Shown piece after piece: positions 1 to 64,000 of a DNA stretch of 64,000 nt (positions within the stretch are counted from its first letter, which is position 1; every line of letters begins with the position of its first letter). The position numbers were made by a program, and so were the translations under genes. Source of the DNA: Gracilinanus agilis (lineage: Eukaryota); the NCBI RefSeq assembly GCF_016433145.1, contig NC_058130.1:492717817-492781816 (forward strand). Direction: 5' to 3'. The notes beneath the pieces are model-generated. The model saw nothing but the letters and a program-made list of their open reading frames with translations. It had not been told where the DNA came from and made no database searches.

Positions 1-1600
1 GAAAGTTTGCAATGGAGTTTCTTTTGTCAAGGAAGGTATGTGACACGAGGAGAGGATATTTGAAGGAAAGCTATCTGCCACTATTGCTTCTCCCTACTAC
101 TATTACCTAAATATGAAGGAAGAAGTTGACTTAGAAAGATTAGTGAAGCTTGCATACAGAGATGATAGGCAATTTTCAAAAGGATCCACTTATCACCAGA
201 TCTTCCAGTTCACTTTTACGTCCTGCAGAGAGTTTTCCTAGAAAGCTTTACCTTCCCAGAATTCATAGAGGAAGAGCTGACTACATGTGTTCTATTCCAG
301 TGGAAGAAGCCACAGAGAGTGACACAAATTCAAACAAGTCAGGATTCTGTTTATCCTAGAATAGCGAGGCCAGCTTAACTACTTCATCCCCAATGAGAAT
401 AGTATAACTTTTCCTGTTGCCTTTACTCACTACCTTGAAATCACAATGGAGACAGACCAGCATTTCCCTGGTACTCCACTACAAACTTTGTATATTGACT
501 GCTCCTATAATGTCTAAGAACAGGACACACCCACCCCTACCTTTATGCAGCGAAGTAGAACAAATAATCCCTCTTCCACATTGTAGTCCTTCAATTACTT
601 TAAGATAGCTACCACTCCTAAGTCTTTTCTCCAGATTAATTCTGTTTGGCACATAATTTCTGTTTTGGAGAGGTTTGAGAGGTCATAATGATCAGAGAAA
701 ATATCTAGTCCTCCATCTTCTTGATCACATGACCCAGAAGTTCCAGGCTAATTCTCATTTTCTTCAGTTGATCCACATGTGGCATGATCTCAAAATCTTT
801 GACTGTCTTGGTCATACTCTTTATTTTATTAATGTCATACCTAAAATATTGTGCCCCTTATTGGATTTATTACTCCTTATGTGTTCTAGCACAGTTAGTA
901 AGATTATTACCTATCCTTCTTCCAACCATTCCAGTCCTTGATACTGTTTCATTTAATGTAGCCTAACATTATATTACTTTTTTTGTGCCTGACCTCTTAC
1001 ACTGTGAGCACCTATTGAATTTGGTCTATTAAAACCCTCAGATCACTTTTCATATGAGCTTCTATTTAACCATGCCTCTCTAATTTCATGAATTCAGTTT
1101 TCTGAAGATGTCACAATTATCTGTTCAATTTCATCTTATTAGATTGAGCTCAGCATTTAAATTTTTTGAGATCTTATGGTATCTTTTTACAGTGAGTAAG
1201 CTATTCCCTCCTGGCCTTATGTCATCTGTAAATTTGATAGGCATCCTTTACTCAGAATCACAGCATCTTATAGCTGAAGGAGAATTCAGCCTTCTAGTCT
1301 GTTCCATATCTAAAAGGAATGCCCATTATGAAATAGCTGTCATTTGGTCACCCAGCCTCTGATTAAAGACTTCCAATGAGAAACCACAAACTCCAGATGC
1401 AGCCTATTGCTCTTTTGGACAAGATCTACTTTTTAAGTTTTTCCTATAAAGGCCCATATTTGCTGTGTCTCAGTTTTCATCTAGTACTCCTGGTTCTACT
1501 TATTGAGGCCAAACAGAAAGCTCTAATCCTTCCACATGTCAGTCCTTCAAATATTTAAAAACTCAAATCACATTCTGCCTTAGCCTGTTAATTAATTCTT

Positions 1601-1807
1601 TTAAAAAAAAAAAAAACCCTTACGTTCTGTTTTGGAATTGATACTAAATAGTATGCAGAAGAGCAGTAAGGGCTAGGCAATTAGGGTTAAGTCTCTTGCT
1701 CAGGGTCCCACAAATAGAAAATGTCTGCAGTCAGATTTGAACCAAGGAGGAGGACTCTTCCTGATTCCAGGCATAATATTCTATCCACTGTGATACCTAG
1801 CAGCCCC
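1601..1807 (-). mobile_element. Diverged SINE1_Mdo-like tRNA/CORE SINE
   Basis: aaacccttac..aagagcagtaagggctaggcaa..gatttgaacc..ctagcagcccc matches the other copies in the window in reverse. Confidence 0.75.
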
Positions 1808-2597
1808 TGTTAATTACCTTTTGGGGTCTACACATTCAACCAATTCTTACTTCACCTAACTTTTCTATTGTCTAGTCCTCTTTCCTCCATCTTGTCCAAG
1901 AGAATATCATGTCATACTGTCCAACACTGCTAAAAATCTAGGTAAGCTATAACTATAGCAAAAATTCTATATCATTTACTTCAGTTTCCTCATCTATATT
2001 TAGGAGTTGAACTAGATGATACAAGCTATGTTAGGAGTATTTATTATGCATTTGTGTTCCAAACACAGTGCTGTCTTGTAGCTCTGACTTTTCTACAAAT
2101 GTAGTCATCCTTCAGATGTACTTCTGTATTAGAAAGACTTAGGTTGCAATTTAAATTAAAACCTATTCTGTGTCACTTTCTTCATGACGTTTTTCATGCT
2201 TCTGTAACTGAAAAAGATCTGCAAATCTTTCACAATTCTTGATTTTGTACACTATAAGCTCCCTAAAAGCAGGTATCATATCCTATTCATCTTCGTATCC
2301 CTTAACACCAAGCACAATTTATCTTTTTAAAGTAGACCTTTAATAAATGATTGCTTTAATAAATATTTTCATATGTGTCTAGGTCAGTGAAAAAAATAGC
2401 ATAAAATATACAATGAGAAAATTCATTTCATTTTTATGTTCCTCAAGCAAGCCTTTCATTGTCTTCTGTTTTGATTCTTGACTAAAATTACTTGAAAGCA
2501 TGTAACAAGCAGTAAGGGGAGAAAATGTGATGCCTTCTATATTGACCACTTGCTCTTACCTCATGGCTGCAAATTTGGTTTGTTCTCATTTATTCTT

Positions 2598-2787
2598 TTT
2601 TTTTTTTTTAAACCCTTGTACTTCGGTGTATTGTCTCATAGGTGGAAGATTGGTAAGGGTGGGCAATGGGGGTCAAGTGACTTGCCCAGGGTCACACAGC
2701 TGGGAAGTGGCTGAGGCCGGGTTTGAACCTAGGACCTCCTGTCTCTAGGCCTGACTCTCACTCCACTGAGCTACCCAGCTGCCCCCG
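2598..2787 (-). mobile_element. Young full-length SINE1_Mdo
   Basis: Consensus-like sequence with A-tail; 17-bp TSD tgttctcatttattctt at 2581-2597 and 2788-2804; L1-endonuclease-like target (tttt|aaga on the element strand). Confidence 0.93.
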
Positions 2788-3314
2788 TGTTCTCATTTAT
2801 TCTTAAAATTTCACCTCTAGCAGGCCCCTTACTTTAAAAATAATGATTGTTTTAATCCTTTTTTAGGAAAACATTGACAGAATACTTTTTTATTCTGTTT
2901 CAAAAGCCAGAGTAAAATCAAGTCTTTTATAATATTAAAATGACAATCAGTTCAACTTCAAAAAGTTTTCAAGTAACCTACTAGAAAATTGTGGAACAGT
3001 CCATTTTCATGCATTTTGAACTTTGAGGGTTTTTTTAAATATAATTTTTGATGTATGTATTAGTAATAAATACTAACACATATTACTAACAATTTGAGCA
3101 CGTGTTAGCTTTATGGCCATCAAAGCTGGCACCTGTTTCATCATAAGCTCTAGGGTTTTCATCAGTAAATAAGATTATGGGCAGTTAAGGAGCTTTTGAG
3201 ATCATCTGGTACAATATCTTCATTTTATAGATTTTCTTTAAAGTCTTAAGGTGCTGACAGTGACCTAGACCTAGAAAACCTGCTAGACTTAGACCTAGAA
3301 AAAATAAATCACTA

Positions 3315-4030
3315 TGCATTTATTAAATACTTACTTACTATGTACAAGCCCTGTGTCAAGTCTTAAGTATACAAAGACAAAAGTGAATCAGTTGATGCTT
3401 TAGATATACTTAAAACCTTCATATAGCACACACAAGGTAACCTTGGCTGAGAAGGCAGAGTAGCATCAAGTGGGACCAGGAAGAGACCTCCTACAGAAAG
3501 TAGCACTTGAGCTAAAAATTTTTTTTTAAACCCTTGTACTTCGGTGTATTGTCTCATAGGTGGAAGATTGGTAAGGGTGGGTAATGGGGGTCAAGTGACT
3601 TGCCCAGGGTCACACAGCTGGGAAGTGGCTGAGGCCGGGTTTGAACCTAGGACCTCCTATCTCTAGGCCTGACTCTCACTCCACTGAGCTACCCAGCTGC
3701 CCTGAGCTAAATCTTGAAGGAAGTTCCAGGAGGCACAAAGGAGAACAAGTATTATCTTCCAGGGATGAGGGATATCATCTATACAAAGACACAATGGCAA
3801 TACTTGGATGTATGTAAAGAACAGAATGTAAAGAACAGAATCTTTATCTCTACTCTTATCTGATCTCTACCCAGAAGAGAGGGCATCAGGTTCAATGTCA
3901 AAGAAGTCAAAGCATGTATGTAAAGAACAGAAAAGTCTATATGGTTCTAACATAGAGTATGTGTAAAGGTGAGTAATATAAAGACTGGGAAAGGAGGGAG
4001 AGGCCAGGTGGTAAAGACCTTTAAATGCCA
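3315..4030 (-). mobile_element. L2 LINE relic (3' end), interrupted by a SINE and a short insert
   Basis: Reverse L2 tail gcatttattaaatac..tactatgtacaagccctgtg..atacaaagac and gtagcacttgagct..cttgaaggaag. Confidence 0.65.
3517..3702 (-). mobile_element. Young full-length SINE1_Mdo
   Basis: Two substitutions relative to the copy at 2598; 9-bp TSD tgagctaaa at 3508-3516 and 3703-3711. Confidence 0.93.
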
Positions 4031-4818
4031 AACAGAAAAGTTCTTCTTACTACCAATGTAGTGTTTTTTTCCACTAAGCCATAATGGACATAAAGCAATG
4101 AAATAAAATTATATTGTGTTAATGCAAGCATTTTCTGCCTTCAAATCATGCTAGTTATATATGATTAGAGCATTTTGATGGCTTTACTCTCTCTCAAAAG
4201 GCAATATGGGGAAATTTTTATTATTATTTAATAGCTCAGGTTTATATAGCTTTTGAAGTAGGGAGAATGCTTTACATAAATGATTTCATTTAAGCTATAC
4301 AGTGGTCTCAAGGTAGGTGCTATTACACATTTTATGATTTCAGTGTTATAAGAGTAAATATAAAAAAATCAGAAAAAAGATTTAACTTCTTTAAAGAAAG
4401 TAGTTTTATATTTGTTTATGATCACTAGATTTTTTTAAAATGTGGGATTTGTATTCTCTCTATAATATTTACAAACTCTGACTAGAGGTTAAAGTAAACC
4501 ACTTAATCTGGGATCTAGGTTTTTTTACAAATGGACTCTCTCTGGGCATGCTTTTTGTTGTAGCCCTACTGGGTAAGGTCCTCTACTATAAGATGTCACT
4601 AATGGAAGGGTTGAAAGAATTCTCTCTTCTTACCTGATGGACTTCAGAGAAGGAACAAGGGAAGATATAAATAAAAAAAAATTTTCTCCTGAATAGCTAA
4701 ATTCTTCTTCCATAGCTGCTGACTCACCATTATTGATCACTCAGGCAGTGGCTAATGACTAATAATCTATTGTTTAATTTACAGAGCTTTTTACATTTCC
4801 CAAATTTGTGAACACTTT

Positions 4819-5233
4819 AAAAAAATCCTTACCTTCTGTCTTAGAATCAATACTATGTATTGGTTCCAAGGCAGAAGAGTGGGAAGGCTAGGCAGTGGGA
4901 ATTAATGCCTGGGGTCATGCAGCAAGGAAGTATCTGAAGTTATATTTTATTCCCAAATCTCCCCTCTTTAGATCTGGATCTCTCAATCCACTAAGTCAAT
5001 GATGGGCAAACTTTTTTTAATGAGGGGGCCAAAGGAAAAGAAATGCTCATCTGTCAGTCTATTTCTAAGGCAACTCTTTTGAAGTTTCATTGTATTGTAT
5101 CCTACTCATTGTATTCGTCAGACTAGGAATAATGTCGCTGGGCAGGATAGAACATTTCAGCCCCCACCCCGACCCCAATCTGGCCCACAGGCCATAGTTT
5201 GCCCATCACTGCACTAAGTAATCTAGCTGCCCC
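4819..5233 (-). mobile_element. Older SINE1_Mdo split by a hAT MITE
   Basis: SINE runs from atccttaccttctgtcttag to tctcaatccactaag and resumes as taatctagctgcccc after the insert. Confidence 0.85.
4997..5211. mobile_element. Non-autonomous hAT/Charlie DNA transposon (MITE, opossum Charlie/hAT-type), 215 bp
   Basis: 16-bp TIRs caatgatgggcaaact (4997-5012) and agtttgcccatcactg (5196-5211), 15/16 complementary; perfect 8-bp TSD cactaagt (4989-4996, 5212-5219) with central TA. Confidence 0.92.
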
Positions 5234-7167
5234 CAGTGGACATTTTCATGTTTCTGTAATAATTATGTCTCACAAGGTTGCTGTGATTATAAAGCACTTG
5301 GCAAACTTTTAAACACCATGAACATTCTCATTGCTATGCTTACATAAATATTTGATATAAGTGATTTTAAAATGTGCTTAGGTTCCTAACACCATGCACA
5401 TTCCTCTTTCTTTGACTGCTTTTATGCCTTCATTCATATAAAATCATCACCAGTGTTTCTTCAAGGAAGAATTCCATAAGAAAATGTAATAAAACCTCAC
5501 TGAGACAATAAAGGGAATTAAAAGGAAACATTGCCTCTTTCATTAGAAGCTTACAATGTAGTTTGAGAAAAAAGTTAGGTTAACAGCATAAGAAAAGTTG
5601 TGATTAGATGCCAAAGTGAATGCTACAGAGAATAGGACTGTATGAGTAAAGAAGTTTCAAGGAACTCTACTTGGAAACTATCCTGGCTATACTTTGTTAG
5701 TTTAGTTCATGCTGCTTGGTGAATAATAACATGGATTTAAAATTTTTACTAATCCAGACTATCCTTCTCCCCCAAATAGCCAGATTTGAGAATTTACTGT
5801 AATTTAAATGAGAGATGCTATCATTTATAATTTAAATGTATGTTTAATAACCTTTTTTAGTGGAGAGGAGAAAAATATTTAAGACTTATGATTCTGTCAG
5901 TAACTTCAGAACTGACAACCACTGGCATTTAGAGAGGCTTACAAGGTGTCATAAATACATTATTTCTTTTAATCCTCAGTTGTATTTTACTTAGATTTTG
6001 TTAAACCTTTGCAAATTTGCATAAAAAATTGACTACATAAGGCTCCTTCTGACTACAATATTTACTTAGGATCCTGTGTACAGAGTGCTTGAGTAGATTT
6101 GGAAATACTACCAAAAAGGAAAAGAAACAGTCACTAACAAAGTATATATGTACGTATACATATACATGTGAATAGGATTTGCTTTCAATTTCATTGTGTC
6201 TTTCACTGGCATAACTCTTGTTTATCAGTATAGAAACTGGAAAACATTTAAAAAAGGAAAGTACTTTTCCTCTTCCTTCCCATAGAAAGGACAATAAATT
6301 TATGAAAGGGGATGGTGATTCTGTTTGGGTTGATGCTTTGTATTGAGCTGAAAGAAGATGCTATTCATTCATATTATACATTGAAAAATTAGGAAGATAG
6401 GGGAACTGGACAGCTTCTGTCAATTTTAAGTAACATGTCATAATTTCTAGAATCACTAAAACTCTGATTTGTAAAATCTGAACCAACCTATAGTTGAACG
6501 CCTTGAACCACTATGGACTTTAAAAAAAAAGTAACATATAGCCACATAAGTATATGTACAAAAATTAAAATCTAACAATAAATAAACATAACTTTTGGAT
6601 TATCTGCCATTTGAGATTATCTATACATAACTATTAGATTGTTTAGTCAAGAGTTATCTTTTGTTTTTATCACGTTATAGAGCAAGAAATGCTTCAGAGA
6701 GATAGGTCTAATAAGGAATGATATACAATTCAAATTCTTCCCTGGTGGGTTCAAATATTGCCTCTTAGTATCTGAGGGACCATTTGCAACTGGTTTGAAT
6801 TCACTTGTCCTTGGTTCCTTCATCTATAAAATAAGGGGATTGAACCCTTCCAGCTCAAAATTCAAGATAGGTCTCATCATCGTGTCTCTCAAAACACCCC
6901 CCAATTGTTTTCGTAGGCACCATTGCAATCTTAGTCTGTTAGGCTTAGAACATTGCATTCATCATTCCACAGCCCCTCCCCTGATCATTCAATATCTTTT
7001 TTTTTTTGGTAATACTTCTAGGATCTAATTCTTTTTCCTCTTTTTTTTCCTTTACATGGCTACAAGTCAAGCCTTTTAATCTAATCTCTTCAACTTCTCA
7101 ATTTGCATTATACCCTTTCTCCAATGTACTCTATTGATTGTAACTCACATTTTTTGGTAGCACTTTT

Positions 7168-7488
7168 TTTTAATTAATTAATCAATTTAGAATATTTTCC
7201 CATGGTTACATGATTCATGCTCTTTCCTGCTCCTCTTTCCTCCCTCCTCCTGGAACTGACAGGCAATTTCACTGGGTTATACATATATCATTTTTCAAAA
7301 CACATTTCCATATTATTAGTATTTGCAATAGAGCGATCATTTAAAGCCAAAATCCCCAATCATGTACCCATTGAACTATGTGATCAATATGTCTTTCTCT
7401 GTGCTTCTACTCCCACAATTCTTTCTCTGGATGTGAATAGTGTTCTTTCTCCTAAGTCTCTTGGGATTGTCCTGGATCATTGCATTGT
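7168..7488 (-). mobile_element. 5'-truncated L1 (3'UTR only)
   Basis: Marsupial L1 3' end (ttccatggttacatgattcatg..); 11-bp TSD gtagcactttt at 7157-7167 and 7489-7499. Confidence 0.88.
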
Positions 7489-7544
7489 GTAGCACTTTTC
7501 TTACTTACTGCATTTGACTTCGGGGGGTTTAGTATTACAGATGG

Positions 7545-7698
7545 TATTATCCTCATTTTACAGATGAGGAAACTGAGGATCAGAGAGGTTAAGTGACTTA
7601 TACATGATTGCACAACTAATAAAGGTCAGGCACTGGATTCATATTTAGGTCTCTCCTGATTTCCAAACCCATCATGCTTTCCACTAACCCATTCTGCC
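7545..7698 (-). mobile_element. MIR/Ther CORE SINE
   Basis: cattttacagatgaggaaactgagg..ggttaagtgactt core. Confidence 0.8.
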
Positions 7699-8435
7699 AT
7701 ATTAAAAAAGACTGTTCTCAAGAGGCACTTTGCTATTATTCCCTTTTATAAGACAAGCACTAGTGATATTTAGATGGAAGCAAAGAAAAATGTCTAATAA
7801 GGGAAGACAACATACTAAAGAATGGTAGTAAGGGAATACTGTTTTAGATGGGGAAACAAGAAGGAATGGTGATTGGACTCAGTGGGCTATTGATAAATCC
7901 TTTATAGTAATAGAAATATTGATTTGATTACCCTTCTCAAGAGTTGGAAAGGGGACAGGGGAGTAGCATGGCATGGAGGACATGTCCAGGAAGGTTTTAG
8001 TCTAAGCACGATAAAATGAATACCCACCAATCAAATATTTCTAAACTGAAATAAATACACAGAGCCCAGAGATTTTGGAATACTGATGTAGCTTTAATTA
8101 GTTTTTACTGGAATGCTCAGGACAAGGTTTATACAAGAATTTAAATTATATGGATTTCTTCGCTCCTTTGGGAAATGTAGTAAAAGGATAAGCTGGCAAC
8201 TTTTGTGTGCACTTCTGCTTGTGTATTCAAATAACTTTCCAATAGTGAAGTTTAGGTTTAGGTAAGGCACTCAAAATTTCTGAAATGCAACTTTCTTTTT
8301 AAAAAAAAAAATGAATATGATATCCAAAATGGAAAGGAAGGAATATAGAAGACATTGGGCACAGTAGTTTGTTCCAGAGGAAAAAGAATACTGAAAAGAA
8401 TAGAAGATCCAAACAAAGTGATTCATTTTGATTAT

Positions 8436-8545
8436 TTTCAGAGCTTTTTCTATAGTTTCATTTTATATATATATAGTTTATATATATATATATATTATAT
8501 ACATATTATATATATAGTTTCAGAGCTTTTTCTATAGTTTCATTT
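8436..8545. repeat. (TA)n-rich tract between two 28-bp direct repeats
   Basis: tttcagagctttttctatagtttcattt at 8436-8463 and 8518-8545. Confidence 0.85.
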
Positions 8546-9948
8546 CTGCACTTTATTCTGACACTCTCAGGTTCATTCATTCCTTTGAAATAACTTCTCA
8601 TGATTCCCTCTTAATCCAAGAGAGTGTCTGTATGAACTGGCAAAACTGTATTTACCAAGAAACTATAGACAAGTCTTGTTTGCATGTCAGAAGCTATTAA
8701 ATTTCCCTGCTTTTTTCAGTGTCTCTAGAATCTTAGAATAATGAATCATCCCTGGAAATTTCCCTTCCCTGTTAGTGAACAGACATAAATATGGTAGTAC
8801 ATTTGATGAAGTGTCATGCTGGATATACCAACTTTGTTGTTGAGGAAACACTGCACATACCTGTAACTTTTTGTCTTTTTTTTCCTATGAGTGATTTTTC
8901 CAACTTTGTTTTTATTATTGTTTTTAAAATTAAGGAAAATATTACACTGACTATTGGAACAAATGTGTTGAAAAATGCCAGAACATTTTCTTCATAAACT
9001 TTTCAGATGTCAGGCAGCACTACAAAATCTTGTAGCTTTAATTAGTTACCTTTGTAATTATATATGTCCACATATGCATTTGGTATAAACAAGACAAGTA
9101 AAACTTTCAGTCATTTTGAAGCCATAAAAGAAAACTTTGTTGAGCAAAGCTAGAAATTTGGGGTTAAATGAAATTGACAGTGTTTATTTTTTCATTGTCC
9201 TTTGTTGACTTAAAGCTTGGTAGTTTGTTAACCTGCAAGAAATATAATAATTTGGTTTGGTTACAGGATTAACAGATCTGTTATGTTTCAGAATTGAAGG
9301 CCCCAAGGGAAGCAAAAGGGAAAATTTGGGGAGGAAAAAAAAATTTTATTTTTCTAATCTTCTAGTTCACTTTTTTAACCCTTTCACTTGGTCTTCATAG
9401 TTCTGGGTTTAACTTTAAAAGTTTGCCTTTTGCAAGCCAAGGTCCACAAATTGATTTTTAAAAAAATACTATACCTATTAATGATATAAAGATAGAGATT
9501 CACTGAAAGCACAGTTTAAAAAGCTAGAATCATTCCTAGAATTCAGTAGACATACACTTAAGAACAAAATAGTCACTTTTAGACAACTCCTAGATACAGC
9601 CAAATTTTAGAACATAATAAATGTTCAGTAAATATTAATTTCAGTCTTATTTAGACAAAGTTCTCTGGCCCTTTTTTACTGATAGAGAAAACGTAGTACA
9701 AGAAACTTTAGTGCAGCTGTAGAAAATATAATTACTGTATGTCTCGTGCATATATTGAAAATCTACCTATATAGTAAAACCTAATAGGAAAGAAACATGC
9801 ATTTGTTAAGCATCTGTTATGCATCAGGTTCTGTTCTAAGCACTTGGCATATGTTATCTCCTTTGATCTTCACAACAATCCTGAGAGCTAGAAGGCATCG
9901 TATCATCTAGAACAACCTCCTCATTTGATAAGGATATACCTGAAGTTT

Positions 9949-10195
9949 GGACAAGCCAGGTAGTACAATGGTTAGAGTATCAGGCCTAAAGACAGGAAGA
10001 CTCATCATCTTCATGAATTCAAGTCTGACCTCACATATATATTATCTGTGTAACTCTGAGCAAGTCACTTAACCTTGCTTGCCTTAGTTTCCTCATCTGT
10101 AAAATAAGGTGGAGAAGGAAATGGCAAACTACTCCAGTAACTTTGTCAAGAGAACCCCCAACTGAAAAGTTGGATAGGTCTAAAAATTTCTGAAT
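9949..10195 (+). mobile_element. MAR1-type marsupial SINE (tRNA head, CORE, RTE-like tail)
   Basis: gcaagtcacttaacc..cagtttcctcatctgtaaaat followed by ggagaaggaaatggcaaactactccagt. Confidence 0.8.
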
Positions 10196-10469
10196 GATTT
10201 AACCGAAGTTCAGAAATCACAAAGATAGATGCCCACCTGTTGGCATGGCATCATAGCCACAGAGCCAGGAATACCCAATTTCAAATCCCACCTATTAGAT
10301 TTACCACCTGAGTAATTTTATTTCTCCATTCATTTCTTTGTGCTGCGGTTAGCTCCCTAGGACTGATCATCTGTCTAGGTCATAGAAACCTGGATCGGTA
10401 GAGAGATTTCCCTCTCAGGAGTATGCTTTACTCATGAAATCACAGGATATTTTCTCCCTACTTTTCATA

Positions 10470-11210
10470 TCTCTATCAATTGTACCACCATATTTTAAGT
10501 TACAAAGCTTCAAAATCTCAATCATTCTTAATGCCTCACTTTTCCTCACTCAGCATATCTAATCAATTCCCAAGCTGTACTGATTCTACCTCCAGAGGAG
10601 ATTTCATGTATTCCCTTCCTTTCCATTTATGTGGTCACCACACCAGCCTTCATAGCTTCTCATCTGGACTATTGCAATAATATCCCAATTTGGTCACCTT
10701 GCTTCTAGTCACTTCATCTCAAGTCCATCCCCCATTCCCATATTTCTAAAGTGGGAGTATCACAATGTCACTTCTGCTTAGCAAACTCTAGAGTTTCCTT
10801 TTAAGTGAAACCTCTCCATTTAACTTTTAAAACCCTTTTCATCCTAATTCCAATCTACCTTTCTAACCTTTAATCCTTGTCATACTAATTTATCCAGACT
10901 GACCTTCTTGCTGTTTCTCACACATAATACTCCATCTCCTATTACAGTTCTTCTGGGAAGATCATCCCTCCTCAACTCTGCCTCTTAGAATCTCTAACTT
11001 CCTTCAAGATTCAGCCTTCATGAGGCTTTTCCTGATCCTCATAGCTGCTAGCAATACTGCCTCGAAGAACACCTGCTTTTATTTTGTATATATCTCTTCT
11101 GATAGAATATAAGTTTCCTGAGGCCATGAATTGTTTGATTTTGTCTTTCCCTCCCTAGCATCTCCCACAGTATGTAGTAGAGTTATGTTAGAAGCTTTAT
11201 AAATTCTTGC
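10470..11210 (+). mobile_element. L2 relic
   Basis: ctggactattgcaataa.. motif and an L2-like 3' end (agaatataagtttcctgagg..ctagcatc..ataaattcttg). Confidence 0.6.
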
Positions 11211-12506
11211 AAATTGGTATTACATGCTTCCTTTTTTTTAATTTTTCTTTTGAATATTTTCCCATAGTTAAATGTTTTGTTACATACTTCTTAGCCATTT
11301 AAGACTTTCTATTGTTATATGATATTGGTATGTTCAATGGAATTCCATCAAAATAATTCATTTTAAAAAAAATTCCGATTCCATGAAGTACTTGTAGCAA
11401 TTCATTTTTCTTGATTCCTGATAAAGCTGAAAATACAGGACCCATGTTTCAAGTGGTTTAGGATACAAGAGTTCACATAAGTACATTTCATAAATCATCT
11501 TGAGATAACTATGAATTTCTGGCAGATAAGTTAACACTTCTGCCTATAGTTCCCCAAACTTTCTCCAGCATTCTAGTAAACTATGGATATAGATAAGGAC
11601 AACTAAATTAGGGAGAGTTTTCCACTCAGATTTTTGTAACTTGTGTTACCCTGTCTTTAGATGGTGAGAATAGCATGATCTACTTGGTCTGCTTTGAAAG
11701 TTTAAATAGCTTCATGCTTAAGCATCTGTTTCATTGTCTCAGTCCTCAAATTTATGAATAGAACCTGATTACACTTCCCTTTTCAGCAGTTTCCCACTTC
11801 ATTTTGCCTTTCAGGCTTCCTATCCCTCATTTTGCTCAGTTAACCTGTTCTGATGAAACAATCTGTTTAAAATACTGGAAAATTTTAAATAGAAAGGTAG
11901 GAAATTCTCATTCTGCTGTTTTTCTCTTACAATTTTATTAAAACCATATTGATTGTAAAGGCCAAGAGGTTTTTAGGTGACTCAGATGGGTTATGTGTTC
12001 TTTTTTTGACTTTTCTCTCCAGAAATTCACTTAGGGAAGTAACTAAAAAATTCCCATTATGCTGTTGTGGAAAGGACATACATGTAAGCTGTATATCAGA
12101 GACCCTTTCACTACTCACACCTTTCTGGACTTCTTTGATCCATTTTCCTTCCTTTCTCCTTTTGTGTGCCAACAGTATTATTATTTTGCTAGCCCAAAAT
12201 AGAAATAACAATTTTGCAGGTTAAGTGTCAACTACTGCTATGAGACATTTGAAAATAATAGGAAGAATAAAATTATTTCCCTCAAAATTTTGTTGTAATA
12301 TGTTTTTCAATTTTCATTTTAGTAAAAAATATAACTAATGGAAACAAGGAGACATGGTATAATGAAAAAAAGCAAAAGATTAAAAAAAAAAAAACAGGAT
12401 TCTAGCTCTACTCACCCTGGAATCTATTCAAATTCTACCTCTGACACTTCCTTAATGAGCTTAGGGCAAGTCACTCATGCAGAGGGAGGGCCTCATTTTC
12501 CTCATC

Positions 12507-12710
12507 TTTTTTTTTTTTTTTAAACCCTTACCTTCTGTCTTAGAGTCAATACTGTGTAAGAAGTACCAGAAGAGTGGTAAGGGCTAGGCCATGGGGGTTA
12601 AGTGACTTGCCCAGGGTCATACAGTTGTGAAGTGTCTGAGGCCAGATTTGAACCTAGGATCTCCCGTCTCTAGTTCTTATTCTTAACCCACTGAGCTACC
12701 CACCTGCCCC
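12507..12710 (-). mobile_element. SINE1_Mdo inserted into a + strand MIR (about 12340-12790)
   Basis: Full SINE with T-tail; MIR core cctcattttcctcatct resumes as aaaatgaagagttggact. Confidence 0.85.
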
Positions 12711-13274
12711 CTTCCTAATATATTTTAAAATGAAGAGTTGGACTACTGGCTTCTGAGGTCGCTTCCTGCTCTAAAAACTGTTTCTCCCTACCAACCATGT
12801 AGCCTGGAGCAAGTTCCTAAATTGTATGCTCTGGTTTCCCTAGTTAAGAAATGAGAAATTATCTGCCTTGCCTAATTCACAAAATTTTTGTGATAACTTA
12901 GACAACTAATACAATTTTACCTCTCTGGGAAAAACATGTCTCCCCTTTATAAAATCCCTCAGTTCAGTCTGCATAAAAGGCATATTCTTTATCATATTTA
13001 GTATATTTATGAGTCTCTCTTTGGAAAACAATTAAAATTGAAAATGATGTTTGTTTAAAAAACAAACAAAAACAAAGTTGGTAAACTAGTCAGGAAATAG
13101 AATAAGCTCAATGATATCCATAGTTGTGATTCAATTTTTTAAGAATCCTTGATTTTGTTCATGTTGGGGTGAGAGAGAGAGAGAGGTTTCAGTTAGCCAA
13201 CCTGCTACATGAATCGTAGATATATATACTTAAAAGTCCTAATCTCATAGGATCTTTTTTTTTTTAAAGTATGC

Positions 13275-13735
13275 TTCAATCTTTATTCAACTCCACCAAT
13301 TCTTTCTCTGGAGGTAGATAACACTTTTCATCCTAAGTCCTTGAGAGTTGTCTTGGATCTTTATATTGCTAAGAATAGTTAAATCATTCACAGATGATCA
13401 TCATAAAATATTGCTCTTATTGTGTACAATGTTCTCCTGGTTCTGCTCAATTCACTTTGCATCAGTTCACAAAAGTCTCTAGTCTTTCCTGAAAGGATTC
13501 TGCTCACCATTTCTTATAACACTATCGCATCACAATCATATACCACAACTTGTTCAGCCATGTCCCAATTGATAAACATATCCTCAATTTTCCACTCTTT
13601 ACCACCAGAAAAGAGCTGCTATAAATATTTTTTTACCATTTACCTGTAGGTCCTTTTCCTTTTTTCTCTCATCTTTTTTGGATTCGGACATGACAGTGGT
13701 ATTGCTGAATAAAAGGGTATGCACAGTTTTTTAGA
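13275..13735 (-). mobile_element. L1 fragment (ORF2 end / 3'UTR)
   Basis: ttctgctcaattcactttgcatcagttca..cacaacttgttcagccat..gtggtattgctg, typical reverse-strand marsupial L1. Confidence 0.8.
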
Positions 13736-14389
13736 CATGTAACTGGAATTTCTTAAGGTCTCAGTCTTATTATCAAACTAAGTTAATTTAAAGGAAAAAA
13801 ATTATAAATCATTCTTCAAATAAGAATTTGTTATTTGTTATTAAAAGCTTTCAATGACAACTAAAATATCTAAATCTGTTTTTTCATGGATAAGTACAGC
13901 CTAATTTGCATCCCATTCAGATTATAGCATCAGTAGAAAATATGGGAACACTTAAAAGAACTTTAAAAAAGAGTTTAGAAAGTATCCAGAGGTACAGCAA
14001 GTTTATTCTCTTAAGAATGATGCAAATCCTTTGTTATTATATACATATAAATTCATCCTCAGAAATAGCCACTTGACCAATTGGTTCTAGAGAGGTAGAA
14101 AATGATATGAGGTGTAGTCCTTTTACACTCCTTAAGAAACAGCATTATATTTGTGAGAGAGGTTTAATATTATTGCTGATTTTAAAGACCGTTAAATTGT
14201 GTGTAGTTTTTAAATGTCTGTTGATAAAGTGTAAGTATGGCTTTTTGCAAATCCTTGCAAAATTTAACTTACATAAAGATTATCTTCAAGAAGCTGACCA
14301 GAAACTGATAATTATTTTCCCCACCTCTAACACTCTTAATTTGGGAAGTTTTAAGATGAATCCTAGGCATCATATATACAAGGACAGTT

Positions 14390-15760
14390 ATGATACTATA
14401 TTCTCCTGGTTCTTATGAGACCAACTACTCTCTCTATCTCCTTCAGTGAATCTTCTTTTTCCTGGCCTCTTAAGAGAGAGGGGATTCTTTCCTTCTATAT
14501 ACTCATTCCCTTAGTAAATTCATGTGCTCCTATGACTTCAGTAATCACTTTTATGTTTATGACTCCCAGGTTTTTATTTCTAACCCTGACCTCTCCTCTT
14601 ACCCCTAGGCATACACATTTTCAGTTGTCTAAAGGATACTTCTACCTTGAATTCCTATAAATAGTTCAGATTCAACATGTTTAAACCCAATCTTCTCTTT
14701 CCTGGAAGAAACTATTCCTTCTTCCTTTTGACATCAACATTTCTCTTACTGGCATTATTATTGAATTTCCATCATTCAACATGTAGATGTTTTCTTTAAC
14801 TCTTCTTCACTCAACTTTCATGTCCCATTGATTTCCAAATTCTATACATCAGTTTTAACTCTGTATTTGGATTTCCAAAGCCATTACTCTAGTTTAGGTC
14901 CTATAATAATAATCTAATATTAACTAATATTAAAATTGCCTTTTCTTTTCACAGATATTTTCTAATGGAAATTCTTGCCTCTACTATCTTCTCACTTCCA
15001 ATCTATTATCTCTTCTGCTTCTAGATTTGTCTTATGCATAGATCAGATCACATAATTCCTATAAGATTAAGTGAAATAACTTATGTAGCACTTTGCAAAC
15101 TTTAAAGCACTGAAATGCTAGCTATTACTTATTATTCAAGTTTCTCTTTAGTTGACATTCCAGCCCCTCTACTCTATCTTTCTGACCTTATCTTATCCAA
15201 CTCCTCAGCATTCTCTGTTCCAACCAAATTGAATCAGTTTTCCATGCCCAACGTACTCTCTTACTGTCAGTGCCTTTCTTTATCCTATTCTCCTGTTGGC
15301 GAACTTGTAGCACACATGCTGGGGATATTACTCACATGACATACCCCTCTGCTCAGCATCCCAAATGTGGGCACTTCTTCCCTCCCCTGTCTGGGGTAAG
15401 GCAGGGGGACTCACATGTGGTGTGATGGCTGCAATTTGGGCACTCAGGTCTCTAAAAGATTTGCCATCACTATCCTACTCTATCTGCCTAAGGTACTCTT
15501 TTTTCACCACCCTGTTCCCTCTATATTGAATTGCTATTGATTCCTTAAATACCAAGTGATATTCAACTTCCTACATGTGCTATGACCATTTCTCCCAAAT
15601 CTCAGTTAGTATTTGATTTGCACCTTTTATTTATGCACATAGGCATTATTTTATATTAGTTTTTGTGTAGAAATAACTGTTAGAATGTGAGCTACATAAG
15701 ATCAGAAATGATGTTTTATCCAACTTTAATTCTACCATAATGCCTATAGAAGATTCTATT
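14390..15760 (+). mobile_element. Fragmented L2 relic with MIR and MITE insertions
   Basis: tgactcccagg..ctaaccctgacctctc..ttcaacatgtttaaa L2 motifs; boundaries approximate. Confidence 0.55.
15291..15472. mobile_element. OposCharlie1 (OC1)-derived hAT MITE, about 182 bp
   Basis: Ends tgttggcgaac.. and ..tttgggcactcaggtctctaaaagatttgccatcacta resemble recalled OC1 termini; 8-bp TSD tcctattc/tcctactc (15283-15290, 15473-15480; 7/8 match). Confidence 0.75.
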
Positions 15761-17654
15761 TTAATTTATTTTTTAGATATTTTTATTTTAAAAAATATTT
15801 TTAAATTTTATTTAATTCTACCACATTTACCTATAGAAGATGTTAAATATTCAGTAGATATTGAAAATGCAAATTTAAGCAGTCAGATCTAGGTTCTAAT
15901 GCTATAGGATAAATCATTTAACCTCCTTAGGTCTTTGGTTTCCTCATTTAAAAATTAAAAAATTTAACTATATGATTAAGTTGTTTTTTTTCAATTCTAA
16001 AATTCAATGATGCTGTGATTCTTATCCCACTGTTTACTTCCCCTAAAATAATGTTGATTTTCTTTGAACATATTTATATCATTGAAAGCAAAGTGCCTTT
16101 TTTATCCTAAATTATTTATTCTTTTATTTACTTTAAATGTTATAAGCATGGTTGGAAAGTAACTTTTTATGACAGATGATCTAAAAGGCAAAAAAAAAAA
16201 ATCAAATTGACATTGGTAACATGTGATGGTGATAATCCTTAAGTTTGTATTGATGGGCATCTATTCTATAGGTGGGGATTTTGCTAGACCCTGGTAGCAT
16301 CTCAAAAGTATGATGGTCCATTAAGAAGGTTGTAGAAACAAGACAATGATTTTAAATAACTACATGGCAATTGTTGGCTTTCTGTCTTCAGTTTTATCTT
16401 TTCTGTGTATTCATAATATTTTTTCAATTTATCATTATAAACTTTTTGCAAGTAGTAGCTATTTCTTTTTCATCCTTAATTTTCCAGCATCTAGGACAGT
16501 GCCTTATACATAATAAGAGCTTAATAGATGCTTCTTGTTGTCAATTTTCAGGGCTAGAATATATCTCCAATTTCCCATTTTCCTACTGTCCATAAAATAT
16601 ACAAAATTTGGTCTTCTTATCAATGAGAACAAAAAAGTAAAAAATAAATAATAAAAAACTAAATCATTAATGTTTAAAAATTAGGTCTTTGCTTATAGGA
16701 ATAGCTTTCATAATGTAATAATGCAATACCAGTCAGTCACCATTTATCATGTACCTACAGTGCTCAGAGAACTATGAGAAGTTGGGAAGGAAATAAAACT
16801 CTCTCATTTGCAAAGGAAATAAAACACACTCTCTCATTTGTTGGTGAGTTTCTCATCAAATGGAGTAGATAATAATATATAAATAATATAAATAAAATAT
16901 AAATGATTATATCAAAAAGTAATAAATGAGAAGTTATATATCTCTCTCCAGTTTTAAGATATAAAGTCCTTTTCAAAACTAAATTTATGACACTAATTAC
17001 ATGTGTGTGCATCATTTCTGAGGTGTTTTTGGGAAGAGCATGAGTGGTTGGTGCCCAGGTTAAGGTTAAATGGAAAAAGGTTTATAGAAAAGTGGAAAAT
17101 GGGTAAAAATTCATAGAGAAATAGAAAGTTAAAATATTCTTCAGTGATCTTTCCTTAATCATTCCTTTGGAAGTAGGTATGAAATATGTTACATATTGAA
17201 AACATCTTTTCAGAAATCTATTTTAAAATAGATCTGACTGGTACCATATGTTTCATAAGTAGTACATTCTTTTTTTAAGTAAGATTGGCCCAAGTACTAG
17301 ACATTGGAGTGGGGGTGGGGGGAAGAATCTATGATTCATATATATTCCTTACATAAACTAGGTACTCAGTATATTTGTATTTATTTTATTTTGACTTTGT
17401 CTTAATACTTCTCCTAGTCCAATCCATTTACGCTTTTACAGAAAAAGAAACAGGCATAAAGAAATTTTGACTTATCCAGTTCATTTGTGATAGAACAGAA
17501 TCCAGAATTTACATTTCTTGACTTCTAATCCAGTGCTCTTTCCATTTGATCATACTGTCTTTTTTTTTCCTTAGTTGGATAGGAATATTCAGAAATAATA
17601 TGTCTATAGAGATACTTAGAATAGCTGAATTAACCCAATAAATGCAAAGCAAAG

Positions 17655-17830
17655 TGGCACATTGAAAAAGATACTGGATCTAGAGTGATGTCCTGGGCTT
17701 AAATCTCAGTTCTCCCACTTATTAACTGTGTGAACTAGAGGAAGTCATTTTATCTCTCTGAGCCCTAGTTTCATCTACACAGTGAAGGCATTAGACTAAA
17801 TGATCTGCGGCCCCTTCTAGCTCAAAATAT
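17655..17830 (+). mobile_element. MIR/MIR3 SINE
   Basis: ctggatctagag..aagtcatttt..ctctgagccctagtttcatct..agactaaatgatct..cttctagctc. Confidence 0.65.
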
Positions 17831-18321
17831 CTAACTTAGAGTTTTATATTGTCAAAGTAAACAAAAAAAAAGAATATATTCTTTTCTCTAATTCTTATAA
17901 GTAAAACTTTTGCTAAGTTACCATGCTCAGATTTTTTTTTTTTAGGATAATGCTCCATAGAAAATTTGAAGTGAAAGCAATGAGGCCATTTAATTGAACA
18001 CAGATAAATTTCAATTTAATGTGGACATGTGTACTACTGAGCAAAGGAGACAAGCTTAAGACATATGCACATGTTACTGTGGCTGGTGTTTCAATAGAGG
18101 AGTCTGACTAAATAAGGCAACACACATGAGTTCATCTTATCAACATTTGACAGGAATATAATTTACCAGCTGATACACAGAAGCCCATCTTTTCTATATT
18201 ATCATAAACTTCCTCACATATCAATTTGTTTCATATCTAACATTTATTTGAGCTTTCTAGATTTATATTTTATCCATGTATCTCATTTACTTGGAAAATT
18301 CCAATTAAAATGTAATGCCAA

Positions 18322-18509
18322 GGGGCAGCTGGGTATCTCAGTGGATTGAGAGCCAAACCTAGAGAGACAGGAGGTCCTAGGTTCAAAAGTGGCCTCAGAC
18401 ACTTCCCAGCTTGTGTGACCCCCTGGGCAAGTCACTTGACCCCCATTGCCCACCATTACCACTCTTCCACCAAGGAACCAATACACATAAGTTAAGGGTT
18501 TAAAAAAAT
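18322..18509 (+). mobile_element. SINE1_Mdo, full length
   Basis: ggggcagctggg..ggttcaaa (A and B boxes)..agggtttaaaaaaa; 12-bp TSD atgtaatgccaa at 18310-18321 and 18510-18521. Confidence 0.92.
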
Positions 18510-19744
18510 ATGTAATGCCAACCTCACACATAAGTGAAGGGTTTCACTCATAACTCTTAAAGTAATATGCATGTACTTTTCAGAGAAAGTTGAGCATTTA
18601 TTCTCAGTATTTCTTTTCCTTTTTCCCATTAACCAATGACCCTGACCTAAGTCAAGTGATCAGGACACTGACTGCCAAAGACCTTCAAAATCCTGGAAGT
18701 GAACAGATGGAGTTGCACTCTTATGGTTCCTTCCTTTGATTCTGTGTGTCAGGATGATGGGAGAGAAAGCTGAATTCAAAATTCAGGGATCCACATGCCT
18801 AGTCCTGTTTCCTACCAGTTCTTGGCCACTCTATCCATATGGAGTTGCTGTTCCATATATAAGGAAAGGATTTCACTTTCTAGGAATATCAGCTTAATTC
18901 CTTTAATATGAGAAAAGTGTTTAAAAGGAAGGAAATCCAGGAGTTTGATTCTCATAATGGATATATCACCAATTGTCATTTTTGGTCAGATTAGAATCTT
19001 TTTAAAAAGAAAGAATTCTATTCTAAAGCTTAAAAAAAATCAAAAACCTTGGCAATTATATAGCTATTTTACCACTTTGATACTTTCTTGTACTAGATCA
19101 GAGAATTAAAATGTGAATTCAGGGAAAAGACTTTGATCTGAAAATTGAATTTCAGTTCACTTTAATCTTAAAACATTTTTAAATGCCAAGATTCACTTAA
19201 TTAAAACACCACTAGTTGGTGGGCTGTAGGAAGCAATGGATTTTACTCACATGTTCTTTATGGATTTTGGAGTTTTAAATGCCATTTAAATTTTATTTTC
19301 CTTACCACATCTCAAAATAATTTACAAGGTTAATGGTTCCCATCACACCATCCTAATTTTCTTATCCTCTGGACTAATGGCATAGAAAAATGGGGCATTT
19401 GTGGGGTGGGGATGAAATGACTGATACAGAATGTCTTATCTTGCTAGAGAGACATTATTGGGCAAACTCTCTGGTAACAAACAGTTGCCATGGCTGCACT
19501 AAGTTTAGTGTACCATTTTAGAATGAAATTCTCACTTCTTTCTGCCCTAATGCTATGTCAGATCTTTGATACCAACACAATAGTGGGAGAAAAATGTAAA
19601 GCATTAAGTACTTGTGGAAGACCATACCTCCTTTATACATCGTAGGGGCAGAGAGCATTTTAATATTGTGCCAATATAACTGGTACATGCTCAGGATAAA
19701 TAGATAAATATAGGAGATTAGTGGAAGAAAAAAGGAAGGGGAAT

Positions 19745-20510
19745 AATTCTTTATTAATTTTTTCCTTTTCAATTACATGTAAGGATATTTTTATAATTGT
19801 CATGTCATTTTGAGATACAGATTTTCTCCCTCCCTCTCTCTCCTCTTCTTCAAGTCAGCAGATATTCTGATGTAGGTTATACCAGCACTGTCATGCAATA
19901 TATATTTTCATATTCCTCATGCCATGAAAGAAGACACATATCACACTCATGAAGAAAATAGTGAAAAATGGTGTGCCTTGATCTGCAACTAGACTCAAGT
20001 TCCTTCTTTCACTTTGAACAGCATTCTTATTTTTTTATTGTTTATTTATTTTAAATTTAAGCATTTATGCATTTATTAATATTAATTTTTAACATGGTTA
20101 CATGATTCATGCTCCTACTTTCCCCTTCACCCCCCGCACTCCCCCCACCCATGGCCGACACACATTTCCACTGGTTTTATCATGTGTCATCGACCAAATT
20201 GTTGATAGTTGCATTGGTGTGGTAGTTTCGATTGAACAGCATTTTTAATCATAAGTCCCTTGGGATTATCTTGGAACCTGGCTTTCCTGATAATAGTTTA
20301 GTCCTTCATATTTGATCACTGTATGATATTTTTGTACTGTATACAGTATTTTCATTCTGCTCACTAATTATTGTGTGTTCACTGCATCATTTTATATGTC
20401 TTTACAGGTTTTTCAGAATTCATTCTTTTTGTCATTTCTTATGACACAATAGTATTCCATCACAACCATATACTACAACTTGTCCAACCATTTCCTCAAG
20501 TGATGGATAT
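19745..20510 (-). mobile_element. Old L1 3' fragment containing a nested younger L1
   Basis: L1 3'UTR motifs on both sides of the 20026-20231 insert. Confidence 0.7.
20026..20231 (-). mobile_element. Young 5'-truncated L1 3' end, 206 bp
   Basis: catggttacatgattcatgctcctactttcccc..; 12-bp TSD ttgaacagcatt at 20014-20025 and 20232-20243. Confidence 0.85.
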
Positions 20511-22599
20511 CAGGAGAAGATAGTTTCAAAAACTATAGAATATTACTATGAGAGGAAATTTGGTATAGTAGATAAGGCACTGGGCATGGAATCAGGGAGT
20601 TCTGGGTCCAAACCCTATCTGCAACATTTACTCTGGTTCTGTGTTCCTGGGCAAGTCACTTAACTCTCACCTGGGCCTCAGTAAATTCCTTAGAATTAAG
20701 ATGAGTTATTTGTTAAGCTAATTAGTGTCTAATACAGTGCTTTCTACAAAGTAGGAATATTAACTATTTGTCTGAATAGAAAAAAACTAAGAAGGCTGGC
20801 CAATCTAAATTGTTAAGGAGAGTTAAGGAGAGAACAAGAAGGGAGAATTATAACCTACCTTAGGATGGCCATCTTAAAGAGGTTTTTCAAATTTGTGTAT
20901 GTGTGTGCACATGTGTGCATGTGTGCATGTTTGTTATTTTGGTTTGATTTCTACCCATGAACCAGGAGCATATTTAAATGATTTCAAAAGAGTAAGATTG
21001 GAATAAATTAGAACAATTATGGATTGACATATAATACAGTTTAGAGAATAATATAGGCAAAGATGGGGTAGAATATAGGAAACATTAGGGAAGAGACAAA
21101 GGACACAATAAGATGACACAAAGTTAGAAACAGATTTTCAGATTGAAATTAGGAATATTCTAAAAATACCATAATTTTAAAGAACTGAAAGAGTTAGAGT
21201 CATCTAGTCTTAACAAAAACCCACATGAATCTTCTCTTCTATGACAGAGGCATCGAGTTTATTCATCCACTCTCTACTTAAAGACAGAAAGTCTATTCCA
21301 TTTTTGTACACTTATAAATTGTTAGGTAGTGTTTCTTTTCGTTGATCTGAAATTTGCTTTGTAACTTGGCACTTTCCTGTGGTTATAAGGGAAAGAAGTC
21401 TAATGTCTTTTATGTTTACAGTCTTTCAGATATTTGAAAGAAAGTTAACCAATCTCCTCCAAATCTTGTCTCCTCCAAGTGAAATATCTTTATGTCTTTC
21501 AATCCTCATTTGTCAGAGATTTCAGTCTCTCACATTCCTAGTCATTTTCCCTTGGATGAGCTCCAGCATCTCTCTTTGAACATGTGATATAGAGAACAAA
21601 GCATAGATATATTTTGGCTAATTCTGAGTATAGAAGGACTTTTCCAGGCTCCTTTCTCTGGACACTTCTGTGCTTCACAATGGCCCTGCTTCTGTCACTA
21701 CAAGTCACTGTTTCCCCTGATGAAATCACAAACAACCCCTTCACAACTCATTAGTGTAGATGTGACCAAAAATTTAGCATGTTTTACAGCTCTTTTGAAA
21801 GAAGTTTTTTTAAAAAAACTTTCATATTTTAAAAATATTTATTTAAATTTTTATTTATTTAAAATATTTTTATTTTATAAGGTATAGTTCCATCAATTAA
21901 AGCCAAACGGTCACCCTCAAACACTTGCTTTTTTCCCCTTATACCCATTTCTCTCTCTTTTTTTGTCCCCCACTCCTTTTCTCTTCTCTTTCTTTCTCTC
22001 CCTCTTTTGTATTTTCTATCCCTTCATCAAATTGGCTTTCTGCTACATTGAGGCTTTCCTAAAGGATCTCCCTGATCTTTCCATTAAGTCACAATTGGTC
22101 CAGTGATGAGACAACCTTGTCTTTTACTCTTCCTAATTATGTAAAGATAAAAAGTGCTAACATGTTTATGCAGAGGAAATCCAAAGCTGTTATCTTTTTA
22201 AAACTCCAGATCTGCCTCTTCAATGGCTATCCCTTAGGTATCTTAGCATTTCCCAAACTAAGCTTATTTTCTTTTCACTTAAATAGTTTCTCCTTTCTTG
22301 GTATGTATATAATAAATACATATGATATACATATTGCATATGTATATATATATGTATATATATATACACACAACATATAATTTTCAGGGTTATAAAAGTT
22401 TTGTTTGTTCCTATTTTTATATCAGTCATTTCTGATATATACAACAGCCACCACAATAAATGCTTCTTTTTAGAAGAAAAAAAAGCAGTTAAATAAAAAT
22501 GACCCAGCAACCAAATTTTATAGTGAATAACATTGCCATCTGAAATCCCTGATTTTTCTAGGTGGGAGCAAGGAAGTAAGTCTCATCACCTATAGAATC

Positions 22600-23110
22600 C
22601 AAGACCAAATTACATTTAATCTGAATTCAGGTGCATTATTTCTGTTTGTGTTATTGTAGTTGTTGTATATCATTCTCCTGGTTCTATTTTCTTGCTCTAC
22701 ATTTGTTCATAGAAGTCTCACATATTTCTGAATTTCTCATATCATTGTTTCTTACATTCGTCTTGTTATACATTAATAGTCCATTATATCATATACCATA
22801 ATTTATTTAGCTATTCTGTAATTGACAAACATTCATACTGTTTACAGGGTTTGGGCCCCTCACTCCCAAAATAATGCCCTCCTGTGGTATATGTGCAAAC
22901 TTTTTTTCTGTTTTTAACCTTCTTTGGGTATATACTTAGTAGTGGAACCACTACATCAAAATGTATGAACAGTCTAGTGACATTTCTTGCAAATTTCCAA
23001 ATTATTTTAGAGAACATCTGGACCATTTCACAGTTCCACCAATAAACTTATGAGGATACCTCCCTTCTTGCAGTCCCTCCAACACTGATTCTCTTCTATC
23101 TTTCGTTATC
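22600..23110 (-). mobile_element. Old L1 fragment
   Basis: atcatataccataatttatt..ggtatatacttagtagtgg..ttccaaattatttt..cagttccaccaa L1 ORF2-end motifs. Confidence 0.6.
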
Positions 23111-23199
23111 TTATTGGTACTGAAAATGAACATTGATGCATGTGTAAGAAAGATTGACTACGATGATGTAGGGTCAAAAACTAAATTATACAAAAATTA

Positions 23200-23505
23200 G
23201 GAGAAGTTGTTTAATCTAGGGAAAAGGAAATTTAGAAAGTTTTTTGATTATTACTGTATTTTTAAACTACCATGTAGAAAAGGAAGCACTGAGAACCAGT
23301 TAAGGAAAGGCAGCTTTCCATTTGTTAGAAAATTATTTATATTAGAACTGCTTAGAAGTGGAATAAGATATCTTATGAAGTAATGTGCTCCCTGTCACTG
23401 AGAATGTATGAGCAAAGGCTAAATATCAATCAGTGATATTGTAGAATGAATTGTGTGTTGGTTGATTGGACTAGATGACCCCCAAAGTCCTTTCAAAGTC
23501 ATTGG
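23200..23505 (+). mobile_element. L3/CR1 3' fragment
   Basis: gaagtaatgtgctccctgtcactgag..gcaaaggct..ggactagatgacc..aagtcctttc. Confidence 0.6.
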
Positions 23506-23506
23506 T

Positions 23507-24298
23507 TTATAAAAATATAGACTTGGAACTAGAGGCTGCCAGATCCTTTGTGATCCTGATTGGTGCTCCTTGATATTTGAACTGTCTCTTTCTGGCTTCT
23601 TGTAAGATTTTTTCTTTTGCTTGAAAGCTTTTGAATTTGGCAATAATATTTCTAACCGATTTCTTCTCTGGGTCGAATGTAGTGGGTGTTCTATGAATCC
23701 TTTCGATGTCTATATTGCCCTCTTGTTGTTGTACTTCAGGGCAATTTTGCTGAATAATTTCTTTTAGTACGGAGTCCAGGTTTCTATTAATTTCTGGTTT
23801 TTCTGGAAGACCAATTATTCTCAAATTGTCTCTTCTAGACCGGTTTTCTTGGTCTGTCACTCTCTCATTGAGATATTTCATGTTTCCTTCTATTTTTTCA
23901 GTCTTTTGACTTTGTTTTATTTGTTCTTGTTGTCTTGAGAGATCGTTAGCTTCCAATTGCTCGATTCTAGCCTTTAGGGATTGATTTTCGGCCATAATCT
24001 TCTGGAATTCCTTTTCAATCTGGTCATTTCTGGTGTTCAATTGCAAGATTTTACCTTTTAAACAGTTATTTTCTTGCCAGATCTCTTCCATTTTCCTCAA
24101 AATCTCAGTTTTGAACTCTTCCATAGCTTGTGAGGAGTTTTCCTTATTTGAGGAGGGTCCGGATGCTTGTTTGTTCTCCTCCTCTGTTTGCTCGGTTGTC
24201 TGGATTTTCTCTGTGTAAAAGTTGTCGAGTGTTAAGGGCTTCTTTTTCTTGTTGTTATTCTTTCTCTTCTGACTTTCCTGAGGTTGGGTAGCCATCAT
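23507..24298 (-). CDS. Truncated L1 ORF1p, 263 aa: N-terminus, coiled coil and RRM, lacking most of the CTD; last 8 residues from flanking DNA
   Basis: Uninterrupted frame with ENRSRRDNLRIIGLPE, IERIHR, RNIIAKF and YQGAPIRITKDLA motifs of the L1 ORF1 (Transposase_22) family; expression unknown. Confidence 0.8.
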   Translation of the reverse strand: MMATQPQESQKRKNNNKKKKPLTLDNFYTEKIQTTEQTEEENKQASGPSSNKENSSQAMEEFKTEILRKMEEIWQENNCLKGKILQLNTRNDQIEKEFQKIMAENQSLKARIEQLEANDLSRQQEQIKQSQKTEKIEGNMKYLNERVTDQENRSRRDNLRIIGLPEKPEINRNLDSVLKEIIQQNCPEVQQQEGNIDIERIHRTPTTFDPEKKSVRNIIAKFKSFQAKEKILQEARKRQFKYQGAPIRITKDLAASSSKSIFL

Positions 24299-24958
24299 TA
24301 GCCCAGCAGCTTCTCAGGTTTATCCTCGCGCTCAGTGTCTGTCTGCGGTCTATTGGTACCTGAGGTCTGAGATCTGGTTTTTTCCAAGGTCAAGCCCCCT
24401 AGTGGACCCCCTTGCTTGATCCTCTGCAGGAGGTTCCTTTACAAGTCTCAGGGCGCTGCTTCCACAGTCGTATACCCGTCTGCACTGGTTCCCCACTCAG
24501 GTTTTCAGAGCTTTAGTTCCTGGCTGTGTCTGCCTCCACCCACGCCTCCGCCAGTGCCTGTGTGCTCTGCGCTGGGCGTCCACTCTCTGCCCTCGCGCTC
24601 AATAAGCTCTGGCTTATTGGGGTCCTAAATCTTGCTGCTCTCAGGAACAGGCCCCGGAGCTACTAATGACTCGATGGGTGCCCCAAACTTGCTCTATTTC
24701 TTTTTAGCTGGCTTCAGAGCTATAGATTTTGTGTGTGGAGGGGGTGGGGGTGGGGCAGTTGCTCAGCCCGCGATTTAGTGAGAGCCCTTTATAGCCTGGA
24801 AATGTCTCGATTCCACGTACCTTCCACGCTGTGCCCTGTTGTGGGGTTCCTCCGTTCGTCTGGACTTGTTTTTATGTCCCCTTGAGGAGTTCTGTGTGTT
24901 TCGGTCAGGAGAGGTTAAGAGCTGCTTCTTACTCTGCCGCCATCTTAACCCGGAAGTC
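23535..24958 (-). mobile_element. 3'-truncated, tailless L1 (complete 5'UTR plus about 3/4 of ORF1)
   Basis: Begins at the canonical L1 5' end GACTTCCGGGTTAAGATGGCGGC (minus strand) and ends in ORF1 at ..GATCTGGCAGC; no ORF2, no poly(A); perfect 17-bp TSD tagacttggaactagag at 23518-23534 and 24959-24975. Confidence 0.92.
24299..24958 (-). promoter_or_regulatory. L1 5'UTR internal Pol II promoter, CpG-retaining, with YY1 site
   Basis: AAGATGGCGG YY1 motif about 12 nt from the 5' end; many intact CpGs in an otherwise CpG-poor window; G-tract ggagggggtgggggtgggg at 24737-24755. Confidence 0.75.
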
Positions 24959-26107
24959 TAGACTTGGAACTAGAGAGAGCCTTAGAAGCCATCTATTCTA
25001 TTTCCTCCTTTCAGAGATGAGGAAAGTAAAGCCCAGTGAAGTAAAAATGATTTCTCTAACCTCAAACAGATGTGATTTCAACCAGGTTCTCTGAATTCTA
25101 GTACTCGTTCCACTACAAAGTGCTGCCCTTTCCCCTAAGTTCTGAATTCCTGCTTTCTCTCTAAACAGGTCTGTTTTTAGTTTCCAAAATGGTCAAAGTC
25201 GTCCTTGAAGTTACTGCCTTCCAGGGCATATTTAAATATATTATAGCCTTACACTGCCCTAGTTCTTAGCAGATTGGCGAACCTTTTACATACACTGCCA
25301 TGTTTTTGTTAGTAGAAATCACTGGTTGCAGTGACTGAAACCTCTCTCTACTCTACCTTTCACCATAGCTTCTTTGTTCCTGTGACTTCTGTTTCTGATT
25401 GTACTCTCCCCTTGCCCTATTGTGTCCACCTCACCCCAGTTAGACTACTGCTTCTCACAAGGTAAAGAAATGCAGATGATAGCCTTTTCGGATATTATCT
25501 TCCTAGCCTTTCTAAAGTCTGTGTTTTTATGGCTGAATTGCTTAATGGGTAAATAATAAAGGTGGAAGAATGGCATGCCCTTCCCCTATTGGAGTTAAAT
25601 AGTAGATTGTTGCTATGGTGATATCTCCTTCTCATCAACTATAATCTGGTTTTCCCTACCAATTGTATTGCTCTAAGACAAGCATAGTCTGAATTTTATT
25701 CATATTTATTTCCTTATAACACTTAAAAAGAATCTCATTTTTAAGATACCATTTTTTTACATATAGTCTTTTAGAGCTTAAGACCAGAGAGCTTAAAATA
25801 AAGTAATAACACATTATCATAAAAGACTGTATTATACTGAGTTTATTAAAGTGCTTGGCTCTCTTAACAAGGAATTTAAAGGGAATCACTTTCTGTTTCC
25901 CTTATTACAGAACATGGATCTTTTTTCCTTTAAATTTTCTTTTAGTAACCATGTTAACTTTTCTAAAAAACAAACACCATTAAACGCCAAAAATAAATAA
26001 ATAAATGAAAAAGGCTCAGTGGCTAAGTGACTTACTCATAGCACCTTATGATATTTAAATTTAGGTCTTTTTTGTCCTGAATGTTTTTTCTTATTTTAAA
26101 AGTATAT

Positions 26108-26275
26108 TGTGTGACACATGTAAAACCCAGTGGAATTGCTTGTTGGCTATGGGAGAGGGGTGGGAAGAGGGGAGAGAAAGAACATGAGTCATGTAACCCT
26201 GGAAAAACAATCTAAATTAATTAATTAGATGAAATTTTTTCAAGTTTAAAAAAAGTAATAAAAGGAAAGCATTTT
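26108..26275 (+). mobile_element. L1 3' end fragment
   Basis: catgtaaaacccagtggaattgcttg..catgtaacc..aattaattaa tail. Confidence 0.75.
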
Positions 26276-26284
26276 CAGGAGAAA

Positions 26285-28902
26285 ATTTTTTTTTTAATTT
26301 TCCCCCAAAATTACTTGTATAAACAATTTCTGACATTAAAAAAATTTTTTTTGTCTTGAATTCTCTCCTTTCCTCTCTTCCTCACCCCTAAGCTGAGTTG
26401 GTAAGCAATCTGATATAGATCTTACATGTGCAATCATGTAAAGCATTTTTCCATATTAATCCTGTTGTGGAAGAAAACATGAACAAAAATAATTAAGAAA
26501 GCCTACCCAAATTAATCTTATTCAGTGCCATACCTATCAAACTACCAAAAAACTTTTTTATAGAATTAGAAAAAGTTATAACAAGTTCATCTGGAAGAAA
26601 AAAAGGTCAAGAATATCAAGGTAAATAATTGGGAAAATATGTGAAAGATGGAGGCCTAGCAGTACCAGATATTAAATTGTACTTTAAAGGAGTGTTCATC
26701 AAAACAATATGATACAGAAGAATGAATCAGTGGAATAGACTAGGGGTAAATGACCTCACCAAGATAGTGTTTGATAAACCCAAAGATCCCAGCTTTGGGG
26801 ATAAGAACTCACTCTGACAAAAACTGCTGGGAAAATTGGAAAACAGTATGAGGACAATCAGGTTTAGATCTACATCTCACACCTTATACCAAGATAAATT
26901 CAAAATGGGTATATGACTTAAATATAAAGAGTGAAATCATAAATAAATTAGGGGAACATAAGAATAGTATACCTGTCAGATCTGTGGGAAAGGAAGAAAT
27001 TTAAGACAAAGCAAGAGATAGAGAACATTACAAAATGTAAAATGAATGATGTTGATTATTAAGGTTCTGTACAAACAAAACCAATACAACCAAAATTAGA
27101 AGGAAAGCAACAAACTGGAGAAAAAATTTTAGAACAGAACTCTCTGACAAAGGTTTAATTTCCCAAATATATAAGGAAAGAAGTCAAATTTTTCAAAAAA
27201 TCAAGCCATTCCCCAATCAACAAATGGTCAAGGGAAATGAATAGGCAGTTTTCACATGAAGAAATCAAAACTATCAATAAGCACATGAAAAAGTGTTGTA
27301 AATCCCTCTTGATTGGAGAAGTACAGATAAAAACAACTCTCACCTAGCAAATTGGCCAATATGGCAGCAAAGTAAAGTGATAATTGTTGGAGAGAATGTG
27401 GCAAAATTGGGACACTAATACACTGATGGTGGAGTTGTGAATTGGTCCAATCATTCTGGAGGGCAATTTGGAACCGGGCACAAAGGGCTTTAAAAATTTA
27501 AAAGACTGCCTGCCCTTTGATCTAGCCATACCACTGTTGGGTTTGTGCCCCAAAGAGATAATTAGGAAAAATACTTGTACAAAAATATTTATAGCTGTGC
27601 TGTTTGAGGTGGCAAAATGGAAAATGAGGGAGTGTCCTTCGATTGGGGAATGGCTGAACAAATTGTTGTATGGTGATGGAATATTATTGTGATGAAAGGA
27701 ATGATGAACTGGAGGAATTCCATGTGAATTGGAACAACTTCCATGAATTGATGCAGAGTGAAAGGAGAAGAACCAGGAGAACATTGTACACAGAGACTGA
27801 TATATTATGCACAATCAAATGTAATAGACTTTTCTACTAATAGCAATTCAACGACCCAGGACAATCCAGAGGAATTTATGAGAAAGAACACTATTCACAT
27901 CCAGAGAAAGAACTATGGAAACAGAAATGCAAAAGAAAAATATATGGTTGATCATATGGTTCGATGGGGATATGATTAAGGTTTTGGCTTCAAAGATCAC
28001 TTTATTGCAAATAAGAATAATATGGAAATAGGTTTTGAACTTCGATATATGTATGACCCAGTGGAATTGTTGTCAGCTCTAGGGAGGAGGGAAAAATCAT
28101 GAATCATGTAACCACAGAAAAATACCTTTAATTAATTAATTAGTTGGTTTTTAAAGATAATTAAGAAAGAAGGTGAAAAAAGTTTGCTTTGGTCTGGATT
28201 AGACTCCATCAGTTCTTTCTCTGGAAAAGATGGCATTTTTTTTTATCATGAGTCCTTTGGGATAATCTTGGATCATTGTATTTCTGAAAGTCACTAAGTT
28301 ACTTATAGCTATTCATTGTCCAGTCACTGTGTACCATGTTCTGTTCCTGCTTACCTCACCTTGCTTCAGTTCCAATAAGTCTTTCATGGTTTTTCTGAGC
28401 TCCTCCTGCTTGTCATTTTATACCACAAAAGTATTCCATTATGATAACATACTATAGCTTATTCATTCATTCCCCCTTTTGATGGGTATCCCCTCACTTT
28501 CCAATTCTTTGCCCCACAAAAAGAATTGCTTTAAATATTTTTAAACATACACAACCTCCCCTCCCCCCCTTTTTTTTAAATCTCTTTGGAATACAAATCT
28601 AGTAATAGTATTGCAGGGTCAAATGGTATGTACTATTTTATAGCTATTTGGGCATAGGTTCAAACAAATTGCTCTCCAAAATGGCTAGATCAGGTCACAA
28701 CTCCTAAGTGTCTTAATTTTCCCACATCCCATCTGAGTCTTGTTTTCTTTTTCTGTCTTAATAGCCAAACTGATAGATGTGGGGTGGTACTTCAGAATTG
28801 TTTTAATATTCATTTCTCTAATGTTTTAGAGCATTTTTCACATGACTATAGAGAGCATTAATTACTTTGCCTGAGAATTGCCTATTCATATCCTTTGACC
28901 AT
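26285..28902 (-). mobile_element. Older L1 (26285-26488 and 28170-28902) split by a + strand L1
   Basis: Reverse L1 3'UTR continues across the insert (gaacaaaaataattaagaaag|aaggtgaaaaaagtttgcttt). Confidence 0.75.
26502..28156 (+). mobile_element. 5'-truncated L1, about 1.65 kb (degraded ORF2 C-terminal half plus 3'UTR)
   Basis: ORF2 remnants (..PFDLAIPLLGLCPKEI..CTKIFIAVLF..CPSIGEWLNKL); 13-bp TSD ataattaagaaag at 26489-26501 and 28157-28169. Confidence 0.9.
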
Positions 28903-28951
28903 AGAACATGGACATTGTGCCAAATGTTCTCTTTCATTAAAAGCTGAGTTA

Positions 28952-29199
28952 GGAGACAGTTAGGTGACAGTGGATTGAGAACCAGGCAAGCAGAAAAATC
29001 AGAACATAGCATAGAGAGAACCAGGCATAGCAGGGGAAATCCTGGATTCAAATCTAGCTTCAGAGGCTTCCTAGTGTATGACTTTGGGCAAGTCATTATT
29101 CTCCACCCCACAGAATTGCCCAGCCCTAAGGATTCTTCTTCTTTGGAACCAATACACAGTACTGATTCTAAGACCAAAGGTAAGAGTTAAAAAAAAAAC
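28952..29199 (+). mobile_element. Diverged SINE1_Mdo-like element with a small internal duplication
   Basis: gagaaccaggca occurs twice; 3' end ggaaccaatacacagtactgattctaagaccaaaggtaagagttaaaa. Confidence 0.75.
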
Positions 29200-29233
29200 T
29201 GAGCTGAGTGACAGAAACCAAAATTTCCATATT

Positions 29234-29490
29234 GGGAGGTTAGCAACCTTTGGTATGCATGCTAGAGGGTACACATGAAACCATCCTGCCCCTTTCTAGC
29301 CAGCCAACCCAATGTCTCATTTGACTCCCTCCTGAGAGTCCCTGCAATTCTTCCCCTAACCCCCTTCCTAGAGCCCCTGGCTTTCTTTCCACTTTATTCT
29401 TATGACTTGCCCTTGCTGCCACCTATTCACAAGTGGCATAATGAAAGCCAATCCCATTGCATGCACTAGTTCAGAAAGTTACTACTTCCC
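29234..29490. mobile_element. Possible decayed hAT-type MITE
   Basis: Imperfect inverted ends gggaggttagcaacct / aagttactacttccc; hAT-like subterminal ggtatgcatgc; no TSD found. Confidence 0.3.
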
Positions 29491-29720
29491 ACTCCTAGCC
29501 CTATTTAAATATATTTAAAATTGAAATACTTATACCTATAATACTTACTATAAATACTTACCTATAGTTTATAGGGCTTAAAATTTTTTTTCAACAAAAC
29601 ATTAAAGTACAGTAACAATTGAGAAAATATTTTGCTTTGTTGGGCTATTTGAAACACAGTTGGGAAGTATTTTCATTATTTGATGCTCGCTAGTAAGTTG
29701 TAACATGTTAAAATCACAGA

Positions 29721-29855
29721 AGACACTTCCTAACTGTGTGACCCTGAGCAAGTCATTTATCCACCATTGCTTGCCTCTTCCTGCTCTTCTGCTTAAGAAC
29801 TAATAGATAGTATTGCTTCTAAGATGGAAGGTTAGTGTTTAAACAAAACAAAAAA
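29721..29855 (+). mobile_element. 5'-truncated SINE1_Mdo-like
   Basis: agacacttcctaactgtgtgaccctgagcaagtca..ctaagatggaaggttagtgtttaaa plus A-tail. Confidence 0.7.
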
Positions 29856-30043
29856 ACACAAAAGAAAATATAACCTAAAGATTAGATTAGTATATTAGGA
29901 ATATCAGTCCTTTTCTGGACATTGGTATTAATCCTTTGGCAAGTCATTTAAGGCCACATTTAATTTAGAAATGTCAAGTTTTTGATGTGTTAATCATTCA
30001 TTTTTAAATACATATGTTTGCATATGTATATAATATAAATAAC

Positions 30044-30292
30044 AGGCAAGCCAGGTAGTACAATAGACAGAGTGCTAGGTCTGTAGTCAGGAAGATGTGT
30101 GTCTCGAGTCCAAATCTGGCATCAGACATTCACTTTGTGGCCCTAGGCAAGTCACTTAACCTTGTTCACCTCAGTTTCCTCACATGTGAAATGAATTGGA
30201 GAAGAAAATTGCAAACTACTCCAGTATTTTTGCCAAGAAAACCCCAAAAGTGGTCAAAAAGAGTCAGACATGACTAAAAAGATTGAATAAAT
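30044..30292 (+). mobile_element. MAR1-type SINE
   Basis: CORE plus ggagaagaaaattgcaaactactccagtatttttgccaagaaaacccc..gagtcagacatgact tail. Confidence 0.85.
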
Positions 30293-31789
30293 ACAAAAAT
30301 ATATGTGTCCCACCCTTACTTACCACTCTTCCACCTAGGAGTCAATACACAGAAGTTAAGGGTTAAGAAAAAAAACTAAAAAAAAATATGACTGTCTTAA
30401 AATATTAATGTGCTTGGTTGCCTCAATGTATTCCTATCTGTAATATTTATTCATTGAATTTACTTAATGCTGTGCTTATGCCCCAGTTTTTTTTTTATCT
30501 TAGAGCTAGTTCAGATTATAAATAATAATAGCATAAGGATTGTTTTATTCCTTTTCACAATAATGCTATAACATGGGCACCAGCCAAATAAATTTTGCAA
30601 ATATTATATGAAGTACTTCCTTAACGGGGAAAGTTAAAAGCACTCGGGTGATCATTACAGAAGAGGGTTGCTACATGGCCAAAGCATCCATATCTAGGAA
30701 TTCATTTTGCCTTGGAATATATTCCAACACCACTTGTTCTGGGACTCAGTTGGATCTCTGTAGATTCAGAGCCAGTGGGAAAAAAGCTACTGGAAGCTGT
30801 CTACATCTATGGGGAGTGGGAAAATTGGGAGAGGGAATGTCTTGTGCAAGAAACATTAGGAGGGACAAGATTATGAAGTACTTTCAAGTGCCAAACAAGG
30901 GAGTGTATATTTGTTCCAGTAGGTAATTGTAGTTCATTGAGAATGTAGGGGGAACAAGGGAGGTAAGGTGGTTGACATGGTCAGAAATATGCTTTAGAAA
31001 AACCACCTCCACAGAGGAGAGGAACAGTTGGGGAGAAGAGAGACTTGAAGCAGGAAGACCAGTCAGAAGAGTAGTATAGTCCCCTTTATGGGTTTTATGC
31101 CATTTCTGAGGCAGGAGGGCATCTTCAAAGGTCCAGGCATAACCAGACAGAATTTGCCAAAATTTTATCCATCTTCACAGATTGCATGGAAACTTGAGCG
31201 GCATTTCAGGGCATAGCTTAGATAAAGGGTGGGGGTACAGCAATAACATGCCTTTGCACTATTATTGTGGGTTGAATTCTGGAACCAGAACTACAGTTTT
31301 TGGCCCCTTACCTTAAGGAAAAAGCCACATATGCCTAGGAAATATTAGTTGAATTGCTATAGCCATCATAACCCGGAGAAGGAGGAAGAGGCATGAATTT
31401 AGGGTTATGTTTGTCTGTTTTAATGAAGTATTTCTTGTTTGAGAATTGATTTCCACAAAACATTTTGAATTCCTTGTTGAACTGTTTGGATTATCCTTAC
31501 TGAATACTCTTTGCATTGCTACTCTTTTATGTAATCCAGCTGTTATTATTCTCACTTTGGTATTATTCCCATGACAATTTCTTGACCCATGTTTGTAAAT
31601 GTTTAACCACTTCTTTTAGAGATAAGCATATTACAGTGGTAAGGGAGACATTTCCCAATGAGTTGTGAAGCCTTTGTAAATTAGACTGAATAAATCTTAA
31701 AAGCTGGATTAAGGAAGAATATTAATAATTTCCTGTCCCGAAAGTAAAATTTTTCTTACACAAAAGTATTTTTAAGCCAAAAAAGCTAA

Positions 31790-32340
31790 TATAATTTTGA
31801 GCTGCACAAATACCAAGAATGGTAAAAGACGATCCTACATTACTCTGCCCTCGCTAGATCTCACCTAGAATATGATGTTGAATTATGGGTACCACATTTA
31901 AAGTAGGACATCAATAAATTCTGGAGAATGTCCAGAGAGCAGTGAGAATGGTGAAATGGCCTAGAGTTCATATCATAGGATCAGTTGAAGGAACAAGGGA
32001 TATTTAATCTGGAAGAGGCTAAGGAACAGGATGATAGCTATCACCAAGTATTAGAGTGACTGACTTATGAGAGAAGAAATTAGACTTGTTCTGTTTGACT
32101 CCACAAGTAGAAGTTGCAGAGTACAATTTGGGTTTAATGTTAAGAAAAACTTTTTAGTCATTAGAGCTGTCCCAAAATGGCATGGATTATCTAAAGACGA
32201 GGTAAATTCCTCCTCCTTAGAAACCTTCAAGCAGAGATTGAATGACTACTTGTCAGGTATGATACAGTGATCATTCCTTTTGGGTATGATTTAGAAAAGA
32301 TGACCCCTGAGACCTATTCCAACTCTAAAATTCTGTAATC
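31790..32340 (+). mobile_element. L3/CR1 3' region
   Basis: ggagaatgtccagagagc..ttagagctgtcccaaaatgg..ccttcaagcagagattgaatgac..ccaactctaaaattctg. Confidence 0.75.
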
Positions 32341-34321
32341 CTTTGCATTACAGCAGGAGACCCAAATAGTTCATTCAGACAAGAATATGGCACCTTATTG
32401 ATTAAAAAAAAAATAAGCAATTAACTTTGTATAGCCAGTTGGACTCTTTCTTTTCATCTGTGCCCAGATGAACTAAATAAATTCAAGAGGCAAAATCTGG
32501 AATAGCAACAGTGAATTTGCCATTATATCTCAAATCTGAATACTTCCTAATAGTCAGATTAGAATTAGTGTCTGAACAACAGTGGTAAAACTACTAATAA
32601 AAACAGTATCACCTGTAATCCAATCTGACCAGATTTGTAGAACATTCATTTACCAATTCTCTATCAGCGATTCGGCCTATTACAAACTGTCCTTTACCTT
32701 GTAAATGGAACTTTTCAAGCACTTAGAAAAAAACAATCTTGCAAGTTAAGGAGGAAAATTGCTGTATCTTGATAAGTTTTAATGAGCAAAGCCTGTATAA
32801 CTTTTCCCTACTAATCTAGAAAATACGCCCCAAAAAAGTGTGTTATTTGGATACTCAGAGGCCAAGTCTGTGTAGCAAAACAAAGGTGAGATTTGGCAAC
32901 CTTGGAGTGAATTTAAGACAACACAAATAATGAGTATGGCTAACTTGTGTCACAAAAAAGCAAGAAATTCCTGTTTTATTTATTTCTAGCTGCATAAGCC
33001 AGCCTGCCAAATGACTGGAAAAATCTGCCCATACTTTAATCTTTCCATAGGCAAAATGAGAATTCTGATGCCTGTCACTAACAACAACAGAGATAATTAC
33101 CTATACAGCATTTTGAGGTCATTATTCAAAATATTAGGTTTTTTTAAATGTACTTTGTTAAAAGCCAAAATTTAGTGCATATTCAACAATGTGTTAGTAT
33201 TTGTTGCTGTGTTGTGAGAGTTAATGAAGTATCATCTGGAAATTGGTATTTTAACTTTACTGATTTATTTACATTGTTGATCTAGCCTACCTTCTCCACC
33301 AACCAACTTTTCTCTTCAACCATATTATCCCTTCTCAGACTAAGAACTAGATTTCTTGTCAAACAGAAAATTACTGGAAATGTTCGAACTAGGAAGAAAA
33401 AACTTTTTAAAAAAGGAAATACAATAATTCACTATAAAAATAGTCTTGAAGAAAAGTATTTCTGAAAACACCTGCTTCCAGTGTCTTCAAAAGCTGAAAT
33501 GGAGATGACTTTTTGATGCTCTTCAAGGCATCTTATAAGGGAGCTATTGGTTGTTACGGAAATTGAAGGAATTGTCTCAAAGTATTATTGAACTGTAAGT
33601 CTAGTGCTCTACATATTCCCAGAAACTTGAGTTAGAAGTCACAGAAGTCTTAATGGTTTTCTTTTCCCACATTTCATGGCTTTCTGGCTGCCCTTATAGG
33701 CTCATATTGACAGAACACTACTGTTGTTAATAGCTCACAGGGGCAAGTTCTGCTTACACGTATCCCTGCCAGTTTACTACTACTAGAGCAATGATAATCA
33801 CTATGTGATTCTAGAGGATAGAATTCATGATTCTACCTCTGCCTTTTTAGCAGTAAAATAAGTAGAATGAGGGGAAGGGCAGCAGAATTATTATGCCAGT
33901 AAATGTGGCATAAATATACACAAAGCTTGCTTTTAGGCCAAAGCACAATTTGATTATGTTAAAAAAAAAAAAAAAAGGTGATGCCTCCATTTTCCATGTT
34001 TCTCTTCATAGAGATGTCCAGTTTAAATATAGCCTACTACCACAACTTGCCCAGAATAAAAATAGCCTAGAATGAAATTACAACAAATGGCAGTGAGAGG
34101 GACTCATTGCCAAAGGACAGCTAACAGATGGGAAAAGATAGCTTTGAGGTAGGTAGATGTTAAAGGCTGGAAAAATAATAGTAGATAGGACATCCTGGGT
34201 TCCTGCCATATAGTAAAATTCATAAGTCAACAAAAGAGCACCAGAGCTCAAGAGAAGAATGGAAAAATTAGGCAAGAGTAAGTAGCCAGAATCTGAATAA
34301 ATGTTAAATTATTATTTGAGA

Positions 34322-34640
34322 TAAATTCAGTAAGCATTTATTTAGTACCTACTATGTACCAGGCATTGTGCTAGGTCCTAGGGATACAGAGAAGTGGAGG
34401 GGGGAAGGAAAAAAATCCTATCCTCAAGTAGTTTGTATTCAGTTTTTTCTTGGTATAACAGACAAGGAAATGCAGAACAGTTTGACTATTGAGAGAAAAT
34501 AAGAGAATCAAGGAAGGTTTCATTTTAGGAGATAGTACCTGAGTTGAGCCTTTAAGGAAGATAAGTATTCTAAGTTAGAGGAAAAGAGGGAGAAAATTCC
34601 AGGCATTTGGACAGTTTGTATGAAGGCACCAAGGCAAACA
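34322..34640 (-). mobile_element. L2 3' end
   Basis: aagcatttatttagtacctactatgtaccaggcattgtgctagg. Confidence 0.7.
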
Positions 34641-34994
34641 CTATACATTTGATTATTATCCTGGCATAAAAAATAAAGAATACATATTTATTAGGCAAAT
34701 GCTACTTTGTTATAATGGGAGAAGTATATATTAATAGTATTATATACATATGTATATATATATATATATATTTTTTTTTTTGCTGGAAATAAGTATAATA
34801 GTCTATGGAATAGTGAAGTGCTTCATACAATAATGTAGTTCTACCATGAAGCTTTTTAAAAACAAGGTTAGATTTTTTGACAAATTTCCCCAAAGAAACT
34901 AGGATTTTTGCTTAGAGTTCATGTTAATTCATTAATTCCTGAAGACATTTTTTTCACTAAGTTTCTTCCAGTATGTATCAACAAGACCCAGCTT

Positions 34995-35236
34995 TCATGT
35001 TCAGTCTTTTTTCAGTTGTGTCCAACTCTTCTTGGCCCCATTTGGGGTTTTCTTAGCAAAGATACTGAAGTGGCTTGCCATTTCCTTCTCCATATTCATT
35101 TTATAGATGAGGGACTGGGGCAACAGAATTAAATGACTTGCCCAGGGTCACACAGCTAATAAGTGTCTGGGGTCAAATTCAAACCCAGAAAGTTGAGTCT
35201 TCCTTGGTCCAGGTCCAGCAAATCTATCTGTGCCAT
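34995..35236 (-). mobile_element. MAR1-type SINE
   Basis: ggggttttcttagcaaagatactgaagtggcttgccatttccttctcc plus CORE in reverse. Confidence 0.85.
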
Positions 35237-35248
35237 TTTTATCACTGA

Positions 35249-35266
35249 GTGTGTGTGCGTGTGTGC

Positions 35267-35327
<61 letters not shown>
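35249..35327. repeat. Compound (TG)n(TA)8(CA)12 microsatellite forming a palindrome
   Basis: Read directly; perfect 58-bp inverted repeat at 35267-35324. Confidence 0.95.
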
Positions 35328-38300
35328 TAAAATTTAAATTTCTCTAATATGAAACAAAAAGATCCAGCTTTGCCAAAAAGGTATAACATGACTTCAGAAA
35401 TCTAGGAATACTAATTTTCTTTCTTTGGAGGGTGGGAAGTGTCTAGACTTGTAATTTCAACTGTTGAGAGAATTCTTAGTAAGGAAATTCCTTCTAACAA
35501 TGTAGATCAATAACTACTCTGCAATTTAAGAGTATCATAAATTTGCCTGGGACAGAGAAAAATTAAGACCAAGAGTAAGGAAGACTTAAGTTCAGATTAA
35601 CATAATTATTGGCTCAGTGACCCCTTGGCAAGTCATGTAATCACTATCTACTTCAGCTTTTTTACCTGTAAAATAGGGACAAGAATAGTGCCTGCTTTCC
35701 AAAGTTATTGTGAATATCAAATGAATGCTAGCTTATTATTAAATGCTAACTCTTAAGTGACATGCTGGTCTCACAGATAGTACTACTATCAGAGTTGGGA
35801 AATTACAAATTTCAAATAGCAATTACAATTTGTGGACACATGAATATTTTATTTTAGCATTAATATTTGTGAGACTTAAGACTAAAAACAAAAAAACCTG
35901 TATTCTACAGCCATTTTTTGAATGGCAAAAGGGACTTTGTTACCAGGAGTAATGTCTCTATAAAATAACAGCTAAGCATCCAAAGCAAATTTCCCAGTCA
36001 GTCCTTCTCATTCATGTTTTTGAAATGTCACAGGAAATAGGCACAGCAGCAATATACTTTGAAGTGTTAAATAAAAGTAGCTTGCTATTCCTCAGAGCTC
36101 TGCTGAAAATGCAAGGAAAGACTGTCCACAAAGTAAGCAGCAGCTTCTAAGCTTTAGGAAGACTTTTTTCATAATTAGCTTATTATTATGAAATATATTT
36201 ACAAAAATCAATAATGAGAAATAACTTGTGTTACTTCACAAAAAGATTATTTTAATTTCAAAAAGTTCAAATGTTACAGGCAGCTATGTCATGATTCTTA
36301 TAGTGATGGTGGCACATTGCTCCTTGGTTGACTGGTGCCAAATTATTTGATCTCATTTAGAGATTCCATAATTGCCACACTGCATTCATTACTATTATTT
36401 GGAATGATTTAATTGTATGTTTCATTTTAGTTAGACTTTGAGTTGAACTTTGTTTTTTATTGGGGGAAAGTGAATTTGTTTGTCAAGAAGTTGTTCTAGA
36501 AAATCTTAAATAATTCTGGACTTTCCTTTCTCTTGGAAAAACTCTACCATGAAAGGAAAGCAAATTATTATCACAAACTGTAGTATTTACTCCTCTTACC
36601 ACTCAAAATTTATTTGCCATCTCTTTCAACCTAACTCCTCAGAAAATCTTATGTAGGAATTTTTGCAAAATTTTCTCATTTATTGGGATCTTAGAATCAC
36701 AGGGATAGAAAGGACCTCCATAGTCATCTTCTCCAATTCTTTCAGATGAGGAAACTCAGGCTCATGGAAGCTGTAACTTACCCACTTTCACTAGGTTAAT
36801 GATGGCAGAGCTGGGATTTGAGTCCAAACACCAAATTCCAAATCCAATGCTCTTTCTAGTTTCCTTGCTGTCTCTTTTATTGGCTCATACCCTCTCTATC
36901 TTCTGGATATTTCACTAAAGCACAATCTACTATGCAGATCCTTTGGCCAGTTCCTTTATGAATGAGAGAAAATAATGCCTCTTTCATCTTCACCTTTTCC
37001 TTCTCACTCATGCTTCCAGGTAGGCCTACCCGCCCTTAGCTGTTTAGTACCAACCAAGCCTGGTTGACAACCAAAGGGCCAGTAGAAACTGGACACCATT
37101 TTCTATCTTTAGGTAGGCATCTAGTCAACTTCCAACTACAGGGCAATGTGTTAATGTCCCTGTTTGGCCTCTCATCCAGGAGTAGATCCTACAATCTGCA
37201 TGTCTTCATTCTAATTTACCATATCAATATATTCTCCTTTTTCCTTTTTCTCTAAAAACTTCATGTTTCCTCCCAACATCAAATATCTTTCAGTGCTCTT
37301 TTGATCCTTGGCAGTGCCTTTGACTTTTAATTCTTTTTCTTTCATATTCCACTGTTATCCCACTTTTGACCCTTTTCACCTCCTACCTCCCTAGAGACTA
37401 CTTTAATAGCTTCCTCTCTTCTTGCTTCTAGGAGCCAGTATTGCCATCATTAATCTTCCCCAAATACCATTTTGATGCTTCTAAATTGAGTAAAGAAAAT
37501 GAACCCCTCTTCCCATGCATAGTGATCTTCAGTGTTTCCTTCTAGGATAAAATTAATGAAAGAGCTAAATCATTTTTAGATATTTATTTTGTCATGCAAG
37601 ATCATTTCCTGCTGCTGTTCTGGTCTAATCTCAGAAAAACATAAAAGAGTAACTTCAGGTATACTTTTGTCAGTTGCTGACCATGACAGCCTACAAGGGG
37701 AATAATACAGTTTTATTTCATGAGAAATAGGAGAGAGGGTGTGGCATAGAGAGGGAAACACATAGGTAAATAATAGTATTTACATTCCAAATACAGTCAT
37801 AGGACTTAAAGAAAACCATCATAGATTAATATATGCCAAGGAAAGGGAAGATGGTGGCAAGTAAAATCTTCAGCAATAAGAATACTTGTAAAGAATTCTT
37901 AATGATGAAATGATTGATTTTTCTTAAACTGAGGCAGAAATATTTCTCATCTCATGAAGGTAAGGGAAAAATTCTGGATATTTTGACATCATACTGACAG
38001 GTTAGGCCTTTTTTTCCTGGTATTACTAACAGCAGAGAAACAAGTAGGATTTGATTCAAGTCAGTAAGCATTTTGCTGAGAGTTCACTTTGTAATTATTG
38101 CATTATGCTGAGGACTGAAAATACAAAGATGAAATAAGAAATAATCCCTCCTCTGAAGGAACTTGCAATCTTGAGAGGAATTTACATCTCATAGTACCAA
38201 CTATTACTTCTTTTTCCATTTCATATTCTACAATAGTATTTGGGGCCCCAGATCATATGTGCTGCTGCCCCCTACCCCCTTCCCCAGTTAAGGGCTCTGC

Positions 38301-38454
38301 AATTCAGGACAGGAAAGCTTTCTCTAGCAGCTTCAAGAATAATTAACAATAACAATAACACCAACAACAATAACTAAATTTATATAGTGCTTAACTTGCA
38401 AAGATTTCCAAAGCACTCTTTATCCTAACAGCCGCACTGTGAAGATAGGTACTT

Positions 38455-38683
38455 TAATTTTTTTTTTTATTATCATTAAAAAAATTTTAAACCCTTACCT
38501 TTCATCTTAGAATCAATACTATGTATTGGTTCCAAGGCAGAAAAGTGGTAAGGGCTAGGCAATGGGGCTTAAGTGACTTGCCCAAGGTCACACAGCTAGG
38601 AAGTATCTGAGTTCAGATATGAAACCAGGACCTCCCATCTCTAGACCTGGCTCCCAATCCACTGAGCTACCCAGCTGTCCTCC
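38455..38683 (-). mobile_element. SINE1_Mdo with compound tail
   Basis: Full SINE; TSD aagata(g/g)(g/a)tactt at 38442-38454 and 38684-38696 (12/13 match). Confidence 0.87.
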
Positions 38684-38943
38684 AAGATAGATACTTAACT
38701 TTGTCTTAGTAACAACTCTAAGACAGACAAGCACTGGGGATAAGTGGACTTGCCCATGGTCCCACAGCTGAGAAGAGTGTGAGGCAATAAGTAATTGCTA
38801 TTATTTCCTTTATAATTTGTAACTTTCCAATATCACTAGAATTCATGAATGGCAAAGCTGGGATTTGAATCCTCCAGGTTCTCTGATTCCAAATCCAATG
38901 CTCTTTCTATTATACCATGATGTCTCTCATTTGTTTTATTGGA

Positions 38944-38948
<5 letters not shown>

Positions 38949-38997
<49 letters not shown>

Positions 38998-39030
38998 CCC
39001 CCCTTTTCTTCCTTCCTTCCCTCCCTCCCT
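38949..39030. repeat. (CT)n plus (CCTT/CCCT)n polypyrimidine microsatellite
   Basis: Read directly. Confidence 0.95.
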
Positions 39031-41025
39031 CAAAGCACAGTCTACTTTCTGAATCTTTTGTCCAGTTCACTTATTGATGAGGGGGGAAAATGCCTCTTTC
39101 TTCTTTACCTTTTCCTTCTCACCTGTGCTTGCAGGTAGGCCTCCCTTCTTCAATATAAAACAAACTTAGATGACGACCAAAGGTGAGGAAACTGAACCTG
39201 AGAAAAGTTCAATGAGCTTTATATACTGGCAAAATTTGAGCCTACATCTTTCTGACTCAAGTCTAGCAGTCTATCTACTATGTCTTATTGCTTCTCCTAT
39301 ATTATTATCAAGCTAGTTGTTTTCTCAGTAGCATTTGAATCCACAATGCCAGGTTCATTATAATTCTGAGACCTTGTGTTTTAAGACTCATTCTCCTGTT
39401 CCTGTGTGTTAAACTTTTACAATGTGGGTCCCATCTACAACCTCTGCATTGAAGAGGTGTAGCTAGAGAGCCTACCATTTCACACAATGAAGGCTTGTAT
39501 GTCTTTTGCTCAAGGATCACCCAAATCAAGATAACAGAAATTTATTGGTAAATTGGCCAGAGTGATGAATTTTTTTTTGGTCATAGCAACTGTTCTCTAA
39601 GAAGGAATTCAGAGGTTGTAAATTTAATAATAGAGGAAACACCCATATCAAAAATGTTTGAAGTTTTGAAATATCTACATAACAGGGAAGCCCCAATAGA
39701 TTTGATTTGGTGGACAGGTAAGGGACAGAAGGGAGAGAACCAGCATTTATTAAAGCACCTACTATGTGCCAAGTACTATGTGAAGTGCTTTACAAATGTC
39801 TCATTTGATCCTCCAACCCTCTGAGGCAGGTGCAATTATTATTATCCTCATTTTACACATAAGGAAAGAGAGGTAAAGAAAAGTTTAAGTGATTTACCCA
39901 GGGTTACGGGAAAGCTGAATTTGTATTCAAGCAAAGAATCAATATAGGCAGTAATGAAACGTATCAGGCAAACTGGTCAGTGAAGGTTTTTCAGGGTGGT
40001 CTGTTCATAGTCAATTTCCTTGATATTGGACATACTACTAAACCAACTTTTGCCTTTGCTTCCTGTTCTCCTTCCTCATTAGAGGATATTCTAAAACCCA
40101 GTAGAATCAAAATAGAGAATCTCAGGCAAAGATAATTTAGAAATGTTTAAAGGTAATTTTGTGAATTTAGAAAACATGGAAAAATAGATGATCGTTTGTT
40201 ATTTGTATTTGAAGATGGCATAGATGTTTCAGCTCATCAGTAGGAGTTCAAACAACTTAAAAATGACCACTTTTTTCCATCTTGAAGAGTTCAATGACAT
40301 TTCAAAGCTGCCAAAAAGTTAGTATTGTAAAAATTTGTAAGCAGTAGGAGAATGAAAAATGTATAGAAAAGTCAGAAAAATAAGTTCAGAAAAAGAAAAT
40401 GTACATGAAGGTAGAGGATGCATAGGAAAATAATACTTTAAAACCAAAAAAGAAAAAAAAAACTTGACATTAAAGAGAAATTTACTTGGCATGAAGAATA
40501 TTCATGTACCATGTAAGAGGATAATGGTGAGTGAATTTTATAGCAGAATTGTTCTTAAAATGTAATTAGGTAAGTAATTAAGTAATAGTGTGAAAGAACA
40601 ATGAATCTGGAACCAAAAGATTCATTCTGTACCCGTACATCTAATTCAGTTCCTTCATCGGAGTTAAGCAAAATTGTCTACAACTTTTGCATTTATATCT
40701 AGCATACCACACAATTACAGTGATAGCTCTGTGTTACAGCAAAATCCTGACTTCTTAGAGAAAGATTTGCTTGTGTAGAACAGTGTACCTATACATTTTT
40801 AGGAATAGGATTGAAACAAAAAGGGGATTTTATGGTAAACTTAACTAGGTTTTTATAGCTAGATCAACTAGATCAACCTTCAATGAGGGTATTATGTATT
40901 GGGCATTGTGCCCCCTAGGTGCTGTACACATTTTACACAGTGAACTATATTTTTGTCTCTCAAAAAAAAGAATTTCTAAGGTGATACAAAAAATAACAAA
41001 GGAATATTGAAATGTAAATGGAGGT

Positions 41026-41328
41026 GGGTTTTTTTTTGTTTGTTTTTTAAACCCTTACCTTCTGTCTTAGAATTAATACTGTGTATCCATTCTCAGGCAG
41101 AAGAGTAAAAGTGGGACACTATCCTCTTTTTTTTTAAACCCTTACCTTCCGTAATAATAATAATACTGTGTATTGGCTCCAAGGCAGAAGAGTGGTAAGG
41201 GTAGGCAATAGGGGTCAAGTGACTTGCCCAGGGTCACACAGCTAGGAAATATCTGAGGTCATATTTGAACCCAGGACTTGCCATTTCTGGGCCTGGCTCT
41301 CAAGCCACTGAGCCACCCAGCTGCCCCC
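41026..41328 (-). mobile_element. Composite SINE1_Mdo (full copy plus a second SINE 3' end) under one TSD
   Basis: 11-bp TSD taaatggaggt at 41015-41025 and 41329-41339; two aaacccttacctt tails. Confidence 0.85.
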
Positions 41329-43005
41329 TAAATGGAGGTTTTAAACATCATGTTTGAAATATCTTTGAACAGAAGCATTTAAACATGAGTGGGATAGTGT
41401 ACACACTAGAGAAGAGATATAGGAGAAAAAGGGACTAGCTTTAAATGTTAGTTATGTCAGTTTACTATCTTTATTTTAATTTACTATCTTTATTATTATA
41501 GACAAGACCTTAAACCTTCTGGCCTTAGTTTCTTCTACTATAAAATAAAGTTATTGAATTTGATGATCTCTGTGATCTCCTCTAGTTCTAAACCTATGAG
41601 ACAATGAAATTACAGTGAATTTTGATTAGAATTTATCGATAATTAGAGAGATGCTACCTTATTAAAATGTTAGCAAAGAACGTTCTTTATTCATTTACAA
41701 AACTAGAAATGCAAAACCATACATAATACACTTTAGCTAACATTAGGCAATTGGCTATGGAATGAAAAGGCTGTTGTTGACTTAGAGAAGATAGCATTTA
41801 AGTCACCCAAATTTTTTAAAGATCTTTAATATTTTTAGTAATTTAGCAAAAGCAGTATGTGAATTTTTAAATATTAAAAAAAAAAACTAGCTCCCTGTGG
41901 TATGACCGTATAGACCTTCAGAGATGACTATTTGATTCTTTATTGCTACATTAAGTAGGACACTAACTTTATAGGGTTTTCCACTAGTAATGATGGATTT
42001 TTATTGATCCATCCTATTTTACCCATGGTCCCAGTTGTTACCAATAGCAACAGCTGCAAGTTGACTGATAATTATAATGCTTTTATATGTCCTTGGATAG
42101 GAATAGAATAATGCTAATCCATTCATATATAAGTTGAAAATTCACCTTCATCCATATGAACTACATATTCCAAAAAGTAAACCAATCCAGGGGGAATCTA
42201 AAAATTCTGAGCACCAGTCCACATTATGATTTTACTTTGAACTGTTCAGATCATAATTTCCTTATCCAGAGCTGCCATGTCCAATAACTGAATTTCAGTA
42301 AGTGAGGTCCTTGAAGGCTTAAAAAGAATTGTGGTCTCTACTTGGGTTAAAGAAGCACTTGAGTCATAAACTCCTGTGCATCAATTTGTCTGCTTTCCCC
42401 ATGTCCATGCAAGCTCTCCAGCACACTTCATCATTTTTCCAGTTTCAGTTGTTCTCTCCTTCATTCTGTCTCCGTTCTATTTGCTCACTTAGCAAGTTGC
42501 TACAGTTTGCCATTAACTGCTTAGCTCCAATTTTTGGTAAGACATGCTCCCCAGACCCTGAAATTCAGCCCCCCAGGGGTAAGCATCTAGTCCCAGGATC
42601 ACTAGACTGGTTGTAATTATTGGCATCTTTGCATCTAAATATCTGGTCAAGTTGCCACCAGTAGCAGTCATAGTGATAAAAGAGCTGAGTCTTTTTCTCC
42701 TTCCCTGTTTATACCTATATGTAGGCTTTCAAGAAAACAGGCAGTAATGAAGTCCCTGGGAAAGAATATAAATACTGATGAGGAAGAAGTCACTGTCTAG
42801 GCTGAATGGAGGCATTGGAATGGCAAAACCTATTCTGGGAAGGGATAACATGAGTGCACTAGGGGATAAGCCACCAAAAAAGAAATTGGAATGCACTTGA
42901 AAAGAATGATGAAAGAACAGAGATGAAAATTTATGGCCCCCTTGCAATTCTAATGTCTTAATAACTACCTCAAATAGGTTTTGACATAAATACTTATAAA
43001 TTCTT

Positions 43006-43190
43006 TTTTCTTTTAAACTCTTAACTTCTGTGTATTGGCTCCTAGGTGGAAGATTGGTAAGGGTGGGCAGTGGGAGTCAAGTGATTTGCCCAGGGTCACA
43101 TAGCTGGGAAGTGTCTGAGGCCAGATTTGAACCTAGGACCTCCCGTCTCTAGGCCTGACTCTCAATCCACTGAGCTACCCAGCTGCCCCC
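43006..43190 (-). mobile_element. SINE1_Mdo
   Basis: Full length; 8-bp TSD aaattctt at 42998-43005 and 43193-43200. Confidence 0.9.
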
Positions 43191-43430
43191 TGAAATTCTT
43201 GAATAAGAGATGGAAACTATGGATAAATTTCTTCTGGGTCATAGAATCAGAGAATTACAGAGTTAGGTGGAATTTTCATTACCTTCTAGCCCATCCCATA
43301 CCTAAATAAGAATTCCTTTTTCCATCATAACTTTTTTTAGTTTTGCTTCTTCATCTATCTGGTTTGATGCTGTTGACCTCTTGGTCTCCTTGGTTCTCAT
43401 GTCATGACTCCTTCCTAGTTCTCATTTACC

Positions 43431-43822
43431 TTTTTTTTCCATTTAAAATTTTTGTTTTATTTTTATTTTCCCATGTTTACATGATTCATTTTCTTTCCCT
43501 CCTTTCTTCCCTCCCCAATCCCAGAGCTGAAAAGCAATACCACTGGATTGTACAAATGTTATCATTTGATACCTATTTCCACATTATTCATTTTTACCAT
43601 AGAAGAATCTTTTAAAGCCAAAATCCCAAAACATATACTTATACAAATTATAAACATTGTCATAAGTTTTTCTTTTGCAATTCTATTCTCATAATTCTTT
43701 CTCTCAATGTGGATAGTATTCCCTCAGGAATGTCCTGGATTATTGTATGACTAGTAGTAAAGTCCATTACATTGGATAGTTCCATAATGTTTCACTTTCA
43801 GGGTACAGTATTCTCTTGGTTC
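43431..43822 (-). mobile_element. 5'-truncated L1 3'UTR
   Basis: cccatgtttacatgattcattttc..aaagccaaaatcccaaa.. Confidence 0.78.
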
Positions 43823-43959
43823 TCTCATTTGCCTTATAACCTGGGTGATTTTGGACAGGTTACTTATATTCTCTGGGCCTCAGTTTCATCATCCATAAAA
43901 CCAGGGAGTTAGACTAGATAAGTCTGTGATCCTATCTAGCTCTAAATCGATGATTCTTC

Positions 43960-45600
43960 TACCTGCCTGCCCATTTTTCATCTGTCTCCTTTGCTCGATC
44001 GTCATCCTTGTGTCATCCCCTAGGATGGACACTAGGGCTTTATCCTGGACTAACATTCTAACAACTCTTAAAAAGTTTCTGCTGTCATCTACATTGTTAC
44101 CTCCCAGATCTATATATCTATTTCTAGGTTCTCTTCTCCACTCTTATCAGGCATCACCAAACTGTGATGGACATTTTGGGTTGTTTAGTATCAATTCTAA
44201 GACAAAAAAAGAGGCAAAGACTAGGCAGTTGGCATTAAGTGACTTGCCCACACTCACACAGTTAGGGAAGTACCCGAAGCCTGATTTGAACCCAGGTCCT
44301 GACACCAAGCCAGAACTCTATTCACTGTACTACCTAGCTGCCCCTGTGATGAGCACATTGGAGTTTGAAATTGGACATTTCCAACTGGATGTCCTGTGGG
44401 CATTTTAAAATCAACATGTTTAAAACCAGACTCATTTCTCCCCGCAGTCCTCTCAAATCCTCTATCTTCCCAACTTTCTTATTTCTGTTGAGAAATAAGA
44501 AATTTATAACTGCAAAGTATTCCTACACTCTTCCCTAGCCCTCACTTCACTGTCCCTCCAATCAGTTGCCAAGTCTTGTTGATCCTAATTCATCAACATA
44601 TAATCTTTCTCATGTCTCTTCTATTGTTTTTACTCAGACAGGCAGAATCACAGGTAAGACCCTCATCATCTTTTCCATGGACTATGCAATAGTCTCCTAA
44701 TTTGTCTCCCTGCCTCCATTTCCCCCCTTTCTAATTCATCCTCCACACACTAGCCAGATTGATTTTCCTAAAACATGAATCTTGAGTATATTACTTCCCC
44801 TCCCCCTTAAGAAATTCCATTGGCTTCTATTGAAAAAGGAGCCTTTCCCAGTCATACTTATTCTTAGTGAGTGCTTCTGCTCCAAAATTATCTCCAACTT
44901 ATCCTGTACATAGCTTATTTATCCATAGTTATTTGCAAGTTGTCACCCTCATTAGGCTGTGCACATGAGAGGTGGAATAAGGGTTTTGTCTGTTTAGTTT
45001 GGGGTTTTGTTGCTTTTCTTTTCGTGCCTGGCATTTAGCACAGTGCCTGGCACATAGTAAGCTCATGCTTGTTGATTGACTAGGATAATATACAAACTGC
45101 ACTATTTGACATTTTTATTTGCCATTCATAGTGTTAAACCCTTTCAAATGCCAGCCTATCTTTCTAGATTGATTATTCACAGTTCTCTTCTTTATATACC
45201 AACCAAAAAAGCCTACTTGCTGCCTTATCTTCTTACCTTTACTTAGGCTGTTCCTCATGCCTGGAACATATTCCCTCTACTTAAGCCTGGAACATAATCC
45301 TTCCACACTTCCTTCCATTATGCTTGGAACATATTCTCCCCACACTTGCCCTTGTAAAAGCCCTAGTTTCCTTCAAGGTTTAATTCAAGTATCACTTTCT
45401 ACATCAGGATTATCCTGATGCCTGTAACTTAGAAACCTTACAAGAGAAATTTATTATTTTGTATAGATTTTGTATGTACTGACCTGTGTATATGTTATTT
45501 CCCACAAATAGAATGTAGGTACCTTTGAGGCATAGGCTATTTCATTTTTGAATAAAAATTGTGTCCTAAGCACCAGGACATCACCTGACTTCTTATTAAA
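43960..45600 (+). mobile_element. Two L2 relics in tandem with a degenerate SINE at about 44170-44343 (minus strand)
   Basis: ggactatgcaatagtctcctaatttgtctccctgcc..ggcatttagcacagtgcctggcacatagtaag; second tail agaatgtaggtacctttgagg. Confidence 0.6.
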
Positions 45601-45975
45601 ACGCCTTTCAATGAGTAATGATAGGTAGTCATTTAGCCTTTGACTTACTCAGTGTAAGGAGCAACACATTACCTTCTAAGTTAACTCCTTCCATTTCTAC
45701 CTTCCTTTGCACAAAACCATTGAAAGTTAAAATAATCTTTTTACCAAGTTTACCAAGAAAGACCTAAACAGCTGACCCACAATCTTTCTTTACATGCCCT
45801 ATTTTTACTTTTACTTAACAGGACTAGAGAAGTTGTGGGAATACAAGGATGGGTCTATGAGTGTTTGGGATAATGTTAAATGTTCCTTTTCATGGGATTA
45901 CAAAGGATTTGTTTATTCTAAGTGAGTTACTAAGATGGCACCTTTGCTGAACCCTGACTTTTGTACCCTGCTTAG

Positions 45976-46094
45976 GACTGCACATGCAAGAGCTAAAGCG
46001 GATGCTGCTGATCAGGCTGCCCTTTCTGCCCGCCAAGAATGTGACATTGCCAGGGCTGTTGCAAGAGAGCTTTCACCAAATTTCTATCAACCAG
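45976..46094 (+). CDS. JPH1: JPH1 coding exon (exon 3 by homology), 119 nt, C-terminal part of the alpha-helical domain
   Basis: Acceptor ..gtaccctgcttAG (45974-75), donor CCAG|GTAAAA (46095); translates (R)[39 protein letters not shown](G), recalled as near-identical to mammalian JPH1; phase 2 in, phase 1 out. Confidence 0.96.
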
Positions 46095-49000
46095 GTAAAA
46101 GCCATTTGTTCTCCTTTCATGAAGTGTGGGAAAAGGACATTGGCCTTTCAGTTGATTTGATTTAATTTTACTTTCCATGGAGAGTGTTCTTTGTTAAACT
46201 AAACATTCTTGCCTTTTGAATGCTTACAATAACACAAAACAAGCTAGAGAGAACAGGAATAGAGTTGTCTAAGTACTGACTTAGGGGATTTGGGATTTCT
46301 TTCCATTGTGGTTTTTTTGGTTTGTTTCTTTGTTTTTGCCTTGGCAACAAATAACCCACAATCTTTGATACTAAGTAATTCAAACAGGTAAGGGACCAGA
46401 ACCTAAAAGAGACTAGGATGATTATGATCATAAATCGACACTAAATGTCTATCAAAATTATATCAGTAACAATAATAGCAGCTAGCATCTATATAATGCT
46501 TTAAAGCTTGCAAAGTGCCTTACAAATAGAATATCATTTAATCTTTACAGTAGCTCTGGGAAACAGGTACTATTAATTATCTTCACTTTATAAATGAGGA
46601 AACTGATGGTGAAAATATCCGAAATTGCACAGCGAGCAAGTGAGGCTGGATATGCATTGAAGTCTTCCTGATTCCAAAGGTCAACATTATAGCCCTGTGG
46701 ATTCTCCAGCTCTATGGAAAAAGCCAGGAAAATTTTTGTACCTGATATATTTGCTAATCTATTTGTAAGGCTGAACTACTTATCTGACTTTATAAGAAAA
46801 ATATCTTAGTCATAGTCACATTTATCTGTAGGCAGTACTTCAAATTTGATAGCACAATAAGTTAAAATACGTAAGAAGATAACACATAGCCTATTCTGAT
46901 AAAGATTTTCTAGTCTGAAATGTGTTTTCATCTCTATAGCATAATTCTCTTTAGTTTTTCCTATGTTAAATAAAACAAACCCCCTAGCTTTTCCTATTTG
47001 TTTACATAAAGCTGCTTTTGCCCATTGTCATAAACTTCAGCAGATGTATAGGTAAGAGGATATATTAAGTCAAACTTAAAATTCTCCTAACTTAACATTA
47101 AAAAGGAGGAAGGGATGAGGTTCTGAGGAAACTTTTGAATAGTGTTAGTTCACAAAGATTTTCTGAACTAAAAGGTCTGCTTTTTATGCATTTTGCTTGA
47201 TAGGATCCAATATCAGCTACTGAAGTACCTGGTTCAATCTAGTACAACTTCAGCAAATGTTTATGGTTGGTGATCATAGTGAAATATTTTTAATTTTTTT
47301 GCTCTGAATTTAAATACCTATAAAATAAGCATTTCTTGATACATAGTAGAACCAAAAAAGATATTTGTCCCTTAAATACTTAAGTCTCTTATAACTTGCT
47401 TTTCTTTTTAAATAAGTGTAACTTATAGCTTTCAAATCTGTACTGCTTGTTTGTGTTGTGTACTTTGTTTTCTTCTTTTAATTTTTAAAGACATCCCTCA
47501 ATCACTTTTTTTCCTTCTTTTTATTTTGTTTTACTACCATGTCCCTATAAAAGTACAAATTTAGAACACAGAAGATGTAACCAATGGGACCAAAACAAGG
47601 AAGACAAACAAACCATGGTAGACATAATGGAAGGATCAAGCCTAAAAGTGAGAGGGATGGCTTTTGTAAGGATTGAATAGATGTAAGGTGAATACCTCTG
47701 GGTGTTCTCAATTTGCCCACAAAGAAAATAGGAAATGAAAGACTGCTAGAGAAGACTAGTCTTTGCTAAGAGAAAGAGTAGTTAGGGTGAAGACCACAGG
47801 AGATGGATATGAAAGCTATACTGTTAGTATACAATGACTTTCCTCTAGTGTCTACAGTTTAGGATTCAATCAGTGATAGAGGTATTGTTTTCCACCTGTA
47901 TTCTTTTTTTATTCTTTTTACTTCTTATGGAGAATGTAGATTAGTCTATCTATTAAACCTAAAATTTTCTTTGCTTTTTTTTTTAACACAACCTCTCATA
48001 AACCATGTTTATACATTTAAAATAAATAAAAACCCATGAATTCTTCTACAGTATCAGAACCTAGCCATCACACTACTTGACCCAGCACACCTAATGGAAT
48101 CTGGACCTTCTGAAGGAGTTTTACTTTCCCCAGTGATTCTTCTATTCCTTCCTTCCAGGCTTGGCTCAACAAAGGAACAGGCCATTGTAGAGAATCTCTT
48201 CAACTGTAAAACAATGCATCTTTGCAAAAACAGCCCTGGTTTGTGTCACATTTGAAAGGAAACAAACTTACTATTGTTGACCCTTGATGGTAATTTACCA
48301 TTTCTGTTTTTACAGTCTATTGGTGCATGATGTCCCTATAGATTTCCCCTAGGTGCTACTAAGAAGTAAATGATATGTAGGGTCATCTCAGTTTCTCTGA
48401 CTAGACAGTTTTAAAAGGTCCTTTATGGTGCAAAAAGTGTTTGGGAAAAAAATATTGTGGGAAAATGTAATTCCACCCTTTTCTTAGCTGAAACAGCCAA
48501 CTATAAGTAAGCTGTCCTTCTTGTAATGAATACATCACAGAAGCATGAAAAGACAACAGGGCTATTTAAGAGAAGAAGGGTGGAGACCACAATCCCATTT
48601 GACACAGAGCCAACTCTTCTTTCAAACAACTATATAGAAGGCTTTTCGATTGCTGAGGTATTATTGATGTCCCTGAGGGAATAGCTCATGCTTTCTACCC
48701 TTCATTTACAGGACATTTTCTAAAGGCTCTTTGAATGGTTATTTCTAAGTTACATTGCTGAACTAATTTACATATTTCAAATGTAAAGCTCTCAGTTATT
48801 TCAAGTAGGTATTATTTTTAGTAGAAAAATTGTTAACTTTGGTCAGAGGAAAGGAGGGACTTCACTCATAGCTTATTTTTATCTTTAACTAGTTTCAAAA
48901 TTAGAATAAGTAAATTCTTCTTTATTCGTACTATTTTTTTCATTTTCTTTTGTCTGAACACATTAGTTTTACCTAGGTACACAATTGGATGACTGTGTTT

Positions 49001-49572
49001 TGCTCTGGGAGAATAGTTGTTATAAGATCACAAAGAACACCATTGAACACACCCAATCCTATACCACTACTGTGTGTGTTAGTTATTTGTTGCAGAAATT
49101 GTCAGCATTTATATATTTATGTATATGTAAATTTTTTAAATTGGTGATGGCAGTTTAAAGGGAATAACTAAATTTATTCTGTTTCAGGAAAGGCTAAGGA
49201 AAGAGCACAATAGACACAGAGAGCACTTTACATATCCAATATTACATACCATTAGACAGTTGACACACACCAGCAAACTTAACACAAATTATGTCTGCTT
49301 ATGTATTATATGTTTGACATTGATGCTAAAGAACATAGGACAAAAAAGAATGCATGTCTCAGCAATATATATATATTACTATACTCGGTACTCAAATGCT
49401 GAAATGAACCTGTGTTCTCAAATGGATATTATCTCTTTAGTGTGCACTTCAATCATAGTCCATCCATTTCTGCCCATCTGGGGAGCCTCTTATCCATGTC
49501 TCCCCAATAAGTTTACCATGGTGGGGGGAGGTGTAGTGGGGATTAGCATGCTGAGGACTTTCCTCTACTCTT

Positions 49573-49735
49573 TTTTTTTTTTAAATAGATTATCATTTAT
49601 TTTTTTTTTTTTAAATTTTAAACCCTTAACTTCTGTGTATTGATTTATAGGTGGAAGAGTGGTAAGGGTAGGCAATGGGGGTCAAGTGACTTGCCCAGGG
49701 TCACACAGCTGGGAAGTTTCTGAGGCCGTATTTGA
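49573..49735 (-). mobile_element. 5'-truncated young SINE1_Mdo with double A-tail
   Basis: 12-bp TSD tcctctactctt at 49561-49572 and 49736-49747. Confidence 0.88.
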
Positions 49736-51551
49736 TCCTCTACTCTTGATGACATAAAGATTCACATATTTACTCAGCAAACATTTATTAAATACCTACT
49801 ATGTGTCAGGCACTGTGCTAAGCACTAGGGACACAAAGGCAGAAATGGTAGAATTGGTACTGTTAAGTTTATATTCTATTGGAAAATACTGCTGGAGCTT
49901 GCAGGTTGTCTTATCACTCACTCTCACCATGTGACTAGCCCTTCTTTTTCTGTCATATTCTTTGACAATACTTTGCTTCCCATCACCTTTGCAATTACTT
50001 GTTTTTAATATTTTGCAGTCTGTTCACACCCACCAGATACCTTTCTTTTATACTCCTAGAGATACTTATGAAATTTGGTACATTATATATTGAAGTTTAG
50101 TTTCACACTTTATCTAGTTAACCATTTTGTGCCTACAAGAGTGCTTTTTCATCTTCCTAGTTTATTAAAATAGAATTCATTTTAAATTATCTGCTATTTT
50201 TTTCTTCAATTCTAGGCAAGCAGGTGTATGTATATACACATGTATATATAACTGAGTTTTTATAAATTAAATTGAATGTTTTATATTCTTTCTACTTCAT
50301 AAGGGACTTGGAGCATCTTATAGGTTAAAGTAAGGTATGACAATGTAAGGAATGACATTTTAAAGAATAAACTGAACAGCGGTCATCTAGAGGATGTTAG
50401 AAATAAAGTGGTATTTTCAGGGACCTGAATTGGACTTATTGTTATAGCAATCATGCAGTGTATTTTGTTTTTAAGTTTTTCAACAGCTGAAGAAAAGAGG
50501 AAGCATCTTAGATGACAGAGTTTTGATTTTCTGACTAGAAAAACACATTCATCTCCAGTGCCAAAACTCTTCCCAGAACTAAACTCAAGTAGAAATTTGT
50601 CATGTTGGTGTAAATGATGCAAAAACATGGTTTGACCAAGAGAATATTATGCCAACTCTAGGTAAAGGCAAAGGGGATAAACATAACCAAATAGTTAAGT
50701 CCATTAATATGGAAACTATATCACTACAGATGAGGAAAAAATCCTTATTTTTCATCCCTTGCTGCTAACTTTAGAAAAATTCAAGAGCCAATTGTCAGTA
50801 GAGTTAAGCAATGTACATCCAGAAATCATAGACCTAGAGTAGGAAATGAACTCGGGGTTCATATTGTCCAACCCCACTTATTTTATAGATAAGGAAACCA
50901 AGGCCCAGTAATGTTAAAGTGACTAACTCAAAGTGTCCCAAGTTAATAAAGGGCAGGACTAGGATTTGAACTATGATCCAAAGAAAGTATTATACTTTAA
51001 ATGAAATGGAAAATATCAGACGTTCCATTCTGGCTTCTGTGTTAGAGGAGTGAAGGACTGGAGCCAAATAAAAAGTAGATGGAAATCATGGAAGAGACTT
51101 AGATAACTTTGGACTATAGAAGTATATCAGAGTTTGAATTTGGGAAGTGGAAGTTTGGAAAATATTGAGGAAAATTTGAAAAAATTTGAAGGAGATACTT
51201 TGAAGTTCCAGATACTAGTCCAAATTCTCCTTTCTTGTTGAAAGAAAAAAGAGAACAATTAAGGGGAATATAAGAGATTTAAGGAAGATAAAACTTGATT
51301 AGGGAGTAGAACCTGAAGAGATAGAGTCAAGAAGAACAAACAGAAAGTAGTCAGAAGAATAAGATAAGAAAGGACAAGTAGAAAAAAACAAGAGAGTGTG
51401 GTAAATTGATAGTGGTTTTGTGGGTGGGAAAAATTGGTGAAAAGACTGAGAGGTTGATGCAAGGCTATGAAAAAGGTCAGAATTGTGTAGACTAAGGAAA
51501 AGATGCTTAGTGGACTTGTATAAAAGTTTTAACTAGATGTTTATGATTGAG

Positions 51552-51609
51552 TTATAAATACAAGTAGTTTTTAAAAAGAATTATAAATACAAGTAGTTTT
51601 TAAAAAGAA
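51552..51609. repeat. Perfect 29-bp tandem duplication
   Basis: ttataaatacaagtagtttttaaaaagaa twice. Confidence 0.95.
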
Positions 51610-51689
51610 TAAAAATACCACTCATTAAGGAGTGAAGGGAAAGTCATGCAGTGACTTGCATGAAGTGTGCATTGCTTGTATTTCTGCCA

Positions 51690-53010
51690 CAGCTGTGTTA
51701 TCTGTGTAACTATTCCAAGTGTAGGCTAATCTCTTGTCATGGAGGAAATGTGACTGAGCCATTGTCAGTGATATTTGAAAAATTATAGAAAAATGGAAGA
51801 GTTGCTGCAAAATCAGAGAAAAGCAAATATCTCATTTTTAAAAGGGGTAAGGGGAGAAGAAGGCCTCAGATTCTAAACCCATAAGCTTGGTTTCTGTTCC
51901 TCAGAAAAATGTATTAAGAATCATTGAAAAGGTAGTTGGAGGAGCTCTAGAAGTGTCTTATTTCAATTAATCAGCATGCTTCATTAAGAATTCAGTCATG
52001 CTAAACTTAATTCTTTTTACTTTTTTTTTTGCATGATTACTAATCTAATAGTTAAGGGGAATCCTGATATATAAATTATTACTGACATGAATAAGTCACT
52101 TAGCCTTTTTCTAGCTCAGTTTCTTTAACTGCAAAATATAAGGATTAAATGATATAGTATTTGTAGATTGCTTTGCAAACTTTAAAGTCCTACATAAATG
52201 CTAGTTATTATTACCCAGGTCTTAACAAAGACAGTAGGGATCCAAAAAGATCTTGACAGGTCTGAGCATTAGACTAGATCTAATAAGATTAATTCATTAG
52301 GATGAACTAAATATCCAAAATTACACTGGGAGGTTAAAAAGAATAAGTGCAAGATGTGGGAGGCATGGTTAAAAAGCAGTTGCTCCTAAAAAGATCTGAG
52401 GATTTTAATGGATTTACAAGCTCAGTATGAATGATCGATGAAATGTGGCAGCCAAAAAAGCTGCATTTAGAGGGGCATCCTTTCCAAGGAATATTGGGGT
52501 GATGGTGCCACTCTAATTCTTCCTTCAGACATCATTTGAAGTACTGTGTTCATTTGTGAACATTATGAATTTATTCATCAATAAGCTAGAAGGTGTCCAG
52601 CAGGTGGCTACCAAAATAGTGAAGGGCTAAAAAATAAATTCATGTCATACATGGGTCATTTCAGGGAACTGAGAATCCTTAGCCTAAAGAAAAGTCTCAA
52701 GTCATGGTAGTTTTCTTCAACTACTTTAAGGATTACTTTGTAGAGGAAGGATAAGATTTGTACTGTTTGGCCATAGAGGTCAAAATCAGGAACAATGGGT
52801 AGAAGCTGAAAGGGGGTTCTGTTTAGGCTTGACAGCAGAAAAATAAATTCCTGACAATTAGAATTGTCCAAAAATAGAATAGGTTGCCTGAAAAAGTTAC
52901 GGATTTTCTCTCTCAAGAGGTTTCAAGGAGAGGGTGAATGGCCATTTCTTGGATGTGTTCTAGGGATGTTTCCATCAGTTGGATTAAATGACTGCTAAGA
53001 ATCCTTCCAG
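51690..53010 (+). mobile_element. L3/CR1 relic (RT region to 3' end) with MIR insertion at about 52085-52215
   Basis: gtgactgagccattgtcagtgatatttgaaaaatt..agaaaagcaaat (degenerate ..EPLSVIFEK..W.KAN), gaaggtgtccagcagg.. Confidence 0.75.
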
Positions 53011-53502
53011 ATTTTAAATCCTCTAGTAGCTGTCCTCAAGTACATTAAAAACTGTCACATGGAAGAGGGATTAGACTCTTTCTTCTTAAGGCATTGGAAG
53101 GAACTTGCAGATTCAGATTCTTTTTTTTTAAATTTCCTAATGATTACAGGCTAATTTAAAAAAAGGAAAAAGGAATGAGCTGTCATTTCCCAAAAAAATG
53201 TAGCAGGTCCCCTTTCGTAAGCAGTGTTCAAACAGAGGGATGAAGTATGCTGTCAAAGAAAAACTTTTGCTAATATAGTACAGTGGAAAGTGCACTAACT
53301 CTGGAATCGGAGAGTCTAGAGTCAAACTTGCCATTGAGATTTGCTATCTGCATGACAAGCATGATCCTGCACAAGTCACTTCCCCTGCTCTGGCTCTCAG
53401 TTTCCTCATCTGCAAAATGAGGGAACAGAGAGATGGCCTCTAAAGTCCTTCCAAGACCCTATAATTCTCAACTTTATGCCACTGTTAATGTGAGGGCCTT
53501 TT

Positions 53503-53683
53503 TTTTTTTAACCTCTATTTTCCATCTTAGAATCAATACTATATATTGGTTCCAAGGCAGAAGAGCTTTAAGAGCTAGGCAGTTGTGGTCAAGTGACTTG
53601 CTTGAACACAACTGGGAGATCCAAAGTGAGATTTGAACTCAAGACTGATCTCCAGGCCTAGCTTTCTATCCACTAGCTGTCTC
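53503..53683 (-). mobile_element. Older SINE1_Mdo
   Basis: 10-bp TSD agggcctttt at 53493-53502 and 53684-53693. Confidence 0.82.
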
Positions 53684-54060
53684 AGGGCCTTTTATTTCTA
53701 ATAGGTCCAGTTTAATGTCTTTGTGCTAGCCAAGAAAACATATTTATTTCCTCCCCTTCATCCCCCCAATTTTAGTTGAATCCTTTCCACTTCTAAACTA
53801 TTACACATCATCTCCCTTAGATGCCTTCTGGAACAATGCTGTCATCTCCCTATGCCAAACCATTTCTTGACTTTCCTTCCAAAACTCTTTGACTGTTCAA
53901 ATTTGCCTATATTACTCCCATCTCCAACCATGCTAATAGTTCTTAGTACTTTTGGGCTTTTCATGAATAAAAGTTCTTGGGGGAGGGGAGGGGAAGGTAA
54001 AAACATTTTTTTGGAACTAGAACCTGGAAAAGTTCTAAAGTCATAACCAGTCAAATTAGA

Positions 54061-54376
54061 TCTATTACAATATTGAGAAAGTGTCTTGACCTGCTATTAC
54101 CATTCGCCAACAAAATAATTAGCTATTATATGTTGAAAGGTCACATCCCCTATCAGGTATTTTATAAAAGCATTCTTGGCATCAACCCGGTGGATTAAAA
54201 GCCAGGCCTAGAGACAGGAGGAGGTCCTGAGTTCAAATCTGGCCTCAGACACTTCCTAGCTGTGAGGACCCTGGGCAAGTCACTTGACCCCCATTGCCTA
54301 GCCCTTACCACCCTTCTGCCTTGGAACCAATACACAGTAAAAATTCTAAGACAGAAGATAAGGATTTTTAAAAAAA
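54061..54376 (+). mobile_element. SINE1_Mdo (about 54178-54376) with about 120 bp of extra 5' sequence inside the TSD
   Basis: 12-bp TSD agtcaaattaga at 54049-54060 and 54377-54388. Confidence 0.75.
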
Positions 54377-56242
54377 AGTCAAATTAGAAGAATTAATCCT
54401 TCTTAATGCTAGTTTACATAAGATTCCCCCAAAAGCTTGCTTTTGTGTATTTAGTCTACTCCAGCTTTAGGGTATCCTCAATAAGGTACTTTTACTCACT
54501 AACTTTGCAGGGCCTAAGTTCTTTGTAAAAACAAAAAATATTATCACATCATTATGTCCACTAAGTCATATAGAAGACTGGAGTTCCTTTACATACTGTG
54601 TGTATATATAAATTTGTCCCATCTTGAGCCATGTCTTTTTAGGATATCACAGTAGTCTCATAAGAAAACCTTGTTGTTGCTGTTACTTTCAAGTACTCAT
54701 GTCTATACTACACTACTTGGCTTTTATTCTTTAAGGTCTTTTGACATAACATATGCCTGCAACAATTAGCACTTTTAGGAGTTGTCATCCATCCTGCCTT
54801 TCAGATCTATAGGGTTAGCAGCTTCAACTAGCTCATCAGTATTGTCAAGCCAGCTGTGCTCTAGGACTTCTGATGAACCTGTTTTGCCAGAAGATAAAAT
54901 TTTAGGTGAGGCAAGAGCCAAGTAAGTCTTTCTTTAACTTGGAGCACTGAGTAAAGCACCTCAGATTCATCGACACTACTATGTCTTTCAAAAGTAAAGA
55001 TGAAAATAATGACTATTGCCATTATCAGAAGTTATTTCTTTCCATCTCTGGAAAGATTCTGAATCTGAACTTCTCTTTAATATCATTAACTCAGTGCTAT
55101 CACCATCAAAATTTAGCCATAGTCTGCCACACTGAGTAAGTAATAGATGTGATCTTTGAAATGCAGAAGAAACAGGAAGAGTTCCAAGAAACAGAATGAT
55201 ACCTCTTGTGTGTATGTGTATGTATGTATGTATATAAAAGCATTTAATGACATTAGTAGTCCTTTAATCATGTAGCTTAAAGTATGAAAACCCAATTAGC
55301 CAGCCAGATCACATTTAAAGGCTATGTCATAATAAAAAATGACCCATCAAATTAAAGTTGGTGGTACCACATTGTTGCTATTCTCTGTTAAAAAGGTTTT
55401 GTTTTTTTTTTTTCCAATTCACCTGTTTGGTACTGTCTTATTCATCATGTTTATGCATGCTTTAATATACAACAGGAAACTTGAAAACTGGTAGTAGAAT
55501 ATTCTTTAATTGCTTTGATTCTAGTTCAACAGGTTATAAAAATTGTGGGGCATAAAAGATTTAAGAGTAATTGTCCTTCAGAAATGAACATGCAAATTTT
55601 TGTTTTTTTATTCAGCTTTTGTCTTGGGACATGCAAATATTTTTGGCATAATAGGATTGTCCTAATAGTTCAAGTATTAAAATGGGTTAATGTAAGAGCT
55701 TATGGACAGTCAAGTCAGTACAGTGACATAGATTTGTAATGAACCTGAAAAAACCTCTTGTCATTCAGTTTGAAACAGGAAAATGCTTGAAGCATTTCAC
55801 CTTAAAATTGCCCCTTGTTTGAAAGAGAGAGAGAATTGTCCCTAATTTCTAATATCACTTTTAAACCTATCAGATATCAAAATGGAATTTTGAGTAGACA
55901 GATTAGTAGTATAGGACCAGTTGCCCCTGACTTGCTAAAAGTTACTAAGTAGCAGCAAGTCTATTACTTGGTTGTCAAAATATGCAGTCCTAGTTAAAAA
56001 AACAAAAACAAACTGAATCTAAAATATCTTTCCACTTCTGCTTTCATAATCTGTTTTGTTGCTATCCCTTAAAACTAATATCACCAATGACTGCCAAATA
56101 GTTCCCAAGCTGGATAAAAATCCATTTTAAAAGGAATTAGTGTTTAATGTTCTGATGTTCAAATACTGTTTTAATATTTCACTGAAAAATGAGGTTTTCT
56201 GAGTGAGCACTTTTCTCACATAATGAAAGTACTTTTTAAGTG

Positions 56243-56295
56243 TTTTTTTTTTTTTTGTTTTTTTTTTTTTTTGTTTTTTTTTGTTTTTTTTTTTT
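56243..56295. repeat. Poly(T) tract periodically interrupted by G
   Basis: Read directly. Confidence 0.9.
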
Positions 56296-58471
56296 GAAAA
56301 AGAGCATGATATAGTTGACTGAGTGTTGGTCTTAATATCAAGAAGTTTCAGGCTAAAATACTGACTGAGTTTAGTGCTACATGACCATGGGCCTTTGTGC
56401 CTCAGTTTCCTCATCTATGAAATGAAGATAATACCTGTAATACCTCCCTCATAGCCTTGTTGAAAGACCTAAGTGAAATTATATATATATATGCATATAT
56501 GTATGTATGTATGTATGTATATAAAAGCACTTTGTAATTTTAAAGTGCCATATAAATAATAATTACTATTTAACACTGAAAATTTTTAATTATCTTTATG
56601 GAAAGGTTTCTACACTTCTTTAATGCCTTAGTAAATAATACAATAAAGATTTCATTTGTGATTCAGTAATCATTTTGAGCATCAATTATTTTATTACAAT
56701 TGTATATGCTCATACTGTTGTAAAAATGTAATGACTAGCACTTATATAGCACTTTAGGTATAGGTAGATGCAGTCATTATTATAGAATCTGTTTTTCAAG
56801 AATAAAATGAGATAGTATTTTAAAGTGCTTTGTAAATCTTAAAGCACTACATAAATACTATCTGTTATTATCATTCCTATTTTATAGATGGGTAAACCTA
56901 GGTTCATATAGCTACTAAGTGTCTGAGGAGTATTTAAGCCCCGGTATTCCTGACTTCAGGTCCAGTACTCTGTCCACCATGCTCCTTAGCTGGTACTAAT
57001 TACAGGTTGTTATAGTGCCATATTGGTGTTACCCACTGCTGTGGTCACCCTGAGTCTTAGGTTATCCTCTGGGTCAGCAATCCTGTTCCTTCCCCTTCCC
57101 CACCCTGCCACAGATTGTACCAGATCAGGTCTTAATGCACAGCCTGAATTTAAGTATTCTCTCTGCTATTTATTCCCTGTGTAATGCTGGCCAAGACACT
57201 ATCTCTATAGATGAGTTTCCTTGTCTGTAAACTGAGGATATTTGACTAGATAATCTCTGAAGGCTCTTCCACCACTGAATGTATGATTTTATTAACCCCC
57301 AGCTCTGCACTTGCTCCGGTATACACAAGCTCATTTACTCTCACCCTCAGAGATACTCTCTACAGTCACAAACTGATTCACTTCCCTCTCCCCCTATATA
57401 TTTAACTTTAATTTGTTTTTTATTATGAATGCATGTTTTATTGCAAAATAACAAATAGTCCCCTGGGTACTCACAGAATAAACAACTTCTTTGCACATTC
57501 CCCAGATCACTGCTTAAACTGTCACCACCACAAACATTATCATTTTGTCAAAATCTATACTCACTCTTCCATTATTCCCAGGCTTGTCTCTGTTCATTCA
57601 ATTGACCTAGCACCAGCCCCAGGGTAATTTCCTGATACTCTTAAATAAACCCTCAAGATTTCAGTCTCCTTCCTCCCCTTTGAGTTTCTAAGACATAGTT
57701 AAATCTTTCTTCTCCCTTTGGCATAATTGGCCCCTATCTTTTGACACATACAAACAGAGGTTATCAAGTATGTGGGGCAGTTTATTCCTTCAGTCTGCTG
57801 TGTTTTTCTAGATGAGGTTTTCTGGTTTCCAAATTGCACTTTCTCTCACTTTCTGTAATCACTAGGTGTGCTTCAAGCATCTTCGATCACCATTTCTCAT
57901 CTGTACTTCCCTTAAATAGCAAAGCGAATTAAAGAAGAGCCATTAATTTTCTACACAAGTCTTCATACGTCTCTCACAAAATAAAGCGCCTGGATTTCAT
58001 GACAGACTTTCCCCTCAATACTCAGAGGCAGTTTTTCATTACTTAATAGTTCTCTTTTCAGGATGATTCAGATGGTCAAAAATCTAGTTGCTAAATTCAA
58101 GTGTGACTTTTTTATGTACTGTTTCTTTGGAGGGAAGAAGAGAGGTGATTTTAAAATATTAAGACAGTTTTTACTTAATTTAACCTAAGACAAACCAAGT
58201 TGTATCAAGACTTTCTTGCCTATGTAGTCAGTGACTGTTTTCACATAGTAGTACCTTATATGCTGGCCACTTTGTTGCACAGTGTAATTCCTGTTCTTTA
58301 CACATATCCATATACAGTGTCCTTAAAGACTCGGAACATGATTTGATAAATCCACTTTATATATAATTTATAATACCACAATTAGATAGATGCTTTTAAA
58401 AAAGCCAATGATATGGGCCACTGGTGGGAAGCTGGCGGTTGTAAGAGAAAAAGGCATTTCCATATTGTGTT

Positions 58472-58684
58472 GGGTTTGTTTTTGTTTATTTTTTTTTTTT
58501 AATTTTTTGTAACCCTTAACTTCTGTGTATTGGCTCCTTGGTGGAAGAGTGGTAAGGGTGGGCAATGGAGGTCAAGTGACTTGCCCAGGGTCACACAGCT
58601 GGGAAGTGTCTGAGGCCAGATTTGAACCTAGGACCTCCCGTCTCTAGGCCTGACTCTCAATCCACTGAGCTACCCAGCTGCCCC
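58472..58684 (-). mobile_element. SINE1_Mdo, full length
   Basis: 13-bp TSD tccatattgtgtt at 58459-58471 and 58685-58697. Confidence 0.92.
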
Positions 58685-60358
58685 TCCATATTGTGTTTTG
58701 TCAAAATAAATCTAAAAGGTAAAGTGGCCTAGTTGATAGCTGGATGGATTTGAAACGAAGGTCTAGATATTAATTCCTGATTATGCCCCATACTATCTTT
58801 TTCTATCTGTTGGGCAAGCCACTTAGCTTATTTTAGCCTCAGTTTCTTCATTTGCATTAAAGAAATAATTTTATAGCATCTACTTCAGGGTTGTTATAAG
58901 GCTCAAATGAGATAATATATCATAGATCTCTTCATAAACCTTATTTCTATATATAATATGTAGAAAGAATTCCTTGAGGTCAGGGACTATTTTTCACTTG
59001 TCTACCCAGTGCTTCCCACTCTGCCTTGAACAAAGTAAAAGTTTAATAAGTGTGAAAATATAGGTGCTTACTAATTAATTGGCCACTTGAACTAGGATGA
59101 TAATATGCTTCTCTATAAAGAATAAAGAATGAGATTTGCCCATGAATTGTGTTTTATTAAAAGGATGTTTATGGGAGAATATTATACTCTTAATATTTTT
59201 TATTGATGCAACCTTCAACTCCTACCCACCGGGGAACACAATCTCTATTGGTAGGTTAAATGTTTATTCTGTTGTTTGAATCATTTTCATATGATACATT
59301 TCTGTGGGAATAATTTAGAAAAAGAAATGCTTGATGTCTTCTATGATTTCTACTGCCTTGTTAAATTTCCATATTGATGTGCCCCCACTCTTATCTCATG
59401 AATATTTATACCTATTCCTTGCAGAAGGATCTGAGACACAAATACCAGGCTTTTTTTTTTTAACCATTGCTCATCAAGTTTTGACAATAATTCCAGTTTG
59501 TAATATATTTTAAATGGCAAAATAAGTTCCTAGCATGTTATGAAAATTGTTAAGCCATCTGGTCCTCATATCAAAAGAATTGGGAGTGGGATAGCCTAGT
59601 GATACCAAATCAACAAATCCAGTGAAAAGTTTTTTGATAGATTTTAAAGATATCTAATCTCTGAGATAGAATATTATCCTATAATATATAAGGCCGTTAG
59701 GAGTTATATGACAGGGGATTGCAAATTTGCCCAGCTCCAGAGTCACATTCCTCTGAGTACCTCTAGGATAACATATGGCAAGCATATGATTCCATGGAAT
59801 AGAAATAATCTCTGTTAAGCCTCTGTGCAGAATCGTTAGTGCACATATTTGGAAAGTGGGTGATGCCAGTGGGCATACCACTGGAGGAGACAAAAGTAAC
59901 TTAGAAAGTAATTGGAAGGGAACAGTCAACTTCTGGTGCCCAAGAAGAGAAATCATCACTTTCCTTCTCAAATGTTTGACTATTCTTACTAGATTGAGCT
60001 TTAATAAAAGAATCAAGATTGTGGTGTACAAAGGGAATATGTCCAAAGGGAAGTGAAATTTGAGAAGGGGAAGTTCCTGAGAGAAAATTATATATGAGTG
60101 AAAAGGGAAAATATAGTTGTCAAAATGCTATAGATTAAGAGCTGGAAGGAACATTAGAGGTCACTGAGTCTAATCTTCCTCCTTTTACAGATCACTTATT
60201 ACCTATATGACCTTGGGCAAGTCATTTTACCACTGATAGCCTTTGGTTCCTCAACTATAACTGAGATAATAGTGCCTCACAGAATGAAATGAGATAATAT
60301 TTGAAAAGCCCAAAGCACAGTATTTGACACATAGTAGATGCTTAGTAAATACTTGCTT

Positions 60359-60359
<1 letters not shown>

Positions 60360-60397
<38 letters not shown>

Positions 60398-60411
60398 CTT
60401 TCCTTCCTTCT
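60360..60411. repeat. (CT)n microsatellite about 270 nt upstream of the JPH1 exon 4 acceptor
   Basis: Read directly. Confidence 0.92.
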
Positions 60412-60671
60412 TTCCTTTCATACAAACTACAGAGGTAGAAGAAACTGGACTTGACCCCAGGTCTTCTAACTCCAAAGTCAACTTAACCTACTATACCATG
60501 ATACCAAATATATAGTCACCTTCAGATTAAAATGTGCAGCTTTTCTAAACATAGCTCTGCTTCACATCTAAAAGTAGAATAAGTGAATTTAATCCAGCAG
60601 AAACTGTCAGCAGAATTAATAAGGCATCACATCCTATTTTAGTCACATTTTTCCATTGTCATCTCTTACAG

Positions 60672-61315
60672 GTCCTGATTATATCAAACAGAGATTTCAG
60701 GAAGGCATAGAAACTAAAGAAAATCCAGAAGAAAAAGTTCCAGAAAAGCCACCTTCACCAAAGGAATCTCCTCATTTTTATAGGAAAGGCACAACTCCCC
60801 CCAGATCTCCTGAGCCAAGTCCAAAATCAAGCCACTCTCCTCAGCCTTCCTCCCCAGTGAAAAAGCAAAACCCTAGCTCAGGGGCAAGACTCAATCAAGA
60901 AAACAAGAGTATCACAGATGAGCATGTAACAGCAGTTGTCAACAAGCCCCTACTTTCAAAGGTACCCCCAAAGGAGGAGGTAACAGTATTGCCTCAGTCC
61001 AAATACTCTGGCCAACAAAATACCTCCTTCCACCCTGGTAATGGGGAGTTGCATTCACAGTATCATGGCTATTATGTGAAACTGAATGCACCATTGCAAC
61101 CATCAGAAGACAAGGAGGAAGATAAAAGTGTGAACCAGTCTTCTTTGGCACTGGTACCCAAGCAACCACATCAGAAATCAAGTCCCCCTAAATCCACGAC
61201 AAAACTAGCTGCCAAAGAAAGCAAACCTGAGCCAAAAGTGAAGAAGTCTGAACTTGCCACACCAAAGAATCCAGCAAATGATTCATATTCTTCTTTAGGA
61301 AAAGAAGATAATTCG
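60672..61315 (+). CDS. JPH1: JPH1 coding exon (exon 4 by homology), 644 nt, Pro/Ser/Lys-rich divergent region
   Basis: Acceptor ..catctcttacAG (60670-71), donor TCG|GTGAGT (61316); phase 1 in matches the upstream exon (CCA G|GT CCT GAT); open frame with JPH1 motifs KESPHFYRKGTTPPRSPE, KKQNPSSGARLNQ, NGELHSQYHGYYVKLNAP. Confidence 0.96.
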
Positions 61316-61959
61316 GTGAGTTTTATAGGAAACCTCTTCCTCTGTCCTAATACATGCTCTTAGGGGATTTTCCTTTCCACTAGCAATGTGAAATGATTAT
61401 TAGCCAAGAGATTATTGAATTACTTAAACCAGAGTATAAATGTGCACGGAATTGTTTCTAAAGTTTAGCATATTTTTTTGAAACCAAGGACTTTCAACTC
61501 AGAAATCTTCCAATATTCTTTTTCCAGTCAAATTGAGATAATTTGGAAAACTAATGGTTGCCTACCCACATTTTTTACCACATTGTTTTCCAGTACTGGA
61601 AGCAGTGTTTTAAGTGCTAAGAAGCAGTTGTAGCTATTGTTTAATGACTGCTATTAATACCTGCTGTTCAAAAACACTGTCCTATATAGACTTGAAAGAG
61701 AAAAAGATAGAGATGGTACAGAAGCTGTTTTCAAGAGACTTAAAATTTGTAAGGAATAAAAGGCATGTGCACTAAAGACTTTGATTCTAGAGAGTCTGTT
61801 AAGTACAAAATAGCAATGTGCTTTGAGAAATTTGAAGGGGAAACAATGACTTTTCCATGAGGTCCCCAGGGAAAGTTCCAAGAAGGAAGTGTTGTCTAGG
61901 TTTAACCTTAAAAAAAAAAAAAAAAAAAAAACACTTCAGGCAGACATGGGGTTGATAAG

Positions 61960-62880
61960 GGATCCATTCAAAAAGACAGTGTCAAAAAAGTGAGAGGAAG
62001 CAAGATGGAAATAGTCTCTGAGACTTGGCTGGTTTTCTTGGAAAGTTAAGTACATGAAAAAAGGCAGTATTGAAAAGATAGGTTGAAAGTCGGTTTTAGA
62101 TAGCTATATGTTCAAGGATCAGTTTATATTTTATTCTCTAGGCATGAGGAGCCACTGAAGGATTTTTAACTAGGGAACTGATGTGATTAATCATGTTATG
62201 TACAGTGATACAGTAGAAAAGAGATGAAGGCCTGAACTAGGATCATTTCAGTGGTAGCATGAAGAAATAGTAATTGTGAGAGGTACAGGGGAAAGAGAGG
62301 ATCAATGGAATTTGGTGATTTCTTGGACCTGGAGACCAAATGAGAGAAGGAAGAATTAAAGGTAACTGTGAGGTTATTGGGATTCATGACTTGGAGATGA
62401 TATCAACAGAAATATAGAAGTTGAAGGACGGGAAAGTTTTAGAGAAAAAATAAGGAGTTAAGTTCAGGGCATATTGAGTTTTCAGTGCCATCAATTCATG
62501 TAGTAGAAATATCCAGCAGGCAGTTGTAAAGACAGATTTTGATCTCTGGGGAAACCTTGCCAGGGAAGGTAAAGATTTAGAAATCATATGTATAAATGTG
62601 ATAATTTAAACAACTAGAAGTTAATGGGCTCAGCTAGAAAGAAAACAGACCCCATGACAGAACCTCCTCCCACCTCTACACCTCCATGTAGAAAACGATC
62701 AGGAGTCAGCAAAGGACTAGTTAGAATGGTAGGAAAAGATATATAGGAAAACTGTATCATGAAATCAATTAGGGGAGAAGGCATCGAGAAGGAGAGTGAT
62801 AACAGTGTCAAATGCGTTAGATTAATCAAAGATAGAACAGAAAGAAAGTCATAGATTTGGCATTAAAAAGGCCATTACTC
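61960..62880 (-). mobile_element. L2 relic
   Basis: ggagccactgaagg..gagttcagggcatattgagttt..atccagcaggcagtt..gtgtcaaatgc reverse L2 motifs. Confidence 0.6.
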
Positions 62881-62890
62881 TGGAGGGAGA

Positions 62891-63064
62891 CCCCTTACCT
62901 TTCATCTTAGAGTATGTATTAGTTCTAAGGCAGAAAAGCAGAAAGGGCTGGGCAACGGGGGTTTAGAGACTTGCTCAAGGTCACATAGCTAGGAAATGTC
63001 TTGATCAGATTTGAACCCTGGAGCTCCCATCTCCAGGCCTGGCTCTCAATCTCCTGAGCCATCC
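62891..63064 (-). mobile_element. Older SINE1_Mdo
   Basis: cccttacctttcatcttag..cagatttgaaccc..ctccaggcctggctctcaatc. Confidence 0.8.
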
Positions 63065-64000
63065 AAAGAGAACACTTTTCAGAGGAATGTCAAGGATAGA
63101 ATCCAGATTGCAAGGATATAAAAATTGGGTCTAGGACAATGCTCCTAGATACTCCTTTGTTGCCAGAGCTAATCAGCATCCTTACATAAATATGCACATA
63201 TAGGACCTCTTTAGTCTTCAGATTCCTCACCTCTAAAATGAAAACAGTATCATAGTCTATTAGCTAGAGGGATAGTCAGGAAGATCTGGGTTCAAGTTCT
63301 TCCTCCAGCCTTAAAAGTCTATAAATTATAGATGGACTCCAGGTCTACATCAACCCATCAAGAATTCCCCCTGTCAGTGGAATCACAAGTCCAAATCTCC
63401 AACTGCCCTTTCTCTATTCCCCCACCCCCCTACCCCCTGAAAAATATAAGAGAGTAGATTTTCTAAATATTATGTGATCTTTAGAGCCAGGCCTATAACT
63501 CTGAAGACATTTTACATGGCCCTTCCGTTATCCTGTATATGATGTTGCCTTCACATATACTTCTTTAGAATTTCACTTTTCAGCCAGAACACCTTTCCTC
63601 AGGAGCAGTTTCCTAAGCAATGACTAAAACTTTGTCCATGCAAGGAGAATATTGTACTAGAATATTTTTAGACACCCAAGTTTTCTAGTGGATGATTTTG
63701 CTACCTGTTGTTTCTATTTTATTATCCTGCTCCTAATTTAATATTAGTCAACACAAGATCTGTTATTACCTATGCCTGACTGTGTTGCTGGCAAATTCCA
63801 AGTCTGTATCTATATGTGACTGATCATCCTCTATGGCTTGTGGAGCCTGTCTTCTCTTTTTTTTTAGCAGTATCAGGTACACAGTGACTAGGAAGAAAAA
63901 GTGTATTCCCAGACTCTGTAGAGCTTATGGAATCAGTTGCTGTAGTTAGTGATTGATAGAAATCTGCCCAGCAATTACAAAGCGGCCCAAAAGCCTTGTG

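Follow-up and report, generated by a model that had tools for sequence, protein, structure and literature searches.

In the 64,000-nt stretch of Gracilinanus agilis DNA analyzed here (the window), we describe a young, clean and well-bounded L1 copy, derived from a lineage-specific marsupial L1, which retains the promoter end and three quarters of ORF1 and lacks the 3' end of its source RNA. The copy probably arose by one retrotransposition event of the L1 machinery, in which first-strand synthesis began inside ORF1 instead of on the poly(A) tail. On this reading, what resulted is a tailless, internally primed L1 retrocopy made up of the promoter and an ORF1 devoid of its C-terminal domain, neither autonomous nor, very probably, part of a propagating family. 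As such, the copy genuinely belongs to the tailless or internally primed L1 insertions, a kind that has already been described, and does not constitute a new element type.

Structure and boundaries of the insertion

The insertion is delimited by an exact 17-bp direct repeat, TAGACTTGGAACTAGAG, at 23518-23534 and 24959-24975, which encloses 1,424 bp (23535-24958). The repeat cannot be extended, as it ends in mismatches on the left (A/C) and on the right (G/A), and the chance of finding 17 identical nucleotides abutting both ends of a given fragment is about 4^-17. The remaining exact repeats of at least 17 bp in the window, at a spacing of 300-8000 bp, are SINE copies or simple-sequence (microsatellite) runs, with the sole and unexplained exception of a pair at 8087/9031. 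On the minus strand, the enclosed interval reads as a single colinear L1 segment without inversion, comprising a 660-nt 5'UTR followed by ORF1 codons 1-254 and two further nucleotides (764 nt). The element stops in codon 255 of ORF1, with the target-site duplication (TSD) directly adjoining. Neither poly(A) nor ORF2 nor 3'UTR is present between the duplications, and no A-run was found at the 3' junction; read along the element, the duplication begins CTCTAG and is immediately preceded by TCTCT. The arrangement given in the preliminary description, an L1 5'UTR with 764 nt of ORF1 between identical 17-bp repeats, is thus confirmed by repeat, translation and Pfam analysis, and its account of a missing poly(A), ORF2 and 3'UTR, with a TSD starting CTCTAG rather than at TT/AAAA, holds. 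The features are as follows.

23507-23534, minus strand: the truncated ORF1 runs on into target DNA (…AASSSKS…), with the stop at 23509-23507, giving an ORF of 263 amino acids in all (ORF list and translation)
23518-23534, no strand: TSD copy beside the truncated (3') end; exact 17-bp repeat, from which record 17 of the X3 contigs crosses into L1 with 0 mismatches
23532-23534, minus strand: 3-nt microhomology, CTC when read along the element, between the target and the L1 sequence that immediately follows the break (contig loose ends)
23535-24298, minus strand: L1 ORF1, codons 1-254 plus 2 nt, with coiled coil and complete RRM, frame intact (translation, Pfam)
24299-24958, minus strand: L1 5'UTR/promoter, 660 nt, CpG-rich, starting GACTTCCGGGTTAAGATGGCGGC (CpG, GC, depth)
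24936-24946, minus strand: YY1 core motif AAGATGGCGGC, element nt 13-23; one match in the window, 0.01 expected
24959-24975, no strand: TSD copy beside the L1 5' end; exact 17-bp repeat, where X3 contig record 24 (24933-25974) passes from L1 into the flank

Starting from an ATG at 24298 on the minus strand, ORF1 encodes a complete L1 ORF1p RRM domain (PF02994, residues 156-252, E 4e-15), while the C-terminal domain (PF17490) is absent from the truncated frame in the Pfam analysis. A protein search returned 83 ORF1p relatives, of which those bearing names come almost all from marsupials (Monodelphis, Sarcophilus, Sminthopsis) and the remainder are unnamed metagenome sequences. The top full-length matches share 55-57% identity, and short fragments up to 75%. 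As no close ORF1p relative was obtained from this search, the continuation past the breakpoint was taken from the loose ends of read contigs. The relatives read DLAASTLKD after the break point, which bears out the earlier expectation that ORF1 would normally continue as ..DLAAS(T).

At the opposite end, the 5'UTR has a CpG observed/expected ratio of 0.49, compared to 0.13 in the flanks, and a GC content of 55%. It is present in high copy number in the reads of organism B, and the interval 24255-24605 is without depth in the related organism A. Contig depth, when summed, is about 2.6 million over 24840-24956 but about 4.6 thousand over 24957-25073, such that high-copy depth ends at the TSD border. 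The YY1 core is placed as in human L1, where the YY1 site occupies nt 12-22 (PMC2912911) and positions transcription initiation (PMC11602158). The 5' junction contains neither extra bases nor microhomology. Together, this fits an element that begins where its source RNA began, at the transcription start, with an accuracy of a few nucleotides. Depth drop and YY1 position therefore uphold the previously claimed L1 5' terminus to within a few nucleotides, although not to the nucleotide. An end at the 5' end of the family, together with the YY1 box, is what would be expected of run-off at the 5' end of an RNA, and not of a DNA fragment.

Both junctions are reproduced at single-copy depth, with 0 mismatches and no branch, by contigs of X3, a public short-read run that may stem from the assembly's own sample. 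The two contig records span 22500-23561 (record 17) and 24933-25974 (record 24), entering L1 by only 27 and 26 letters, which is below the 31-letter bridging rule, as for k=31 unitigs at a repeat. A contig bridging 23534 to 24976, which would represent the empty allele, is not listed in any run. The check for an empty site that had been proposed in the preliminary description thus recovered none from short-read contigs, and the pre-insertion state is deduced from the duplication alone. In related organism A, contig coverage is confined to flanking sequence further away, with about 90-95% identity; a single unverified joint from 25036 to 23376 hints that this organism lacks the whole segment. 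The window contains no Ns, and a BLAST search of the 1.4-kb element against it gave only the self-match, and thus no full-length copy for comparison within the window.

The 3' junction and the target site

The loose ends of L1 contigs (68 in X3, 123 in X1 and 105 in X2) show L1 homology to end at 23532 rather than at 23535. The homology thus reaches three nucleotides into the duplication, with three exact matches, or four out of five if CTCTA is compared to CTCCA; beyond this, duplication and downstream L1 sequence agree only at chance level (6/17). At about 1/64, the chance of at least three matching nucleotides at the junction makes this overlap weak evidence, and it is just as typical of end-joining. 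Most L1 contigs read straight across the breakpoint and continue as ORF1 (…AASTLKDHKAWN), and the dominant consensus of the loose ends at 23532 is this normal L1 continuation, with an agreement of 0.82-0.85. A short match at the junction, as predicted by internal priming and proposed in the preliminary description, does therefore exist; it is however the trinucleotide CTC and not the C-TCT suggested there. In L1, an A-run is located 8 nt downstream of the priming site, while the priming site itself is not A-rich, which is the only unusual feature of this insertion.

The nick sites on the two strands are CTAGAG/AGAGAG and GTCTA/TATTTT, neither of which resembles TTTT/AA or TT/WAAAAWW. Likewise, in element orientation the site reads TCTCT/CTCTAG and the other border GTCTA/TATTTTTATAAA, in place of the A-rich, L1-like target and priming site TT/WAAAAWW. 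The signature of canonical target-primed reverse transcription (TPRT) by L1, a poly(A) abutting the TSD at TT/AAAA, is thus missing from the L1 copy. As a control, a tailed SINE at 2596-2804 in the same window shows the canonical features of TPRT, with a 17-bp duplication at a canonical GAAATTTT/AA site. That a SINE at such a site carries a TSD of equal length indicates that the local L1 machinery makes such duplications. A scripted baseline of canonical TSDs gave one clean tailed SINE, which shows the motif to be present and is too few for a sequence logo.

Origin of the truncated copy

What can be deduced from these junctions about the way in which the copy was made? In the scenario that we consider probable, an RNA-mediated process of the ORF2p type of target-primed reverse transcription, the plus strand would have been opened at …AACTAGAG/AGAGCC, where 23534 was then followed by the present base 24976; at this purine-rich site, pairing with poly(A) would have been impossible. 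The resulting 3' end, …GAG-3', would have paired to a CUC that lies within ORF1, about 1.43 kb from the 5' end of an L1 RNA, whereupon reverse transcription could have proceeded to the capped 5' end. A cut of the second strand at a distance of 17 bp, followed by fill-in, would then have yielded the 17-bp duplication. We infer the order of these steps, the role of ORF2p as the nicking agent, and the use, as template, of an L1 RNA that was longer and had not been cleaved. Internal priming is favored by the L1-typical 17-bp TSD, the coincidence with the 5' end of the family, the clean 5' junction and the 3-nt overlap at the 3' junction. It is disfavored by the non-consensus nicks on both strands, the priming site that is not A-rich and the 6/17 match of the remaining TSD. 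Of the original proposal, priming inside the RNA by microhomology followed by synthesis to the cap, the tail-less, 5'-complete copy and the 3-nt overlap support the outline, while the particular match on which it was built, C-TCT, has to be given up.

An identical structure would be predicted if the same machinery had used an L1 RNA that was already 3'-shortened and tail-less, cleaved or degraded in ORF1, and captured via the 3-nt match. RNA processing, and no selection of a priming site inside the RNA, would then have set the break point, which is indeed not A-rich and ill-suited to the published A-rich preference of internal priming (PMC5322556). However, this would require that a tail-less fragment without ORF2 be used in trans in the absence of poly(A), and a search by Noll et al. 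for intermediates of truncated 5S and U2 RNA was negative (PMC5322556). Furthermore, homology that extends three nucleotides past the last unambiguous L1 base suits a longer RNA, although a fragment ending at just this point is also possible; overall, we regard a shortened template as unlikely. Quite unlikely, too, is an endonuclease-independent start, in which an existing nick or break at …CTAGAG-3' would have primed on L1 RNA by microhomology, with the second cut, made 17 bp away, giving the duplication. While a non-consensus, purine-rich site, 3' truncation, the absence of a tail and a 3-nt microhomology are all features of such insertions (PMC2912911), and the EYA1 case lies at TCTC/AG (PMC4859970), these insertions typically have no TSD and often a target deletion. 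The TSD seen here, by contrast, is clean, of canonical length (17 bp) and equal in length to the duplication of the canonical SINE in the window.

The copy could also stem from an event at the DNA level, with a piece of L1 DNA captured at a staggered break or a switch of template during replication, or reflect an assembly artefact; the microhomology at one junction and the missing hallmarks of retrotransposition at the 3' end would fit. Yet one end coincides with the L1 transcription start, the short-read contigs carry the junctions at single-copy depth without mismatch or branch, and the window is free of Ns, making this class of explanations very unlikely. We also find it very unlikely that a full-length, tailed L1 was later deleted from nt 765 of ORF1 to the end of the poly(A), between two CTC microhomologies: the 3-nt overlap could mediate such a deletion, but its distal end would have to hit the poly(A)/TSD border exactly, roughly one position in thousands, leaving no A behind and the 17-mer intact. 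Equally unlikely is a copy of a non-autonomous, HAL1-like family of 5'UTR plus partial ORF1 with a fixed 3' end. It is true that an intact promoter and an open ORF are present, but the crossing of the breakpoint by most contigs and the normal continuation in the loose-end consensus at 23532 speak against a fixed end, neither a tail nor another 3' recognition signal is present, and HAL1 itself retains ORF1 in full together with a poly(A) tail (PMC5322556). The undescribed L1 derivative of non-autonomous type, which the preliminary description envisaged if many copies shared this breakpoint, is therefore unsupported, given that most L1 contigs read through it.

Several further candidates were rejected or set aside. 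Premature polyadenylation is excluded by the absence of an A-run and of an AATAAA within the last 45 nt. Twin priming would place an inverted 5' segment and a tailed 3' segment within one TSD, and no inversion is seen; its variant, in which the product of the second primer alone survives, predicts TTTT/AA at the far border, which instead reads GTCTA/TATTTTT, 7 nt off, and is unsupported. RTE machinery was set aside, as its tail-specific recognition would have no counterpart here.

Relation to known insertions and implications

Tailless retropseudogenes carry TSDs and show target complementarity of 2-18 nt, according to the account in PMC5322556 (Schmitz, 2004; Noll, 2015). In human, 90 tailless L1 copies that are 3'-truncated, 5'-complete and flanked by TSDs have been described, and tailless copies were reported in marsupials too (Noll et al., 2015, PMC5322556). 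Since tail-less, 3'-truncated retrocopies with TSDs are thus known (PMC5322556; PMC4859970), the novelty previously attached to this locus, as a reverse of the usual truncation, is not supported. Our copy shares with the tailless L1 copies the 3' truncation, the absence of oligo(A), the retained 5' end of the source RNA and an L1-length TSD (about 8-30 nt), as well as a target complementary to the last copied nucleotides, where the three nucleotides seen here lie within the published 2-18 and constitute a weak match. However, the published insertions have the target consensus TT/WAAAAWW and A-rich internal priming sites (PMC5322556), whereas here the target is TCTCT/CTCTAG, the priming triplet CUC and the source a lineage-specific marsupial L1. 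In the model of internal priming for L1 and Alu, as recounted in PMC4859970 (Srikanta, 2009), a T-rich nicked end pairs with an internal A-rich stretch. The start of first-strand synthesis upstream of the tail, yielding a 3'-truncated copy with a TSD, is common to this model and our copy, but the T-rich nicked end and the internal A-rich stretch are both absent here.

Short 3' microhomologies occur in tailless as well as in endonuclease-independent insertions (PMC2912911). With the latter, as outlined in PMC2912911 (Morrish, 2002; Sen, 2007), the copy shares the 3' truncation, the missing tail, the non-consensus site and a microhomology of about 3 nt; it differs in its perfect 17-bp TSD, where those insertions usually have none and often show a target deletion. 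HAL1, in the account of Bao and Jurka (2010) given in PMC5322556, is likewise an L1 derivative with ORF1, without ORF2 and with flanking TSDs. However, its ORF1 is complete, it bears a poly(A) tail, and its families propagate, while in the present copy the C-terminal domain of ORF1 and the tail are missing and the L1 contigs give no sign of a shared breakpoint.

As a single locus, the insertion is of little importance by itself. What it illustrates is that the L1 machinery can start on a 3-nt match that contains no A and yet end with a target duplication of normal length, which bears on how strict the need for poly(A) and for a TTTT/AA site is. Judging from the sequence, the remaining intact L1 promoter and the open frame of 263 codons, encoding an ORF1p without C-terminal domain, could in principle be transcribed into the adjacent DNA. 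A more far-reaching and rather improbable proposition is that 5'-complete, tail-less L1 copies with full-length TSDs at sites that are not T-rich are a frequent, systematic by-product in this marsupial lineage, instead of occasional accidents. Breakpoints, microhomologies and nick sites across such copies could separate internal priming from insertion of a truncated template or of the repair type. If the proposition were true, it would point to an entry of L1 RNA that does not depend on poly(A) and occurs much more often than reported for human; candidate routes would be nicks at off-target sites, where any match of 3 nt can prime, or truncated, promoter-proximal transcripts that are used in trans.

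Structure and coding content of the L1 copy

A tailless, 3'-truncated L1 with a 17-bp duplication is confirmed at this locus. The preliminary description placed a 5'UTR and 764 nt of ORF1 between identical 17-bp repeats, with no tail, ORF2 or 3'UTR, and this is borne out by the repeat, the reading frame and the domain content of the encoded protein; the element contains no A-run, ORF2 or 3'UTR. Its features are:

23518-23534 and 24959-24975: direct repeat (target-site duplication, TSD), 17 bp exact, TAGACTTGGAACTAGAG, from the sequence identity of the two copies
Minus strand: L1 5' leader, 660 nt, GC- and CpG-rich (CpG observed/expected 0.49 vs 0.13 in the flanks)
Minus strand, ATG at 24298: ORF1 part, 254 codons and 2 bases (764 nt), open as far as the repeat

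The repeat TAGACTTGGAACTAGAG cannot be extended to either side, and the interior of the element (23535-24958, 1,424 bp) occurs once in the window. When the whole 64-kb window was surveyed for exact direct repeats of at least 14 bp at 300-8000 bp spacing, all those of at least 17 bp fell within SINE copies or microsatellite runs, except this pair and one other. The latter, TGTAGCTTTAATTAGTT at 8087-8103 and 9031-9047, flanks a 927-bp segment that lacks an A-tail and cannot obviously be assigned to any repeat; it may represent a second tailless retrocopy or have arisen by a small duplication.

The element protein contains the whole RRM domain of L1 ORF1p (Pfam PF02994, residues 156-252, E 4e-15) and lacks the C-terminal domain PF17490 present in its relatives. 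As the ORF1 frame continues for nine codons into target DNA, the resulting ORF comprises 263 aa. An intact promoter region and this open 263-codon frame, for an ORF1p with coiled coil and RRM and no C-terminal domain, occupy 23507-24958 on the minus strand; judging by sequence, the copy could be transcribed toward lower coordinates.

Named protein relatives are almost all marsupial L1 ORF1 (Monodelphis, Sarcophilus, Sminthopsis), the remainder being unnamed metagenome sequences. Full-length matches reach 55-57% identity at best, so this L1 subfamily is absent from the protein collection searched. Compared with the L1 contig majority, weighted by depth, the copy differs at no fewer than 17 listed positions, and therefore belongs to a minor variant or has private changes; these positions, at which most or nearly all other L1 contigs disagree with it, include 23582, 23730, 23945, 24401, 24662 and 12 others listed. 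The identical 17-mers and the open ORF mark the copy as young, with no date assignable. In a related organism, organism A (public short-read runs X1 and X2), the distant flanks are ~90-95% identical and the 3' half of ORF1 is shared. Part of the 5'UTR (24255-24605) has zero depth there, though the ORF1 3' half is abundant; the leader is thus lineage-specific, which fits a lineage-specific replacement of the L1 leader.

The two ends of the element

The 5' end was tested indirectly, by contig depth and by YY1 position; the window has no second copy. Summed over the contigs of four public runs on 22500-26000, depth is in the millions over the element and a few thousand in the bin starting 24957, so high-copy homology ends at the duplication border. 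The element starts GACTTCCGGGTTAAGATGGCGGC, and the only YY1 core in the window (AAGATGGCGGC; 0.01 expected) lies at element nt 13-23, while in human L1 a YY1 site at nt 12-22 sets the transcription start (PMC2912911; PMC11602158). Taken together, the depth drop and the YY1 position fit an element that ends at the L1 transcription start; the exact L1 5' terminus previously claimed thus holds to within a few nucleotides, not to the base. This junction has neither overlap nor extra bases.

At the 3' end, 68 L1 contigs in X3 (a run from organism B), 123 in X1 and 105 in X2 match the window down to 23532. Past this point they share one continuation, in which the ORF, in element orientation, goes on as …AASTLKDHKAWN, in agreement with DLAASTLKD of the protein relatives. 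The first three bases of the duplication in element orientation (CTC, 23532-23534) therefore still show L1 homology. The microhomology proposed for this breakpoint does exist, but is 3 nt long (CTC), with a chance of ~1 in 64; allowing one mismatch the overlap is 4/5 (CTCTA vs CTCCA), and the remainder of the 17-mer agrees with downstream L1 at 6/17, chance level.

Target site and read contigs

The empty site, as inferred for the element strand, is …GGCTCTCT/CTCTAGTTCCAAGTCTA/TATTTTTATAAACC…, in which the would-be priming strand ends …AACTAGAG-3', with AGAGCC next. At the second nick the sequence is GTCTA/TATTTT, and TTTT/AA is found at neither nick site. A tRNA-like, poly(A)-tailed control SINE (2596-2804, minus strand) has a 17-bp duplication at GAAATTTT/AAGAAT, so both the canonical site and this duplication length are used in this genome. 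Another, nearly identical copy of the SINE is located 918 bp from it, at ~3519-3700.

In X3, 86% of sampled words are present. One contig (22500-23561, depth 30.9, no mismatch) runs from the flank through the duplication and 27 nt into ORF1; another (24933-25974, depth 27.2, a 6-letter insertion at 25386, otherwise no mismatch) leads from 26 nt at the L1 5' end through the duplication into the flank. These 27 and 26 nt are under the 31-letter bridging threshold, as expected of k=31 unitigs at a repeat, and the left contig ends exactly 30 nt past 23532, the start of L1 homology. No branching of the X3 contigs is seen at the duplication, and none of those listed joins 23534 to 24976; thus, no empty allele is visible in the X3 sample, which may be the assembly's source and then tests the assembly, not the population. 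In organism A, one contig at single-copy depth connects 25036 with 23376 across two intervening letters. That species may therefore lack the segment 23377-25035, which comprises the L1 plus ~220 bp of surrounding SINE-like DNA. The 7-bp GAAGTAA occurs at both edges of this segment (23377-23383 and 25038-25044).

Origin and relation to described tailless copies

What can be said about how the copy arose? Its end at the transcription start suggests that the intermediate was an RNA and was copied as far as the RNA's 5' end, and the 17-bp duplication points to staggered cuts by the L1 machinery. The missing tail and the 3-nt overlap suggest that cDNA synthesis would have begun inside ORF1, on a DNA end unable to pair with poly(A). 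We regard such internal priming as the best reading, with moderate confidence. The RNA template may instead have been shortened already, and the nick may have pre-existed rather than been made by the endonuclease; both are live rivals. The 3-nt overlap, too, may or may not have served for annealing.

Other origins fare worse. Had a full-length copy with a tail been shortened by a later deletion, this deletion would need to end exactly at the border of tail and duplication. Neither capture of a DNA fragment nor template switching would give an end at the transcription start. Premature polyadenylation is contradicted by the lack of both tail and signal, and twin priming by the lack of an inversion. 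A propagating family of 5'UTR plus partial ORF1 is unsupported, the dominant continuation at the breakpoint being ordinary L1.

The preliminary suggestion of an undescribed non-autonomous L1 derivative, made on condition that many copies share the breakpoint, is not supported; the structure matches published tailless or internally primed copies (PMC5322556; PMC4859970). Tailless retropseudogenes share its 3' truncation, absent tail, TSDs and target complementarity, the latter of 2-18 nt (PMC5322556), and the passage of Srikanta 2009 relayed in PMC4859970 terms the same structure 'internal priming'. Kojima found short 3' microhomologies typical of tailless and endonuclease-independent insertions (PMC2912911). 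Unlike the published tailless pattern, however, the priming triplet here is not A-rich and the nick site not T-rich. The human tailless L1 copies with TSDs that Noll et al. counted comprise 708 that are full-length, 90 that are 3'-truncated and 5,593 that are doubly truncated; the authors also found tailless copies throughout therians (PMC5322556). The L1 copy in Gracilinanus agilis is a further example of this already described kind.
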